Shown: positions 1 through 64,000, numbered from the stretch's first letter. The stretch: 64,000 nt of DNA from Spirochaetia bacterium (GCA_034520965.1 JAXHMY010000001.1:576001-640000); one strand, 5' to 3'. The notes: a model not told the origin generated them from the letters alone. Program-made: numbers and translations.

Positions 1-1
1 T

Positions 2-330
2 GTGGCCGGAAGCTTAGGCCCCGGCACCAAACTGCCGAGTTTAGGGCAAGCAGATTTCGATACAGTGTATACCTCCTACTATCAGCAGGCCTGTGGTTTG
101 ATAGAAGGGGGAGTAGAGCTTTTTATCATCGAAACCTCACAAGACCTTCTGCAAATCAAAGCGGCCGTGTCGGCAGTCAAAGACGCCTCAACGGCGCAGC
201 AGCTGGACTTACCGCTGATCGTATCCGTAACGGTGGAGACTAACGGTTCAATGCTGGTGGGCTCTGGACACCTATGCCGTCACCCTTGAGCCTGCTGCCG
301 CCTTTTGTATGTTTCAATCCTCAGGCTGAT
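2..330 (+). pseudogene. metH: Methionine synthase (homocysteine S-methyltransferase domain) fragment, entering from the left edge and ending prematurely
   Basis: AGSLGPGTKLPSLG, GLIEGGVELFIIETSQDLLQIKAAV and VSVTVETNGSMLVG match the MetH N-terminal domain. The frame breaks at about 265 and no GLNC/GGCC Zn ligands follow before the convergent terminator. Confidence 0.75.
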
Positions 331-352
331 TACTTTTCTATATAGGACAGGC

Positions 353-391
353 AATAAACAACCCGCCGAATACACAAGGTACACGACGGGG
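353..391 (-). terminator. Probable intrinsic terminator of the rbr-dfx-rub transcript
   Basis: Minus strand CCCGTCG...CGGCGGG stem followed by TTGTTTATT. Confidence 0.5.
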
Positions 392-395
392 CTTT

Positions 396-466
396 CTTTA
401 CTTTCAAGTCTTTACTTTCAAGAGCTTTACTTTCAAGTCTTTACTTTCAAGTCTTTATTTTTCAGT
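396..466. repeat. 14-bp tandem repeat (CTTTACTTTCAAGT), about 5 copies
   Basis: Copies at 396, 410 (15-bp variant), 425 and 439, and a degenerate copy at 453; no spacers. Confidence 0.95.
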
Positions 467-471
467 TTCCC

Positions 472-633
472 TTAATCGACGGGAGAAAATTCGTCCTTAG
501 CTGCGCCGCATAGCGGGCACACCCAGTCGTCGGGCAGATCATCAAAAGAGGTTCCAGGGTCTACTCCGTTATCAGGATCTCCCTCTTCCGGGTCATAGAT
601 GTAGCCGCATACATTACATACGTACTTCTGCAT
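472..633 (-). CDS. rub: Rubredoxin (53 aa; below the ORF-track cutoff)
   Basis: Hand translation [53 protein letters not shown]; two CxxCG motifs; AAGGAG SD. Confidence 0.97.
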
Positions 634-657
634 TTTTCGCTCCTTTACAGTGAAATA

Positions 658-1041
658 TTATTGATCCGCCCGCCATAAACCGTGGACGTTACAGTACTCA
701 CGCGCAGATACTTTCGATGCCTGAACACAAAACTCAGCAACCGGCTTATCACCAGGCTTGAGAAATTTCCGATAAGATTTTCCGTCTGCTATAAGCTCAA
801 TCCATTCAATGTAGTGTTTCTCTTCCATCGGATGCAGGGTGCTGCCGACAGTTACCTTGAAGCCATCGGATGTCTTTTCGATGAGCGGCACATGCTTTTC
901 AGTAGTCGAATCCGCAGTTTTCTCATCTAGCAGGGTCATATTTTGACCGCAGCATACCAAGTCACCTTCGCCCGTGTGTAATACTTCTACAATATTACCA
1001 CAGATCTCGCACTTGTAAATTCCATTTAATTTAGTTGCCAT
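658..1041 (-). CDS. dfx: Desulfoferrodoxin (2Fe superoxide reductase)
   Basis: YKCEICGN...LVCCG centre [18 protein letters not shown] and CNVHG centre II. Confidence 0.97.
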
Positions 1042-1122
1042 AAAGTCCTCCTTAAGACTGTTCTTTTTACAGTGTTTTCAAGAGTATATTTATAGTATAT
1101 CTCCAAAAGCACCTCTTTGGTC

Positions 1123-1698
1123 TTACCAGTTTTCTCCGAGCAATTCAAAATAGCTCTGAGGATGGGCACATGCCGGACACTGTTGGGGTGGGGCCTGGCC
1201 TTCAAACAGGTAGCCGCAGTTTATGCAGCGCCATGTCACAGATTCATCACGCTTAAAAACCCGACCAGCTTCAATGTTGGCCCTCAAGTCATTATAGCGT
1301 TTCTCGTGCTGTTTTTCCGCAACCATCACCGCTTCAAAAACCGCCGCTACATCCGTAAAACCTTCTTCCCGTGCCTTGGCGGCGAAGGATGGGTACATAT
1401 CGGTCCATTCGTAATTTTCACCTTCCGCGGCCGCCTTCAAATTGTCGGCGGTACTGCCGACTACACCTGCCGGGAAAGCCGCCTGTACTTCGACTTCGCC
1501 CCCCTGCAGGAATTTGAAAAAGCGCTTCGCATGTTCCTTTTCCTGATTTGCGGTTTCCTCAAAAATTTGAGAAATTTGCACTAAACCTTCTTTCTTTGCT
1601 TGGGATGCAAAATAGGTATACCGGTTTCTGGCTTGCGATTCACCAGCAAATGCGGTAAGTAGGTTTTTTTCAGTCTGAGTTCCTTTTAGGTCTTTCAT
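1123..1698 (-). CDS. rbr: Rubrerythrin
   Basis: [16 protein letters not shown] and EKQH di-iron motifs; C-terminal WRCINCG...CPAC; ATG at 1698 after AAAGGAG. Confidence 0.97.
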
Positions 1699-1802
1699 CC
1701 TAACTCCTTTCAATCTTTCGTGATTAGATTCTACCTTACGGGAAGAATCATAATCAACAGGTTAAATAAAATCAAATTTTAATGCGATAAATTTGGCAAG
1801 TT

Positions 1803-2783
1803 TCAGCTTAAGTCGCGATCGTACATTTCGACAATTTGTTTCACTTGGCTTCGAATTTGCCGGCGGTAAGTTAGTGGTTCAAGCACTTCAACTGAGGTGC
1901 CGCACTGTATCAGACGTAAAAAAAGTTCTATTGAGTTTTCGACCTCGACCCGGCAAATAATATCTCCATTCTCATCCGGTTCTTCGGTTTCCAAATTTTT
2001 GTAATACAGATAACGAAACACGTTGAGTACGGACCGCTCGCGCATCCGAAGTTTCAGAGGAATCAAATCATAGCTTGGAGCAGGCCCATCATCACTTACC
2101 CGCCGAAAGGCTTTCAGGTTATCGGGAATAGTATAGGTCTGATCAAGAATCTCAGCTTCCTTTATGTCGGTTATATCAATAGTCTTTACTTCAGCTGTAT
2201 GACGTAGCCGGCCTGTTACACTAATAGGCCGGCGGCCGTTGGACTGTTCACTAAAACCTATAAAGTAGGGAGCAAATTCGGTTTCTTCCTCTAAGCCGCT
2301 CTGCTTATCTACATGCTTTATTCTTACAATTTTGCCGGATACCCATGAATCGGTCAACGTTTCCAGGACCCGAATGTAAGCAGGGTCCTGCTTATGAGCC
2401 CCCAGCTCGATTGATTCTGCAACTGCATTGATGTTTTCGCTCATAGTCGGGGCATAAGTGCGAAGGTTACCGGCGAGCTTGCGAAGCCCTGAGGACATAT
2501 GCGGATTTTGATATTCAGTGTGCTTGGACAGGAGTTCTGCAGACAGGTGAAAGGCCAGGCTCTCGTAGACGCTCAACTTCATCATATTCATTGATTCATC
2601 CTGGGAAACTCCAATTGCATAGTCATCTTCCCAGATATCAATTTTTTTCTTCAATTCATCCACATAGCGCCCGATTGTGGAACGGTGAACCCCCAGACGC
2701 CGGGCAATTTCAGCCCTCCGCATACCTTCGGGATGTGAGAGGAGTAGAAGTTCAAGCTGCATCAGTCGTTCATTTTTCCCCAT
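1803..2783 (-). CDS. HTH-WYL-WCX transcriptional regulator with a degenerate WYL domain
   Basis: N-terminal wHTH (AEIARRLGVHRSTIGRY); WYL-like 'FAPYFI' segment; WCX tail GTSVEVLEPLTYRRQI. Confidence 0.85.
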   Translation of the reverse strand: MGKNERLMQLELLLLSHPEGMRRAEIARRLGVHRSTIGRYVDELKKKIDIWEDDYAIGVSQDESMNMMKLSVYESLAFHLSAELLSKHTEYQNPHMSSGLRKLAGNLRTYAPTMSENINAVAESIELGAHKQDPAYIRVLETLTDSWVSGKIVRIKHVDKQSGLEEETEFAPYFIGFSEQSNGRRPISVTGRLRHTAEVKTIDITDIKEAEILDQTYTIPDNLKAFRRVSDDGPAPSYDLIPLKLRMRERSVLNVFRYLYYKNLETEEPDENGDIICRVEVENSIELFLRLIQCGTSVEVLEPLTYRRQIRSQVKQIVEMYDRDLS

Positions 2784-2793
2784 ACAAACAATT

Positions 2794-2822
2794 ATTGTAT
2801 GAGGAAAATGAAAAAAAGACAA
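2794..2822 (-). promoter_or_regulatory. Sigma70-type promoter of the WYL gene
   Basis: TTGTCT-N17-TACAAT, 10 nt before the ATG at 2783; no SD. Confidence 0.6.
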
Positions 2823-2834
2823 GTGAGCAGCTAT

Positions 2835-2872
2835 CTCATTTTGGATAGTGTAATTAGACTATCCAAAATGAG
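2835..2872. repeat. Perfect 15-bp inverted repeat (operator or hairpin)
   Basis: CTCATTTTGGATAGT-gtaattag-ACTATCCAAAATGAG. Confidence 0.9.
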
Positions 2873-3024
2873 TACGCCTCCAAACGTATGAGATATATAA
2901 AATTTTGCAAAAGAATCTCATGCGGCATCGTAAATTCCGGAAGTCAAAAGACTTCCAAATTTAGAATCGCTGACAAGTGAGGTTATTAGTTATCGGGGCA
3001 GTTCCGTTTGCTGCTCTTCAGGGG

Positions 3025-3480
3025 TTATTTCCAGACTTTCCATTCCAATTCATGGGGTTCCAGTCTAAAAAGCGATCCTTTTCCCTCGTAGAAACCGTGT
3101 TCACCAATCAAATGAATATTGAAATCGGTATAGACAATTTCTCGCCCAAGCCGGGTATTACGAACAGTGGTGTTTGTTTTCGGAATAAGCCCCGCACCGC
3201 CGAAGGGGCTGGGTATGCCGCCCCGTACCGAATCAACCCGAACCTCAAAATTGGGCTCTAGGCCGATAAACTCGCCTAGTCCGTCCTTTCCTCGGTCACG
3301 TAAAGCCGCCATCTTGTCTGCAATTACTCGATGGGTGGTTCCTAAGCGGCGCACTTCCGCCTCGTCTTCTTCTAAAATTTCTACCAAATCTCTTTTATCG
3401 GTTCCAAGAAAACCATGCAGGGTCAATACCCCCGGCTTCATATTCTCCTGAACCTGCTTTAATTGCGGTGATTGTTTCAT
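3025..3480 (-). CDS. Hypothetical soluble protein, last gene of the NQR-like operon (the true stop may be near 2990 after a frameshift)
   Basis: Starts 11 nt after the nqrF-like stop with an AGGAG SD; motifs GFLGxD, RGGIPSPF, IHLIGEHGFYEGKGS. Confidence 0.8.
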   Translation of the reverse strand: MKQSPQLKQVQENMKPGVLTLHGFLGTDKRDLVEILEEDEAEVRRLGTTHRVIADKMAALRDRGKDGLGEFIGLEPNFEVRVDSVRGGIPSPFGGAGLIPKTNTTVRNTRLGREIVYTDFNIHLIGEHGFYEGKGSLFRLEPHELEWKVWK

Positions 3481-3491
3481 AACTGATTCTC

Positions 3492-4595
3492 CTAACCGAA
3501 CTTGTCGAAATAGGTAAGTTCATCGGGAACACCCTTGTCCGAAAGAACCTTTATACAGGCATCTATCATGCCGGGGCTTCCACATAAGTATGCCTCTGTG
3601 TTCTCGCCGGACTCCATATGCCGTGCAACAACATCTGTGATAAGTCCTGTTTCACCTTCCCACTCGTCTTCCTCTTCAGGATCGCTGAGGGCCGGAATAA
3701 ACTCGAAGTTGGGCAGTTCCTTCTCTAAGCGTCGCATCTCCTCTACCAGAAACAGATCCTTTTTGGATCGTGCACCAAAGAAGTACCGAGCCCGCCGGTT
3801 AATTCCCTTTTCCGCCATACTTAACAGAATGGATTTAATCGGCGCCATACCCGAACCGCCGGCGATAAAGATTATCTCCCGCTCGGTTTCACGCAGAAAG
3901 AAATCGCCGTAGGGGCCGTTGAAAATAATATCATCTCCCTCCTTCATGTAGTTATGGACATAGGTGGTGGCGATGCCGTTGGGCACAAGTCGAACCTCCA
4001 GCTCTACATGCTTTGTATCACTGGGGTTAGAGGCCACCGAATAGGCGCGGTACACCGGCTCATCGGTCAGTTCATACTCCGGTACTCTCAGCTGCACGAA
4101 TTGTCCCGGCACCATACTTATTTCGGGAGGGTCGACTACCTCCAGGGTTACCTCTTTGATGTCGTGGGTGAGATCCCTGACCTTTGTCACCTTGGACTGG
4201 AACTCCTTTACGTTGAAGAGCTCCTCCGGAATTTCTAGGGACATATCATTTTTAACTTTAATCTGACAAGAGAGGCGCACATTCTCCGCTTGCTCCTCCT
4301 CAGAGATCCAGGGAAGCTCCGTCGGAAGATACTGGCCGGCCCCCTCCTTGACCGTCACCTTGCACAGACCGCAGGATCCGCGTCCGCCGCAGGCCGAGGG
4401 GATAAAGATCTCCTGCTCCATCAAGGTACCCAAGAGAGGTTTGCCTCCCTTTACGTCATACTCCTTATCGCCATTAATAGTAATCTTTACCTCGCCGTAA
4501 TTGGCGATTGTGGCGTCGGCGATAACCATTAGAATTGCCAAGAAAGCGGAAATACCGGAGACCGCGCCGACACTTATCATTAATGCGGAAATCAT
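3492..4595 (-). CDS. nqrF: NqrF-like NADH-oxidising subunit (TM anchor, 2Fe-2S, FAD/NAD; short monooxygenase-reductase type)
   Basis: SACGGRGSCGLC...RLSC, RAYS, GGSGMAP, YLCGSPGM. Confidence 0.85.
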   Translation of the reverse strand: MISALMISVGAVSGISAFLAILMVIADATIANYGEVKITINGDKEYDVKGGKPLLGTLMEQEIFIPSACGGRGSCGLCKVTVKEGAGQYLPTELPWISEEEQAENVRLSCQIKVKNDMSLEIPEELFNVKEFQSKVTKVRDLTHDIKEVTLEVVDPPEISMVPGQFVQLRVPEYELTDEPVYRAYSVASNPSDTKHVELEVRLVPNGIATTYVHNYMKEGDDIIFNGPYGDFFLRETEREIIFIAGGSGMAPIKSILLSMAEKGINRRARYFFGARSKKDLFLVEEMRRLEKELPNFEFIPALSDPEEEDEWEGETGLITDVVARHMESGENTEAYLCGSPGMIDACIKVLSDKGVPDELTYFDKFG

Positions 4596-4603
4596 GCTAC
4601 CTC

Positions 4604-5197
4604 CTAACCTATCTGCAGCATTCCGGAAAAACCCATGAAGGCCAGGGCCATCATTCCGGTAATTATTAGAGTAATTCCTGCGCCCTCAAGGCCGTGGGGT
4701 ATTCGGGCCCGTTTCAGTTTTTGACGAATGCCGGCCATTGCCAGAATTGCCAGAAACCAGCCTATTCCACTACCGAGTCCGAAGGTAATCGATTCGACAA
4801 AGGTGTAATCGCGGATCACCATAAACAGACTTACACCGAGGATGGCACAGTTGACAGTAATCAACGGCAGAAAAATTCCCAGAGCTGCGTACAGCACCTC
4901 AGACACCCGTTCGATTATCATTTCAACCAGCTGAACGAAGGCTGCGATTACAATGATAAACACAATAAAACGCAGGTACTCTATTCCTAGAGGTTCAAGA
5001 ATTTTATAGTACACTACCCAGTTCAGCATACTGGTGCTGGTCATTACGAAAATAACCGCAACCCCCAGGCCGAAGGATGTTTTCAACTCCCGAGACACCG
5101 ATAAAAAGGAGCACATGCCTAAATAGTTTGACAGGAGTATATTGTTGGTAAAGATAGCCGCAAAGAAAATCGCTATCGGATATGCGCTTTCACTCAT
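4604..5197 (-). CDS. nqrE: NqrE/RnfA-family membrane subunit
   Basis: NILLSNYLGMCSF, GIFLPLITVNCAILG, MALAFMGFSG. Confidence 0.9.
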   Translation of the reverse strand: MSESAYPIAIFFAAIFTNNILLSNYLGMCSFLSVSRELKTSFGLGVAVIFVMTSTSMLNWVVYYKILEPLGIEYLRFIVFIIVIAAFVQLVEMIIERVSEVLYAALGIFLPLITVNCAILGVSLFMVIRDYTFVESITFGLGSGIGWFLAILAMAGIRQKLKRARIPHGLEGAGITLIITGMMALAFMGFSGMLQIG

Positions 5198-5811
5198 TTA
5201 GCCGCCTCCTCTTCTTTTAGAATTGCACCCTTCACAACCCACACAAAAATGGCCAGCATGAAAAATGCCCCAGGAGGCATCACCATAATGGCCCAATTGG
5301 TCCACCAGTCGCCGAGGATGGTTATTCCCCACAGTTCACCGGTACCCATCAGCTCCCGGAAAAAGGCAATAACTATCAGTACATACGCATAACCGATTCC
5401 CGATGAAAGCCCGTCAATTAATGATAGTCCGGCACTGTTGTTCATGGCGAAAGCCTCGGCCCGGCCCATAATAATACAGTTGGTAATGATCAGGCCCACA
5501 TACGGGCCCAGCTGCTGCCATACATCCGGCATATATGCCCTCAGGGTGATGTCTACAATAATCACAAAACTGGCAATGATTAAGGTTTCCGCCATCATCC
5601 TCACCCGCCCTGGAATCAGTTTTCTAAGGGCCGATATTGTTACCCCCGACAGGGTAGTGGTAAAAATTACACCTAAACTCATTATAACCGTGTTTTCAAG
5701 TTTATTAGTTACCGCCAGGGTAGAGCATATTCCCAATACCTGGGCAAACACCGGGTTGTTCTTTCCAAGCGGGTCTGTAAAGGTTTTTTTCATTTTTCCG
5801 CGTGTTGCCAT
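5194..5811 (-). CDS. nqrD: NqrD/RnfE-family membrane subunit
   Basis: NNPVFAQVLGICSTLAVT, VGLIITNCIIMGRAEAFA, PPGAF. Confidence 0.9.
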   Translation of the reverse strand: MATRGKMKKTFTDPLGKNNPVFAQVLGICSTLAVTNKLENTVIMSLGVIFTTTLSGVTISALRKLIPGRVRMMAETLIIASFVIIVDITLRAYMPDVWQQLGPYVGLIITNCIIMGRAEAFAMNNSAGLSLIDGLSSGIGYAYVLIVIAFFRELMGTGELWGITILGDWWTNWAIMVMPPGAFFMLAIFVWVVKGAILKEEEAAK

Positions 5812-5812
5812 T

Positions 5813-6433
5813 TTACTCTCCCCCCTGTTCTACTGTTTCCCGGGCCTCTTCGGCCGCTTTGTTGGCTATTTTAAGAACCGCCTCCGAGGTGCGCGAAGCG
5901 CCGGTTAATGCATCAAGCTCATCTGGTGAGTCCGAAGCGCCCTCAGCCACCAGTTGGAAGGGGCCGCTTTTCCCACGAAATTGCTCCTTATACCACTGTT
6001 CGGTTATGCGCGCACCCAGACCGGGAGTCTCGTTTTGCTCTACAAACTCTACCCCGGTAAAGGTTTCAAGGTCCTGCCGGAAACCGAAAATCGACACAAT
6101 TTCGCCCCACAATCCGGCTCCTCGCACATACACCGCATAACCGGTTTCACCGGAGGGCAGTTCAACTCGAAAATAGTCCGGCTGCCCCTGCTCTCCACCG
6201 ACCTCTTGTACACGATCTTCATAGATTTCCTGAATTTTCGGCGGGTTATCCCGGGGAAAATCTATGCCGGCGGCGTACAACACCGCCCGCTTCTGAAAAA
6301 TCGATTCATTAAGCCGTACTCGCTCTTCTGTGGTAAGAAAAATCCCGGATACCGCACTTATAAACACCACCGTCAGTGCTACCATAAACAGGACCGGGTA
6401 CACCCTGGTTGAAAACATGCTCTCCTGTTTCAT
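5813..6433 (-). CDS. nqrC: NqrC/RnfG-family FMN-binding subunit
   Basis: GAGLWG, ETPGLG and DALTGASRTS (flavinylation motif with Ser). Confidence 0.88.
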   Translation of the reverse strand: MKQESMFSTRVYPVLFMVALTVVFISAVSGIFLTTEERVRLNESIFQKRAVLYAAGIDFPRDNPPKIQEIYEDRVQEVGGEQGQPDYFRVELPSGETGYAVYVRGAGLWGEIVSIFGFRQDLETFTGVEFVEQNETPGLGARITEQWYKEQFRGKSGPFQLVAEGASDSPDELDALTGASRTSEAVLKIANKAAEEARETVEQGGE

Positions 6434-7395
6434 GCCGTGGCCGCCTTCTCTTTTTTCTTCTTTTTCTGTTCCTTGATCAAATGATCAATTAACGGGGCAA
6501 ACATATTTGCAAACAACAGGGCAAAGGTTACCCCTTCCGGCCAGCCGGAATAGACCCTGATAAGCACTGTCATAATTCCAAAGATAGAGCCGTAAATCCA
6601 GCGCCCGAGGTTTGTTGTCTGGGACGCAGACACAGGGTCGGTAACCATAAATACCGCCGCAAACAGAAAACTGCCGCTGAACAGGGCATACACAGGGTTA
6701 ATCGCCCCCTGAATACCACTGTAGAAGAGTGCTCCATAGAGCAACAGAAACGATACGACCGAGGCTGCAATAAAATGCCAGTTGGCACTCTTCTTCCATA
6801 CGATGTAGGCTCCGCCTAAAATGATCAGCAAAGCACTGGTTTCACCAAAGGAACCCACTAAATTGCCCAGAAACAGGTCCCTCAAGGCAAACTCAGCTCC
6901 CTGTGCCTGCTGAACTAGGGGGGTCACACTCGATACTGTATCAATAGAGGGAGTCCAAGCTGCAAAACCCCGCAAAGCGGTTCCTGCAACCGGATCAACA
7001 AAGCGTCCCGTCAGAGGAACGCCAAAACTGATATAGATAAAAGCCCGTCCGGAAATTGCAGGGTTAAACACATTCTTTCCGAAGCCGCCAAAGACCATCT
7101 TACCGAATACCACTCCAAACACAATTCCAACCACTGCGATCCAGAGGGGAATAGTCGGTGGCAGCGAAAGAGCGAACAAAAAATTAGTTACCAGCACCGA
7201 AGAGGTAACTTTCATCGAGTACGTCCGCGCCATAAGGTATTCGGTAAGAATACCAACCGCATTTACCACTGCAAGTACAAGGAGAAACCGCCACCCAAAA
7301 TAATAGATAGCAGCTACTACCAAAGGTGTCAGAGCATACACTACTTTAAGCATGGGCGGTTGCATCTGCATAAACGAATTCTTTTTAGCATTCAT
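6430..7395 (-). CDS. nqrB: NqrB/RnfD-family membrane subunit (short, 321 aa)
   Basis: GKMVFGGFGKNVFNPA, DTVSSVTPL (FMN Thr), GSFGETSA, FMVTDPVS, EGVTFALLFANMFAPLID. Confidence 0.88.
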   Translation of the reverse strand: MNAKKNSFMQMQPPMLKVVYALTPLVVAAIYYFGWRFLLVLAVVNAVGILTEYLMARTYSMKVTSSVLVTNFLFALSLPPTIPLWIAVVGIVFGVVFGKMVFGGFGKNVFNPAISGRAFIYISFGVPLTGRFVDPVAGTALRGFAAWTPSIDTVSSVTPLVQQAQGAEFALRDLFLGNLVGSFGETSALLIILGGAYIVWKKSANWHFIAASVVSFLLLYGALFYSGIQGAINPVYALFSGSFLFAAVFMVTDPVSASQTTNLGRWIYGSIFGIMTVLIRVYSGWPEGVTFALLFANMFAPLIDHLIKEQKKKKKEKAATA

Positions 7396-7402
7396 ACCCG
7401 TA

Positions 7403-7431
7403 ATTATTAAGACTTTAAAACTAGTTGTCAA
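7403..7431 (-). promoter_or_regulatory. Sigma70-type, probably leaderless promoter of the NQR-like operon
   Basis: TTGACA-N17-AATAAT-N7-ATG(7395); no SD. Confidence 0.65.
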
Positions 7432-7677
7432 ACAGGCACTTCCAAAATTGAATTACTTTTTGAAAGTTTTTTAATCCAGGCGGCACAATTTACGCATAAT
7501 GTACGCAGTTGTCTCAAATTTCTTCGCTACAGCTAACGTCCTCAAAAGATTCCTGTTTTGAAAAATTAAGATAAGAATTCATTCTTTCACCCACATCTTT
7601 CAGTTGTGATTTTATATTTTCTATTACCACTTCTGTTTAGTAGTATATCAACGGGTTTCACAAGATAATGGTTATCT

Positions 7678-8091
7678 ATGGATGCAAAGCAGTTAGGCCG
7701 GAATATCCGAAAATTCCGTGAAGAAGCAGGCTTGTCTCAGCAATCTCTTGCCGATCAGCTTAACATCTCCTTTCAACAACTTCAAAAGTACGAATATGGA
7801 CAAAGCCGGATTACCGTGGAGCGGATGATAGAGATCTCCCGGATACTGAAAGTGCCGATAGCCCGGCTAGTGCCTAAATTGCCGGAAGACTCTGCACAGG
7901 GCTCCTACAGTGCTGAGAGTGAAAGCTTTGCACCCTTTGAGAGGGTACTTGTAAGTCCTGAGGAGACAGCTCTACTAAAAGTCTTCCGCAGAATTCATAG
8001 CCGGCGGGTGCGCAACATTCTTCTGCAACAGGCAAAAGCATGGGTTGAAGCCGAAAGAGATATGCTGAACAGAACTGAAAATTCTGAATAA
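7678..8091 (+). CDS. XRE-family HTH transcriptional regulator
   Basis: LGRNIRKFREEAGLSQQSLADQLNISFQQLQKYEYGQSRI. Confidence 0.92.
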   Translation: MDAKQLGRNIRKFREEAGLSQQSLADQLNISFQQLQKYEYGQSRITVERMIEISRILKVPIARLVPKLPEDSAQGSYSAESESFAPFERVLVSPEETALLKVFRRIHSRRVRNILLQQAKAWVEAERDMLNRTENSE

Positions 8092-8356
8092 TTATAAACC
8101 ACCTCATTTTCCCTCCATCTCCCAAATTTATGAACGTGCCCATTGATAGCTGCCTTATAGGACATATGTCCACCTGAAGCTAATAAAGGGTTTGCATATT
8201 TATCAATTTAATTCTTTCTAGTTTAAATAAATATTCACATACATATCCTTCATAAATAGGACCCATTTATCGGACTGTTGGACTATTTTCTTCTTGAAAA
8301 ATCGCCACTTATGATTTACTCTACTTTATTAAACTTACAAAAAGGAGTAAGAAGAA

Positions 8357-9955
8357 ATGAGAAAACTACTTGTTTTCCTGCTCATGGTCTCTCTTGCCGT
8401 TACTGCGTTCGCAGGCGGACAACAGGACGAAGGCCAAACAGCCGAAGCAGCTCAAGAAGAGCCTGCAGAATTTATTCTTGTAAACGGTACGGAGCCCGAA
8501 ACCCTCGACCCGCACCTGATCTCAGGAGTTCCTGAGCATCGCATTTACATGGCAATTTTCGAAGGTCTTACAACCTACGATCCTGAAACAGCCGAACCGG
8601 TTCCCGGATTGGCCAAAAGCTGGGACGTAAGCGAAGATGGAACGGTTTACACCTTCCACCTGCGTGAAACTACCTGGAGCGACGGTGTACCTATCACCGC
8701 ACAGACCGTTGTGGATTCATGGCTGCGCATGCTGGCCCCCGAAACTGCTGCACCCTATGCATGGTTCCCAAATATGTTTATTGCCGGGGCTGCAGAGTAC
8801 AACGCCGGCGATGCCGATGCTGATGCTGTAGGGGTTGAAGCGGTTGACGACTATACCTTCCGCCTCGAACTGGTTGGACCACTTCCCTACGTACTGGGCG
8901 CCCTGCCGCACTACTCGTTTGCAGTTGTTCCCATGCACACAATTGAAGAATACGGCAGCAATTGGACCTCTCCGGAGAACTTTGTCGGAAACGGCCCCTT
9001 TACCCTTGAAGAGTGGAAACCCCAACAGGAGATCTCTGTGGTACCTAACGACACCTACTGGGACGCCGACGTTGTCAGCCTCGACCGGGTAGTCTATCTG
9101 CCGATCGACGACAACAATACCGGGTACAACATGTACCTCAACGGCGAAGCCGACTGGATGACCACTGTTCCTCTAGATCAGATGGATTCCGCCAAACTTC
9201 GTGACGATTATCACAACGCACCCTATCTGGGAACTTACTACTACACCATCCAGAATGAAAAAGATCCCTTCGATGATGCACGAGTGCGGAAAGCATTGGC
9301 AATGTCCTTTGACCGAAAGACTTTGGTTGAAAAAATTACTAAGGGCGGTCAGGTACCGGCAACTTCCATGGTTCCCGATATGGCCGGTTATCCGGGTGTC
9401 GAAGGCAATGGAATGAATGTTGAAAAAGCTAAAGAACTCCTGGCGGAGGCCGGCTACCCGAACGGCGAAGGCTTCCCGGAATTCGAGATTCTCTACAACA
9501 CCAGTGAAGCTCACAAGAAGGTTGCCGAATACATACAGGAACAGTGGGCGGAAAACCTCGGTATCGAATGCGAACTGGTAAACCAGGAATGGTCCACCTG
9601 TCGTCATCAAGCCGACGACAGGGTGACTTCCAGGTTGCACGTGCAGGCTGGATCGGAGACTATCAGGATCCCAATACCTTCCTCGATATGTTCCTCACCG
9701 GCGCTGCCATGAACGGTGGTAATTTTGAAAATGAGCGCTATGACGAGCTGATAAACCAAGCGGCCCGAATGCCCGCCGGCGAAGAGCGGTTCGAAGTACT
9801 GCAGGAAGCCGAGAGCATTTTCATCGACCAGGAACAGGGTGTTATTCCCATTTATCACTACACGCACCAACAACATGATCAACCTCGACGAATGGGGCGG
9901 ATGGTATGTAAACACCATGGACTATCATCCTCCCAAAGACATCTATAAAAAATAA
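8357..9955 (+). CDS. oppA: Oligopeptide ABC transporter substrate-binding protein (frameshifts at about 9600 and 9865, probably sequencing errors)
   Basis: EPETLDPH, FEGL, VPGLAKSW, GNGPF; continues in other frames as ARAGWIGDYQDP and ...MDYHPPKDIYKK*. Confidence 0.92.
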
Positions 9956-9971
9956 TAAAAATCATCCTTAC

Positions 9972-10004
9972 AAGCCGGCAGTTCGCTGCCGGCTTTTCCC
10001 TTTT
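9972..10004 (+). terminator. Intrinsic terminator or attenuator after oppA
   Basis: AAGCCGGCAG-TTCG-CTGCCGGCTT followed by TTCCCTTTT. Confidence 0.85.
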
Positions 10005-10073
10005 CTTTAGAATATTTTTTAGGCGACGGTACCATACGCTTTTACCTGCGCCATGTGGAGTTTGGAGAAAACC

Positions 10074-11004
10074 ATGACGAAATACATTATAAGACGCCTG
10101 ATAGGACTGATTCCCACGCTCTTCATTGTGGTAACTATCAGTTTTTTTCTCATTCGCATCGCCCCAGGAGGGCCTTTTGATGCTGAACGGCGCCCCCCGG
10201 AACAGGTTATGCAGAACATCGAAGCAAAATTTAACCTGAATGCGCCGCTGCACATGCAGTATCTCCGCTACATGGGAGATATAGTACGTGGAGATTTAGG
10301 ACCATCCTTCCGTTATCAAGACCACGATGTAAATTTTTATATTGCCAATAGCTTGCCTAATTCCCTCCTGCTCGGTTTTGTTGCTCTGGGCTTAGCTCTT
10401 ATAGCAGGAGTTAATGCCGGAGTTTTATCCGCCCTCAATCAAAACAGCTGGATTGATTATGTAGCCATGGCAATTGCCATAATCGGTATAACGGTTCCCT
10501 TATTCGTTATTGGACCGGTACTGATGTACTTTTTTGCCTTGCGATGGGATCTTTTGCCGACCTCAGGCTGGATTACCGGCAGATACGGCTGGATCACCAT
10601 CCTTAATGCCCGCCATTACCTTATCTATGCAGCCCTTCGCGACCATAGCCCAGCTTTCCCGCGCCAGTATGCTCGAAATGCTGCGCAGCGATTTTATACG
10701 AACAGCCCAGTCGAAGGGCCTCAGAGATTCGGTTATTATAAGACGGCACGTACTCAAGGGCTCACTGCTGCCGGTAGTCAGTTATGTCGGCCCTGCCTTT
10801 GCCTCTATAGTAACCGGCTCGGTAGTGGTAGAACAGATTTTTCGCGTACCCGGCCTGGGGAGGTTCTTTGTCCAGTCCGCACTGAACCGTGATTACACCT
10901 TGATCATGGGGACGGTAATTGTGTATTCGGTTATATTAGTATTGATGAACTTTATAGTCGATATTATCTACTCGTTCCTCGATCCGCGGATTACATATAA
11001 ATAG
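10074..11004 (+). CDS. oppB: Oligopeptide ABC permease (frameshift at about 10606)
   Basis: YIIRRL, APGGPF, GDLGPS, DFIRTAQSKGL, FLDPRI. Confidence 0.92.
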
Positions 11005-11015
11005 GGAGTTGAACC

Positions 11016-12308
11016 GTGAGCACCAATGAAAACAAGAAAGAGAGCCGTCTACAAGCGGGGCTGCAGTCCACTAATGAGTTCAATCAACCGTTAAAGGGAA
11101 ACAGTCTATATAAAGATGCATGGCGCCGGCTTAAAAGAAACAAAATGGCCATTGCCGGATTGATTGTGGTAGCTCTTTACAGCCTGATTGCACTTTTAGC
11201 ACCGGTTCTTCCGATCTACTCTTACAAAGAGCAGCAAATGAGCCATATCCATCTGCCGCCCTCCTTTTCCGAAACTGCGGGCGAGCAGATGCTGGAACGA
11301 AAGATTATTGAACTCACCACGCTGGCAGCCAAGGATGGACGTGTCGAATGGACCGAAGAGGACCAGAGGCTGATAGACCAGACAATCGAAGAGGCCCGGG
11401 AAAGATACACAGATCCCTCCTCCGCCGGCGGTGAAAAACTTACTCGAAAGGAGAAGGATGCAATTGCCGATGCCGAGCGCTCTGTGCGACGGGCACGGCG
11501 TGACATCGCTGTTGAAGAAGGCCGGGTAAGCCTCAACGAAGAAGAAAAGGCCGAGCTGGAAGCAATGCACCGGCAAATAGCTTCTGAAACAGAGGTAATC
11601 GACGGCGAAGAGGTTAAAGTGCATGAGCGCAGGTACCTCTTTGGAACCGATTATCTGGGACGCGATATGCTGGCCAGAACTATCTGGGGCGGCCAGATGT
11701 CGATTGCCATCGGGCTGATAGGTGGAATAACCTCTGTGCTCCTCGGCCTGTTTTTCGGCGCTATTGCCGGCTATGTGGGCGGTAAAACCGATTATATCAT
11801 TATGCGTATAGTCGACATCATGTACAGCATGCCGTATATGATGCTGGTGATAATTCTAATGGCCCTGTTCGGCCGCAGTATCCTGCTTATGTTCCTAGCC
11901 CTTTCTTTAGTAAGCTGGCTTACGGTCGCCAGGGTGGTACGTGGACAGATCATATCTCTAAAGAACTCAGAGTATGTTGAAGCGGCCCGTTCTATGGGCG
12001 CAAGTTCAACCAGAATTATTTTCCGGCACTTGGTCCCGAATACTTTTGGAATCATTATTGTATATACTACCCTAAGGATTCCCGTATTTATTCAGATGGA
12101 AGCGTTTCTCTCCTTTCTAGGGCTCGGTATTTCAGCCCCTTATGCATCCTGGGGTTCTCTAATCGGAGATGCGGTAGAGGGGATGCGGGCCTACCCCTGG
12201 CGCTTGTTCTTTCCAGCCATTGCTATGACAATCTTCCTGTTCGCCATGAACTTTCTAGGCGACGGACTGCGGGATGCATTCGATCCGCAGAGTAAAAATA
12301 AACTGTAA
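11016..12308 (+). CDS. oppC: Oligopeptide ABC permease with a long extracytoplasmic insertion
   Basis: AWRRLKRNKMA, FGTDYLGRD, EYVEAARSMGA, NFLGDGLRDAFDP. Confidence 0.95.
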   Translation: MSTNENKKESRLQAGLQSTNEFNQPLKGNSLYKDAWRRLKRNKMAIAGLIVVALYSLIALLAPVLPIYSYKEQQMSHIHLPPSFSETAGEQMLERKIIELTTLAAKDGRVEWTEEDQRLIDQTIEEARERYTDPSSAGGEKLTRKEKDAIADAERSVRRARRDIAVEEGRVSLNEEEKAELEAMHRQIASETEVIDGEEVKVHERRYLFGTDYLGRDMLARTIWGGQMSIAIGLIGGITSVLLGLFFGAIAGYVGGKTDYIIMRIVDIMYSMPYMMLVIILMALFGRSILLMFLALSLVSWLTVARVVRGQIISLKNSEYVEAARSMGASSTRIIFRHLVPNTFGIIIVYTTLRIPVFIQMEAFLSFLGLGISAPYASWGSLIGDAVEGMRAYPWRLFFPAIAMTIFLFAMNFLGDGLRDAFDPQSKNKL

Positions 12309-12330
12309 GTTTCAAGAGAGGAACGACTAC

Positions 12331-13323
12331 ATGAGTGAAGAAAAGCTACTACAAGTCGAAGACTTGAAGACATACTTTAAAACCGACGAAGGGACAGTAA
12401 AAGCGGTCGACGGAGTCTCCTTCTCCTTAGGACGCAAGGAATCGCTGGGAATCGTAGGAGAATCCGGTTCCGGTAAATCGGTGACTAACCAGTCATTGCT
12501 GCGCTTAATCCCGTCACCTCCCGGCAAAATAGTGGGGGGAAGTGTAAAACTGGAAGGGGTAGATATCCTAAAACTGCCTAAATCGAAATTAAGGAATATC
12601 CGTGGGAACAAGATCTCTATGATCTTTCAAGACCCAATGACCAGCCTTAACCCCTTTTTAAAGATTTCCACCCAGATGATCGAAACAATTATGCTTCACC
12701 AGCATGAAGATAAAAAAACCGCACGGGAGCATTCAATTGAAATGCTGCGGATGGTGGGCCTCCCTAAGCCGGAGAGGCGCATCGACAACTATCCGCACCA
12801 GTTCTCCGGTGGTATGCGACAGCGCGTAATGATCGCAATGGCCCTCAGCTGCAAACCCCAAGTGCTTATCGCCGACGAGCCGACTACCGCGTTGGACGTG
12901 ACTATCCAAGCCCAAATTCTGGAAATTATGCAGGACTTGTCCGATCGTCTCGGCACCGCCCTAATAATGATTACCCACGACCTGGGAGTGGTGGCCGGAC
13001 TGTGCGACCGAATTGCGGTTATGTACGCCGGTCGAATTGTAGAAGATGCGGACACCGAATCGCTGTTTGAAGAGCCGAAGCACCCCTATACCCAGGGACT
13101 AATAAGCTCTGTACCCCGTCTGGACAAAAAAACCGGCAAAAAGCTGTCGTCTATTCCTGGACAGCCACCAAACCTTATCGACCTGCCGGATTGCTGCCCC
13201 TTTTACCCCCGCTGTCCACACGTCATGGATATTTGTAAAATAAGTATCCTGTCGAGGTGAAGCGAGGTAAAAACCGAAGCCGGCTCATCCACCCGCAGAG
13301 TCAGTTGCTGGCTCTATTCATGA
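12331..13323 (+). CDS. oppD: Oligopeptide ABC ATPase (frameshift near the 3' end at about 13245)
   Basis: [39 protein letters not shown]; tail VSCWLYS* in another frame. Confidence 0.93.
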
Positions 13324-13336
13324 GGAGTTTGAATAC

Positions 13337-14359
13337 ATGAAACATGATGTGTTACTAGAAACAAAAGATCTTAAAATGCACTTCCCGATCGAAGATGGAA
13401 TCACTTTTGAACGTAAAGTCGGGGCAATCCGAGCTGTGGACGGGGTGGACCTTACCCTGCGTAAGGGAGAAACCCTTGGCGTTGTCGGTGAATCGGGCTG
13501 CGGTAAATCTACTACCGCCCGCGCAATTTCTCAGCTGTACCAGCCTACTTCCGGTGAGGTAATTTTTGAGGGTACCGAACTGACGAAACTTAGCCAATTT
13601 GAGCTGTTAAAGACAAGACGTCAAATTCAGATGGTGTTTCAAGACCCGTATGCTTCACTTAACCCCCGGATGATAGTAAATGATATTATTCGTGAGCCCC
13701 TGGACATCTACCGGAACCGCCGGCTGCTGGATATGGACCGCAAAGAAATGGAAGCAAAGGTAGAGGATCTGATGGAACGGGTCGGCCTCTCCCGTAACTT
13801 CAAAAACCGGTATCCCCATGAGTTCTCCGGAGGTCAGCGCCAGCGCATCGGCATTGCCCGTTCACTGGCGCTCAATCCGCGGGTAATTCTGGCGGATGAG
13901 CCGGTCAGCGCCCTGGACGTGTCTATACAGGCTCAGATTCTGAATCTGTTCCTCGAGCTGCAGGAAGAGTTCGACCTCACTTATATGTTTATTGCCCATG
14001 ACTTATCGGTAATTGAGTACGTCAGTAACCGGGTTGCCGTGATGTACCTTGGAAAAATTGTGGAAATTGCCGAGAGCAAGAGCCTCTATAAACAGCCCCT
14101 GCACCCCTATACCAAGGCGCTGTTCTCTGCAGCTCCGATTCCCGATCCAAAGGTAGAGCGTACCCGGAAGCGGATTGTACTGGAAGGGGACGTTCCCGCC
14201 CCGGATCAAGAGCGCTTCGGCTGTTATTTTTATGACCGTTGTCCGCACCGGATGGATGTGTGTAAAAAGAATGTTCCGGAACTACTCGATGTGGATACCG
14301 ACCACAAGGTAGCCTGCTACCTCTATTTTACCCAGGAGCAGAAGTCTCGGCTGAACTAA
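13337..14359 (+). CDS. oppF: Oligopeptide ABC ATPase
   Basis: [34 protein letters not shown]. Confidence 0.96.
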
Positions 14360-14368
14360 CAGCTCCGC

Positions 14369-14386
14369 CGCCTAAACCATTAGGCG
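14369..14386. terminator. Hairpin between convergent genes
   Basis: CGCCTAA-ACCA-TTAGGCG. Confidence 0.45.
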
Positions 14387-14397
14387 TAAGCCACCGT

Positions 14398-14943
14398 TCA
14401 AACTTCTGAGTGGTAGGGAATACCCATGAAGTCGGAAATTTCGGCGGCCTTGCTCTGCAGGGCCGCCCTGTTTTTGTTCTCGGTTATTTCAATGTCCTTT
14501 TTCTCACCGCTGTTGAAAACCAAACTGAGAGTAAGCAAATCCTTCTGAAAAAAACGCCTTTTCTTTATCTGACCGGAGCCTTCCTGCTGGGAGTCTCTCT
14601 GGCCGACGGGAACACTTCCGGTGCGGAAGGCCTTCACCTCCAAACTTTCAATATCTGAAACGGAGTAATTCTTACGGACGGCAATTAGCAAGAGCCCGTG
14701 CCGATGCTCAACCAAGCCATCATGCTTGTGAAAGTACCAGCTTTCATTGTACAGGGCTATCCCTGCAAAAACCACAATTAGAATCGTGGGGACCAGACCT
14801 CCCCCCTCTTGCGAAGTACTTACCTGCATGCTCGCAAAGATAATGGCTGCAAAAACAGCAAATGCCGCCCTAAAACCCCAATGCAGTTTTAGGGCAAGGG
14901 TCTGTCCATCAAGTTCTTTTATTGCAAATGTCAGTTTGAACAT
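14398..14943 (-). CDS. Hypothetical 2-TM membrane protein
   Basis: Two hydrophobic helices then a beta-rich soluble domain; overlaps the upstream gene by 13 nt. Confidence 0.7.
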   Translation of the reverse strand: MFKLTFAIKELDGQTLALKLHWGFRAAFAVFAAIIFASMQVSTSQEGGGLVPTILIVVFAGIALYNESWYFHKHDGLVEHRHGLLLIAVRKNYSVSDIESLEVKAFRTGSVPVGQRDSQQEGSGQIKKRRFFQKDLLTLSLVFNSGEKKDIEITENKNRAALQSKAAEISDFMGIPYHSEV

Positions 14944-15878
14944 GTTGTATCCTCGACATCTACACTTAGAGAATAACGACGTCCAAATTCCCGGAAGCCC
15001 CGCTCCTCTAAATCGTCCTGCAGAAATAGGGTCTTTCCAAGCAGCTCAATTACAATCTGGCTAACCCCGTTCCTGGCGGCGATTTCTGTGGCTCGGTCTA
15101 TAAACAGGCGCGAAAGCCCTAGTCCGCGAAATTGGGGCTCAACATAGATATACCGCAAATCCAATACTGTACTGTATTGTGACGCAACATAGGTACCCAG
15201 GATACAGCCGGCGAACTCTCCCAGGGGCGTCTCGGCATACAGGACCTCTTTATGTTCATCCTCCCGGCAGCCATTCAATTCTGTATCAAGCAAATAATCT
15301 TTCAGCGCCACAGAAATGTCCTGTACCGATTCATTTTTGGCCTTGATAGCCGTCTCTTCAATTTTGTCTTTCCATCGCCCCATTCCACTCTGGATGAGAA
15401 AATCGCTTAACACAAGATCTTCTGTTTCCTCCGGTTCTTCGCTCAGTCGACTTAAGGCTACCGAATCGGTGACAGCTGCATACCAATCCCACACCACTTG
15501 ACGCATCTCCCGCTCTTTAAAGGTAAACCACTGCCGTTCCAGGGGCTCATACCGCTTCAATACATCCTTAAAACGGCGAAAGACACCGCGCCCGCCGTTC
15601 AAGGCATCCCGCATCTCCTGCCGGTAAATAGGGTTTTTGATAAATGCAACAAAGCGCTCCATTAAATAGAACCCGTCAACGGGACGCCAATTCGGCAGGT
15701 CAACAAACCGCTCTTCACTCTCCTCCTGCTCCGTGACAACCGATTCATTGGAGTGAACTAAAACTCCCTCTTTGAGATCAAACAGATAATCCGCCTGTTG
15801 ATTCTCCATTCCGAAGATTATCTGGTCGATTACCTCTTCTGTCAGCTCCGCCGGACGGATTTCTTTATTCTCTGCCAT
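14931..15878 (-). CDS. UPF0158-family domain fused to a GNAT acetyltransferase domain
   Basis: GFYLMERFV...ALNGGRGVFRRFKDVL (UPF0158-like); YIYVEPQFRGLGLSR (GNAT motif A). Confidence 0.8.
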   Translation of the reverse strand: MAENKEIRPAELTEEVIDQIIFGMENQQADYLFDLKEGVLVHSNESVVTEQEESEERFVDLPNWRPVDGFYLMERFVAFIKNPIYRQEMRDALNGGRGVFRRFKDVLKRYEPLERQWFTFKEREMRQVVWDWYAAVTDSVALSRLSEEPEETEDLVLSDFLIQSGMGRWKDKIEETAIKAKNESVQDISVALKDYLLDTELNGCREDEHKEVLYAETPLGEFAGCILGTYVASQYSTVLDLRYIYVEPQFRGLGLSRLFIDRATEIAARNGVSQIVIELLGKTLFLQDDLEERGFREFGRRYSLSVDVEDTTCSN

Positions 15879-15892
15879 ATGTACTGATCTCC

Positions 15893-17593
15893 TTATTTGG
15901 GAAGAACTTCATTCTTCTGTAATTCCTTCATTGTTTCCTCAACTTCCTCAATTTTAACCAGCCGGCTCTGTCGAGTGTAGCGATTATAAAACTCTACTGT
16001 ATCCTCGCGGTTGCGTTTTGAAGATAGCACAATTCGATAGGGTATACCCAGAAGCTCCGCATCCTGAAATTTTACCCCCGGGGACTCTTTACGATCATCT
16101 AAAAGAGTGTCTGCATGAAATTTTTCGTATATGTTATCCACTTTTTGCCGTACTGAGTCGCTCTTACCAATGCCCATTAAAAAGAACCGGTACGGTGCCA
16201 ATTCGCTGGGCCACAGGATGCCCCGTTTATCGTGCAGTTGCTCTGCAATAGCTCCCATAAGACGACCGATACCAATACCATAAGAGCCCATAAAGGGATA
16301 AACCTTTTTGCCATTCTCCTCTTGAAAATAGAGTCCCATGGAGCGGGAATAAAAGTCCTCCAGTTTAAAAATATTACCCAACTCCAATGCCCGGATTTCT
16401 TGCAATGAACCACCGCACTGAAGACACTTGTTCTCAGGCTTTATCATGGAAATGTCCGCCACATGAGAGGACTCAAAATCACGTCCAAAGTTCGCATTTT
16501 TTAGATGTACCCCCTCTTTATTTCCGCCGATTACCAAATTAGTAGATTTGGCTACCGTACCGTCCACTACCAGCGGCATAGAACTGTTCAGATCAATCGG
16601 GGAAAGATATCCGGGAACAAACCCTAGCCGCTCAACATCCTGCTGGTCGGCCTTCTCAAGAACCGGCTCACCCAGAAAGCGGGCAAGCTTCTCTTGGCTC
16701 ACCTCGTGATCTCCTCTGACCACAGCCATCACCAAGCCACTCATGGTTTTAAAGATCATTGTTTTTGCCAGCTTGTGTTTCTCGACCCCAAGAAAGAGTG
16801 CAAGCTCTTCCATTGAAGTGCAGCCGGGAGTATCAACCGACTCAAGCTCCAGGGGAGTATCGGTATGAAAATCTTTAAGTCCCATCGCTACGCTTTTGTT
16901 AGCCCGATACCCACATTGAGGGCACTCAACCAGCAGGTCATCTCCAATACTGCTGGGAACCATAAACTCAAAGGCCTTCTCCCCCCCCATATAGCCGACA
17001 CCAGATTCAGCAGGCAACACATCCAGACCACAACGCTCAAAAATTCGCTGATATGCTGCAAATACCTTAGGAAAAAAATTATTCAAATCCGAAGCAGAAC
17101 GATGGAAAGAATAGGCGTCTTTCATCAGAAACTCTTTTGTGCGAATTAGGCCGTTTCGTATACGCTCTTCGTCTCTAAATTTTATCTGAAACTGATACAT
17201 AAAGGCGGGCAAATCACGGTAAGAACGAAGCCCCATGCGCACTAGGTCAACAAAAGCTTCTTCGTGGCTGGGTGCTAATACCATATTGTGGCCGTGGCGA
17301 TCTTGAAACCTCACCATATCATTGCCCACCAGCCGGTCCCGCCCGCTCCTGTGCCAAAGCTCAATCGAGTTTACCAGAGGGACACTAACCTCCTGACCAC
17401 CTAAGGCCTCTATCTCCTCACGTATAATCCGTTTGATATTCCGCACTACCCGGTTTCCAAGGGGCAGGTAAGAAAAGAGGCCGTTCCCATTGGAACGAAC
17501 AAATCCACCGCGAAGTAAAAAGGCGTAACCCTCACTCTTTACCCCATGATGCACGTTACGCAATGTTTTCCCGAATAGCTGAGTATATTTCAT
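15893..17593 (-). CDS. proS: Proline--tRNA ligase with INS editing domain (divergent)
   Basis: FSYLPLG, PSHEE, YQFQIKFRDE, EFLMKDAYSFH, VRGDHEV, MGSYGIGIGR, DDRKESPGVKFQDAELLGIP. Confidence 0.92.
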   Translation of the reverse strand: MKYTQLFGKTLRNVHHGVKSEGYAFLLRGGFVRSNGNGLFSYLPLGNRVVRNIKRIIREEIEALGGQEVSVPLVNSIELWHRSGRDRLVGNDMVRFQDRHGHNMVLAPSHEEAFVDLVRMGLRSYRDLPAFMYQFQIKFRDEERIRNGLIRTKEFLMKDAYSFHRSASDLNNFFPKVFAAYQRIFERCGLDVLPAESGVGYMGGEKAFEFMVPSSIGDDLLVECPQCGYRANKSVAMGLKDFHTDTPLELESVDTPGCTSMEELALFLGVEKHKLAKTMIFKTMSGLVMAVVRGDHEVSQEKLARFLGEPVLEKADQQDVERLGFVPGYLSPIDLNSSMPLVVDGTVAKSTNLVIGGNKEGVHLKNANFGRDFESSHVADISMIKPENKCLQCGGSLQEIRALELGNIFKLEDFYSRSMGLYFQEENGKKVYPFMGSYGIGIGRLMGAIAEQLHDKRGILWPSELAPYRFFLMGIGKSDSVRQKVDNIYEKFHADTLLDDRKESPGVKFQDAELLGIPYRIVLSSKRNREDTVEFYNRYTRQSRLVKIEEVEETMKELQKNEVLPK

Positions 17594-17594
17594 A

Positions 17595-17631
17595 TTGACC
17601 CCATAATACTTTGCACAAAATATGGGGTCAA
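17595..17631. promoter_or_regulatory. Symmetric promoter and 11-bp inverted repeat upstream of proS
   Basis: TTGACCCCATA-N15-TATGGGGTCAA; minus strand reads TTGACC-N17-TATTAT-N9-ATG. Confidence 0.65.
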
Positions 17632-17791
17632 GCTCTTATGACCCGTCCGTTCTAAAGTCCAAGTTAAAGTATAGGCTTTACTCTCCTCTTGACCTTAAAA
17701 ATTTTGTATCTGAATTTTTACTTAAATTTTTCAAATTTAGAACTCCCGTCTTGATTTTCTTTTGAATAAATAAGATAGTACAGCTATCTAA

Positions 17792-19129
<1,338 letters not shown>

Positions 19130-19164
19130 GGGCCTTTCAGAACTAATCTCACATTTTGTAAGAT

Positions 19165-19202
19165 AGAGCTGCCGATTACATATACGGCAGCTCTTTTTTT
19201 TG
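19165..19202 (+). terminator. Intrinsic terminator after eno
   Basis: AGAGCTGCCG...CGGCAGCTCT followed by a T-run. Confidence 0.9.
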
Positions 19203-19282
19203 TGCGGCTTTTAGGTTGAGTTTTTAGGACAGCATTTTATGGTGGGTATCCTGTGGCTCAAAGTCCATTCTGCGGCTCCGAG

Positions 19283-19576
19283 TCAATAGGCAACTGAAAA
19301 CTGGGTATATTTTCCGGTATAAGCTGTGCGATTTACATTTACATTTACAATATGGGCGCTGGGCGGCCCCTTGTTACACCACTTGATGAATTCATCTACC
19401 CGTTCACGGTCACCCTCACAGAACACAGTAACCGAACCGTCATACTCATTTTTTACCCAACCCGTCACATTGTATCGCCGGGCAGCTTTTATGGCGGAAT
19501 AGCGAAAGCCCACACCCTGTACCCGGCCTTCAATGTTGATTTTACACGCTATTTTTCTGTTTTCTTCCGTCTGCAT
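19283..19576 (-). CDS. acyP: Acylphosphatase
   Basis: GRVQGVGFR, GWVKN..DGSV, GPPSA. Confidence 0.95.
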   Translation of the reverse strand: MQTEENRKIACKINIEGRVQGVGFRYSAIKAARRYNVTGWVKNEYDGSVTVFCEGDRERVDEFIKWCNKGPPSAHIVNVNVNRTAYTGKYTQFSVAY

Positions 19577-19586
19577 ATTACAAACT

Positions 19587-19940
19587 CTATGGAAACAGCT
19601 CTTCTATTCGACTAGCTAACTCTTTATAGTCAAATGGTTTGTACATAACTTCAAAGGGTATGGAAAATTCGGGACGTAAAAAGCCGCTGGTTATAATTAC
19701 TTGCTTGTCACTACAGAAACTAGCAAGAAATTTGATCCAGTATTCGCCTCCAAAAATATCCATACGGTAATCGGAGATTATGACTGCTATATCATGATCT
19801 AACAGCTGCTTTATTGCACCCACTCCATCGGAGGCAACCAACACGGAGAAACCATGATTCTGCAGGTAATCCCGTAGAGTGAGCCGTATTGCATCCTCAT
19901 CTTCAACAATTAGAATGTATTTAGTCTGTTTTTCAGCCAT
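19587..19940 (-). CDS. Stand-alone response-regulator receiver protein
   Basis: ILIVEDE, IISDYRM, ITSG, KPF. Confidence 0.88.
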   Translation of the reverse strand: MAEKQTKYILIVEDEDAIRLTLRDYLQNHGFSVLVASDGVGAIKQLLDHDIAVIISDYRMDIFGGEYWIKFLASFCSDKQVIITSGFLRPEFSIPFEVMYKPFDYKELASRIEELFP

Positions 19941-20545
19941 CAGACCCCTCGCACGGCCAAAAGGTCCTGCATCGTCTTGGTAAGATTGTCAAAATCGAGG
20001 GGTTTAGGAAAAAAGGCATCTGCCCCTTCTGAGAGTATCTTCTCTCCTTCACTCTCTTCATCTAAGCCGCTAATTGAAATAATGAGAGGCGAGGCCAGAT
20101 TCGTATCACTTTTAATTTTCCGACACAAGGAGTGGCCGTCTATGCCCGGAAGATCAATATCAAGAATAATAACCGAGGGTTTTTCTTCACTTAGAAGACG
20201 TCCGGCTTCGAAACCGTCAAAGGCTTGATACACGCTGTGTCCATCAAACTTCTTTTCCAGGATGTTTTTAAGCATTTCGTTGAGGTCCTGATCATCATCC
20301 ACGATGAGAATCTTCTTGCTTTTCTGCCCTGTTATTTCCAGCAGCTCGCCAGGTACGCGCATACCACGGCTCTCCAGAAACTCAAGCAGATCCTCAGCAT
20401 AGATACGGTATTGTCCGCCCGGTGTAGTGAATGCCTTGAGATGGTTGTTTTTAATCCAGTTAATTGCGGTTTGATTCACAACTCCGCAAATGTTTGCCAC
20501 TTCAAGCGCGGAGAAAATTCTTACCTTTTTTCCATTTTTTGCCAT
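19940..20545 (-). CDS. Response regulator with an N-terminal excisionase-type HTH and a receiver domain
   Basis: VANICGV..TAINWI..LKAFTTPGGQYRI; ILIVDDD, LDIDLPGIDG, KP. Confidence 0.88.
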   Translation of the reverse strand: MAKNGKKVRIFSALEVANICGVVNQTAINWIKNNHLKAFTTPGGQYRIYAEDLLEFLESRGMRVPGELLEITGQKSKKILIVDDDQDLNEMLKNILEKKFDGHSVYQAFDGFEAGRLLSEEKPSVIILDIDLPGIDGHSLCRKIKSDTNLASPLIISISGLDEESEGEKILSEGADAFFPKPLDFDNLTKTMQDLLAVRGV

Positions 20546-20585
20546 TTTGTATCCTCTCTTTTTTTACACCAATCAGATATGAATC

Positions 20586-20613
20586 ATTGTAACAAAAATA
20601 TCCAATATGTCAA
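20586..20613 (-). promoter_or_regulatory. Sigma70 promoter of the response-regulator pair and acyP
   Basis: TTGACA-N16-TACAAT with an extended TGn. Confidence 0.65.
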
Positions 20614-21284
20614 CGTAATTCGTCATAATATTGAAAAAATTTGCTAATACTGTAATTATTTATCTGCTTCCACGAAAAACCGCGATACAGCAGCATCCTA
20701 ATAAACTTATCACGATCGCCCTGTGATTTCTTGATACTTTTTTCTGTTGCCTGCTCCAGTGCCTGTTGCCTAGCTTCCGCACTATATTCCCTGGAAAGCA
20801 CATCTTCAATAATCTCATCGGCAACCCCCTTTTGCGTGAGTGCCGCCTTCAACTTGGTAGGTCCTTCAGATTTTCTACGGATGCGGTTTCTAATCCAGAA
20901 CTCTGCAAATCGACGATCGTCCAATAATTTAGAATTCTGATATGCGTCCAGGGCCTTGGTTATGGTGTCCTTTGAAAATTGGCGTTTCTGCAGCTTGTTT
21001 GCTAACTCGAACCTCGAGTGCTCACGCCGGCTCAACAACTCCGCCACCTTGTATTTGGCTGACAAGAGCTCATCAGCAGCACTCAACTGTTCAAGGAGTA
21101 CATCATCAACTTCTAAATCAATTCGAAGGTGAAGCTCCACCAGCGTATAGGGGGGGACAAAAAAAGAGGAGCTGTCGGAGAGGAGTACTTGTACATACTC
21201 CCCCGAAGCTCCCTCTTTGAATGCGGTAATGTGTGGGTTAACGTTTTGAGAACTGGAACTTTCTGCGTGCACCACGCTGACCAT
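20610..21284 (-). CDS. recX: Regulatory protein RecX (start uncertain; overlaps the rpsI 3' end)
   Basis: [46 protein letters not shown]. Confidence 0.9.
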
Positions 21285-21636
21285 ACTTCTTACGTTCAAC
21301 CATACGTGAATCTCGGGTCATAAAACCGTTGGCCTTCAGCGAAGGCTGATTGGTTTCGTCGTACGCTACCAGCGCACGTGAGAGGCCGTGTCGGGTTGCT
21401 CCGGCCTGACCGGTAGGACCACCGCCTTTTACATTTACCATCACATCAAACTTAGTCAGCGAATCAGTTGCATCCAGGGGCTGCTTCACCACATAAGTGA
21501 GCCCCGGGTTCTTAAAATACTCGCCGACATCTTTGCCGTTTACTACAATTTTACCGTTACCTTCACGGAGAAATACCCGTGCTACGGAGGTCTTTCTTCT
21601 TCCTGTTCCTAATGCAAGATTTGCTTTGCTATCCAC
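21238..21636 (-). CDS. rpsI: 30S ribosomal protein S9
   Basis: [42 protein letters not shown] start after AAGGAG. Confidence 0.98.
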
Positions 21637-21652
21637 GTTTATCTCTCCTTCC

Positions 21653-22081
21653 TCATATTTCCAGTTTTTCAGGCATCTGGGCGGTATGGGGATGACTGGG
21701 CCCCGCATATACCTTCAGATTTTTGTAGAGCTTGCGTCCAAGGGGGCCTTTGGGAAGCATTCCCCATACAGCCCGTTCCATTGGATAGACAGGCTTTTTC
21801 ACAATCATTTTCTCAAAACTCTCTCCGGTAATACCACCGGGATACCCGGAGTGCCGGTAATACATTTTTTGGTTTGCCTTGCGGCCAGTCAGCTCGACTT
21901 TGTCGGCATTGATCACGATTACATAATCACCCATTTCCTGATGATTCATGAACTCGGGCTTATGTTTTCCTCGCAGAACCGATGCAATTTTTACTGCCAC
22001 CCGGCCAAGCCGCATACCAGTTGCATCTACCACATACCATTTCCGTTCAATCTTATCAGGTTTTACATTAATTGTCTTCAT
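21653..22081 (-). CDS. rplM: 50S ribosomal protein L13
   Basis: [37 protein letters not shown]. Confidence 0.98.
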
Positions 22082-22212
22082 ACCCATTCCTCTATATTAA
22101 ACTTTACGCGTGTATTACTATTAAGAAAATAGTCGAATACGACTATTTTTCTCGTTTCGGTTGCCGCACAGCGGCATGCGAAACTATCTAAAGACGTAGA
22201 CAAGTGTGGAGC

Positions 22213-22241
22213 ATCTTTTCATATTTCGATGTGAATGTCAA
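22213..22241 (-). promoter_or_regulatory. Putative rplM promoter
   Basis: TTGACA-N17-AAAGAT with an extended TGn. Confidence 0.5.
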
Positions 22242-22275
22242 GACCGAGGGAAATAACGGGGGTCGGCCTTTCTGA

Positions 22276-22539
22276 TTATCTCTCTACCTTGTCGTTAGAT
22301 ACGGAGACTTCATTCTCCTGTGTATCCGCCTCTGCTTTCTCCTTCTTCTCTTCTATTCTATCGCGTATATCGGCAATTCCAATCAGTACTGCAACTAATC
22401 CGATAAACAATGCTAACACAGGAATGCCGCCTTGCAGAAAATCTATCACATAGGGCCACCATTGCAAAGCCCATTCAAAAGGAAGCACGGAGTATACGGT
22501 GAACAATAAAATCAGAATACCTATAATCAATGCCGTCAT
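22276..22539 (-). CDS. Small hypothetical 2-TM membrane protein
   Basis: Two TM helices, charged tail, AGAGGAG SD. Confidence 0.75.
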   Translation of the reverse strand: MTALIIGILILLFTVYSVLPFEWALQWWPYVIDFLQGGIPVLALFIGLVAVLIGIADIRDRIEEKKEKAEADTQENEVSVSNDKVER

Positions 22540-22607
22540 ACGCTTCTCCTCTCTTGTGTTACCCCTATAATATTCATATTCTGTTCAACGTCAATACACC
22601 AGAGCTG

Positions 22608-22910
22608 CTATTCACCATGTCTACTGCGTAAGAGCATGACCAGAAAGCCGATACCAAACAGCAGAAGGGGTAAGTTCCTAAGAATAACCTCGACTCTGAT
22701 AAGATCCGGGTAAATAAATACGTTGGAGGAGACAACACCAAATAACTGCAGGGTTGAATAGATAATCTCGCCGTATTCAACGATTACTCCCATAATTACC
22801 AACATCCAGGCAATATCACGGGTTTTCGCCCATAAGAGTATCGCCAGAAAAGTGGCGACAGCCCCAGCAGACAGCCGTACAATAATACTGATAAGATCTA
22901 CCGTTTCCAT
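22608..22910 (-). CDS. Hypothetical 3-TM membrane protein
   Basis: Hydrophobic ORF with AAGGAG SD, co-oriented with its neighbours. Confidence 0.75.
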   Translation of the reverse strand: METVDLISIIVRLSAGAVATFLAILLWAKTRDIAWMLVIMGVIVEYGEIIYSTLQLFGVVSSNVFIYPDLIRVEVILRNLPLLLFGIGFLVMLLRSRHGE

Positions 22911-22939
22911 GGCTACTCCTTTTTCTAAAACTCTATTTC

Positions 22940-25079
22940 CTAAAACTCTTCCGCGATTTCCTCTAACGAAGCATATTCGGGAATAAATTGGGCGGTTTGT
23001 CCGGTTTCAAAACGAACAAATACCACTACATGACTTCCGTTATGGGTCGTTTTCCACACTACACCGGCGCCATACTCATCATGATACACACGGGTACCCT
23101 TTTTCCACTCCCGGGCTTCTTCAGAATAATCCAGCAGCACCGCCGATCCCCTGACCGGGGAGGGAATATCGTGAATCTAACTCAACTTCAGCCTCGGGCA
23201 GTTCGTTGAGAAAGCGGGAGGGCATCTGGAAGTTGGTTTTTCCCCAAATCATTCTCTGGCGACAGGAGGTAAAGTAGAGTTCATTTCGAGCCCGGGTGAT
23301 GCTTACATAGAAGATTCTCCGTTCCTCTTCAAGCTCATCGTCTTTTTCATCGGGACGGCTGGGAAACAAACCATCTTCCATACCAGTAATTATTACGCGG
23401 TCAAACTCAAGCCCCTTGGTGTTATGCATGGTAATCAAGGTCACTCCCGGCAGAGCTGCCGGATCATCCTTAGCTATCCGGGAGCGGTCCAGCTCAAGAT
23501 CTTCCAAGAACCGGCTTAAACCTTCCATTCCACCGGAGTAGTCAGCGGCGGCACTGACCAGTTCTTCTAAATTCGCTACCTTTTGAGTAAGTGCTATCTC
23601 ATCCTGCTTGCGATGATACTCAAGTATGCCGGATTTTCTTACGGCGGTATTGATAAAATCCGACAGAAGTTTTTCGGTAATCCCCTTCTCAAGTTCCTGT
23701 AGATAACCCAGCACCTCTTCAACACCCTTACGGCTGCGTGAGGAGAGGGCGGGGGCCATGCGCTGCATTGCAGCAATTAGGTCTCCGTCTTCGCTCACCG
23801 CCTCCTCAATAAGGGATGAAACGGTTTTTGCCCCGATACCACGGGCGGGTTTATTTACGATCCGCCGAAAGGCTACCTCGTCATTATGATTTACAAAAAA
23901 ACTAAGCAGCGCAAGGGCATCCTTTACCTCCTCACGGTCATAAAACCTAAGGGAGCCTACAATCTTATAGGGGATTCCCTTTTTTACAAAACAGGTTTCC
24001 AGGCTTCGCGACTGGGCGTTGGTTCGATACAGGATTGCTGTGCCGGCCATATTCCCATCTTCCAGCAGCCGGGCGCAGTATTCCGCTTCTTCGTCATGAT
24101 TACGCAGAAAGGCAACTTTTGCCTTTACCCCCTTTCCCTGACTGGTCCAGAGGGTTTTTCCCAGGCGCTGACGGTTATGGTTCACTACATGAGAGGCTAT
24201 AGAGAGGATTCTTTCAGTCGATCGATAATTCTGCTCAAGACGGATAATTTTAGTGTTTTCAAACTCATCGGGAAAAGTGATAATATTGCGCACCTCAGCC
24301 CCACGAAAGCGGTAGATTGACTGATCATCATCGCCTACCACACACAGGGATGTCTGAGGACCATACAGAAGCTTCAGCAGTTCATATTGGGCTACATTTG
24401 AGTCCTGATACTCATCCACCAAAATCACCTTAAATCGGGAATGCATTCGACGCTGAACTTCCGGTTCCGACCGCAGCAGTTCCACCGGACGAAGGATTAA
24501 ATCGCCAAAATCAGCATTCCCAATCTCGCGCAGCCGGTCCTCATAACGGGTATACATCTCCTGCAGACGCGGGTCGCTGCTTATTTGAGATAGATCATCC
24601 CCAGGACAAAGCGCGTAATCCTTGGCCCGGCTTATCGTACGGTTGTAAGTAGACAGCTCGCGGCGCTTGTAAGAGGGATACAAGCTGTGCAGCAGAGTCA
24701 AAGAGTCATCATCATCATAGATGGAAAAGTTACTATTCAGGCCCAGCAGATGGGCGTTGCGACGCAGGAGCCAAGCACCAAAGGAGTGAAACGTACGAAC
24801 CATAACCCCATAGGCATTGGGGGCCATGGTCAATACCCGAGAATGCATTTCATCGGCCGCTTTATTAGTAAAAGTTACCGCTAAGATTGAGCGCGGATCG
24901 ACTCCCAGCTGATTGATAAAATAGGCAATTTTAGTGGTAATTACCCGGGTTTTACCGGAACCGGCGCCGGCTAAAATGAGAAGCGATCGCCCCTCATGGA
25001 GAACAGCCTGCTTTTGCTCTTTATTGAGCACTTGCAAATAATTCGCTTCTTCCGTATTTTCCGATTTAGATGAGCTCAT
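22940..25079 (-). CDS. uvrD: UvrD/PcrA ATP-dependent DNA helicase (C-terminal Tudor-like domain split off by a frameshift at about 23150)
   Basis: AGAGSGKT, TFTNKAA, VDEYQD, VGDDDQSIYRFRGA, LEQNYRS, TMHNTKGLEF; GTRVYHDEYGAGVV in the 22940-23140 frame. Confidence 0.95.
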
Positions 25080-26412
25080 TCAGGGGCACCACCTCAAGAT
25101 CGAAGTTATTGCGCTTTACAACCTTCATATCAAGCCAGTTGCCCGGCTGCACTTGATCGCTCAGTATAATGGCTGTTCCGTCCACCTCCGGGGCGTGCAA
25201 ATACCCACGGCCAAGGGCCATAGCTTCCTCCGGAATAGTCTCTTCAACCAAAACTCGCAGCGGGCGCTGTACAAAACGGTCCATTTGCTTTGCGGAGACC
25301 TCCGACTGCACCTGCTCTAAAGCATTTTTCCTTAGCTGAGCTCGGCGGGAGATCAACTTGTCGCCGAAACCAGAACGCAACGAGTACGCCCGAGTGCCCT
25401 CTTCGCGCGAGAACAGGAATACGCCGGCCCAGTCAAAGCGGGCTTCCTGCTGGAAGCTCTGAAGCTGTTGAAACTCACGCCGGCCTTCGCCGGGAAAGCC
25501 AACCATCAGGGTCGACCGGATAACTGAATCCGGAAGCTCGTAACGAATCTGCTCAATAAGATGCAGATACTCTGAGGCGGTGCCGCTGCGGCCCATCCGC
25601 CGCAACACCCGCGTGGATCCGTGTTGAAAGGGAATATCAAAGTACGGAAGGATTCGCGGATCATCCTTCATGATCGATAGAATTTCGACGGGGAAATTAT
25701 CCGGATGAATATACAACAGGCGCAGCCAAAAATCCCCGGACAGTTCGCTAATCTTCCTCAAGAGCAAGGGAAACTCCTGTTGTCCGCGATCGTTCCCGAA
25801 GGCAGCCAAGTCCTGGGCAATGAGGTTGATTTCAACAATCCCCTTTTGCAGGAGTTCCCGGATCTGTCGTAAAATTTCTTCGATGGGTATACTTTTAAGC
25901 GGGCCGCGGATAAGGGGGATCGCGCAAAAACTGCAGCGATGATTGCAGCCTTCAGATATCTTTACATAGGAAGAACCGGCGAAAGAAAAAAGCTGATCAC
26001 GATAGGCGGGAGAATACTGCCAATCCGGTAAAGTGACCGGGCGCTCACCAGCCATTACCTGCTGCGACACAGTATCGATTTGCTGCAGATCATGATTGCC
26101 GAAAATACCGTCGACCTCCGGCAGCTGCTCCAGTAAATCCTTTCCATAACGCTGGGCAAAACAACCAGCCAGCAGTACCTTTTTTCCCGGGTAGGCTGTG
26201 CGAAATGAGAGCACCGTTTCTATACTCTCCTCTTTAGCCGGCTGAATAAAGCCGCAGGTGTTTACGATGATCAAGTCGGCCTGCTCGGCCTGATCAACAT
26301 AGGTCCATCCCTTTTGCTGCAAGGTAGCGAGTAGTATTTCGGAATCTACCTGGTTCTTGGCGCAACCGAGACTCTCTATATAAAATTTAGCTTGGCTATT
26401 GTTTGACTGCAT
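25066..26412 (-). CDS. rimO: Ribosomal protein S12 methylthiotransferase
   Basis: SLGCAKNQVDSE, NTCGFI, KISEGCNHRCSFCAIP, APEVDG. Confidence 0.96.
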   Translation of the reverse strand: MQSNNSQAKFYIESLGCAKNQVDSEILLATLQQKGWTYVDQAEQADLIIVNTCGFIQPAKEESIETVLSFRTAYPGKKVLLAGCFAQRYGKDLLEQLPEVDGIFGNHDLQQIDTVSQQVMAGERPVTLPDWQYSPAYRDQLFSFAGSSYVKISEGCNHRCSFCAIPLIRGPLKSIPIEEILRQIRELLQKGIVEINLIAQDLAAFGNDRGQQEFPLLLRKISELSGDFWLRLLYIHPDNFPVEILSIMKDDPRILPYFDIPFQHGSTRVLRRMGRSGTASEYLHLIEQIRYELPDSVIRSTLMVGFPGEGRREFQQLQSFQQEARFDWAGVFLFSREEGTRAYSLRSGFGDKLISRRAQLRKNALEQVQSEVSAKQMDRFVQRPLRVLVEETIPEEAMALGRGYLHAPEVDGTAIILSDQVQPGNWLDMKVVKRNNFDLEVVPLNELI

Positions 26413-27555
26413 TAGTAAACCGGTAACATTCTCAACTCATAGCGATCAGCATCTTCATCACGCTGCCAACGAATCAGTTTAGTTGCTACCTCTCCGGGGC
26501 CGCCAAAGTTGATTTCTTCTCCAGCTAATTTGGCTTGGAAGGAACCGGCATTTGAAATCCACAACATCACTTCCCGGTCAACCTCTAAGCGGAGAGTATC
26601 GTTTCCATTAAAGTAGCGCTGCTCCCGACTCTCTCCATCTTTGCTATACCGTACCAGAGAATAGCCGCGGAAGGATACATCAATTCGAAATGCTTCAGGC
26701 TGTTCTGCGGTAATAATTGTTACCGGCGACTGGGTTCGAGACTCCACCGAAGTAGTACCCGTATCAGAAACGGTGATAGCCTCTGTCTGATTCTCTGTTG
26801 AAGATATTTCTTCGGATTCTGCTTCAGCGGTCCTCCCGAGGCCCCGGTCAAAACGCAGCACTGCTGTTCCGCCCTGGGTATCAATATCCTGGACCTTAAT
26901 ACTTATATCATTCCGATCATCCTGGGTAAGATCAAGCAGCAGCTCTTCACCCAAGGACGCTTTGGTAATTCCGTTTGGCGTAGTTAAGCTCACTTGCTCC
27001 CCAACCTCGGTTACCGTAATATCTATCCTTTCCTCGTTCAGGACCAGTCGTAAAGTCTGTCCTTCCTGAAACCGCCGCTCAACGATCTCCTCACCCATCT
27101 CATAACGGCCGGCGGACGTTTCGGCCTCCTGCTGCATTGTTGAGTTCTGCTGTGCCTCGGCCGCTTCAACCTGTCCGGAATCATTACTTAGCCAAAGGTA
27201 AGCTCCATACCCCCCACCGCCCACTACAGCGACGGCTAGGACAATTCCAAGTCATGCATGCTGAGGGAAGGGCCGACGTCTTCTTACCCTGAAGAAGCTC
27301 TTCCATGGGTACCGGCTGCTCTTGTATTTGCATATTACGGTACAAGTTTACCAGGCGTTCAGAATCGAGCCCCAAATAATCACTGTAATTTCGCAAAAAT
27401 CCGAGCAGGTAGGTATCGCCGGGAAAAGCGGAAAAATCTTCCTGCTCCATCGCCAGAATAAAACGACGGGCGATATTAGTATCTCGGGCTACCTGGTCGG
27501 TAGAGTAACCCTTTTCCTCACGTGCTGTTTTTAACTTTTCACCTATAGATTCCAT
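26412..27555 (-). CDS. RodZ-like HTH membrane protein (frameshift at about 27250)
   Basis: IGEKLKTAREEKG...FPGDTYLLGFLRNYSDYLGL; C-terminal DUF4115-like ISNAGS; lies upstream of rimO. Confidence 0.85.
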
Positions 27556-27558
27556 ATT

Positions 27559-28249
27559 TTAATTTTCCGGTTCAAATAGAAAATTATCAACCTTATACGC
27601 CGACGGCGGCTCCTCAAAACGAAAACGGGTATCGGGAATATTCTGATTGGGTTGAATGCCTATAAAATCAAATTGAAAATTCTCGTACGCATCTGTTATA
27701 CCAACCATTCGTCGTATCATCATATCCTTGTTCACGGACATCTCTATCTGCCGAAACCCTTCGCCGGGTGTACGCCATGCCAGCTTCAGCTTTCGTACCA
27801 TCTCGTCCGAACCCTCTTCAATCGGTACCGGCTCCGGACCATCTAAAAATGCTACGCTGTAGTTCTGTTTTAACAGGTTTCAACCCCTGTTCGCTGGCCA
27901 TGGTTTCCAGGGACGACTTTGAGTGACGAGTTATTTCCTGCCGCATTACTACATGATGCAGGGGGAGATACAACAGCATTTGAACACCATCTACTACCAA
28001 TACCTGGTCCTCAGGCTCGGTAAAGTTTATCCGAAGAAGGTTTGGAGACTTATAGTAGATTTTCCCCTTTAAGACTTCCTCTTCCTTGGAAATAATAATA
28101 TCGGCCTTATAATCATCAATAGTGCCGTAGTGTTCCGATACCGCCTCAAAATATTGTTCAGCGGTTAGTATATTCTGAGCAAACAGTGTCAACGGCGTTA
28201 CGGCTGCCATCAAGACGAGTGCGGACAAGTAAATAGTTATCTTTTTCAT
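27559..28249 (-). CDS. lolA: LolA-family outer-membrane lipoprotein carrier (frameshift at about 27878)
   Basis: Signal peptide, GKIYYKSPNLLRINFTEP..QVLVVDG; the C-terminal half lies in the 27559-27801 frame. Confidence 0.82.
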
Positions 28250-28313
28250 CTGTTTCATCATACTCAATGAGGGGTGTTTGTCAAGGATGGGAGTAATTCC
28301 AAATTATTTGGAA

Positions 28314-30755
28314 TTACTGGTCACTGGAGAGCCCTGTGTACTGCAGGGCTAAATATTTCAAACCGTTCTTGGACAGTTTTAGGGGCTCACCGCAGCTTGC
28401 ACACACAAAACGCTGATTTTCCATATGTCCAGAGGCACATGCAACACAATACACCCTCCCACAACTTGGACAGATACCGGCCGGCATTTCTCCGGGAGGC
28501 TCTCCGTACAATCTCACTTGACTCTGCTCCGGTATATCAAGGGGAACCCACCACTCACGACCGCATTCAGCACATTCAAAATGTTCTTCCGTGATGTCCC
28601 GAATACGGCTTAACAGCTCCCGGGCTTCAGTTTTCAACTTAGTATCTAATAGCTGTTCAGCTTCCAAACGGGACACTTCCATAGCACCCGAGTGCAGAGC
28701 ACTTTGGGCATGCAGAAGTTTCAGCTGCAGCGAGTCGGGATCCATATCCAGCCCGGCTCCACTTGCGGAAAAGGCGCGCTGATACTCTCCCTTCTCCATT
28801 GCAATTTTGGTAATGAGCTCGTAGCCCCTCACTGTCGGAGTCGATTCCAGTAGGCTTGCTAACTGTTCTTCGGCTCCATTAATATACCCCCCATCCCAGA
28901 GAGCCGCTGCAAGATTTTCTCGAAACACCGGTTCGTCCGGATTTAGCTGAACCGCACGACGGTACGCTTCAGTAGCATCTTCGAGGCGATCACTTTTAGC
29001 ATACAAGTTTCCTATTTGGTTAAAAGAGGGCGCGTCTTGCTTATTGAATACTTCTAAAGCGGCATCCAGCCCCTCTGTATGAAATTTTACTTCCGAATAA
29101 TTTATGACCACCTCGGTCTCTTCCGGCAGGAGCGAATAAGCATTTTCAAGTACGTCCCGAGCTGCTCCGTACTCGCCCTGCTCCATTTTTATCAGTCCCG
29201 CCAGATTATGCACCCAGCCGTCCTTTGGCTGCAGTTCCCGTGCCTTCGCAAGCGCCTCCGCCGGATCGCTTCCCATCAGATACTCACATTCAGCACGCTT
29301 GAGCCAATACAGATAAAAATCGGGAACACTTTCAATGGCCACATTAAAGCAGCGTACCGCCTCCGCATGTGCCCCCCGCTGCATATACAGAAGGCCCTGC
29401 AGAAACTCAATTTCACTTTCCGCCTCTCCCCTTTCAATCAGAGACCGAAAAATCTTCTCCGCCGCCTCGATACTGCCTTCCTGAAAGAGCAGTTTACCTC
29501 GAACTGCCGCCACATGTGGATTATCAGGATCGATCCTTTTAATCTGTTCAAAGATAAAAGGGAGCTCATCAAAGGCCTCCTGCCGAAAGAACAGCCGCGA
29601 AGCCTCCGCATAATACAAACCGGCTTGGGCTGGATCATCGCTGCGATCGAGAGCCCGGGCTGCATTCAAATGAAAAATCGGCACTTCACCATTCAGTTCA
29701 ACCGCCTTCAGATACTTTTGGGCCGCCTCCGACCAACGTCCCATGGCATACTCCGCATTTCCATATAAATTCCAGAGCGGGGAATTCTGTGGAAAAGAAT
29801 CAATAATCTGCTCCACATACCTGCGGGTCTCTAAGAAACGGTTTTGAAGGTACAAGAGATTGGCCTTTTCAAGTTTTGCCTCTGCATAAGATGAATCCTG
29901 CTGAAGACAGAGTTCAATCTGCTCAAGCGCCTCTTGGTACAGACCCAGGTTTAAATACGTCTCCGCAAGTATAAAAAGTCCATCTTTCTCGGGTGTACTT
30001 TGCTGGAAGGCACGGCGAAGCTGGACCAGCGCACCGGTAAAATGCCCCTGACCATACAAACGCTCAGCCAAGCGCAGCCGCTGCTGAGGGTCCACTGAAA
30101 GTACCTTCGTCCAGCGATCATACCATACCTCCACTTCCACAGGTCGGGACTCAAGCAGCATATGTGTAAGGGCAAACTCAGCATGCTGCCCCTGATCATA
30201 ATTCTGTCCGGCAAACGCCAGTAAGCCGGTATCAAAGGACTCGTCGGCGGTTTCTGCAATCCATTGGTCATCAAGATAAAAGGAAAAGGAGGAGTTATGG
30301 GCAATAATACGAAACTTAAAGGATGAGGAAGTCTGTTGAAGGGGTATTTCCAACCAGGGAATGAGAGGGGTTGGATTTCCGTTAAACACCACATCAAAAC
30401 GGAAATAACCTCTATTTGAAATGAGTGCGTAATAGTAATTTTCTTCATTGATATAACGAAACAGCAAGCCTGCGGCGGAGTGGCCGTTGTCAGGACTGCA
30501 CTGGATCTGCATTTCGGACACAAAATTGCGGTAGCGATAGGGCGAAAAGAGAGCCCATGCAAATAAGTTGCTCCGCTTTAACTGCAAGCGCAGGGCAGCA
30601 TGAGAATGCACAGCCCGGAAGGAGTCCGTATCCTCCTCTACAAAGCGCTTTTTGCTCAGTGCCGAAAAGTTTGATTTCCATTTCTCTTCGCCGAGAGCTC
30701 CCTCTTCAGGCGTGTTTCTCGACAGCTTGCTCAATATCCAGCGTAACATATGCAT
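28314..30755 (-). CDS. Large TPR protein with an N-terminal lectin-like beta domain and C-terminal Zn ribbons
   Basis: AGLLFRY..NYYYALIS beta-sandwich segment, many TPR helices, CAECG / CPSCG..CVAC / CASCG. Confidence 0.85.
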   Translation of the reverse strand: MHMLRWILSKLSRNTPEEGALGEEKWKSNFSALSKKRFVEEDTDSFRAVHSHAALRLQLKRSNLFAWALFSPYRYRNFVSEMQIQCSPDNGHSAAGLLFRYINEENYYYALISNRGYFRFDVVFNGNPTPLIPWLEIPLQQTSSSFKFRIIAHNSSFSFYLDDQWIAETADESFDTGLLAFAGQNYDQGQHAEFALTHMLLESRPVEVEVWYDRWTKVLSVDPQQRLRLAERLYGQGHFTGALVQLRRAFQQSTPEKDGLFILAETYLNLGLYQEALEQIELCLQQDSSYAEAKLEKANLLYLQNRFLETRRYVEQIIDSFPQNSPLWNLYGNAEYAMGRWSEAAQKYLKAVELNGEVPIFHLNAARALDRSDDPAQAGLYYAEASRLFFRQEAFDELPFIFEQIKRIDPDNPHVAAVRGKLLFQEGSIEAAEKIFRSLIERGEAESEIEFLQGLLYMQRGAHAEAVRCFNVAIESVPDFYLYWLKRAECEYLMGSDPAEALAKARELQPKDGWVHNLAGLIKMEQGEYGAARDVLENAYSLLPEETEVVINYSEVKFHTEGLDAALEVFNKQDAPSFNQIGNLYAKSDRLEDATEAYRRAVQLNPDEPVFRENLAAALWDGGYINGAEEQLASLLESTPTVRGYELITKIAMEKGEYQRAFSASGAGLDMDPDSLQLKLLHAQSALHSGAMEVSRLEAEQLLDTKLKTEARELLSRIRDITEEHFECAECGREWWVPLDIPEQSQVRLYGEPPGEMPAGICPSCGRVYCVACASGHMENQRFVCASCGEPLKLSKNGLKYLALQYTGLSSDQ

Positions 30756-30865
30756 CGGTTAGTATACGCAGCTGAAAGCTTTACGTCCACCATGGTAGTT
30801 ACGATTTTGAGAGGACATTTCGATATCCCTTGTCTGATGGGCATCGTTAGTGTAAATTGGGAAGC

Positions 30866-31540
30866 ATGAACAGGATAAAGAATGATGAATCCCGCACCCG
30901 GAGTGTCTTCCTTATCATGGGAACGTTCATTCTGACCATTGCTTTGTATCAGAATATTTTTCTTGACCTCCCCTATTTCTACGCTCTGTTTTCACTTGGG
31001 ATGTTTGTAATTCTTCTGGCCCTTTACAATGCCTTTGCTGCAACTAGCTTGTTTGAAAACTGGCGAGGTCGAGACATACTCATTTTTTCGATCATTCTGC
31101 TCATCAGCTGCGTAGGCATTGACAAACTGGGAATGTACTTGGGATATTGGGAGTACCCCCATTACGACAGCAGTGACGACTTGCGCAAGTATTTATTTGA
31201 ATGGGCGGTTGCTCTACTCTACCACATGATAAGCCTTTTAATAGGCATAGAACTGTTTCAGAAAGCCAAACTGCATCAAACCAGTGCGTTTTTCCTGAGC
31301 ATGCTGATAGTGGTTACCCCGGTAGGATTTTTAACCGAAATCCTAAATCTAAATGTGTACTCATGGCGTGTATTACGCATGCCCTTTTCGAATTTCAAAA
31401 TCGGCGACTTTTTTCTCATTTTTCAGACCCTAGGGTATTGGTTAATGGCTTTAATCCCTTATGGGCTCTATCTGTTAATTGATTACATTGTAAAAAAAAG
31501 AAAAACAACAAAAACTATTATTGAAAGGGCAGGAATATAG
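30866..31540 (+). CDS. Hypothetical polytopic membrane protein
   Basis: About 6 TM helices; AT-rich relative to its neighbours; TTGTCT-N17-TAAATT-N7-ATG. Confidence 0.72.
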   Translation: MNRIKNDESRTRSVFLIMGTFILTIALYQNIFLDLPYFYALFSLGMFVILLALYNAFAATSLFENWRGRDILIFSIILLISCVGIDKLGMYLGYWEYPHYDSSDDLRKYLFEWAVALLYHMISLLIGIELFQKAKLHQTSAFFLSMLIVVTPVGFLTEILNLNVYSWRVLRMPFSNFKIGDFFLIFQTLGYWLMALIPYGLYLLIDYIVKKRKTTKTIIERAGI

Positions 31541-31541
31541 C

Positions 31542-32243
31542 ATGCATTCAAACAAGATAAAGGTACTCTCGGTCGGTGGTTCAATCATTGCACCCGAGGG
31601 GGTGGACAGCGATTTTCTAATGCGTTTTCGAAGGGCCATCAGCGAATATTTGGCAGAAGACCTTCAGCGAAAAGTTATTATGGTCAGTGGAGGGGGAATG
31701 CCCGCCAGGCTCTATCAAAAGGCTTATCGCGAAGTCGTACAGGACCATAACAGTGAAGAGCAAGACTGGATTGGAATTGCGGCGACTCGCTTAAACGCCC
31801 GGCTATTGAAAGCAGTGTTCTCGGAGCAATGCCTGAACGAGGTGGTAACAGACCCAACCGTTGTGACCGCAATGAAGGGACAAGTACTGGTAGCAGCCGG
31901 CTGGAAACCCGGCTTTTCAACGGATAACGATGCGGTACTGCTGGCCGAGAAGTTTGGGGCAGATACGGTGATCAACTTATCCAATATTGCAAAAATATAC
32001 ACAGCCGATCCGAAGCACGATCCTAATGCCGAGCCGATCGACCACATGAGCTGGGCGGAATTCCGAGCCATGGTGGGCAATGAGTGGACACCCGGGAAAA
32101 ATCTTCCCTTTGATCCGGTCGCAGCCCGCCGCGGATCAGAGATCAATCTACGGGTTGTTTCGGCCGCTGGTGGTGATATTAAGAATATGCTGAATATTTT
32201 GTATGACCGTGATTTTATCGGCTCGGTAATAGGCCCGGAATAA
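31542..32243 (+). CDS. pyrH: UMP kinase (archaeal/spirochaete type)
   Basis: VLSVGGS, GGG.PAR.YQ, DWIGIAATRLNA, GWKPGFSTD, YTADP, PFDP. Confidence 0.93.
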   Translation: MHSNKIKVLSVGGSIIAPEGVDSDFLMRFRRAISEYLAEDLQRKVIMVSGGGMPARLYQKAYREVVQDHNSEEQDWIGIAATRLNARLLKAVFSEQCLNEVVTDPTVVTAMKGQVLVAAGWKPGFSTDNDAVLLAEKFGADTVINLSNIAKIYTADPKHDPNAEPIDHMSWAEFRAMVGNEWTPGKNLPFDPVAARRGSEINLRVVSAAGGDIKNMLNILYDRDFIGSVIGPE

Positions 32244-32313
32244 ATTCGCCCCGCTCCTGTCTCCGCTTTTTCAAAGTGCGTCCCCACGGACGCTTTTTCG
32301 CCCCTTTGCCCAG

Positions 32314-32342
32314 TTGCGTTCTCGCTCAAAGAGCTCTATAAT
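32314..32342 (+). promoter_or_regulatory. Sigma70 promoter of the PII-like/EIIA/mrp operon
   Basis: TTGCGT-N17-TATAAT. Confidence 0.7.
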
Positions 32343-32370
32343 CCTTCCTGAGAAACAGGAGTACCCCCGC

Positions 32371-32736
32371 ATGAAATTAGTTGTTTTTGTGCTGAATACA
32401 GAGGAGCTGCTCGATGATGTGCTGGCCGCATATGTGGAAGCCGGTATCAGCGGGGCCACTGTGCTGGACTCGGAGGGTATGGGCCGCTACCTGAGTTATG
32501 AGGTTCCCCTTTTTGCCGATTTTAAAGAGTTCATGAAGGGCAACAAACCCTATAATAAAACTATTATTTCGGTGGTTACCGATGAAGATGCCATCCCGAG
32601 ACTTCAAAAATTACTCGATAAAATAACCGGAGGACTCGACTTGCCCGGCACGGGCATTCTGTTTTCCGTACCGGTCGATTTTGCCGCAGGACTGATAGAT
32701 CAAAACACTGCTGACGAAGGGGAGGAGAAGAAGTGA
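32371..32736 (+). CDS. PII-like (GlnB-fold) signalling protein
   Basis: MKLVVFVLN...AGISGATVLDSEGMG; C-terminal PGTGILFSVPV equivalent to the PII B-loop. Confidence 0.8.
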   Translation: MKLVVFVLNTEELLDDVLAAYVEAGISGATVLDSEGMGRYLSYEVPLFADFKEFMKGNKPYNKTIISVVTDEDAIPRLQKLLDKITGGLDLPGTGILFSVPVDFAAGLIDQNTADEGEEKK

Positions 32737-33194
32737 TTTCAATTACAGGACTGCTTTCGCCGGAGTGTATCAGTCTCGAATTACATGAGAAACGAAAAAA
32801 ACGGGTCATAGCTGAGTTGACCGACCTTCTACAGAGTGCCGGAAAGGTCGAGAACGGCAAGGCCCTCGCGCGCAAAATTCTCGAGCGCGAAGCTATGGCC
32901 TCTACCGGAATTGGCCATGGAATAGCAATTCCCCATTGTCTTACCAATCTGGTCGATGATACCGTGATGGCCTTCGGTCGAAGTACAAACGGAATCCCCT
33001 TCGATTCGGCCGACAACAAACCGGCACAACTTATCTTTTTGCTGACAGGGCCTCAAACGGCCACCAGTGAGCACCTCAAACTGTTGAGTAAATTAAGCCG
33101 ATTGCTGACCGAACAACAGTTTCGCACCCAGCTTTTTGATGCATCCACAGCCGAGGAGGTTATCGAGCTGTTTCGCCGGGAAGAGGAGGTATAA
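32733..33194 (+). CDS. Stand-alone PTS EIIA type-2 (Ntr/fructose-like) protein
   Basis: LEREAMASTGIGHGIAIPHC with the phospho-His; HLKLLSKLSRLL. Confidence 0.92.
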   Translation: MISITGLLSPECISLELHEKRKKRVIAELTDLLQSAGKVENGKALARKILEREAMASTGIGHGIAIPHCLTNLVDDTVMAFGRSTNGIPFDSADNKPAQLIFLLTGPQTATSEHLKLLSKLSRLLTEQQFRTQLFDASTAEEVIELFRREEEV

Positions 33195-33196
33195 CC

Positions 33197-33709
33197 ATGA
33201 CCTCTTCTTTCAAGTGGGCGATAACCAGAATTATTCTCACAAGCCTCTACCTGTTTGCCGGCTGGCTGCTGTTTACCGGCAGCACCGCTACGCGATCGCT
33301 GCTGATGGGAGCCGGATTTTCCTTTCTGATCGCCCTCACTACCTTTAAACTCTTTATCGATGACGATGAAGCTGCCCGGCGTACCTTGCTGCCGAGGGTG
33401 CATTGGCTGCTTTTTTATGGAATTTTGGTGTTTTATAAGGTGTATGTCGCCAGCTTCCAAACCGCCTTCGCAGTGCTGCGGGGAAGGTATTATCCCCGGG
33501 TAGTTCATTTTCGTACTCGCCTTAATTCGGATATCGCCAGAAGCGTAATCGCAGGGTCTATCACTTTAACCCCCGGAACTATTACCCTGGAGCTGACCGA
33601 AGACCATTTAGTAGTACACTGGCTAAACGCTTCAACCACCCATAGCCGTTTTGCCGGAAATATTATCAAGGGTAGTTTTGAAAAACTGTTAAAAAGAGTG
33701 TGGGTGTAA
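33197..33709 (+). CDS. mnhE: Na+/H+ antiporter subunit E
   Basis: SITLTPGTIT, LVVHWL. Confidence 0.92.
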   Translation: MTSSFKWAITRIILTSLYLFAGWLLFTGSTATRSLLMGAGFSFLIALTTFKLFIDDDEAARRTLLPRVHWLLFYGILVFYKVYVASFQTAFAVLRGRYYPRVVHFRTRLNSDIARSVIAGSITLTPGTITLELTEDHLVVHWLNASTTHSRFAGNIIKGSFEKLLKRVWV

Positions 33710-33711
33710 GA

Positions 33712-33990
33712 ATGGAATTTTCATTACCGGTAATTATAGATTGGACAATTGCTTTTTTGCTGGGATCCTGTATTGTCGGAATTATCCGCATCATAATCGG
33801 TCCCACCACAGCCGACAGGTTAACCGCCCTCAATCTGGTCGGTTCCCAGGTTATAGCTTTGCTGGTAGTGACGGCTTTGCGGGCCGGCTCGCCCGTATAT
33901 TTAGATGTAGCCATGGTATATTCGGTCTTCGGATTTTTAGGAGTATTGGCTATTACCCGTTTTCTTTCTAAAAGGAGTAATTCGAAATGA
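33712..33990 (+). CDS. mnhF: Na+/H+ antiporter subunit F
   Basis: GPTTADRLTALN, YLDVAMVY. Confidence 0.92.
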   Translation: MEFSLPVIIDWTIAFLLGSCIVGIIRIIIGPTTADRLTALNLVGSQVIALLVVTALRAGSPVYLDVAMVYSVFGFLGVLAITRFLSKRSNSK

Positions 33991-34283
33991 GCTGGGCAGT
34001 GGTTATTTTCTTTATTCTAGGAGTGTTCTTCGCCTTAACCGGTCATCTGGGCTTGTTAAAAGCGCCGGATGTGTATACCCGCCTGCAGACATCATCAACC
34101 TGCAGTACCACCTCGGTCCTTTCAATACTGATTGCCTGCATGTTGTTATCCGGTATAAGTCCCTTCACGGGAAAGGTTGCAGCTATTACCATTTTTTTCA
34201 TTATCACTAATCCTGTTGCAACCCATATAATCGCCCGCTATGCCTGGGAAGAGGGAATCGTTCCATGGAGGCGACAACAATGA
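33987..34283 (+). CDS. mnhG: Na+/H+ antiporter subunit G
   Basis: GLLKAPDVYTRLQ, TNPVATHIIAR. Confidence 0.92.
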   Translation: MSWAVVIFFILGVFFALTGHLGLLKAPDVYTRLQTSSTCSTTSVLSILIACMLLSGISPFTGKVAAITIFFIITNPVATHIIARYAWEEGIVPWRRQQ

Positions 34284-34813
34284 CCGATGTGTTTATCACC
34301 GGCCTGCTGTGTGTAGTCGTTGCCGCCGGAACCCTCTCGATTCTGTTCAAGGATTTATACGTCTCGGTAATTTTACTCTCGATTTTCAGCTTTTTATCTT
34401 CCCTGCTGTTCTACGTCAGCCACGCTCCGGATGTTGCTATAACCGAAGCTGCAGTCGGAGCAGGTATGACTACCCTTATCTTTGTCTGGGCGGTACACGC
34501 CTGCAGCACTCGATCCCCCCAGACAAAAGAGTTTCCGAAGACCGGCGGAATAAAACTGTCCGCCGGGGTGCTGATAGATGTTCTTTTGGTGGCGGCGGTC
34601 GGCATAGCCTTGTGTATCTTTTTACCTCCCCTCCAGGGGACACCAAGCTTTTTACGGGATTTTCTGTTTGAAAACGGATACAAGGACACCGGAGCGCTCA
34701 ACCTGGTCAGCGCTGTATATCTCGGGTATCGAGCCTTCGATACCTTTGGAGAAACAATTGTGCTGCTGTGCGCAGTCACCGGTTCAATCTACTTTTTGTC
34801 CCGCGCACATTAA
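34280..34813 (+). CDS. DUF4040/MbhD plus MbhE-like subunit (the MrpA C-terminal part as a separate protein)
   Basis: APDVAITEAAVGAG; NLVSAVYLGYRAFDTFGE. Confidence 0.88.
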   Translation: MTDVFITGLLCVVVAAGTLSILFKDLYVSVILLSIFSFLSSLLFYVSHAPDVAITEAAVGAGMTTLIFVWAVHACSTRSPQTKEFPKTGGIKLSAGVLIDVLLVAAVGIALCIFLPPLQGTPSFLRDFLFENGYKDTGALNLVSAVYLGYRAFDTFGETIVLLCAVTGSIYFLSRAH

Positions 34814-34870
34814 TAACCGCGCCCAAAGCCCTGTGGAGGAATACCTCTGGATGAATAAAGGAGAAAGGCA

Positions 34871-35299
34871 ATGCGTACAAAAACCGATATGCTGGATGTA
34901 GCTTCCCGAAAATTATCTCCCTATGTGCTTCTGTTCGGCTGTTACCTCATCAGCTATGGCCATCTCTCGCCCGGCGGCGGATTTCAGGGAGGCGTGGTGC
35001 TGGCCTCTGGTTTAATTCTGCCTGCCCTCGGCTGCAGAAGTGAGCGGAGGGAAGATCTTTTGTCTAACTTTGCCCTTAGTGTGGGAGAAACTGCCGGCTT
35101 TGTCTTACTGTTTTTGATAGGGGTGAGCGGAATAGCAGCTACCGGGTATTTCCTTGCAGACCCTTTTCCGGTAACCGCCCGACCCCATGCCTGGTTCATT
35201 TTCTTTATGAATTTAGCAATCGGCCTAAAGGTCGGAGCCGGTATCGGCTTATTGAGTCTGCTGATTATTCGTGAATCCCTGGAGCCGTCGGATGGATAA
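34871..35299 (+). CDS. mnhB: Na+/H+ antiporter subunit B
   Basis: GHLSPGGGFQGG, IGLKVGAG. Confidence 0.92.
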   Translation: MRTKTDMLDVASRKLSPYVLLFGCYLISYGHLSPGGGFQGGVVLASGLILPALGCRSERREDLLSNFALSVGETAGFVLLFLIGVSGIAATGYFLADPFPVTARPHAWFIFFMNLAIGLKVGAGIGLLSLLIIRESLEPSDG

Positions 35300-35636
35300 G
35301 CTGTTAGTAATTACGCTTTTTTGTGTAGGATTATTTGCGATTTTAGCCGGCCGATCACTTATCCGTAAAATCATCGGCTTGAGTCTGCTGAACAGTTCGG
35401 TAGTCATCCTCTTTATCCTCTCCGGTCGTATAGACGGCATTCGTGCTCCGATTCTCACACAAACCGAATCGGGCATGATCGTAGACCCGATTCCGCAGGC
35501 CTTGATGCTGACCGCGATTGTGGTAGGTCTCTCGGTAACTGCAGTGGGGCTTATATTGGCGGTTAAACTCTACCGCAGCTGCGGGAGTCTGGACATCCGT
35601 GAGATCGAGGAATCACTAGATGAACCCGCAGAGTGA
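35292..35636 (+). CDS. mnhC: Na+/H+ antiporter subunit C
   Basis: DPIPQALMLTAIVVG. Confidence 0.93.
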   Translation: MDKLLVITLFCVGLFAILAGRSLIRKIIGLSLLNSSVVILFILSGRIDGIRAPILTQTESGMIVDPIPQALMLTAIVVGLSVTAVGLILAVKLYRSCGSLDIREIEESLDEPAE

Positions 35637-37356
35637 ACTACCGGTATTAATAATCTTATTTGCTCCCCTTATTGCGGCAATCCTCAGCCTGGTCGGTAAA
35701 TTTCTACCTCCCCGCTATTCAATTACCCCGGCCTTTCTGGTATGGCTGGGAGGGTCGCTGTGGGCGATATATGCAGCCGCCCCGGCGATTCTGTATGGCC
35801 AGTCGCTCGAATACAGCCTCGGGGGCTGGGCTGAGCCCTACGGTATCAGCCTCTCGATAAACGGCTTAACCTGGATAGCGACCCTCACGGATATAGTTAT
35901 CGCCTCGGCAGCCTGGCTGGCCACCCGACGTTACACACGCTTCGGAGCCCTGTTTTACTTTTTCTTTTTTATGGCTCTTTTTTCCCTGCAGGGGGTCCTG
36001 TGCAGCCGCGACATTTTTAACTTGTTTGTCTGGTTCGAAGTACTGTCGCTCAGTTCATTCATTTTAATCAGCTACGACCGCAGCCTCAGTTCCCGACTGG
36101 CGGCAATACGGTATCTGCTAATCAGTTCGCTTAGTATCACCTTTTTCCTGATTGGAGTGTGGATACTCTACCGGCTCACCGGTTCATTGGCACTGACGGA
36201 AATAGCCGAAGGCCTGCAGAGTCTTAACTCGGCTGCTGAAACGCGGGCTTTTGCAGGGGCTCCGCCGTTTGCGCGAGTCCAGTCGGCCGCAGGATTAGCC
36301 CTCGCCCTTATTACCGCCGCCATACTCACCAGAGCAGCGGTAACCCCCTTTCATACATGGCTGCCCGATGCCCATACCGCTGCTCCATATCCGGTGTCGG
36401 CTCTGCTCTCCGGATTTGTAATCAAGGCCCCCATGATTGCCCTGTGGAGAATCTTTGAGCTGATCGAATTCCCCCAGCTGATGGAGGGCTTGGTATGGCT
36501 GGGAGGAGTAACTGCAGTATGGGGAGTGGCTGCTGCAATGCTGCAGAAGGATGCAAAAAAATTGCTGGGGTATCATTCGGTGTCGCAGATGGGATACATT
36601 TTGGCGGCCTTCGGCATCGGCGGAGTACTCGGCCGCTCGGCGGCCCTGTTTTATATTATTGCCCATGCGCTTTTTAAGAGTCTCCTGTTTCTTACCGTCG
36701 GCCATGTCACCACTCGAGTGGGTACGCGGAATGTATATAAAATCCGCGGTCTCAGGCGCTTTTTCCCCTTCTATACGATCGCCTTTCTGATTGCTGCCGC
36801 CTCCATTTCCGGGCTGCCCTTACTGGCGGGGTTCACAGGAAAAGTACTGGTCTCGGAAGCACTTCATTCCCATCCGGCATACCTGATGCTGCTGGCTGCA
36901 GGTGTTGGGACAGCAGCCTCCTTCGTAAAATTATCCGCCATGTTCTTCGGCAAAGCATCGGATGCGCATCTGCTCATACTGGAGTCAAGACCGGCGGACG
37001 ACCGCGGCTCTAAGACTGCCGCAGGGGAAGCACACTTCGGACTGCTGGTTATCGCTGCCGGCTGTATTGCAATGGGAGTGATACCCCACTTAATCCACCA
37101 CTATATTCTGTTACTCCTGCACGGGAGAGCCGCTCTTCCCCCACCGATTGAGATCGACTGGTACAACTATGCATCTCTCCTAAAGGCCGGTGTAAGCATT
37201 GGAGGGGGTTTTTTACTAGCCCTGTTCCTGCTGTCTCCATTTGGAAAAGGCCTTGCCCACCGGGCTCGTACTCTGAGGGTCGGTTTAAACGGTTCGCTGC
37301 GCATGTTAGTGAGCGGGTTCGTACTGGTTCTATTATATGGACTGCTTACTTATTAA
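35620..37356 (+). CDS. mnhD: Na+/H+ antiporter subunit D-like, copy 1
   Basis: DIFNLFVWFEV, PFHTWLPDAH, SALLSG..IK, HALFKSLLFL, GFTGK. Confidence 0.92.
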   Translation: MNPQSELPVLIILFAPLIAAILSLVGKFLPPRYSITPAFLVWLGGSLWAIYAAAPAILYGQSLEYSLGGWAEPYGISLSINGLTWIATLTDIVIASAAWLATRRYTRFGALFYFFFFMALFSLQGVLCSRDIFNLFVWFEVLSLSSFILISYDRSLSSRLAAIRYLLISSLSITFFLIGVWILYRLTGSLALTEIAEGLQSLNSAAETRAFAGAPPFARVQSAAGLALALITAAILTRAAVTPFHTWLPDAHTAAPYPVSALLSGFVIKAPMIALWRIFELIEFPQLMEGLVWLGGVTAVWGVAAAMLQKDAKKLLGYHSVSQMGYILAAFGIGGVLGRSAALFYIIAHALFKSLLFLTVGHVTTRVGTRNVYKIRGLRRFFPFYTIAFLIAAASISGLPLLAGFTGKVLVSEALHSHPAYLMLLAAGVGTAASFVKLSAMFFGKASDAHLLILESRPADDRGSKTAAGEAHFGLLVIAAGCIAMGVIPHLIHHYILLLLHGRAALPPPIEIDWYNYASLLKAGVSIGGGFLLALFLLSPFGKGLAHRARTLRVGLNGSLRMLVSGFVLVLLYGLLTY

Positions 37357-37398
37357 AGCCGGAAAATTTACGGCCGGCAAATTTAAAAAGGAGCGAGC

Positions 37399-39114
37399 AT
37401 GGATGCTGCCCCCACAGACATATATGTACTGTTCCTCCTATTAGCTCCCCTTAGCGCGGTACTGATCACTCTGCTCGGTAAGCTCCTGCCCCGAAAGGTT
37501 TCACAGGTCCCCGCTTTTCTAATTTGGTTTTTCGGAGGTCTTTGGGCGTTGTTGCGTACCGCAGATGCTGCCGGATCTGCCCCTAGGATGTACGCCTTTG
37601 GAGGCTGGCGGGAGCCACTTGGTATTGTGTTCGAATTAAACGGAATAGGCTGGGCAGCCGCGGTGCTTGCCCTTGTGATTTTCACCGCGGTGTGGCTTGT
37701 AAGCTGGAAACAGAGGGGCTACGGGAGCAGCTTCTACTTTACCCTGTATCTCACCCATTTTTCCTTACTGGGAATTTTGTTCTCAAGAGATCTATTCAAC
37801 CTGTTTGTATGGTTTGAAGTTCTATCACTGTGTTCTATCATTTTAGTCGCCTATGATCGTACGCCGACAGCCTTGCTGGCGGCCTTTAGATACCTGTTGC
37901 TCAGCACGGTGAGTATCACCTTCTTTTTAATCGGGGTGTGGATTTTTTACCGTTCTACAGGAAGCTTAGCTTTTGGGGAAATTGCAGCTTATCTAAAAGC
38001 ATTACCAAGGGGTGCCGGGGCTGTATCTAAAACTGCCTTGGCACTTATCACCGTCGGAATCGCCACCCGTTCTGCGGTGGTACCCTTTCACACATGGCTT
38101 CCGCCAGCGCATTCTTCGGCCCCTTATCCGGTTTCAACCCTGTTATCCGGCCTGGTTATTAAGGTTCCCCTCCTTGCCCTGTGGCACTTTTATGCCTATC
38201 TCCCCTTTTCTCCAGTGGAACAGCTGCCTACCTGGTTAGGCATCGGAGGGGCTTTAGTCGGCGGCATAGCTGCTGTCATGCAAAGGGATGCAAAACGAAT
38301 TCTGGCCTATTCATCAGTCGGTCAGATGGGCTTCATTGTTGCGGTTTTCAGTTTTGGCGGCGCCCTCGGGAAGACCGCCACCCTCTTCTATATTCTTCTG
38401 CACGCCCTTTCGAAGGCCCTGCTCTTTCTCTCCGTCGGCTATGTTTCCCACCACGCAGGCAGTCGCGATGTATACCTCCTGCGGGGAATGCAGCGCCGCT
38501 TTCCTCTTACCGCAGTATGGTACTGGATTGCCGCTTTTACTTTAATGGGCATCCCCCTGAGCGGGGGCTATTACGCCAAACTGCTGGTCTCCTCCAGCCT
38601 GTATAGCCATCCAGGTGCATGGTTGTTGAATATAGCCGGAGCCGCTACCGCGATAGCACTGTTCAAATTAGGCCGCATCTTTACCGGCCTGCAGGCCGAT
38701 ACGGAAGCCGGGCTTGGGACCGACCTTGTGGCTGAATTTGATGCCGGTAAAAAGACACAGGCGATTGGGGCAATTACGCTCGGTATGGCAATTCCGGCCG
38801 CCGCCTGTGTGGCAATTGCACTGTTCCCGCAGCATCTGTTTCGTTTTCTGAGTTCCCTCTCTGTTGTAGGGCCGGTAATCGAGGGCTCCGGCGGTACGAT
38901 CTCAGGGCTGAGCTGGTATTCTACGAGCTCACTGCTAAAAGCTGCCCTGATCACCCTCAGCGGGGCGGCAGGACTTTTCATCTTTCAAATTCAGGGGGTT
39001 CGCAAGGGTATACAAGCCATGTCTACTGCATCTAGTGCCGGAGTAGGCCTGAACAGTTCATTGCGTTTTTTGGCCGCCGGCTTGCTGCTGTTGCTGCTCC
39101 TTTCCCAACTCTAG
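37399..39114 (+). CDS. mnhD: Na+/H+ antiporter subunit D-like, copy 2
   Basis: DLFNLFVWFEV, PFHTWLPPAH, LAYSSVGQMG, HALSKALLFL, GYYAK. Confidence 0.92.
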   Translation: MDAAPTDIYVLFLLLAPLSAVLITLLGKLLPRKVSQVPAFLIWFFGGLWALLRTADAAGSAPRMYAFGGWREPLGIVFELNGIGWAAAVLALVIFTAVWLVSWKQRGYGSSFYFTLYLTHFSLLGILFSRDLFNLFVWFEVLSLCSIILVAYDRTPTALLAAFRYLLLSTVSITFFLIGVWIFYRSTGSLAFGEIAAYLKALPRGAGAVSKTALALITVGIATRSAVVPFHTWLPPAHSSAPYPVSTLLSGLVIKVPLLALWHFYAYLPFSPVEQLPTWLGIGGALVGGIAAVMQRDAKRILAYSSVGQMGFIVAVFSFGGALGKTATLFYILLHALSKALLFLSVGYVSHHAGSRDVYLLRGMQRRFPLTAVWYWIAAFTLMGIPLSGGYYAKLLVSSSLYSHPGAWLLNIAGAATAIALFKLGRIFTGLQADTEAGLGTDLVAEFDAGKKTQAIGAITLGMAIPAAACVAIALFPQHLFRFLSSLSVVGPVIEGSGGTISGLSWYSTSSLLKAALITLSGAAGLFIFQIQGVRKGIQAMSTASSAGVGLNSSLRFLAAGLLLLLLLSQL

Positions 39115-39138
39115 TCAAAACCACTTCGGCTGCAGGTA

Positions 39139-40938
39139 TCACCCAGGAAAGCGAAGTAGAAAGCTGGTGCCTGGGCCATTCCCGCTCTCAAGTTCCACAC
39201 TGCCCCCATGGGTAATCATGATATGTTTGACGATAGCCAGTCCGAGACCCGTGCCGCCGGCATCGCGGCTGCGAGCTTTTTCTACCCGGTAGAAACGTTC
39301 AAATATTCTGGATCGATCGGCCTCCGGAATTCCGGGGCCGTTGTCGCTGACGGCAAGCAGCACCCGCCCGTCGACATCCCGCTCCCCTTTTATCTGTACC
39401 ACGCTCTGCTCGGGACAGTATTTGACGGCATTATTCAGAAGGTTAAATACCGCCTGCTCAACTAATCTGCTGTTGCCGTAGATCTCCAGGCCGGCGTCGC
39501 AATCAACCAGAATTTCAATATTATTTTCTGCAGCTTTTCTCCGGCACATTGACACAGCAGCCTGTACAGGGTTAATGAGCTCAGTCCGCTCAAAGGATAT
39601 TCCCTGCCCACCCTCATTCTGCTCCAGCCTGCTGAGGGTAAGCAAGTCTTCAACAATATTACCCAGACGGTCAACTTGATTGTGGATGATGTGAAGAAAA
39701 CGTTTTGCCATGTCTTTATCTTCAATCGCCCCATCCAACAGGGTTTCGACAAAACCGCCGATAGAAGTAATCGGTGTCTTAAGCTCATGGGACACATTGG
39801 CCACAAACTCCTTCCGGATATTCTCCAGCCGTTTCAAGTGAGTTATGTCGTTTAGCACTAAAACCAGCCGTTGGATTTCATTTCGCCGATAAACTCCATC
39901 AATAACCGCTTCAATGGTGGCGGCGTTTATCTGCAGATGCTTCTGCTCTCCTTCAACGGTGATTACAAAAGAACTCTGACGGACCGCTTTTGTAGTGAGG
40001 GTCTCCTGGGCGAAGTTATCGATGTCGGTATTTCTCATTACCTGGATAAGGCTCTTTCCGATGATCGGTTCCGACGAATAGTTTGTAAGTTTGACGGCGG
40101 CAGGATTCAGATCAGTGATTACCAGATTGTGGTCGAGCACAATCACCCCCTCGTTCATCCCGGTAAGAATTGCCTCCAGTTCCTGTTTCTGGCTTGAAAC
40201 CTTTCCTATACGGCTGGTCAGTGCACGCGCCATTTTTTGCAGCGCATTGGCCGTGGTGACAATTTCTCTTGGACCTTCAGCCTTTACTGAGTGGGAGAAA
40301 TCAAACTCACCGTAGGAGGCCGCATATTTTGCGATCCGTGACAGGGGAACCGTTATCTTCCGTGAAACAAGTACCATTGCCAATACCGAGAATACAAGCA
40401 ATACAGCAGTGATGAGGGCAATACTCAAGGCAGCAGAGCCGAGCATGTTTTCTATTCTTCGTGCAGGGATGCTTGACCGCAGAACTGCAATTATCTTACC
40501 GTCGGGGTTCCGCAGGGGCGTACCGTGGTAGAGCATGGGCATGGAGAGGGTGGGGCTTTCCCGCAGACTGAAAGCTTCTTCTCCGTTTAGCGCCTGACGG
40601 ATCTCTACCCGGGTGGCGTGGTTTTCCATGGCCGAGGCTGCTTCATGGGTATCTGCAAACACCGTTCCATCCGGGCTAATGAAGGTAAGCCGTATCTCCT
40701 GCTTGTTGCCAAACTGTTCACATACCCGCGGCGCATGCCGGCGGAGTTCGTCCAGGGAATCGGGCAGAGCCGCCCGGAGTACATCCGCCGTGCTTTCAAG
40801 CCGGTTGTAGTATTCGGAATACAGCAGGCTGCTCAGATTCCGGTAAGAGAAAAAAGCCACCGAACCGGCAAGAATAATAAACAGTAGCACCATAGGAGGC
40901 AGGAGGTAACTAAAAATTGAACGGCTTTTTGTCTTCAT
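39139..40938 (-). CDS. phoR: Phosphate regulon sensor histidine kinase
   Basis: MENHATRVEI, HAMP, PAS, FVANVSHELKTPIT, FERFYRVEKARSRDAGGTGLGL. Confidence 0.93.
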   Translation of the reverse strand: MKTKSRSIFSYLLPPMVLLFIILAGSVAFFSYRNLSSLLYSEYYNRLESTADVLRAALPDSLDELRRHAPRVCEQFGNKQEIRLTFISPDGTVFADTHEAASAMENHATRVEIRQALNGEEAFSLRESPTLSMPMLYHGTPLRNPDGKIIAVLRSSIPARRIENMLGSAALSIALITAVLLVFSVLAMVLVSRKITVPLSRIAKYAASYGEFDFSHSVKAEGPREIVTTANALQKMARALTSRIGKVSSQKQELEAILTGMNEGVIVLDHNLVITDLNPAAVKLTNYSSEPIIGKSLIQVMRNTDIDNFAQETLTTKAVRQSSFVITVEGEQKHLQINAATIEAVIDGVYRRNEIQRLVLVLNDITHLKRLENIRKEFVANVSHELKTPITSIGGFVETLLDGAIEDKDMAKRFLHIIHNQVDRLGNIVEDLLTLSRLEQNEGGQGISFERTELINPVQAAVSMCRRKAAENNIEILVDCDAGLEIYGNSRLVEQAVFNLLNNAVKYCPEQSVVQIKGERDVDGRVLLAVSDNGPGIPEADRSRIFERFYRVEKARSRDAGGTGLGLAIVKHIMITHGGSVELESGNGPGTSFLLRFPG

Positions 40939-40949
40939 CTATTACTCTC

Positions 40950-41642
40950 CTAGGAGGATTCCTTCATGCGGTACCCGACCCCACGGACAGTTTCTATATA
41001 CTTTCCCTTGTCCTGCAGCTTTTTTCGAAGCCCTAGAATCTGTACATCCACAGAACGCTCGGTTACCGGGTAATCCTCTCCCTTTACAACCCCAATAATC
41101 TGGCTTCGCGAAAATACCCACCCGGGGTTTCTTGCCAGGAACTCCAGAATCGAAAACTCGGTCACACTTAAATCCAGGGCGACGCCCTCACACTTTACTA
41201 CATGCCGGGCCGTATCGATGGTAATATTGTGTAGAGTAATAACCGGCTCATCCTTCACAGGCAGCGTCCGGCTCTGCTTCTGCCTCAACTGCCTGCGAAT
41301 CCTGGCTATTAGCACCTTTGGGCTGAAGGGCTTGGTCACATAGTCGTCGGCCCCCACTTCCAATCCGGTTATTACATCCGAGTCTTCACTTTTGGCGGTA
41401 AGCATAATGATGGGAATTTCAGCAGTGTCTTCTCTGCTCTTCAGCCGTTTGCACAGCTCAATACCGTCTATTCCCGGAAGCATAAGGTCGAGAACTACAA
41501 GATCTGATTTACCTGCTGCCGCCGCGGCCGCCTCGCCCGAACCCACCGCAATAACCTTGTATCCATCCCTCTCAAGGTTGTAAGTTAAAAGTTCAAGAAT
41601 ATCCTGTTCATCATCTACAACTAGAATGGTTTCATGTGCCAT
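40950..41642 (-). CDS. phoB: Phosphate regulon response regulator (OmpR family)
   Basis: LDLMLPGIDG, GADDYVTKPFS, RSVDVQI..LRKKL, ETVRGVGY; pst context. Confidence 0.92.
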   Translation of the reverse strand: MAHETILVVDDEQDILELLTYNLERDGYKVIAVGSGEAAAAAAGKSDLVVLDLMLPGIDGIELCKRLKSREDTAEIPIIMLTAKSEDSDVITGLEVGADDYVTKPFSPKVLIARIRRQLRQKQSRTLPVKDEPVITLHNITIDTARHVVKCEGVALDLSVTEFSILEFLARNPGWVFSRSQIIGVVKGEDYPVTERSVDVQILGLRKKLQDKGKYIETVRGVGYRMKESS

Positions 41643-41654
41643 GCTGCTCTCCTT

Positions 41655-42317
41655 TTACAGATTGAGTTCAATATGCTCTCCTGTAGAATCATACACCACC
41701 CATTCACTGATATTGGTAGCATGATCACCAAACCGCTCCAACCAGCGGGAGACAAACAGCAGCGTGGTTGCCTGATTGATGGTTGAAACATCGGCCATCA
41801 TATAGGTAAGCAGCTCTCTCCACACCTGATTATGCAGCTCATCAATACGATCGTCCAGCTGGGCCACGCTTATTGCCTTATCTTTGTCACGATCTGAAAA
41901 GGCGGTCAGCACCTCATGAATCATCGTCATACCATACTCCGCCATCTTAGGCAGATCAATAAGGGACTTAATAAATTTCTCCTGCGCCATTCTCACCGCA
42001 GCTTTCGCGATATGAACGCTATGATCCCCCATCCTCTCAAGCTGACTAATTACCTTCAGGCTGGTGATAATATGCCGCAACTCCCCCGCTACGGGCTGTT
42101 CCGTTGCAATTAAGACGGTGAGTCTGTCTTGAATCTGCTGCTCGAACCGGTTGATTGCGTCATCCCCGGCAATTACTTGTTCGGCCAGGGCGATATCCTG
42201 ATTCACCAGGGCTGTCATAGCCTTTTCGACCGACTCTTCTACATAGGCACCCATTTTCAAAATCTCACGATCGATTTCTGCAATGGCTTCATGATAATGT
42301 TTTCGTATTTTCTTCAT
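41655..42317 (-). CDS. phoU: Phosphate signalling protein PhoU
   Basis: QPVAGELR, LERMGDH, LERFGDHATNISEW. Confidence 0.96.
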   Translation of the reverse strand: MKKIRKHYHEAIAEIDREILKMGAYVEESVEKAMTALVNQDIALAEQVIAGDDAINRFEQQIQDRLTVLIATEQPVAGELRHIITSLKVISQLERMGDHSVHIAKAAVRMAQEKFIKSLIDLPKMAEYGMTMIHEVLTAFSDRDKDKAISVAQLDDRIDELHNQVWRELLTYMMADVSTINQATTLLFVSRWLERFGDHATNISEWVVYDSTGEHIELNL

Positions 42318-42388
42318 ATTTCTCTTCCTCTAAAACTTGTTTTTTCAGGCACTTTGGATAAACAAAAAAAAGATCAATCAAACCAATA

Positions 42389-43171
42389 TCAACCAAAACG
42401 GCCCGAGATATACGCTTCGGTTCTCTTATCCAAAGGGTTAAAAAAGATCTGATCGGTATTTCCCATCTCCACAAGAAAACCCGAACGCTCTTCATCCACC
42501 ATAAAAAAGGCGGTGTAATCGGAAATCCTTCCGGCTTGCTGCATATTATGGGTGACAATTGCAATTGTATAGGTCTGCTTCAATTCATCAATAAGATCTT
42601 CAATTTTGGCGGTGGAGATAGGGTCAAGGGCCGATGCCGGCTCATCCATTAAGAGAACCGAAGGTTGGACCGCAACAGCTCGGGCGATGCAGAGCCGCTG
42701 CTGCTGCCCCCCGGAAAGACTCAAGGCGTTCTGTTTTAGCTTGTCCTTTACCTCATCCCACAGAGCTGTTTTCTTCAAACTTGTCTCTACCAGTTCGTCC
42801 ATATTCCCATGGAAGCCGTTAATCCGGGCCCCCCAGGCGATATTTTCATAAATACTCTTGGGAAAGGGGTTGGGCTTCTGAAATACCATTCCAATTTTTC
42901 TTCGCACCTCTACGGGATCAACATTCTTATCATAGATGTTTTTCCCTTCAAAAAAGACCTCTCCCTTCGTTCCGGCCCCTTTGATCAGATCATTCATGCG
43001 GTTCATTGTTCTGATTACCGTGCTCTTCCCGCAGCCCGAAGGGCCGATTAAAGCGGTAACCTTGTTTTTCTCCAGTCCAAGGTTCACGTCCTTGGCTGCC
43101 AGGAAATCTCCATAATACTGATTAAGATTCTTAATAGTTATAATATATTCCGGTTCTTTTTGCATTTTCAT
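42389..43171 (-). CDS. pstB: Phosphate ABC ATPase
   Basis: [39 protein letters not shown]. Confidence 0.97.
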
Positions 43172-43173
43172 CT

Positions 43174-44385
43174 CTATCCTTTTCTCTTTTTACCGATTTT
43201 ATCTCTGGCAACAATCGCAAACGCGTTCATTGAAAGCAGTAAAACCAACAAAGCTATGATGGCGGCGGCTGCAATATTTCTGAACTCAGCCTGGGGACGG
43301 GCGGTCCACTGGTAAATCTGAATGGGCAGGGTGGTAAACTTGGAAAATACATTATTTGGATCAACAGATATAAAGGTAGAAGCACCCACCACTATCAGCG
43401 GAGCAGTCTCTCCGACGGCCCTGGATACAGAGAGAATAGTGCCTGTGAGAATTCTATCGAAGGAAGCCGGCAGCACATGGTGCAAAATAGTTTGCCACTT
43501 GGTGGCGCCCAGCCCATAGCTTGAATCACGCAGAGTTTGGGGCACCCCGCGAATAGCCTCCTGACTGTTAATAATGATGATAGGCAGAATTAATAAGCCT
43601 AGGGTTAGTCCCGCCGAGAGTATCGTTCTGCCGTTGGCGGTACCGGCCTCTGCAAAGCCAAAAAGTGCACCGCTGGTAAGCGGCTCCAGGAACCTCACGA
43701 AGACAGCAAGCCCAAGCAAGCCGTAAATAATTGAGGGGACCCCGGAGAGGTTGTAAATATTTACCTGAATTATCTTGGTAAGCAGGTTAGGATTTGCATA
43801 CTCTTCAAGATAGATCGCCGCCGCAACACCTACCGGAAAGGCGAACAGAAGAGTTATGAGTATCATCCAGAGGCTGCCAAAGAGAGCTGTTCTAATTCCT
43901 GCAAATTCGGGGACGGGAGACTGGGGGGTTGTGATAAAATCCGTATTGAGCCATGCCCGGAACTCAACAATCCCCTGGGGGGCATTCGTATCTCTCCAGG
44001 CCTTAATATCATCCTTTCCCAGCAGAGATTCCAAAAGACTCCAGCTTTTTAAAATTTCCGGAGAAACGACCCTCTCGTACACCAGCCGCAGGAGCTCTGT
44101 TTCAGTACGCTCACCCAGGGGTTCCTCGTAATTAAAACGCCTTATAAGGCCCTTGGAAAGGTGCTCCTCAAGGACGCCGATAAGCTGCTCCTTTTCCACC
44201 TCTTCCAAAGACTGCCCATGTGCGGCCAGTTTCTCCGGTTCAATACTGTTTTCTATCACTACGTAACCGAAGGCGGAATTTACAATATTCAGGATGAGCA
44301 GGATGAGAAAAGTTATGGCGACAAGCGTGGACAGATAAAAAGCAAACTTCCATGCGATACCCTTTCTGTAGCGCTTATTACTCAT
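43174..44385 (-). CDS. pstA: Phosphate ABC permease PstA
   Basis: [27 protein letters not shown]. Confidence 0.95.
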
Positions 44386-45290
44386 TCATACACCTCCTGA
44401 TACTTGTGTACAACTATTCTGCTGATAATATTGAGCACCAGGGTAAACAGAAACAGCAGAAGGCCGAGAGCAAAAATACTGTTGTAATCCATGGTATCGT
44501 AGCCGATATCCCCCCCGCTGATTCTCACAATATAACCGGTCATAGTTTCCGCGGCTTTAAATGGATTGAAGGTAAAGTTGGGACCTGCTCCGGCTGCAAG
44601 GGCTACGATCATGGTCTCTCCGATGGCCCGGGAAAGGCCTACGATAAAGGCCGCCGCAATTCCGGAGAAGGCCGCAGGCAGAACAATCTGGGTTGAAGTC
44701 TCCAGTTTGGTGGCACCCAGTCCAAAAGCACCTTCCCGAAGTGAGGCGGGAACCGCACCAAGGGCGTCTTCAACCATACTTGTGATCAATGGAAGAATAA
44801 GAATTCCCATAACAATGCCGGCGGAGGCGGTATTGTAAATTTCAACTGTATCCCTTCCAAAAAACACGCGCAGTAGGGGGGTCATAAAGGTAAGCGCAAA
44901 ATACCCGTAGACTACGGTGGGAATGCCGGCCAGTATTTCAAGTACAGGTTTCAGGATACTGCGGACCCGCTCCGATGCGTATTCACTTAGGTAGATAGCT
45001 ACCCCTATTCCAAGGGGAGTGGCTACCAGCATTGCAATTGTACTGGTGGTAATGGTTGCATTGAGCAGAGGAAGAACACCAAACTCATTGATCATGGGCT
45101 GCCATTTTTTTGAAAAGAAGAACTCCTTCAGGCTTACTTCCTGGCTCCCGAAAAAGAGGAATGATTCTTCGGCTAGAATACTCACAATTCCAATAGTTAT
45201 AAATATTGAAATCACTGCGCTTATAAAAAGCAGGCTGGAAACGGCAATTTCCACCGGTCGCTTTTTTTTCTGAAGTTCATTTCCTATCAT
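44382..45290 (-). CDS. pstC: Phosphate ABC permease PstC
   Basis: LAGIPTVVYG, SRAIGETMIV. Confidence 0.96.
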   Translation of the reverse strand: MIGNELQKKKRPVEIAVSSLLFISAVISIFITIGIVSILAEESFLFFGSQEVSLKEFFFSKKWQPMINEFGVLPLLNATITTSTIAMLVATPLGIGVAIYLSEYASERVRSILKPVLEILAGIPTVVYGYFALTFMTPLLRVFFGRDTVEIYNTASAGIVMGILILPLITSMVEDALGAVPASLREGAFGLGATKLETSTQIVLPAAFSGIAAAFIVGLSRAIGETMIVALAAGAGPNFTFNPFKAAETMTGYIVRISGGDIGYDTMDYNSIFALGLLLFLFTLVLNIISRIVVHKYQEVYE

Positions 45291-45326
45291 TTCATTCTGT
45301 ATCCTTTAAGGTGTAATGCCTTCACA

Positions 45327-45366
45327 GCAGAGCAGGAAGCGACCAAAGGTCCTTCCTGCCGACTGC
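45327..45366 (-). other. Intercistronic stem-loop after pstS
   Basis: GCAGGAAG-c-GACC-aaa-GGTC-CTTCCTGC. Confidence 0.65.
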
Positions 45367-45412
45367 GTCATTTTTTAACTGTGAACTGCTGGCATCCACT
45401 GCGCTGTTTAGT

Positions 45413-46426
45413 TTAGTAGGTTCCTTCCATCGCATCGATCCAGTTCTGTTTAGCAGTCTCAAGTGCAGCTGGAGCTGCAGGGAAGTAGCCAACTCTGCCG
45501 ATATCTTCATTTACGTAAGTGAGGTAATAGGCAATAAAGGCGGCCACCTGGGGTTTGTTTTTCATGATATCCGCATCGGAGTACATAAAGATGGGCCGTG
45601 CCAGGGGATAGGTGTTGTTGTCCACATTCGCAGCATTGGCTTCGACTCCCTCGATGGAGAGGATGTTCAGTTTCTCTTGATTTTCTTCGTAGTAGGCGTA
45701 GCCGAAGAATGCAACTCCATAAGGGCTTCCCTCTACACCCTGTACAAGAATGTTGTCATCTTCACTGAGCTGAAGGTTGTCGGCGCCAAGAATCTCTTCG
45801 GGGTTTTTGTCATATACTTCCTCGACAAAGTAGTCAAAGGTACCACTGTCTGTTCCAGGGATGAATCGAAGAATATCGCGGTCGGGCCAGTCAGGATTCA
45901 CATCGGACCAGCGGCGGGCACCGGAGAAGATCATTGCAAGTTCATCGAGGGAGGCATTTTTTGCAAAGTCGTTCTCTTTGCTCACAACCACTGCCAGAGC
46001 ATCGGTTCCAACCCTAAACTCAATGGGAGTTCTTCCAATCTCTTTCGCAGCTGCTATCTCTTTCTCTTTGATGGGGCGGCTTGCATTGGAGATATCACTC
46101 TCTCCTTCAACACAGAACCGCTCAAAACCTGCACCGCTTCCGATACTGTCAATGGTGATATTGCCGCTGTACCCTTCATCCTGAAAACGGGCAGCCATTA
46201 CCTCGGAAAGGGGAAATACAGTTGAACTTCCCATAGCAATGATATCACCCTTTACTTCCAGCGGGTTCACTCCCGGCAAAATCGGGTCTTCGGATTCATC
46301 GAGAATCCAGGCATATCCGGTGTCGTCGGTTTTTTCCGCTGAATCGTCGGCAGATTCCTGGGAACCCCCGGTAAAACCAAAAATCGTAACATTAAGCATC
46401 AGTAAAACCATAAGTAACTTCTGCAT
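45413..46426 (-). CDS. pstS: Phosphate ABC substrate-binding protein
   Basis: GSSTVFP, GSGAGFERFC, DISNASR, DSGTFDYF, YPLARP. Confidence 0.95.
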   Translation of the reverse strand: MQKLLMVLLMLNVTIFGFTGGSQESADDSAEKTDDTGYAWILDESEDPILPGVNPLEVKGDIIAMGSSTVFPLSEVMAARFQDEGYSGNITIDSIGSGAGFERFCVEGESDISNASRPIKEKEIAAAKEIGRTPIEFRVGTDALAVVVSKENDFAKNASLDELAMIFSGARRWSDVNPDWPDRDILRFIPGTDSGTFDYFVEEVYDKNPEEILGADNLQLSEDDNILVQGVEGSPYGVAFFGYAYYEENQEKLNILSIEGVEANAANVDNNTYPLARPIFMYSDADIMKNKPQVAAFIAYYLTYVNEDIGRVGYFPAAPAALETAKQNWIDAMEGTY

Positions 46427-46468
46427 CTTTTCCTCCTAAGGAAATTGTATTGTTACCGGTAATATGGA

Positions 46469-46514
46469 TGTTGAGCATGAGTTAAGGATTACGGCTATGT
46501 TAGGAAACTGTTAA
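46469..46514 (-). promoter_or_regulatory. Putative Pho boxes
   Basis: Two pairs of hexamers with an 11-bp period: TTAACA-N5-CTAACA and TTAACT-N5-TCAACA, upstream of pstS. Confidence 0.7.
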
Positions 46515-46603
46515 AACAGAAAAAATGCGCGGTTTTTGGGGCGGGATAAAACTGGTTCTTGCAAAAAAAAGAACAATAGTGTAGGCTGATTCTCACAATT
46601 TAA

Positions 46604-46689
46604 GCCGGCGTGGCGAAATTGGTAGACGCAGCAGACTCAAAATCTGCCGGGCTTCGCGGCCCGTGTCGGTTCGAGTCCGACCGCCGGTA
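46604..46689 (+). tRNA. tRNA-Leu(CAA), CCA not encoded
   Basis: Acceptor GCCGGCG/CGCCGGT, anticodon arm GCAGA-CTCAAAA-TCTGC, long variable arm, T arm GTCGG-TTCGAGT-CCGAC; promoter TTGCAA-N17-TAGGCT at 46559-46587. Confidence 0.97.
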
Positions 46690-46740
46690 AATTAACTTCT
46701 GATACGCTAAGTTTTTGGACGATCTAACATATAGAAAACT

Positions 46741-46843
46741 ATGAAACTCAAGGTAGACAAGTAAAACGACGCTCTTTATTTCCGTTTGGATGACAAAAGG
46801 GTAAAATATTCTGAAAAGTCTCACCTTTGAGTTCAAAAGCTGA
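46741..46843 (+). pseudogene. DUF2283-family remnant (putative toxin-antitoxin partner)
   Basis: MKLKVDK*NDALYFRLDD, then after an apparent deletion ILKSLTFEFKS*. Confidence 0.65.
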
Positions 46844-46865
46844 TCGACCATATAGTGCTGATTAT

Positions 46866-47255
46866 TCACTCTACTGATTGGATGTCTGTTTCCGGGAAGT
46901 CGCTTCCCTTGTAGAGAAGCGGCTCTTCCTTCACAGTTGCGAGGGCGTACGAAAAACAATCCCCGTAGTTGAGACCTGCCGTATGCCGGCCTTTACCAAA
47001 GCGACGGTATGCATAGAGCGCAATTTCCGCCTGTTCCAAGTCCACCTGTTCTACCTGAATTTCCGCACGGCTCATAAAGAGTATGAGTTGATGCGTACCA
47101 GCACTTCCAAAACGAGATTCCAGCACGATTCCGGCCTCAACATAGGATGCAGCGGACATTCTCCGTATCGGAGCGTCCACAATAAAGCGAAGAAACGTGT
47201 CGCGTTCTGACTCGTTTTGTAGAACAGCAAGAACAGCTGAGGTGTCGATGACCAT
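46866..47255 (-). CDS. vapC: VapC PIN-domain toxin
   Basis: MVIDTSA, FGKGRHTAGLNYGDCFSYALA, LLYKGSDF..TD. Confidence 0.95.
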   Translation of the reverse strand: MVIDTSAVLAVLQNESERDTFLRFIVDAPIRRMSAASYVEAGIVLESRFGSAGTHQLILFMSRAEIQVEQVDLEQAEIALYAYRRFGKGRHTAGLNYGDCFSYALATVKEEPLLYKGSDFPETDIQSVE

Positions 47256-47515
47256 TACTCTGAGATTCCCCTCTCATCGTAGCCGATGATTTCTTCAGCA
47301 CTGCGTTCGTCGTGGACTGGAAGATCTGCGGTGAACTCTGCAATATCCTGCAGCTCACTAAACAGCGCGTTACGATTGCGCAGTTTACGTGTTTTTCTAC
47401 GCTCGACCGCATCCTGTAGGGCCGATGTAACAGCATCGGTAATCGATGTATCTGTGAGCTCGGCCAGTTCCCTTGCCAGCGCATGCGCTTGTTCATTTTT
47501 AATATTCAACGGCAC
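47255..47515 (-). CDS. vapB: VapB antitoxin (Rv0623-like)
   Basis: MPLNIKN..AHALARELAELTDTSITDAV..AL; EEIIGYDERG; stop overlaps the vapC start. Confidence 0.93.
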   Translation of the reverse strand: MPLNIKNEQAHALARELAELTDTSITDAVTSALQDAVERRKTRKLRNRNALFSELQDIAEFTADLPVHDERSAEEIIGYDERGISE

Positions 47516-47628
47516 TTTTTTCCTCCATTAAAGTATTTTTTCCTCCTTCTTTAATATAATAGAAAAAGTGATCCCTGTAAAGCCGTCATAACCGTGCGGC
47601 CAAAAACTTAACATTTGTTCAGTGGAAA

Positions 47629-48829
47629 CTACGCCTTCTCCAAAGCCGCTACAAATTCTTTCCCAAAATTGCGAGCTGTTTCCAGAATCTCCTCATCCGG
47701 CTCCCAGAGGGTCTTCAATCCGTCATTTACCAGTTTAAAACCCGAATCTTCAAGAGCCTTGTTGAGGATCGAGACCGACTCTCCGCTCCAGCCGTAGGGA
47801 CCAAAGGCGGCGGCCTGTTTCCCGCGAAATTTTAATCCCTTCGCCTCTTCAATGATAGCGGCTGTGGAGGTCAGGATACCTTTGTTGATGGTTGGCGAAC
47901 CCAACAGGATGGCCTTGGAGGCGAATATTTCAGTCATAATGTCGTTTTTGTCACGCTTAGCGCTGTTAAACAGCCGCACATCTACCTGCGGGATCGGCAT
48001 TGTGAATACCTTCGGCAATGGCCTCGGCCAAACGACGGGTACCGCCCCACATGGTATCATAAATGAGGGAGATACGGTTTTCCTGGTACTCATCGGCCCA
48101 CTCAAGATACTTTTCAACAATCTGGGTTGGGTTTTCTCTCCAGATTATCCCGTGACTAGTGGCGATCATATCCACCGGCACCTCGAGGGCAAGTACCTCT
48201 TTTATTTTTTTGGTCACCAGTGGACTGAAGGGTGTAAGAATATTGGCATAGTATTTAATTGCTTCCTGGAAGAGCTCTTCCTGGTCGACCTGATCGTTGA
48301 ACAGATGCTCCGAGGCGTAGTGCTGCCCGAAGGCGTCGTTACTGAACAGAATATTGTCGCCGGTCAGATAGGTGAACATACTGTCGGGCCAGTGCAGCAT
48401 GGGTGCCTCGATAAATACCAGCTGCTTTCCGTTGCCAATATCGAGGGTATCACCGGTTTTCACCGTCTTGAAGTTCCAATCCTGGTGGTAATGGCCGCGT
48501 AGCGATTTAACCCCGTTGGCGGTACAGTAGATTGGTACGTCCGGGATTCGCTGCATCAACTCCGGCAGCGCCCCGCTGTGGTCTACCTCCGCGTGGTTGG
48601 CAATAATATAGTCGATACGTGCCAAATCAATCTCCTGCTCGAGGTTTGCCACAAACTCCTTGGCAAAGGGCGCCCATACGGTATCTATTAAAACCGTCTT
48701 CTCCTCTTCGACAAGAAATGAGTTGTAGGAACTGCCCTTATGAGTTGAGTATTCATCCCCATGGAAGCTGGTAAGCTCCCAATCTTTTTTTCCTACCCAA
48801 TGTACCTGTGATTTTAAATTACGTTTCAT
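47629..48829 (-). CDS. fprA: Flavodiiron protein FprA (O2/NO reductase; frameshift at about 47990)
   Basis: [39 protein letters not shown] and YGWSGE in the second frame. Confidence 0.93.
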
Positions 48830-48866
48830 GTCAAAACCTCCATCTCGGTTATTTATATCTAATTAA

Positions 48867-48910
48867 ATACTACAACTTTTTCAATGCAAAGACTGTAACA
48901 TAGGTTACGG
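48867..48910 (-). promoter_or_regulatory. Putative CRP/FNR-family site and -10 box for fprA
   Basis: Palindrome CTGTAAC-ATAG-GTTACGG at 48893-48910, centred at about -41.5 relative to TAGTAT (48872-48867). Confidence 0.6.
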
Positions 48911-48979
48911 AAGACCCCGTGTTTTTGCCTTATATTAGATTTTTTACTATATTTGAAAGGAGAGATAACGGAGGCGCAT

Positions 48980-50131
48980 ATGATAAAGTTAGGATTCTTG
49001 AAAGAGATGGCAGCTGGTGAAGCACGGGTGGCGTTGGTGCCTGACCATGTACCCAGCTTGAGCAGTGCCGGCCTCACTGTCCTGGTGGAAGAAGGCGCCG
49101 GAGAGGCATCGGGTTTTACCGACCAGGAGTATCAGAACAAAGGGGCTGAGGTACAGCCGCGGCAGGAGGTACTCTCTGCAGCTGAAATTTTACTGACGGT
49201 TCGAACCGCCGCAGCTGTCCCGGCTGAAGAGTGGAAGGCCTATTCAGGTTTGAAGGAAGGGGCGGTGATAATAGGATTTGCCGACCCCTATCAGGCTCAT
49301 CCCTCCTTTGCCGACCTCATCAAGAAGAAGGTCAGCCTGCTGGCAATGGAGCTTATGCCGCGGATCACCCGCGCCCAGAGTATGGACGCCCTCTCATCCA
49401 TGGCCAATCTGGGCGGCTACAAGGCGGTTCTATTGGCTGCCGACCATCTTCCGCGAATATTCCCGATGATGATGACCGCAGCCGGAACCATCCTTCCCTC
49501 ACAGGTATTTGTACTAGGGGTGGGAGTTGCCGGGCTTCAGGCTATTGCCACTGCTAAACGGCTCGGCGGAGTGGTCAGCGCCTATGATATCAGACCCGAG
49601 GTAAAGGAACAGGTACAAAGTCTGGGAGCCAAATTTTTGCAGGTTGAACTTGAAAGCGGTGAAATAGAAACCGAGGGGGGCTATGCAAAAGAAATGGACG
49701 AGGAGTTTTACCGGCGACAGCGGGAGATGATGAACAAGGTTGTGGCCGAGAGCGAGGTAATTATCACAACCGCCGCGGTTCCCGGAAAAACAGCACCGAC
49801 TTTGCTAACCGAGGAGATGGTACAACAGATGAAACCCGGTTCGGTCATTGTGGATCTGGCCGCCGAACGGGGTGGGAACTGCGAGCTCACAAAAGCAGGT
49901 GAAACGGTAAAGACACATGGTGTCACAATTATCGGCCCCACAGACATACCCTCACGCCTGGCCTTCAATGCCAGTCGACTCTATTCCAAGAACATCACCA
50001 GCTTTTTGCTGCATCTGCTGCAGGAGGGTGAAGTGGTATTAAATCGTGAAGACGAAATTACCGGAAAAACACTGGTTTTAGACCGGGGCGCACCGGCAAG
50101 TGATGAGTTTCGCGACCGTCTGGAACTCTAA
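48980..50131 (+). CDS. pntA: NAD(P) transhydrogenase alpha part 1 (dI)
   Basis: GEARVALVP, PRITRAQSMDALSS, GVGVAGLQAIATA, EGGYAK, DLAAERGGNC. Confidence 0.96.
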   Translation: MIKLGFLKEMAAGEARVALVPDHVPSLSSAGLTVLVEEGAGEASGFTDQEYQNKGAEVQPRQEVLSAAEILLTVRTAAAVPAEEWKAYSGLKEGAVIIGFADPYQAHPSFADLIKKKVSLLAMELMPRITRAQSMDALSSMANLGGYKAVLLAADHLPRIFPMMMTAAGTILPSQVFVLGVGVAGLQAIATAKRLGGVVSAYDIRPEVKEQVQSLGAKFLQVELESGEIETEGGYAKEMDEEFYRRQREMMNKVVAESEVIITTAAVPGKTAPTLLTEEMVQQMKPGSVIVDLAAERGGNCELTKAGETVKTHGVTIIGPTDIPSRLAFNASRLYSKNITSFLLHLLQEGEVVLNREDEITGKTLVLDRGAPASDEFRDRLEL

Positions 50132-50168
50132 TCGTTCGGGACGAGGGGGAAAAAAAGGAGAAAGTGTT

Positions 50169-50462
50169 ATGGGAGATGCGACAGCATTTGTACAGATATT
50201 GACCATTTTTGTACTGGCAATTTTTGTTGGATTTGAGGTGATTACTAAGGTCCCGCCGATACTTCACACGCCGCTGATGTCCGGGTCCAATGCAATTTCC
50301 GGAATCACGGTAATCGGCGCTATCTTGGCGGTAGGTTCGGGAGAACATAATCTAACGGTGATACTGGGTTTAGTTGCCTTGGTAGCCGCCACTATCAACG
50401 TGGTGGGAGGTTTTCTGGTAACCCACAGAATGCTCAGAAAGTTCCAGCGGAAGGAGCAGTGA
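50169..50462 (+). CDS. pntA: NAD(P) transhydrogenase alpha part 2
   Basis: KVPPILHTPLMSGSNAISG, NVVGGFLVTHRML. Confidence 0.96.
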   Translation: MGDATAFVQILTIFVLAIFVGFEVITKVPPILHTPLMSGSNAISGITVIGAILAVGSGEHNLTVILGLVALVAATINVVGGFLVTHRMLRKFQRKEQ

Positions 50463-50463
50463 T

Positions 50464-51870
50464 ATGAACTCAGTAACTATGGTAAATTTAAGCTACCTGC
50501 TTGCTGCGGTCCTGTTTATCGCCGGGCTCAAGGGGCTCGGTCATCCCAAGACTGCGGTACGCGGAAACCTTCTGGGGGCAGTTGGAATGCTGTTGGCAAT
50601 TCTGACCACCCTCATCTCCGCCGAAATACTCTCTTTACCCTTAATTCTTGCGGGGCTGCTAATAGGCTCGATAATCGGGACAGTTCTGGCTTTGAGTATT
50701 AAGATGACGGCTATGCCGCAACTAGTAGGTCTTTTCAACGGTTTTGGCGGTCTCGCTTCAGCAATGGTTGCCGGGGCGGTGGTGTTTCAGACAAGTCTGA
50801 CTCTTACAGAACTTGCCGCAGGGAGTCCCGGCCTGCAGTTTCTGATTGCAACCGCCGCATCCGGGCTCATCGGTTCGGTGACCTTTATCGGAAGTTTAAT
50901 TGCCTTCGGTAAACTGCAGGGAATAGTGACGGAAAAACCGGTCCGTTATAAGGGAGAACAGGTGGTAAAATCCCTGGTCTTTCTCATCGGCCTAGCCCTG
51001 GCGGCCATGCTGATTCGGAATCCGGAACAGGTTGAACTGTACGGCTATCTGGCGGCAGCCGGCCTTCTGTTGGGGCTTTTGCTGGTCATGCCCATTGGGG
51101 GTGCGGATATGCCCATTGTAATCGCCCTGCTCAACTCATACTCGGGGATAGCCGCTGCGGCAACCGGATTTGTTTTGTCTAACAACATTCTCATTATCGC
51201 CGGCTCCCTGGTAGGAGCCTCCGGCATAATCCTTACCAATATTATGTGCAAGGCAATGAACCGCTCCCTGGCCAATGTCCTGTTCGGCGGAGTTGGAGCC
51301 GTACCGGAGGGCCCCGCAGAGGGGGATATCTATGCCGGAAAAATTAAACAAACCGCCGCCGAGGAGGTAGCGATGATCCTCAAAAGCGCCCAGCGGGTGG
51401 TCTTTGTCCCCGGTTACGGAATGGCGGTAGCCCGTGCGCAGACTCCGGTGCGCCAGCTGTCTGAATTGCTGGAGGCCGAAGGAAAAGAGGTGGAGTTCGG
51501 TATACACCCGGTGGCCGGACGAATGCCGGGACATATGAATGTACTGCTGGCCGAGGAGAATATATCCTACGAGAAACTCAGAGAAATGGACCAGATTAAC
51601 CCCAGTTTTCCCCAAACCGATGTAACCATCGTGATTGGGGCCAACGATGTGGTCAATCCCCGGGCCAGGGAGGCCTCCGACAGTCCTATTGCCGGGATGC
51701 CGATTCTGAACGTGGATCAGTCCAAAACAGTAATAATAATCAAACGCAGCTTAGGCCCCGGGTTTGCGGGTATTCCAAACCCGCTGTTTGCGGCAGACAA
51801 CACCCTTATGTATTTTGGTGACGGAAAGAAGGCGATGGAAGATCTGGTAAGCGCCTACAAAGAGGCATAA
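50464..51870 (+). CDS. pntB: NAD(P) transhydrogenase beta
   Basis: MTAMPQLV, IGGADMP, PGYGMAVA, HPVAGRMPGHMNVLLAE, GANDVVNP. Confidence 0.97.
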   Translation: MNSVTMVNLSYLLAAVLFIAGLKGLGHPKTAVRGNLLGAVGMLLAILTTLISAEILSLPLILAGLLIGSIIGTVLALSIKMTAMPQLVGLFNGFGGLASAMVAGAVVFQTSLTLTELAAGSPGLQFLIATAASGLIGSVTFIGSLIAFGKLQGIVTEKPVRYKGEQVVKSLVFLIGLALAAMLIRNPEQVELYGYLAAAGLLLGLLLVMPIGGADMPIVIALLNSYSGIAAAATGFVLSNNILIIAGSLVGASGIILTNIMCKAMNRSLANVLFGGVGAVPEGPAEGDIYAGKIKQTAAEEVAMILKSAQRVVFVPGYGMAVARAQTPVRQLSELLEAEGKEVEFGIHPVAGRMPGHMNVLLAEENISYEKLREMDQINPSFPQTDVTIVIGANDVVNPRAREASDSPIAGMPILNVDQSKTVIIIKRSLGPGFAGIPNPLFAADNTLMYFGDGKKAMEDLVSAYKEA

Positions 51871-51877
51871 CGACTTG

Positions 51878-51907
51878 GGTGCCGCCGGGATTAAGAACGG
51901 CGGCACC
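51878..51907. terminator. Hairpin between convergent pntB and the kinase gene
   Basis: GGTGCCGCCG-N10-CGGCGGCACC. Confidence 0.7.
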
Positions 51908-51921
51908 TTAACTGCGGCATC

Positions 51922-53208
51922 TTAATGCTGAAACAGCACATGAACCACAGTTCCTTTCTCGCCTGATACCTCAATACTACCTTCAAACTGCTCGACCATC
52001 GAGCGGATCAGCATAAATCCAAGTCCCTCCGATTTGCCGTTAATTGCCGATTCAGGTATACCTACTCCGTCATCGCGATAAATAAACTCCAACTTCTGCT
52101 CCGGTTGCCGCCGCAGGACAACACTTATATGCCCTTCTGCCTGGTCCAGGAAACCGTGCTTCAGAGAGTTAGTCACCAATTCATTGGTCATAATACCTAA
52201 ATATGAGAGCTCCTGGGCATCGAAAAGGACATTGTCAATCTCAGTATGAAGCTGCACTTTTTTGCCACCCGGAAAAACTTCAAATATCTCCTTGAGGAGT
52301 GCGGGCAGGTACTCGGCCACCGACATCGATTCGACCATACCCTGGCGGTAGAGCTTGTCATACAACACCATCATACTCTGCAAACGGCTCGCCGCATCAT
52401 ATAGGGCCACTAGAGCATCCGAATTATCAATTGAATCGGCCTGCATTCGCAGAAGTACCTGGACCGAGCTCATATTATTTTTAATACGGTGATGCACCTC
52501 TTTCAGCAGCATTTCCTTTTCTTGGAACTGCCCGTGGAGTTTCCGTCGCATGCTGTTCACCGCTTCGGCCAACTCATTTAATTCATCATCATGCTTCCTG
52601 TTACGTTCAAAGGAGAAGGGTACGGAAAGCGCAGCAGAGTCGCTGCTGCTTTGCAAAAACTCCACGAAATGCGACAGATGTCGTCCAACCATAATATGGA
52701 ACAGAAGTGAAACCGCCAGGGCAAGACTAAGGGCAACCAGAAGGTTGTAGAGAAGAAAGGGCACCTGTCCTTTTATTACATCACTACGCAGTCGCCGGGT
52801 ATTCACATACATGCTTAATTTTCCAACCTGGAGCTCTTCACCCCGGTGTTCATACGTGAGGGTGTGGCGATACTTTTTCATTTCTTCCGCTTTCAGTGTC
52901 GGATTCTCGCGATAGTTTACCGAGTAAAGCCGTCCCTCGTCATCGATAATCTCGACCCGGTCGATATATGGAAACTCAACGATGCTCTCAATCTGTTCCT
53001 GCAGCAGGTCGTAATGGGTCATCCATAGGCTCGAGACCAGCGCGGGAATATGGCTGTGTTCTATTTGTTCAATTTGCTCGGAGACCCGCTGGTATTCTTG
53101 CCGGTAGGCGGCCAGGCTCATAAGCGGGGCAAACACAGCTGTAAGAACCAGTATCAGGAGCATGGTATACAGTGTATAGCGTCGGGCAATCGACATAGCG
53201 GCCCTCAA
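51922..53208 (-). CDS. Membrane sensor histidine kinase (HAMP plus HisKA_2/HWE-type)
   Basis: Two TM helices, DELNELA, LLKEVHHRIKNNM, NELVTNSLKHGF, DDGVG, GLG. Confidence 0.9.
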   Translation of the reverse strand: MRAAMSIARRYTLYTMLLILVLTAVFAPLMSLAAYRQEYQRVSEQIEQIEHSHIPALVSSLWMTHYDLLQEQIESIVEFPYIDRVEIIDDEGRLYSVNYRENPTLKAEEMKKYRHTLTYEHRGEELQVGKLSMYVNTRRLRSDVIKGQVPFLLYNLLVALSLALAVSLLFHIMVGRHLSHFVEFLQSSSDSAALSVPFSFERNRKHDDELNELAEAVNSMRRKLHGQFQEKEMLLKEVHHRIKNNMSSVQVLLRMQADSIDNSDALVALYDAASRLQSMMVLYDKLYRQGMVESMSVAEYLPALLKEIFEVFPGGKKVQLHTEIDNVLFDAQELSYLGIMTNELVTNSLKHGFLDQAEGHISVVLRRQPEQKLEFIYRDDGVGIPESAINGKSEGLGFMLIRSMVEQFEGSIEVSGEKGTVVHVLFQH

Positions 53209-53930
53209 GGCTTTAGATACGGATCGGTCGAATCGCTGACGATACGCTGGTAGCTGCCGTCGTCCTTCATACTCTGCAAAGCATCCGCAATTTTAGGAAC
53301 TAGGTCGGCGTGTCTTTTATGTACGTACAAATACATTTTACGGCTCGCCAGGGGAGGTTCGAGGTGAAATATTTCATCGTAGTTCATCTCTTTCAAGGCC
53401 GCATACCCGGTCAGCTTGGAATAGAGGGCAACATCCAACCTTTCCTTATGCAGCATGCTGAACAATTCGCTTTCACTTGGAACCAGGGTACGATGGGGAA
53501 AGCCCGCGGTATTCTGCTCCAGAATTTTCCACCCCCGAACAATTCCTATATACAAATTACGGATACTCTCCCACCCGTCTATTTGGAAGTCTTGCGTGGC
53601 AAAGGCAACAAAATGCATAGTCATATTCGGCTCGGGTACCTGCAGCAGGTTGGGAAACTGATTTTCCATGCCGGCAACCCGGTTCAACTCTCCATCGAGC
53701 AATCCGGCATTTACATCCACCAATGATTTCTCGGTACGGGTAAAGACTATCTCAGCCTCGAGGCCTATCCTGTCGAAAACTTCTTTCATTATACGGTCGA
53801 GCATACCGCTCTTTTCAGTGTTGGAGAGGAGGTTTTTGTAGGAAGTACTAATGTAGAACTTGTTATCGTTCCCGTACACTGCCGACAGCATAACAAGCAG
53901 CATAAGGAGGAGACCCACGGTTTTCTTCAC
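53205..53930 (-). CDS. Periplasmic substrate-binding protein (family 3-like)
   Basis: Signal peptide, IGIVRGW, ALQSMKDDGSYQRI; GTG start after AGGAGG. Confidence 0.85.
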   Translation of the reverse strand: MKKTVGLLLMLLVMLSAVYGNDNKFYISTSYKNLLSNTEKSGMLDRIMKEVFDRIGLEAEIVFTRTEKSLVDVNAGLLDGELNRVAGMENQFPNLLQVPEPNMTMHFVAFATQDFQIDGWESIRNLYIGIVRGWKILEQNTAGFPHRTLVPSESELFSMLHKERLDVALYSKLTGYAALKEMNYDEIFHLEPPLASRKMYLYVHKRHADLVPKIADALQSMKDDGSYQRIVSDSTDPYLKP

Positions 53931-54077
53931 ATTGCCTCCTGTTTTACTCATTTTATTCAATTTGAGGCCGTCCTGGTGATAAGATAAATTATTCGAGGAG
54001 TGAAGGCAATAGATCGAGGACTGCCTGAGGGGAAGTTAAGTTTTTTACACTTTTTTGTATTATTTTTCCCGCCGCAA

Positions 54078-54121
54078 TTGACAAATAGAATATTTGATAG
54101 TATGTTAGTTATCGTTAACTA
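54078..54121 (+). promoter_or_regulatory. tetR promoter with an overlapping operator
   Basis: TTGACA-N17-TATGTT; palindrome TTAGTTA-TCGT-TAACTAA. Confidence 0.8.
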
Positions 54122-54168
54122 AGTATTATACGTATAAAACAGCAGTAGCTCAAGGAGGGATGTAACAA

Positions 54169-54789
54169 ATGAACAATTTTACCGACCGTCAGAAGGACTT
54201 CCTTAATGCGGCAATCGATATCGTCTCCCGTCAAGGCTTCAGCAAGCTGACGATCCGAAATGTATCTGCTGCGGTGGGTGTGAGCGAGCCGGCGGTTTAC
54301 CGTCATTTTCCCAACAAACTGGCCCTGCTGACGGCTATGCTGGAGGATCTTCAGGGGGCTATTCTGCCCCACTTCCGGGCACTGCGGGAAGGGGCGGATC
54401 AACCCAGGGAAACCTTTTCCGGGTTTATCCGCGGACTGTTCGAAGAGTTCAAACTGCGTCCGGCCTATGCCCCCTTTATTTTTTCGGAAGAGATATTCCA
54501 CAATGAACCGCAGTTGCGCGAAAAGCTGCAGCAGGTACTGGGCGGAAATATTGCCGTGCTGACCGAATCTTTCGAAGCCCTGCAAATCGACAAAAGCTGT
54601 CGGACCGATATTGAAGCACAGCAGATGGCCCTGATAACCCTTGCCTCCATTCGCCTGGCGGTCAGCCGCTGGCACATCAGCGAAGGGAGAGTGAGGCTGA
54701 AGGACCTGGCCAATCAGTTAATCGATACCCTGAGCACCCTTTTCGAGCTTGGCTCCGTAAATGTTACCGCCAAGAAGCAACAAGACTGA
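54169..54789 (+). CDS. TetR/AcrR-family regulator
   Basis: RQGFSKLTIRNVSAAVGVSEPAVYRHFPNK. Confidence 0.95.
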   Translation: MNNFTDRQKDFLNAAIDIVSRQGFSKLTIRNVSAAVGVSEPAVYRHFPNKLALLTAMLEDLQGAILPHFRALREGADQPRETFSGFIRGLFEEFKLRPAYAPFIFSEEIFHNEPQLREKLQQVLGGNIAVLTESFEALQIDKSCRTDIEAQQMALITLASIRLAVSRWHISEGRVRLKDLANQLIDTLSTLFELGSVNVTAKKQQD

Positions 54790-54847
54790 TTAATAGAAGC
54801 AACCGTGCCGGTTCGGCTCAGGTTCCCTGGCATAGTTGAGCCCGATT

Positions 54848-54866
54848 TGTTAGTTATCGTTAACTA
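54848..54866 (+). promoter_or_regulatory. Second identical TetR operator before the MMPL gene
   Basis: TGTTAGTTATCGTTAACTA, identical to 54103-54121. Confidence 0.8.
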
Positions 54867-54880
54867 CTATAAGGAGAAAG

Positions 54881-57223
54881 ATGCAGATGAACAACGTGTA
54901 TCAAAAAATTGCAAAAAAGCCGGCTTTAGTTATTTTGCTTATAATTGCCCTGACCGGCCTGTTCGTGTACGGAATTGCCCGTAACGCGGAAATAGTCACC
55001 GACCTGGACGAGTATATGCCCTCCGATCATCCGGCCTTTGTATTCAGCGACCAGGCGGAGGAGCAGTTCGGCATTCAGGACAACATTCTGCTGGCCATCG
55101 AACACCCGCAGTCGATCTATAATACCGGCACCCTTCAAAAGATAAAAGCTATATCGCAAGAACTGCCGGAACGCTTTGATGAAATCGATGATGGAGACGT
55201 GACCTCCCTCTACACAGCTGAAAACATAACCGCGGACGAATGGGGCCTGACCGTAAGACCCTTTTATGAAGAGGTGCCCCAGGATGCAGCGCAAATTCAA
55301 GCACTGCAATCCGCCGTAGAAAGCAACGACATGATCCACGGCCGGATCGTGAGCCAAAGTGCAAATGCAGCACTGATAATTGCAGAGATCGGTGATGATG
55401 CCTTTACCGACAGTTTTTATACCGAGCTGCAGAAATTCGCCGCCCAATGGGAGGGCCCGGAGACGGTGTACATTGCCGGCCGACCGGTGGTTGAGGGGGA
55501 ACTTACCAAGCTTGGCCCCAAAGACATGGCCCGCATGGCCCCGCTGGTAATTGTAATGATGACCGCCCTGTTACTGATTCTTCTACGGAGCGTGCGCAGT
55601 ACCATCATCAATTTGATTATTGTTCTGTTCGCTACAATAGCGGCTTTCGGCCTGATGGCCCTGCTGCAGGTACCGGTGTATACGGTCAGCACCATGATTC
55701 CGGTGATGCTAATTGCCATAGGAGTGGCGTATGGAATTCACATGCATAACTCCATTGTTCATCTGAGCCGGGAAAAACCTGACATATCCAGAGAGGAACT
55801 GGTCAGCGAAACCCTGAAAGCAATGGTACGCCCGGTTTCGATGGCGGCAATCACTACGGCGGTGGGCTTCTTATCGCTGATGACCAGCCAGGTGCTCCCG
55901 GTACGTTTTTTCGGCCTGTTTACCGCCTTTGGTGTGATAACCGAGATGCTGTTGGCCCTGATTCTGTATCCGGCTGCAGTATATATGTTCGGACCCTTCA
56001 AATCGCGGCAGTCAAAGCCTGAGCGATCCATGGGTAAACCCCGCAATCCGAAAAACAAGCCTGCCCTCAGTCACCGTTTCGGCGCCAAACTTCTAGCGCG
56101 ACCAAAGCTGGTGGTGGCGGCAGCAGTTCTGGTGGCGGCATTGGCGGCGCTCGGCACCACCCAGGTATGGATAGACACCAGCTTCCTGGCCAACTTTCAG
56201 GAGGACAGTCGGGTGGTAAAAACCGACAAATTCGTAAACCGCAATTTCGGCGGAACCTCTACCTTTAACGTAATCTTCAGCAGCGACCAGGCGGACACCT
56301 TCAAACAGCCCGAGGTTTTGGAGGTCATCGACCAGCTGCAGAGCGAGGTTGAATCAAAACCGGTGGTCGGTGACAGCTTTGCCATTACCGATTACATGAA
56401 GCGCATGCACCAGGTAATGCACTCGGACGACCCCGACTACAACAAAATCCCCGACTCTCAGGAGATGATAGCCCAATACCTTCTGTTATACGAGATGTCC
56501 GGCGACCCGGACAACCTGAACCAGGTAGTTGATTACGACTACATGAATGCCAACTTGACCTTTCAGCTCAAAAGCGACAGCTCGGCGGTGATGGAAGACA
56601 TTATCGAGGTGATAGAGCCCTACATTCCCCTTCTTACCGAACACGGCGTCGAGGTTGACTACGCCGGCAGCGGATATAAGTCGCTGGTGTTTGCCACTCT
56701 GCTGCTGGAAGGACAAATTCTCAGTCTTCTGATTTCCTTCGGTATCGTAGCCCTGCTGCTGACACTTATGTTCCGCAGCTTGTGGATAGGACTGGCCGGT
56801 ACCATCCCCATTGCAATTACTGCAATGGTCAACTTCGGGACCATGGGTTTGCTGGGTATCCCATTGAGCTCGGCTACCGCAATTATATCCGGTATCGCTA
56901 TAGGAATAGGTGTGGACTACGCGATTCATTTGATCGAACGTTACCGTTCTATGCGCAGCGAAGGCCTTGACCGGCAGGAAGCGGCCTACGAGACCCTCGG
57001 ACACACCGGTCGGGCTATTATCTATAACGCCATAGCGGTTATGGGAGGTTTCGCAGTACTGCTAATCAGCGTGTTTCCGCCGAACCGTCAGGTGGGAGGC
57101 TTAATTGCACTTAATATGGCTACCAGTGCCGTCGGCACTTTAACAATTCTATTGATAGTGGTGGTTTTTATCGACCGCCGCACAAAAACTTTTCAGTCTA
57201 AAAATTCCAAAAAGGAGGAATAA
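54881..57223 (+). CDS. MMPL/RND-family transporter
   Basis: Two-fold repeat; IAIGVAYGIH, TTAVGFLSL, IGIGVDYAIH. Confidence 0.92.
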   Translation: MQMNNVYQKIAKKPALVILLIIALTGLFVYGIARNAEIVTDLDEYMPSDHPAFVFSDQAEEQFGIQDNILLAIEHPQSIYNTGTLQKIKAISQELPERFDEIDDGDVTSLYTAENITADEWGLTVRPFYEEVPQDAAQIQALQSAVESNDMIHGRIVSQSANAALIIAEIGDDAFTDSFYTELQKFAAQWEGPETVYIAGRPVVEGELTKLGPKDMARMAPLVIVMMTALLLILLRSVRSTIINLIIVLFATIAAFGLMALLQVPVYTVSTMIPVMLIAIGVAYGIHMHNSIVHLSREKPDISREELVSETLKAMVRPVSMAAITTAVGFLSLMTSQVLPVRFFGLFTAFGVITEMLLALILYPAAVYMFGPFKSRQSKPERSMGKPRNPKNKPALSHRFGAKLLARPKLVVAAAVLVAALAALGTTQVWIDTSFLANFQEDSRVVKTDKFVNRNFGGTSTFNVIFSSDQADTFKQPEVLEVIDQLQSEVESKPVVGDSFAITDYMKRMHQVMHSDDPDYNKIPDSQEMIAQYLLLYEMSGDPDNLNQVVDYDYMNANLTFQLKSDSSAVMEDIIEVIEPYIPLLTEHGVEVDYAGSGYKSLVFATLLLEGQILSLLISFGIVALLLTLMFRSLWIGLAGTIPIAITAMVNFGTMGLLGIPLSSATAIISGIAIGIGVDYAIHLIERYRSMRSEGLDRQEAAYETLGHTGRAIIYNAIAVMGGFAVLLISVFPPNRQVGGLIALNMATSAVGTLTILLIVVVFIDRRTKTFQSKNSKKEE

Positions 57224-57224
57224 T

Positions 57225-58010
57225 ATGCACCCAAGACTAAGAACGTTTGCTTTGACCCTGATATTTTTAATGAGTACCGCGGGCCTGCTGTTGGCAGCGC
57301 CCAGCGGAAAACAGGTGATGGAGAATGTCTATAATCGCCCCAGCGGTGAAGAAATGACCGCCGACCTGGTGATGACACTGACCAACTCGCGCGGATCTAC
57401 CCGTGAACGCAGCATCACCCAGTTCAGTTTGGATACCGGCGGAGTAGATAAGAAGATGATGTTCTTTCTTGCTCCGGCGGATGTAAAGGACACCAGCTTT
57501 ATGAGCTGGTCCTACGACGACGACCGTGATGACGATCAGTGGATCTACATGCCGGCTCTCAGGCGGGTAAAACGCATCAGTTCCGACAGCAAGAACGACC
57601 GCTTTATGGGCTCGGATTTCACCTACGACCACCTGGGCGAAAGGCATCCGGAAGAGGACCGTCATACGGTTCTGCGGGAAGAGAACTATAAGGGAGAGTC
57701 CTGCTATGTGATCGAGAGTGTTCCGGTGGGCGACGATGCTGCCTTCAGTAAAACCGTCAGCTGGATTGCTAAGGACAAATGGATCGGCCTGCAGCGGGAA
57801 TATTACGATGATAAAGACCAAATATACAAAACCCTGAACATCGAGGACTTTGAACAGATCGACGGCTATTGGGTTATTACCAATATGCTTATGAAGGACC
57901 TGGACCGCGATCACTCTACCCGTATTGAAATGGAAAATGTCAAATTCGACACCGGCCTGACCGACAGTTTTTTCTCCGAACGGCAGATGCAGCGCGGTCC
58001 GCGTCGATAG
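57225..58010 (+). CDS. LolA-like outer-membrane lipoprotein-sorting protein
   Basis: FLAPADVKDTSF, DDQWIYMPALRRVKRI, FMGSDFTY. Confidence 0.9.
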   Translation: MHPRLRTFALTLIFLMSTAGLLLAAPSGKQVMENVYNRPSGEEMTADLVMTLTNSRGSTRERSITQFSLDTGGVDKKMMFFLAPADVKDTSFMSWSYDDDRDDDQWIYMPALRRVKRISSDSKNDRFMGSDFTYDHLGERHPEEDRHTVLREENYKGESCYVIESVPVGDDAAFSKTVSWIAKDKWIGLQREYYDDKDQIYKTLNIEDFEQIDGYWVITNMLMKDLDRDHSTRIEMENVKFDTGLTDSFFSERQMQRGPRR

Positions 58011-58025
58011 AACAAGGAGGATTTT

Positions 58026-59276
58026 ATGAGATCACTTACGTACATCAACAAAAGAAATCTTATCGGCAGCCTGGTCCTTTTAACGGCCATGGCGATGCTG
58101 ATGCCGAATATGCTCTTCGCAAAGGATATTGATTTTAGCGGCATGCTGCGCAGCTACACCGGCGCCCGCCTTTCCGAGGGGGATGTGCCGATTACCGAAC
58201 AAACTGCAGACGTTAAGATGGAGGGCTGGGGAGAGGACACCCACATCATGTTGAATCCCTATGCCTACATCGGAGCCGACGGCGAACCGGAGATCGGCAT
58301 GCGAGAGGCCTACCTCGACCTGTATTTTCCCTCGATGGACATCCGGGTCGGCAAACAGGCAATAGTCTGGGGCGAGGCCGAAGGGGCCTTTATTACCGAC
58401 ATCGTCAGCCCCCAGGACCTGCGCTCCTTTATCCTGGCCGACTTTACAGAGATACGCATGGGAGTTCCAGCGGTCAAGGCCGACTACTTTGCCGGCCCCC
58501 TGACCTTCGAGGCAGTCTGGCTACCCCGCTTCATTCCGACCGAACTGCCGGATCAGAGTTCAATCTGGTACACCGATCAGATGAACATGATGAGCGTCCC
58601 CGAACTGCCCTCCGATGATCTGGAGAACAGTGAACTCTTCGGCAAGGTCAGTTACTTCGGCGCTGCCTTTAACGGAGAGCTAATGGCAGGCTACGCCTGG
58701 GACGACAACCCCGTGCTGGAAGGCAGCGCCCCCAACCCCGATGCGTCGTACCAACGCTATACAGTCGTCGGAGGCAGCTTCAGCACCACCCTCGGCTCGG
58801 TAGTCCTGCGCTCGGAGGCGGCGGCCTACCTGAACAAGGCTTTTACCAGCCTTGAAAATCCCGGAACCCCGTTGGCTGCTTTCGCCACCAGCGACTACCA
58901 CCAGCTGCACGGGCTGGCGGGGCTGGATTGGAGCCTGTTCGGTGTAGACATGTCCTCCCAGTACATCCTGCAGTATATCCACGACTACGACGCCGCGCTT
59001 ATGTCCGACGAATACGACCATACCCTCACCTTCCGGATGCGGGATTCAAATATGGCCCAAACCCTCACCTGGGAGCTGTTCACTTATGTAGGCTTCGATC
59101 CGGAGGATATTGAAAACTCCACCGATGCTCTGCTGCGACCCTCCCTTACCTACAGCATAGAAGACGGGGTCGAGATTCAATCCGGTGTTGAAATATTCCT
59201 TGGCGATGAGGCCGGCAATTTCGGAAAGTATGAGGATAACACCATGGCCTATGTTTCACTTCGGTGGTACTTCTAA
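58026..59276 (+). CDS. DUF1302-like outer-membrane beta-barrel protein
   Basis: Signal peptide, REAYLD..IRVGKQAIVWG, C-terminal YVSLRWYF. Confidence 0.82.
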   Translation: MRSLTYINKRNLIGSLVLLTAMAMLMPNMLFAKDIDFSGMLRSYTGARLSEGDVPITEQTADVKMEGWGEDTHIMLNPYAYIGADGEPEIGMREAYLDLYFPSMDIRVGKQAIVWGEAEGAFITDIVSPQDLRSFILADFTEIRMGVPAVKADYFAGPLTFEAVWLPRFIPTELPDQSSIWYTDQMNMMSVPELPSDDLENSELFGKVSYFGAAFNGELMAGYAWDDNPVLEGSAPNPDASYQRYTVVGGSFSTTLGSVVLRSEAAAYLNKAFTSLENPGTPLAAFATSDYHQLHGLAGLDWSLFGVDMSSQYILQYIHDYDAALMSDEYDHTLTFRMRDSNMAQTLTWELFTYVGFDPEDIENSTDALLRPSLTYSIEDGVEIQSGVEIFLGDEAGNFGKYEDNTMAYVSLRWYF

Positions 59277-59307
59277 TATAGAGTACTTCCGCCGTTCATT
59301 TTTCTTT

Positions 59308-59386
59308 CCGCCGGCCGGCGGCCTTCCTTCAGTTATTCACCGGCCGGCGGCCTTCCTTCAGTTATTCACCGGCCGGCGGTTTTTTT
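59308..59386 (+). terminator. Terminator containing a 29-bp tandem duplication
   Basis: CCGCCGGCCGG pairs with CCGGCCGGCGG followed by a T-run; unit CCGGCCGGCGGCCTTCCTTCAGTTATTCA x2.4 (59311-59379). Confidence 0.75.
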
Positions 59387-59464
59387 CGGCACCGAAGATC
59401 GATGTACCATAGGTTACATTCAAACACAACTGTTCTGTGTAATAAAAAAACAAGGAGATTTATT

Positions 59465-59782
59465 ATGAACATTATTCAGCCCGAACAGGGCGACACCGCT
59501 TATGAAAAAAATGCCGTAACAGCAAAAAAACTTCTCTCCAAATCGGAGGTAGAGGTAGTCCGAGTAGAATTGGCGCCCGGCAGCAGCCTGCCGGTGCACA
59601 GCACTCCGGTGGATGTTTTCTTTTTTATCATAGAAGGCCACGGAGAAGTTGAGATTGGTGAGGAACGCGAGGCCGTAACTGCCGGTGCTCTGGTAGAGAG
59701 CCCGAAAAATATACCCCATGGACTGCATAACACCTCGGATAGTTCCTTGAAAATACTTGTAGTCAAAACTCCCAAACCATAG
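59465..59782 (+). CDS. Cupin-domain protein
   Basis: PVHSTP..FFIIEG.G; PKNIPHGLHN. Confidence 0.88.
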   Translation: MNIIQPEQGDTAYEKNAVTAKKLLSKSEVEVVRVELAPGSSLPVHSTPVDVFFFIIEGHGEVEIGEEREAVTAGALVESPKNIPHGLHNTSDSSLKILVVKTPKP

Positions 59783-59787
59783 ACGCC

Positions 59788-60264
59788 ATGACAGCAGTAA
59801 TAATCAACATAATCGCTCTGGGGGCGTTTGCAGTTGCCTTCTCCCGCAATCGAAAAAAGGCCCTTAAGTCTATAAAGGTAGCGACAAAAATGTTTCTGGG
59901 AATTCTGCCTATGCTTATCATCATAATTCTGCTAATCGGTCTGCTCTTCGGTTTTGTGTCGGGAGGAGGGGCTGCAGCAGTTTATCGGCGAGCAGTCGGG
60001 ACCCCTGGGAGTTTTACTGGTAGCGGTAACCAGTGCGGTGCTGCACATACCCCGCGTTACTGGCCTTCCCCTCTCAGCCTCTCTACTGGCTAAGGGGGCA
60101 TCGATTACAGTTATCGCCACATTTATTACCAGCCTTACTATGATAGGGTGGTAACCCTGCCGCTGGAGATAAAAGAGCTTGGAGGACGATTCGCTGCCCT
60201 GCGTAACGGAACGAGTTTCGTTGCGGCCCTCACGATATCACTGTTAATGGGGCTGGTTATATGA
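59788..60264 (+). CDS. Half-size permease (DUF318/ArsP-like), frameshifted
   Basis: TM-rich; continues across frames through PLSASLL.KGAS...TSLTMIG and PLE...FAALRN. Confidence 0.72.
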
Positions 60265-60752
60265 AAAAGAGTGTAAGACAGGGGGTGCCGGTTATTGCAT
60301 TGGCACTTATAAGCGCAGTGCTATTGTATCTGCGGCCTGAATCCAGAACTCCCTTCGGCACCACCATTCTCGATTATGCCATGGAACTGATTGTGGTGTT
60401 GCCGGCGGTACTGCTGCTGATGGGGCTCCTATCACTTTTTATCTCCAACGAGTTCATCAGCACCCATCTGGGCAGCGAATCGGGGCTGAAGGGTATGGCG
60501 GTGGCCTTTCTGCTGGGGACCTTGCCAACGGGGCCGGTATACATGGCCTTTCCCATTGCCCGTACCCTTCGAGATAAGGGCGCCCGGGTGGCAAACTTCT
60601 ATATTTTCCTATCGGCCTGGGCCTGCATTAAGATACCGCAAGAGCTGGTGGAACTACGATTTTTGGGGTTTGAGTTCATGGCCTACCGGTTAACATTTAC
60701 CATAATCATGGTATCGCTGTTGAGTTTTGTTGTTGAGAAATTTGCACATTAG
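60261..60752 (+). CDS. Half-size permease (DUF318/ArsP-like)
   Basis: HLGSESGLKG, GTLPTGPVYMAFPIA..L..KGA, AWACIKIPQ..E..FLG. Confidence 0.8.
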   Translation: MKKSVRQGVPVIALALISAVLLYLRPESRTPFGTTILDYAMELIVVLPAVLLLMGLLSLFISNEFISTHLGSESGLKGMAVAFLLGTLPTGPVYMAFPIARTLRDKGARVANFYIFLSAWACIKIPQELVELRFLGFEFMAYRLTFTIIMVSLLSFVVEKFAH

Positions 60753-60850
60753 CGATTCTAAGCGTGGAAGACTTTTGACTTCATAGCTAAGAATTCACAT
60801 CAATTTCTTTGCAAATTTTTATATATCTCGACCTTTATACAGACGAACGG

Positions 60851-61378
60851 CTACTGCAAATTTATTTCATACTCCCGGCGCTGCAGATATTCCCCCATAA
60901 GCTCGGAAGAGAGTACTATAAGGGGAACGGCTATCGCATAGCGGATCAGGGTAAACTCGATCCCCAGAAAAGAGGCTTCAAAGAGGGTCATCGGGATGCG
61001 ACAGACACCGGAGGCCCCTATATAGGTAAACAGAAAGGATAGGCGAGCGCCCTTGCGTTGCAGGGCGGCCGCAACCGGAAAGGCTACATACAGTCCACCC
61101 ACAGTGGTTCCGGCCAACAGTACCGCCCACAAGTGCGCCCGCAGACCGGCCTGCTTGCCTAGATGTCGCTCAACCACATGCTTTGGCACCCAGACTTCAA
61201 ACAGCCCGATTAAAATAAAGGCAAAGGGTACTATTTTAACCATTTCCCCGCCGAACTGCAAAAAACGGCGGCCCGCCGTGAGACCAAACTCAAAGCGGAA
61301 CAGGAGTGATCCCACAATAAACAATCCAAACAGGAGTCCCGGCAACAGGGGTTTTATGGGCGAATAAAACTTACTCAT
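60851..61378 (-). CDS. Half-size permease (DUF318/ArsP-like)
   Basis: LIGLFEVWVP, HLGKQAG, GGLYVAFPVA..L..KGA, CRIPM..FEASFLG. Confidence 0.82.
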   Translation of the reverse strand: MSKFYSPIKPLLPGLLFGLFIVGSLLFRFEFGLTAGRRFLQFGGEMVKIVPFAFILIGLFEVWVPKHVVERHLGKQAGLRAHLWAVLLAGTTVGGLYVAFPVAAALQRKGARLSFLFTYIGASGVCRIPMTLFEASFLGIEFTLIRYAIAVPLIVLSSELMGEYLQRREYEINLQ

Positions 61379-61857
61379 ACTACCTCCCCAAAATAGATTC
61401 CAATGCTTATTGCCACAATAAGAGCAATGAGTAAGCTTATAAAGTTTCGCACCAGAGCAACCTTCGTGCCTAAATAGTGACGCTCAACCGGAAATGTTAA
61501 CACACCAACCATCATGAGGGTGGTGGTAAATGCAGCCAGAACAATATAGGGGACCCCCTGCTTTAGCAGCAGTCCACTCAGGGGAAAAGCGATAAAGCCA
61601 GGCATCAGTGTGAGCGATCCAAGCAGCCCCGCAGCGGTGGTAGTATAAAACAAGTTCTCCCCTCCCAGATGCCGCACAAACACCTCCTGAGGCAAGACGG
61701 TACAGGGCCAATGCAACTGCCGAAGCATAGTCATAAACGGAGGCAAGAGTTTGAGAGATCGGCGCCAGGCGATCTGCAGCGCCTCCAGCGTCTTCTTGCG
61801 GCTGCCGATAAGCGAAGCAATCAAAGCAATAGTGCTCAAAATATAAAGAACAGACAT
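61375..61857 (-). CDS. Half-size permease (DUF318/ArsP-like)
   Basis: GSLTLMPGFIAFPL..LL..G, TTTLMMVGVLTFPVE..YLG...RN; AAAGGAG SD. Confidence 0.8.
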   Translation of the reverse strand: MSVLYILSTIALIASLIGSRKKTLEALQIAWRRSLKLLPPFMTMLRQLHWPCTVLPQEVFVRHLGGENLFYTTTAAGLLGSLTLMPGFIAFPLSGLLLKQGVPYIVLAAFTTTLMMVGVLTFPVERHYLGTKVALVRNFISLLIALIVAISIGIYFGEVV

Positions 61858-61909
61858 TAAACTATCTCCTTTGCATATGCTGCCGTTCATACTACCGGAA
61901 AAATTAGTG

Positions 61910-63199
61910 ACTGTCCCGAAGCTTATTGATTTTCTTAGGGCTTCTGGTTGTAGACATAATTAACATAAAGGCCTCTTTCAGCTATATGCATATTTTGGAA
62001 GGTACTCCCTTCCCTTTTTGAGGGGAGTACGATATAAGCGAAACCACAGCCCTTTCTCCCCGGGGGTAAGGTCGAGAAATGTGACAAAGGGTCTCCACAC
62101 GAACCGACTCTCGAGCATCGGCGCGACAAGCCTGCCATTCACACCGGCCAGATTCCAGTGCCATAGCCCGGCCTTCGGGTAGTTCTCTCGGTAGGGCTTT
62201 ATGCAATTATGGTGGAGCCGATACACACGCAGCCGCTCCAGCAGAGCGCTTGCATTTCTCGCGGTATTCACTGTATAGCGCACATAATTGACAATATCCT
62301 TACGGAATTGCCTGTCCATATAGTTAACAGCAAACAAATTATTTCCCCGTCCCGGCTGTTTGGTCCCCTTCGCCGCATCATGAATAATAGTCCCCTGCCG
62401 CAGCAACTGAGCAAAGGCCTTGTGTCGGCGAAAAGCCCGCGGGTAGGCCTGGTGATGGTCGGTATAGACCTTAAGAACGGTTTTATGCCGGCCAGCAAAC
62501 AGATGCAGAATCTCCTCGGCAAGCCTGGCCATCGACTTTTCAATCCCTTCGGGGTGGAGCCGCACACATCAAGAAATCGCGAAACGGTTTTTGGGAGGGG
62601 CTCATACGCCCCTTCGGCGCAGGGTGGTAAAGTCCATGGCGTCAGAAGTACTGGGTCTCCTTGCCGATGAGAATATTCAGGTGGTGGGGAAAATACCTGC
62701 TGTGCAGGTAGCCCTCAAAGCCGTCGGCCACCAGGTCCTCCTTAAGGTGCATATGCTGCCGGCTCAACGCATGAAAGCCCAGAGCCCAGTGGGCCACTAC
62801 GAGAGAGCCGGTTTCGGCAAGGCCGCGGCGGAGATTCCAGATTCCGGATAAATTCGAATTCCGGCAGGTGGACCTAAGCTGACGAAAGATCTGCTAGTAG
62901 GAAATAACTCTTTTTGCGTCGATAGTTTAAGCTGAAGGTCTGATCGCTGAAGGTGCGCTTGCAGGTCAAGACATTGGTAGCGCTGGACCCACCGAAGGCA
63001 TCTGTCCAGTGGGACCCATAGCGCCTATACCAATGACGGTGCTTACCTTCAAAGTGCTGGGAGCATTCCTTATAAGGACAAAATGGTGGTGTGCTCATGC
63101 TCTTAATCCTCCTTTTAGGTGGTATTACCTATATAGAGGGTTAAAAGTATGCTCTGCTTCAACTCGGTGGAAAATAAATTCAATCAGCTTCGAGACAGT
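61910..63199. mobile_element. Decayed IS-like element (about 1.29 kb) with 24-bp imperfect terminal inverted repeats
   Basis: Left end ACTGTCCCGAAGCTTATTGATTTT (61910-61933) versus the reverse complement of 63176-63199, ACTGTCTCGAAGCTGATTGAATTT: 21/24 identical. Confidence 0.72.
61978..63098 (-). pseudogene. IS1-like DDE transposase pseudogene
   Basis: N-terminal Zn finger PPFCP..EC...RYQC.TCKRTFS; ADGFE, VYTDHHQAY, NYMDRQFRKD, HN.IKPYR; several frameshifts and in-frame stops. Confidence 0.68.
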
Positions 63200-63296
63200 G
63201 ATTTTAGATTGCTAAAGAAGGCCGGGCCTAATAGAATATAGGCATCACCACCGCTGCCCTTTGAGGGCTGAAAGAAAGGAACTCATTATAAAATGT

Positions 63297-64000
63297 ATGC
63301 TTTACAATGTCGTGTCCGCTTTTGCCAGTTTCTTCATTGTACTCATTACGTGTGTCCCTGGTGACCGCATTGGGGGGGGCACCGGACTTTCGCTTTATGC
63401 ATATCGGCCAGGATGATGGGTTAAGCCAAAATTCGGCCAACTGCATTATCCAGGACAGCCGCGGATATATCTGGATAGCCACCTTCGACGGATTAAACCG
63501 ATTCGACGGTGAAGAGTTTAAGGTGTATCGGAACAATCCCTTCGATCCCGAAAGCCTTATCGACAGCGGCGTCACCTGGCTGGCCCCTGCCGCGGACGGC
63601 TCTATCTGGATAGCTACCCGCGAAGGTTTGGACCACTTTAATCCTCAGACCGAAGAGTTTATCCATTTTACCCACGACCCGGGCAATCCACACAGTCTGA
63701 GTGACAATTTTATCTACTTTGTAATGGTCGACAGCCAGGAGACACTGTGGGTGGCCACCCATAAAGGCGGCCTAAACCGGCTGGATGCGGACAGCATACA
63801 GTTTATACATTACGCACATACTCCAGGGAATCCGCGCAGCCTGGACAGCAACCTAATCTACAGTGTGTATGAAGATTCACAGGGCCTGATTTGGGTCGGC
63901 ACCGACAGAGGGGTGCAGAGTCTGAACAAGGCTACGGGAGAGGTTAAGCGCTACCCTCACCCTGATGAGGCTTTTGATGAAATCTACTGTATTTTTGAGG
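63297..64000 (+). CDS. Beta-propeller (Reg_prop) ligand-binding sensor protein, running off the right edge; probable frameshift after the signal peptide
   Basis: Hand translation: DGLSQNSANCIIQDSRGYIWIATFDGLNRFDG, SLSDNFI...DSQETLWVAT..GGLNR, EDSQGLIWVGT. Confidence 0.85.

Follow-up and report, generated by a model that had tools for sequence, protein, structure and literature searches.

The stretch of DNA analysed here (the window; 64,000 nucleotides of Spirochaetia bacterium, GCA_034520965.1 JAXHMY010000001.1:576001-640000) carries six ORFs on its minus strand, nqrB-C-D-E-F and then a sixth gene, designated U, with neighbouring ORFs overlapping by 4 nt or separated by 1–11 nt (table 1). This gene order, including the extra gene, matches the original prediction made for this DNA, as does the divergent XRE-family gene at the 5′ boundary. 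Pfam assignments were PF03116 (B), PF04205 (C), PF02508 twice (D and E) and Fer2, FAD_binding_6 and NAD_binding_1 (F), while U had no Pfam match.

Table 1. Features in and around the nqrBCDEF-U operon (window coordinates).
Feature	Position	Strand	Remarks
Rubredoxin, 53 aa	472..633	-	Sole one found in genome; proposed electron acceptor
Desulfoferrodoxin (superoxide reductase)	658..1041	-	Proposed downstream sink
Rubrerythrin (peroxide reductase)	1123..1713	-	Proposed downstream sink
HTH-WCX (WYL-type) regulator	1803..2822	-	At this site only in close relatives
Interspersed repeat, ~154 bp	2818..2971	.	Inserted between U and WYL gene; outside the system
U, ~162 aa in relatives	2990..3480	-	Candidate rubredoxin adaptor; frame in assembly 3025-3480 (151 aa)
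NqrF, 367 aa	3492..4595	-	N-terminal membrane helix; 2Fe-2S (C69, C75, C78, C110), FAD and NAD domains
NqrE-type subunit, 197 aa	4604..5197	-	PF02508; Cys29 and Cys117
NqrD, 205 aa	5194..5811	-	Cys29 and Cys112 (intramembrane 2Fe-2S ligands); NF006777 238 bits, cut-off 235
NqrC/RnfG-type FMN-binding subunit, 206 aa	5813..6433	-	PF04205; motif DALTGAS, TGAS 177-180
NqrB-type subunit, 321 aa from ATG	6430..7395	-	PF03116
Sigma70-type promoter TTGACA-N17-AATAAT	7403..7431	-	7 nt 5′ of B ATG; 11/12 match
Divergent XRE-family gene	7678..8091	+	Marks operon 5′ boundary; retained only in close relatives

The predicted promoter is present, but the motif scan alone does not rise above chance, with five matches of the 11/12 type in the region against 7.9 expected. 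Its spacing is nevertheless conserved: among 34 relatives picked by hand, 18 have a −35 box, TTG(A/C)C, 33–39 nt upstream of the ATG, and this conserved position suggests a transcript that starts at B and is likely to be leaderless. The repeat downstream of U has 30 matches of at least 120 nt in the genome and is missing from one related contig and from loci L003 and L005. Related metatranscriptome contigs are approximately 90% identical over B to F (runs with small shares were left out); being assembled contigs, they attest to the presence of the sequence and to neither expression level nor co-transcription.

Lineage and subunits of the complex

In phylogenetic analysis, B, D and E each grouped with NQR, outside canonical Na+-NQR and as its sister clade. 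Support was 100/99 for the NqrA-less clade and 100/100 for the sister relationship, in a tree of 51 rows whose canonical NQR part comprises only nine, none from Bacteroidota, Chlorobi or Chlamydiae. The clade spans seven phyla of anaerobes and includes a Pseudothermotoga locus; in a Bacillota sample, with this F as the query, the F type was found in 2 of 201 genomes. The description of the operon as an NQR/RNF ‘hybrid’ is therefore rejected, and no nesting of its subunits within canonical NQR was seen. By these sequence criteria, the operon represents a further, third branch of the Rnf/Nqr pumps, with neither NqrA nor a quinone pocket.

B had been described as only 321 aa, of RnfD length and without the N-terminal extension, and this was borne out. 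It starts approximately 90 residues later than canonical NqrB, is the only chain of the operon over the rnfD cut-off (242 versus 207 bits) and scores under the cut-offs of the nqrB models; its best PDB match is NqrB of Na+-NQR (185 bits). B retains the riboflavin ligands T70, G106, N108, N111, A113, F249 and D253, the gate F245/F249 and acidic residues E52, E185 and D304; the gate and acidic residues of Na+-NQR are present except for D52 and E157 (residue roles according to the available text of PMC10643135). The riboflavin ligands on the cytoplasmic side are nearly invariant among NqrA-less B sequences. The two N-terminal helices that build the quinone pocket of NqrB, according to the available part of PMC12174285, are absent, and the quinone residues G141, E157 and F159 are replaced by I49, S65 and V67. 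Of 70 NqrA-less B sequences, no more than one retains G141 and none retains F159. Also missing from all 70 is the His-containing (SPH) N-terminal arm that anchors NqrA or RnfC, which is present in 9/9 NqrB and 11/11 RnfD sequences and which, in the portion of PMC9588780 available, is buried in RnfC in the case of RnfD.

Cofactor sites had been predicted to be intact, and they are: FMN-binding Thr158 in B, TGAS in C, C29/C112 in D, C29/C117 in E, and the 2Fe-2S cysteines and RAYS motif in F. The suggestion that F is a short reductase of the monooxygenase type is refuted. Although it lacks two insertions of canonical NqrF, it is a true NqrF, over the TIGR01941 cut-off (314 versus 295 bits) and with NqrF as its best PDB match (243 bits, against at most 129 bits for monooxygenase-type reductases). 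Its coenzyme site has Ser-Asp where 15 F proteins from U-less loci have Ser-Arg, which we take to be an NADP signature. Ion translocation by the complex is predicted from the conserved cofactor residues. The earlier view of an NADH-fed complex of the ion-pump type without NqrA or a quinone site is supported.

As predicted, nqrA, RnfB and RnfC are missing from the operon, and they were not found in 80 related loci. Extending the search to whole genomes for a stray exit module gave no nqrA over the cut-off in the host (86% complete; sole match RnfC, 21 bits) or in 45 genomes. RnfC and RnfB do exist in the host, but inside a separate, complete Rnf operon.

The complex can thus be placed against both families. 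It shares with Na+-NQR (NqrABCDEF of Vibrio cholerae; PDB 7XK3 and 8A1T) the order B-C-D-E-F, NqrF as input and the FMN, riboflavin, 2Fe-2S and gate residues, and differs in the features of A, B and F described above and in the extra gene U. With Rnf (RnfCDGEAB; Clostridium tetanomorphum 7ZC6, Acetobacterium woodii 9ERI) it shares the membrane core and the length of B, but it falls in a separate clade and lacks RnfB, RnfC and the RnfC-binding arm. ‘NQR/RNF-like’ flavinylation clusters (bioRxiv 10.1101/2021.01.07.425746) also combine NqrB-like and NqrF-like parts with an NAD(P)H donor; as presented in the available text, however, they fuse both domains in one protein for one-way export, whereas here there are five separate subunits.

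The original prediction held that comparable operons had been noted in anaerobes. This stands, the five-gene form having been in print since 2014: an nqrBCDEF cluster lacking nqrA was noted, in genome papers of 2014 and 2018, for Pseudothermotoga thermarum and P. lettingae (PMC4148951), for Clostridium ultunense (PMC5924567) and for Ca. Izimaplasma ZiA1 (PMC6256511), the first two of these papers calling the acceptor unknown. The operon described here fits this class, with the same five genes in order, no nqrA and a separate Rnf elsewhere in the genome. The available portions of the three papers make no mention of a sixth gene, the clade, the lost arm or a link to rubredoxin.

The sixth gene and its association with rubredoxin

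At 55 of 80 loci U is the gene immediately 3′ of F, as it is in 22 of 23 genomes, while 24 of the 80 loci have nqrBCDEF but no U; one U (G033) stands on an 8-kb contig that carries no nqr gene. An extra gene of 151 aa had been predicted. A conserved gene is indeed present, but that length reflects a frameshift, since 2 nt near position 3043 of the assembly are missing from the contigs of three other runs; the natural stop is at 2990-2992. None of the listed pieces from the best run (X1) spans this site.

The model of U (pLDDT 93.6) is a soluble α/β protein with no membrane segment. No structural match was found in the PDB by Foldseek (best E 0.3), VIA-align (best Z 2.5) or a profile search of PDB sequences, which does not in itself prove a new fold. 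A match to DUF7919 (PF25535) is carried by 13% of the members of one Atlas cluster, and one distant relative scores 23.6 bits against it, below the cut-off of 27. The only near-invariant residues are His123, His128 and Lys101; no cysteine is invariant, position 91 being Ser in 37/73. A metal-bearing redox protein is disfavoured, as Cys91 is Ser in this lineage. Distant relatives of U turn up in unrelated proteins, and a search for longer forms gave one unrelated protein of 651 aa.

Among the best 150 relatives of U, two end in a rubredoxin domain and one in a ferritin-like domain; a fusion to a nitroreductase also occurs. At locus L175, an intact U–rubredoxin fusion lies 3′ of nqrF in an operon headed by a flavodiiron gene, and another organism has such a fusion 3′ of nqrF with 59% identity to the L175 protein. 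The natural fusion was modelled with pLDDT 93.7 and pTM 0.80, a model that gives no docking geometry.

Of 23 genomes, 11 encode a rubredoxin no more than 10 kb from U, nine of these 11 belonging to one family and hence not independent; for rnfC the corresponding figure is 0 of 22. Rubredoxin, rubrerythrin, superoxide reductase (SOR) or FprA is found near 27 of 41 U-bearing loci, against none of the 21 U-less loci (from 24) with enough flank to score. In a third family, erythrin-SOR-rubrerythrin lies directly 5′ of B (three loci). No such redox neighbours were found at six loci of other spirochaete families or in Ilyobacter. Rubredoxin itself is near none of the 21 scorable U-less loci, suggesting that the acceptor may differ between subgroups. 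It is present in 45/45 genomes, and is common in general (83 of 128 U-negative genomes).

PF18267 marks the soluble NADH:rubredoxin oxidoreductase (NROR), although it also marks nitrite reductases and other rubredoxin reductases escape it. Read with that limit, it occurs in 2 of 23 U genomes versus 37 of 83 other rubredoxin-bearing genomes, and in 2/11 versus 6/11 further genomes. It was not found in the host genome (86% complete), where Pyr_redox_2 has 23 matches. The acceptor had originally been left unidentified and possibly non-quinone; the lack of a quinone site fits, and gene context, fusions and profiles together favour rubredoxin.

Proposed reaction and its alternatives

We propose, on evidence of association and with a probability of about 0.5, that the complex is a Na+-pumping NADH:rubredoxin oxidoreductase feeding rubrerythrin, SOR and flavodiiron proteins. 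Electrons would pass from NADH to the FAD and 2Fe-2S of F, the 2Fe-2S of D/E, the FMN of C and the FMN and riboflavin of B, a path with ion transport like that of Na+-NQR, to judge from the conserved cofactor residues. The uncapped cytoplasmic face of B, which corresponds to the face where RnfC takes electrons in Rnf, may then pass single electrons to rubredoxin, as gene context suggests, with U the predicted rubredoxin adaptor. Rubredoxin would in turn reduce rubrerythrin, SOR and flavodiiron protein. A K subunit with a motif that we take to be of the Na+ type is present. The overall reaction and the downstream enzymes would be those of the cascade from soluble NROR via rubredoxin to rubrerythrin, SOR or FDP (available text of PMC13333549), but NROR is a single soluble flavoprotein that pumps no ions. 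The complex would stand in for it, so that removal of O2 and peroxide conserves energy.

It is unlikely, in our view, that the intact pump serves a different cytoplasmic acceptor (free flavin, flavodoxin, a diiron protein directly, or O2), with U structural or regulatory. The U-less loci, the several U-bearing lineages with no redox neighbour and the fusions of U to a ferritin-like domain and a nitroreductase fit such a role; rubredoxin, however, is the recurring partner, through fusion, adjacency in three families and the NROR pattern. Slightly less probable still is a short circuit in which F, a flavoprotein anchored in the membrane, reduces rubredoxin itself together with U; the membrane arm would then serve another route, and rubredoxin reduction would pump nothing. 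The position of U behind F would suit this, and rubredoxin is a promiscuous acceptor, reduced directly by a hydrogenase in the accessible part of PMC13333549. Yet the conserved FMN/riboflavin path in B would be left without an exit, and U never travels with F alone among the loci seen.

We consider it improbable that the exit lies on the outer side of the membrane, with the FMN of C or B donating to acceptors beyond the cytoplasm, for example Fe(III), flavins or envelope repair enzymes. As an FMN protein, C is of the ApbE type and the genome has an apbE gene, one carrier is a metal reducer (PMC5924567, in the portion available) and msrA lies near 13 of the 21 U-less loci. Against this, the riboflavin ligands facing the cytoplasm are nearly invariant, U has no membrane segment and U-bearing operons show no outer acceptor gene as a recurring neighbour. 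A shade less probable again is that the complex is an ordinary NADH:quinone pump whose remodelled site accepts an unusual quinone or a scavenged one. G140 persists in 66/70 B sequences and E157 in 29/70, and a UbiA-family gene of some sort is present in 26 of 45 genomes, several at 180–200 bits, but the pocket-forming helices, G141 and F159 are lost, and the UbiA family is absent from the other 19 (the host, 86% complete, and 18 others). A single borderline match to the futalosine pathway (PF02621, 25.8 bits) was not counted as evidence. Least probable of all is an ion-coupled transhydrogenase that borrows RnfC from the Rnf operon, since, although rnfC is over the cut-off in 43 of 45 genomes and Ser-Arg occurs in 15 U-less F proteins, the arm buried in RnfC is missing from all 70 B sequences and the motif of F here is NADH-type, so that transfer from NADH to NAD+ via RnfC would yield no energy.

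The recognised output modules of Rnf/Nqr complexes are two, RnfC (for NAD+) and the quinone pocket. If our preferred reading, the NADH:rubredoxin oxidoreductase, is correct, rubredoxin would be a third, and the acceptor question standing in print for nqrBCDEF since 2014 would be answered. A broader reading, held more tentatively and at somewhat less than even odds, is of a third, quinone-free Rnf/Nqr branch with U as a new-fold adaptor, in which the rubredoxin-rubrerythrin-SOR-FDP defence of strict anaerobes would serve as a brief respiratory chain ending in O2 and peroxide. The sister position would then show that the quinone site arose after the recruitment of NqrF or separately from it. The sister position of the clade bears on the origin of Na+-NQR from Rnf. 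Cultured, non-pathogenic carriers with U include Pseudothermotoga, Ilyobacter polytropus, Marispirochaeta and Sediminispirochaeta, and the uncapped complex may offer a pared-down system in which to locate the ion-pumping step. On the reading we prefer, fermentative anaerobes that have neither quinones nor oxidases would gain ion-motive force while removing oxygen.

Operon architecture and genomic setting

The six open reading frames of the original prediction were confirmed on the minus strand, with neighbours overlapping or 1–11 nt apart. They encode NqrB- to NqrF-type subunits (here B to F; B is 321 aa counted from its ATG) and a sixth protein, U. Pfam and NCBIfam returned NqrB/RnfD, FMN_bind, two Rnf-Nqr membrane proteins and a 2Fe-2S/FAD/NAD reductase, and no family match for U. 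Among the NCBIfam models, D and F passed NQR cut-offs, B exceeded the rnfD cut-off only, and C and E exceeded none. The promoter match ahead of B is by itself not above chance; since a −35 box recurs 33–39 nt upstream of the B ATG in 18 of 34 relatives, hand-picked out of 65 whose start is defined, B is likely the first gene of the operon.

U had been described as a 151-aa unknown. The gene is present, but its product is about 162 aa long in close relatives: two of its bases are absent from the contigs of three other runs, and the missing tail was found in another reading frame. This 2-nt frameshift may stem from misassembly or from mutation in the strain. Adjacent ABC-transporter and metH genes likewise look split, and indel errors seem to be present in the GCA_034520965.1 assembly. 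An interspersed repeat of 154 bp, MITE- or REP-like and containing a 15-bp inverted repeat, has 30 genome matches of at least 120 nt (approx. 71–100% identity) and is missing at the same site in relatives.

Coordinates of features in the window and in related loci
Feature	Sequence	Position (nt)	Remarks
oppA, oppB, oppD, metH	window	1–300 and 8357–13260	look frameshift-split against fetched loci L003/L005
154-bp repeat	window	2818–2971	
Operon	window	approx. 2990–7431	minus strand
Two bases in U	window	near 3043	
B start codon	window	7395	ATG
Two inserted short genes	locus L175	3561–4581	between nqrC and nqrD
Gene pairs, 474–519 aa	genome G053, C4	128977–160329	also in G084:C26, G091:C9 and G153:C1

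The nearest named relatives are Spirochaetaceae/Sediminispirochaeta-like MAGs (F identity 85–96%). The host genome (3.35 Mb, nine contigs, 86% complete) holds ApbE and, on contig 3, a complete separate rnfCDGEAB operon. The predicted absence of NqrA held: within this 86% no nqrA was found, with only RnfC scoring in the nqrA search (21 bits), and neither a UbiA-family prenyltransferase nor PF18267, a marker of soluble NAD(P)H:rubredoxin oxidoreductase, was detected. One host ATPase K subunit carries what we take, from Enterococcus NtpK, to be a Na+-binding motif.

Distribution and phylogeny of the NqrA-less operons

We confirmed 220 relatives of F and retained the best 80 loci, in whose fetched flanks no nqrA, rnfC or rnfB was found. 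In these 80, U directly follows F in 55 and is absent from 24 (23 Bacillota and one Sumerlaeota), while one locus is cut off; record titles, including Ilyobacter, cover seven phyla. Of 151 evenly sampled Spirochaetota genomes, 23 contain U, directly after nqrF in 22 of them. In the 45 genomes that carry the operon or U, nqrA exceeded the cut-off in none, rnfC did so in 43, rubredoxin was found in all and any UbiA-family gene in 26. Canonical nqrF occurs in seven of the 151 genomes, and seven fetched loci (L149–L156) carry nqrA-F, all lacking U.

Several variants were observed. In U-less Tissierellales-type loci (L062–L081), 15 F proteins have LSR around residue 305, presumably an NADPH signature, against LSD in this F; these loci are possibly an NADPH-using subtype. 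A RelA/SpoT-domain gene directly follows F in 16 loci, and msrA lies near 13 of 21 U-less loci. Four genomes each hold two extra 474–519-aa genes scoring weakly for both RnfC and NqrA, perhaps another Rnf/Nqr variant, which share a contig with a UbiA-family gene in three of these genomes.

An IQ-TREE tree of B+D+E (698 columns; 32 NqrA-less rows chosen for spread, nine canonical NQR, ten Rnf) resolved three groups with full support; the NqrA-less clade (100/99) is sister to canonical NQR, for which sampling was thin. Single-gene FastTree trees gave the same three groups.

The sixth gene and its rubredoxin neighbours

U was modelled as a soluble alpha/beta protein (pLDDT 93.6); no solved-structure match was found, and DUF7919 is a weak lead to a relation. 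The family extends past this operon: 1799 representatives reach E 0.001 and 97 reach 1e-30. Among 23 long or distant matches taken from the best 150 U relatives, two end in a rubredoxin domain (one intact, one out of frame); a ferritin-like domain and a nitroreductase each close one further protein, and another three bear unrelated domains and may be chimeric. On the DNA, L175 reads fprA, B, C, two inserted genes, D, E, F and U-rubredoxin, and a 59%-identical fusion directly follows nqrF in a different organism (L174/L176). The inserted pair presumably resembles nucleotidyltransferase/HEPN. Because U also occurs as tandem repeats (2–4 stretches) in long proteins and ends a 651-aa protein (P0122, P0138, P0197, P0227, P0268, P0121), we read it from sequence as a mobile domain beyond the nqrBCDEF operon. 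From gene order and fusion alone, U is predicted to be a rubredoxin adaptor.

The one rubredoxin found in the host lies 2.4 kb downstream of U, beyond a WYL-type regulator, rubrerythrin and superoxide reductase (SOR); two FprA-like (flavodiiron) genes lie away from the operon. A rubredoxin gene lies no more than 10 kb from U in 11 of the 23 genomes, nine of which belong to one family that has it within a few hundred bases after U; for rnfC the corresponding count is 0 of 22 of the same genomes. In five loci of that family (L028, L030, L033, L045, L046), oxidative pentose phosphate genes (6PGD and 6-phosphogluconolactonase, with G6PD in two) directly precede the operon, a possible reductant supply. 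Another family has erythrin, SOR and rubrerythrin immediately before B at three loci; such genes were found at none of six other loci, and two further loci are cut off. Of the best 80 loci, 62 extend 3.5 kb or more downstream; among these, rubredoxin, rubrerythrin, SOR or FprA accompanies 27 of the 41 U-bearing loci and 0 of the 21 U-less ones. PF18267 occurs in 2 of 23 U genomes and in 37 of 83 others that bear rubredoxin (nominal p 0.0013, a value overstated since kin are not independent); in further genomes the corresponding counts are 2 of 11 and 6 of 11.

Proposed electron path and standing among known systems

We give roughly even odds to a path in which electrons would pass from NADH to riboflavin as in NQR, with ion transport, and then leave for rubredoxin on the cytoplasmic side, the place from which RnfC draws electrons in the Rnf complex. 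Rubredoxin would then supply rubrerythrin, SOR and flavodiiron proteins. The span from NADH should suffice, since rubredoxin, a one-electron carrier, lies at about −60 to +40 mV, compared with menaquinone at −80 mV. Excerpts of PMC4014512 give that last value for menaquinone as driver of NQR and −320 mV for NADH, and state that quinone reduction is not the pumping step; those of PMC13333549 name rubredoxin as electron source of all three enzyme groups.

Electrons might instead reach another cytoplasmic molecule; the acceptor may differ in the Bacillota forms that lack U. A short circuit through F only and outward electron export are further rivals. Among 70 full-length B sequences (partial ones excluded), E144 and D397, presumably functional, are kept, as are the riboflavin ligands, the FMN threonine, the F338/F342 gate and E274. 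Excerpts of PMC10643135 describe the roles of the latter four. A remodelled quinone site could claim G140, retained in 66 of 70, and E157, in 29 of 70. Against this, B lacks the N-terminal helices that build the pocket in NqrB (PMC12174285, in part), at least 69 of 70 sequences have a larger residue in place of G141, and none of the 70 keeps F159; the pocket is not retained. Borrowing of RnfC is the last rival. A His-containing N-terminal arm is present in 9/9 NqrB and 11/11 RnfD and in 0/70 NqrA-less B, which have a near-invariant Gln instead. Since this arm is buried within RnfC in Rnf, comparably to NqrB-NqrA fixation (PMC9588780, in part), B appears built for neither NqrA nor RnfC.

Papers on Pseudothermotoga (PMC4148951) and on C. 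ultunense (PMC5924567) describe nqrBCDEF without nqrA and term the acceptor unknown; the gene set is also listed for Ca. Izimaplasma (PMC6256511). In the full-text literature searched, with most subscription papers outside its scope, none of the records listed names a sixth subunit, a rubredoxin link or biochemistry. As for the predicted NQR/RNF hybrid, the canonical exit modules (NqrA, RnfC, RnfB) are indeed absent from the operon, but the clade is sister to NQR. The operon lacks the terminal modules that define Na+-NQR and Rnf and belongs to neither: it is a real, widespread, uncharacterised Rnf/Nqr-family variant that likely works as Na+-NQR does up to riboflavin.
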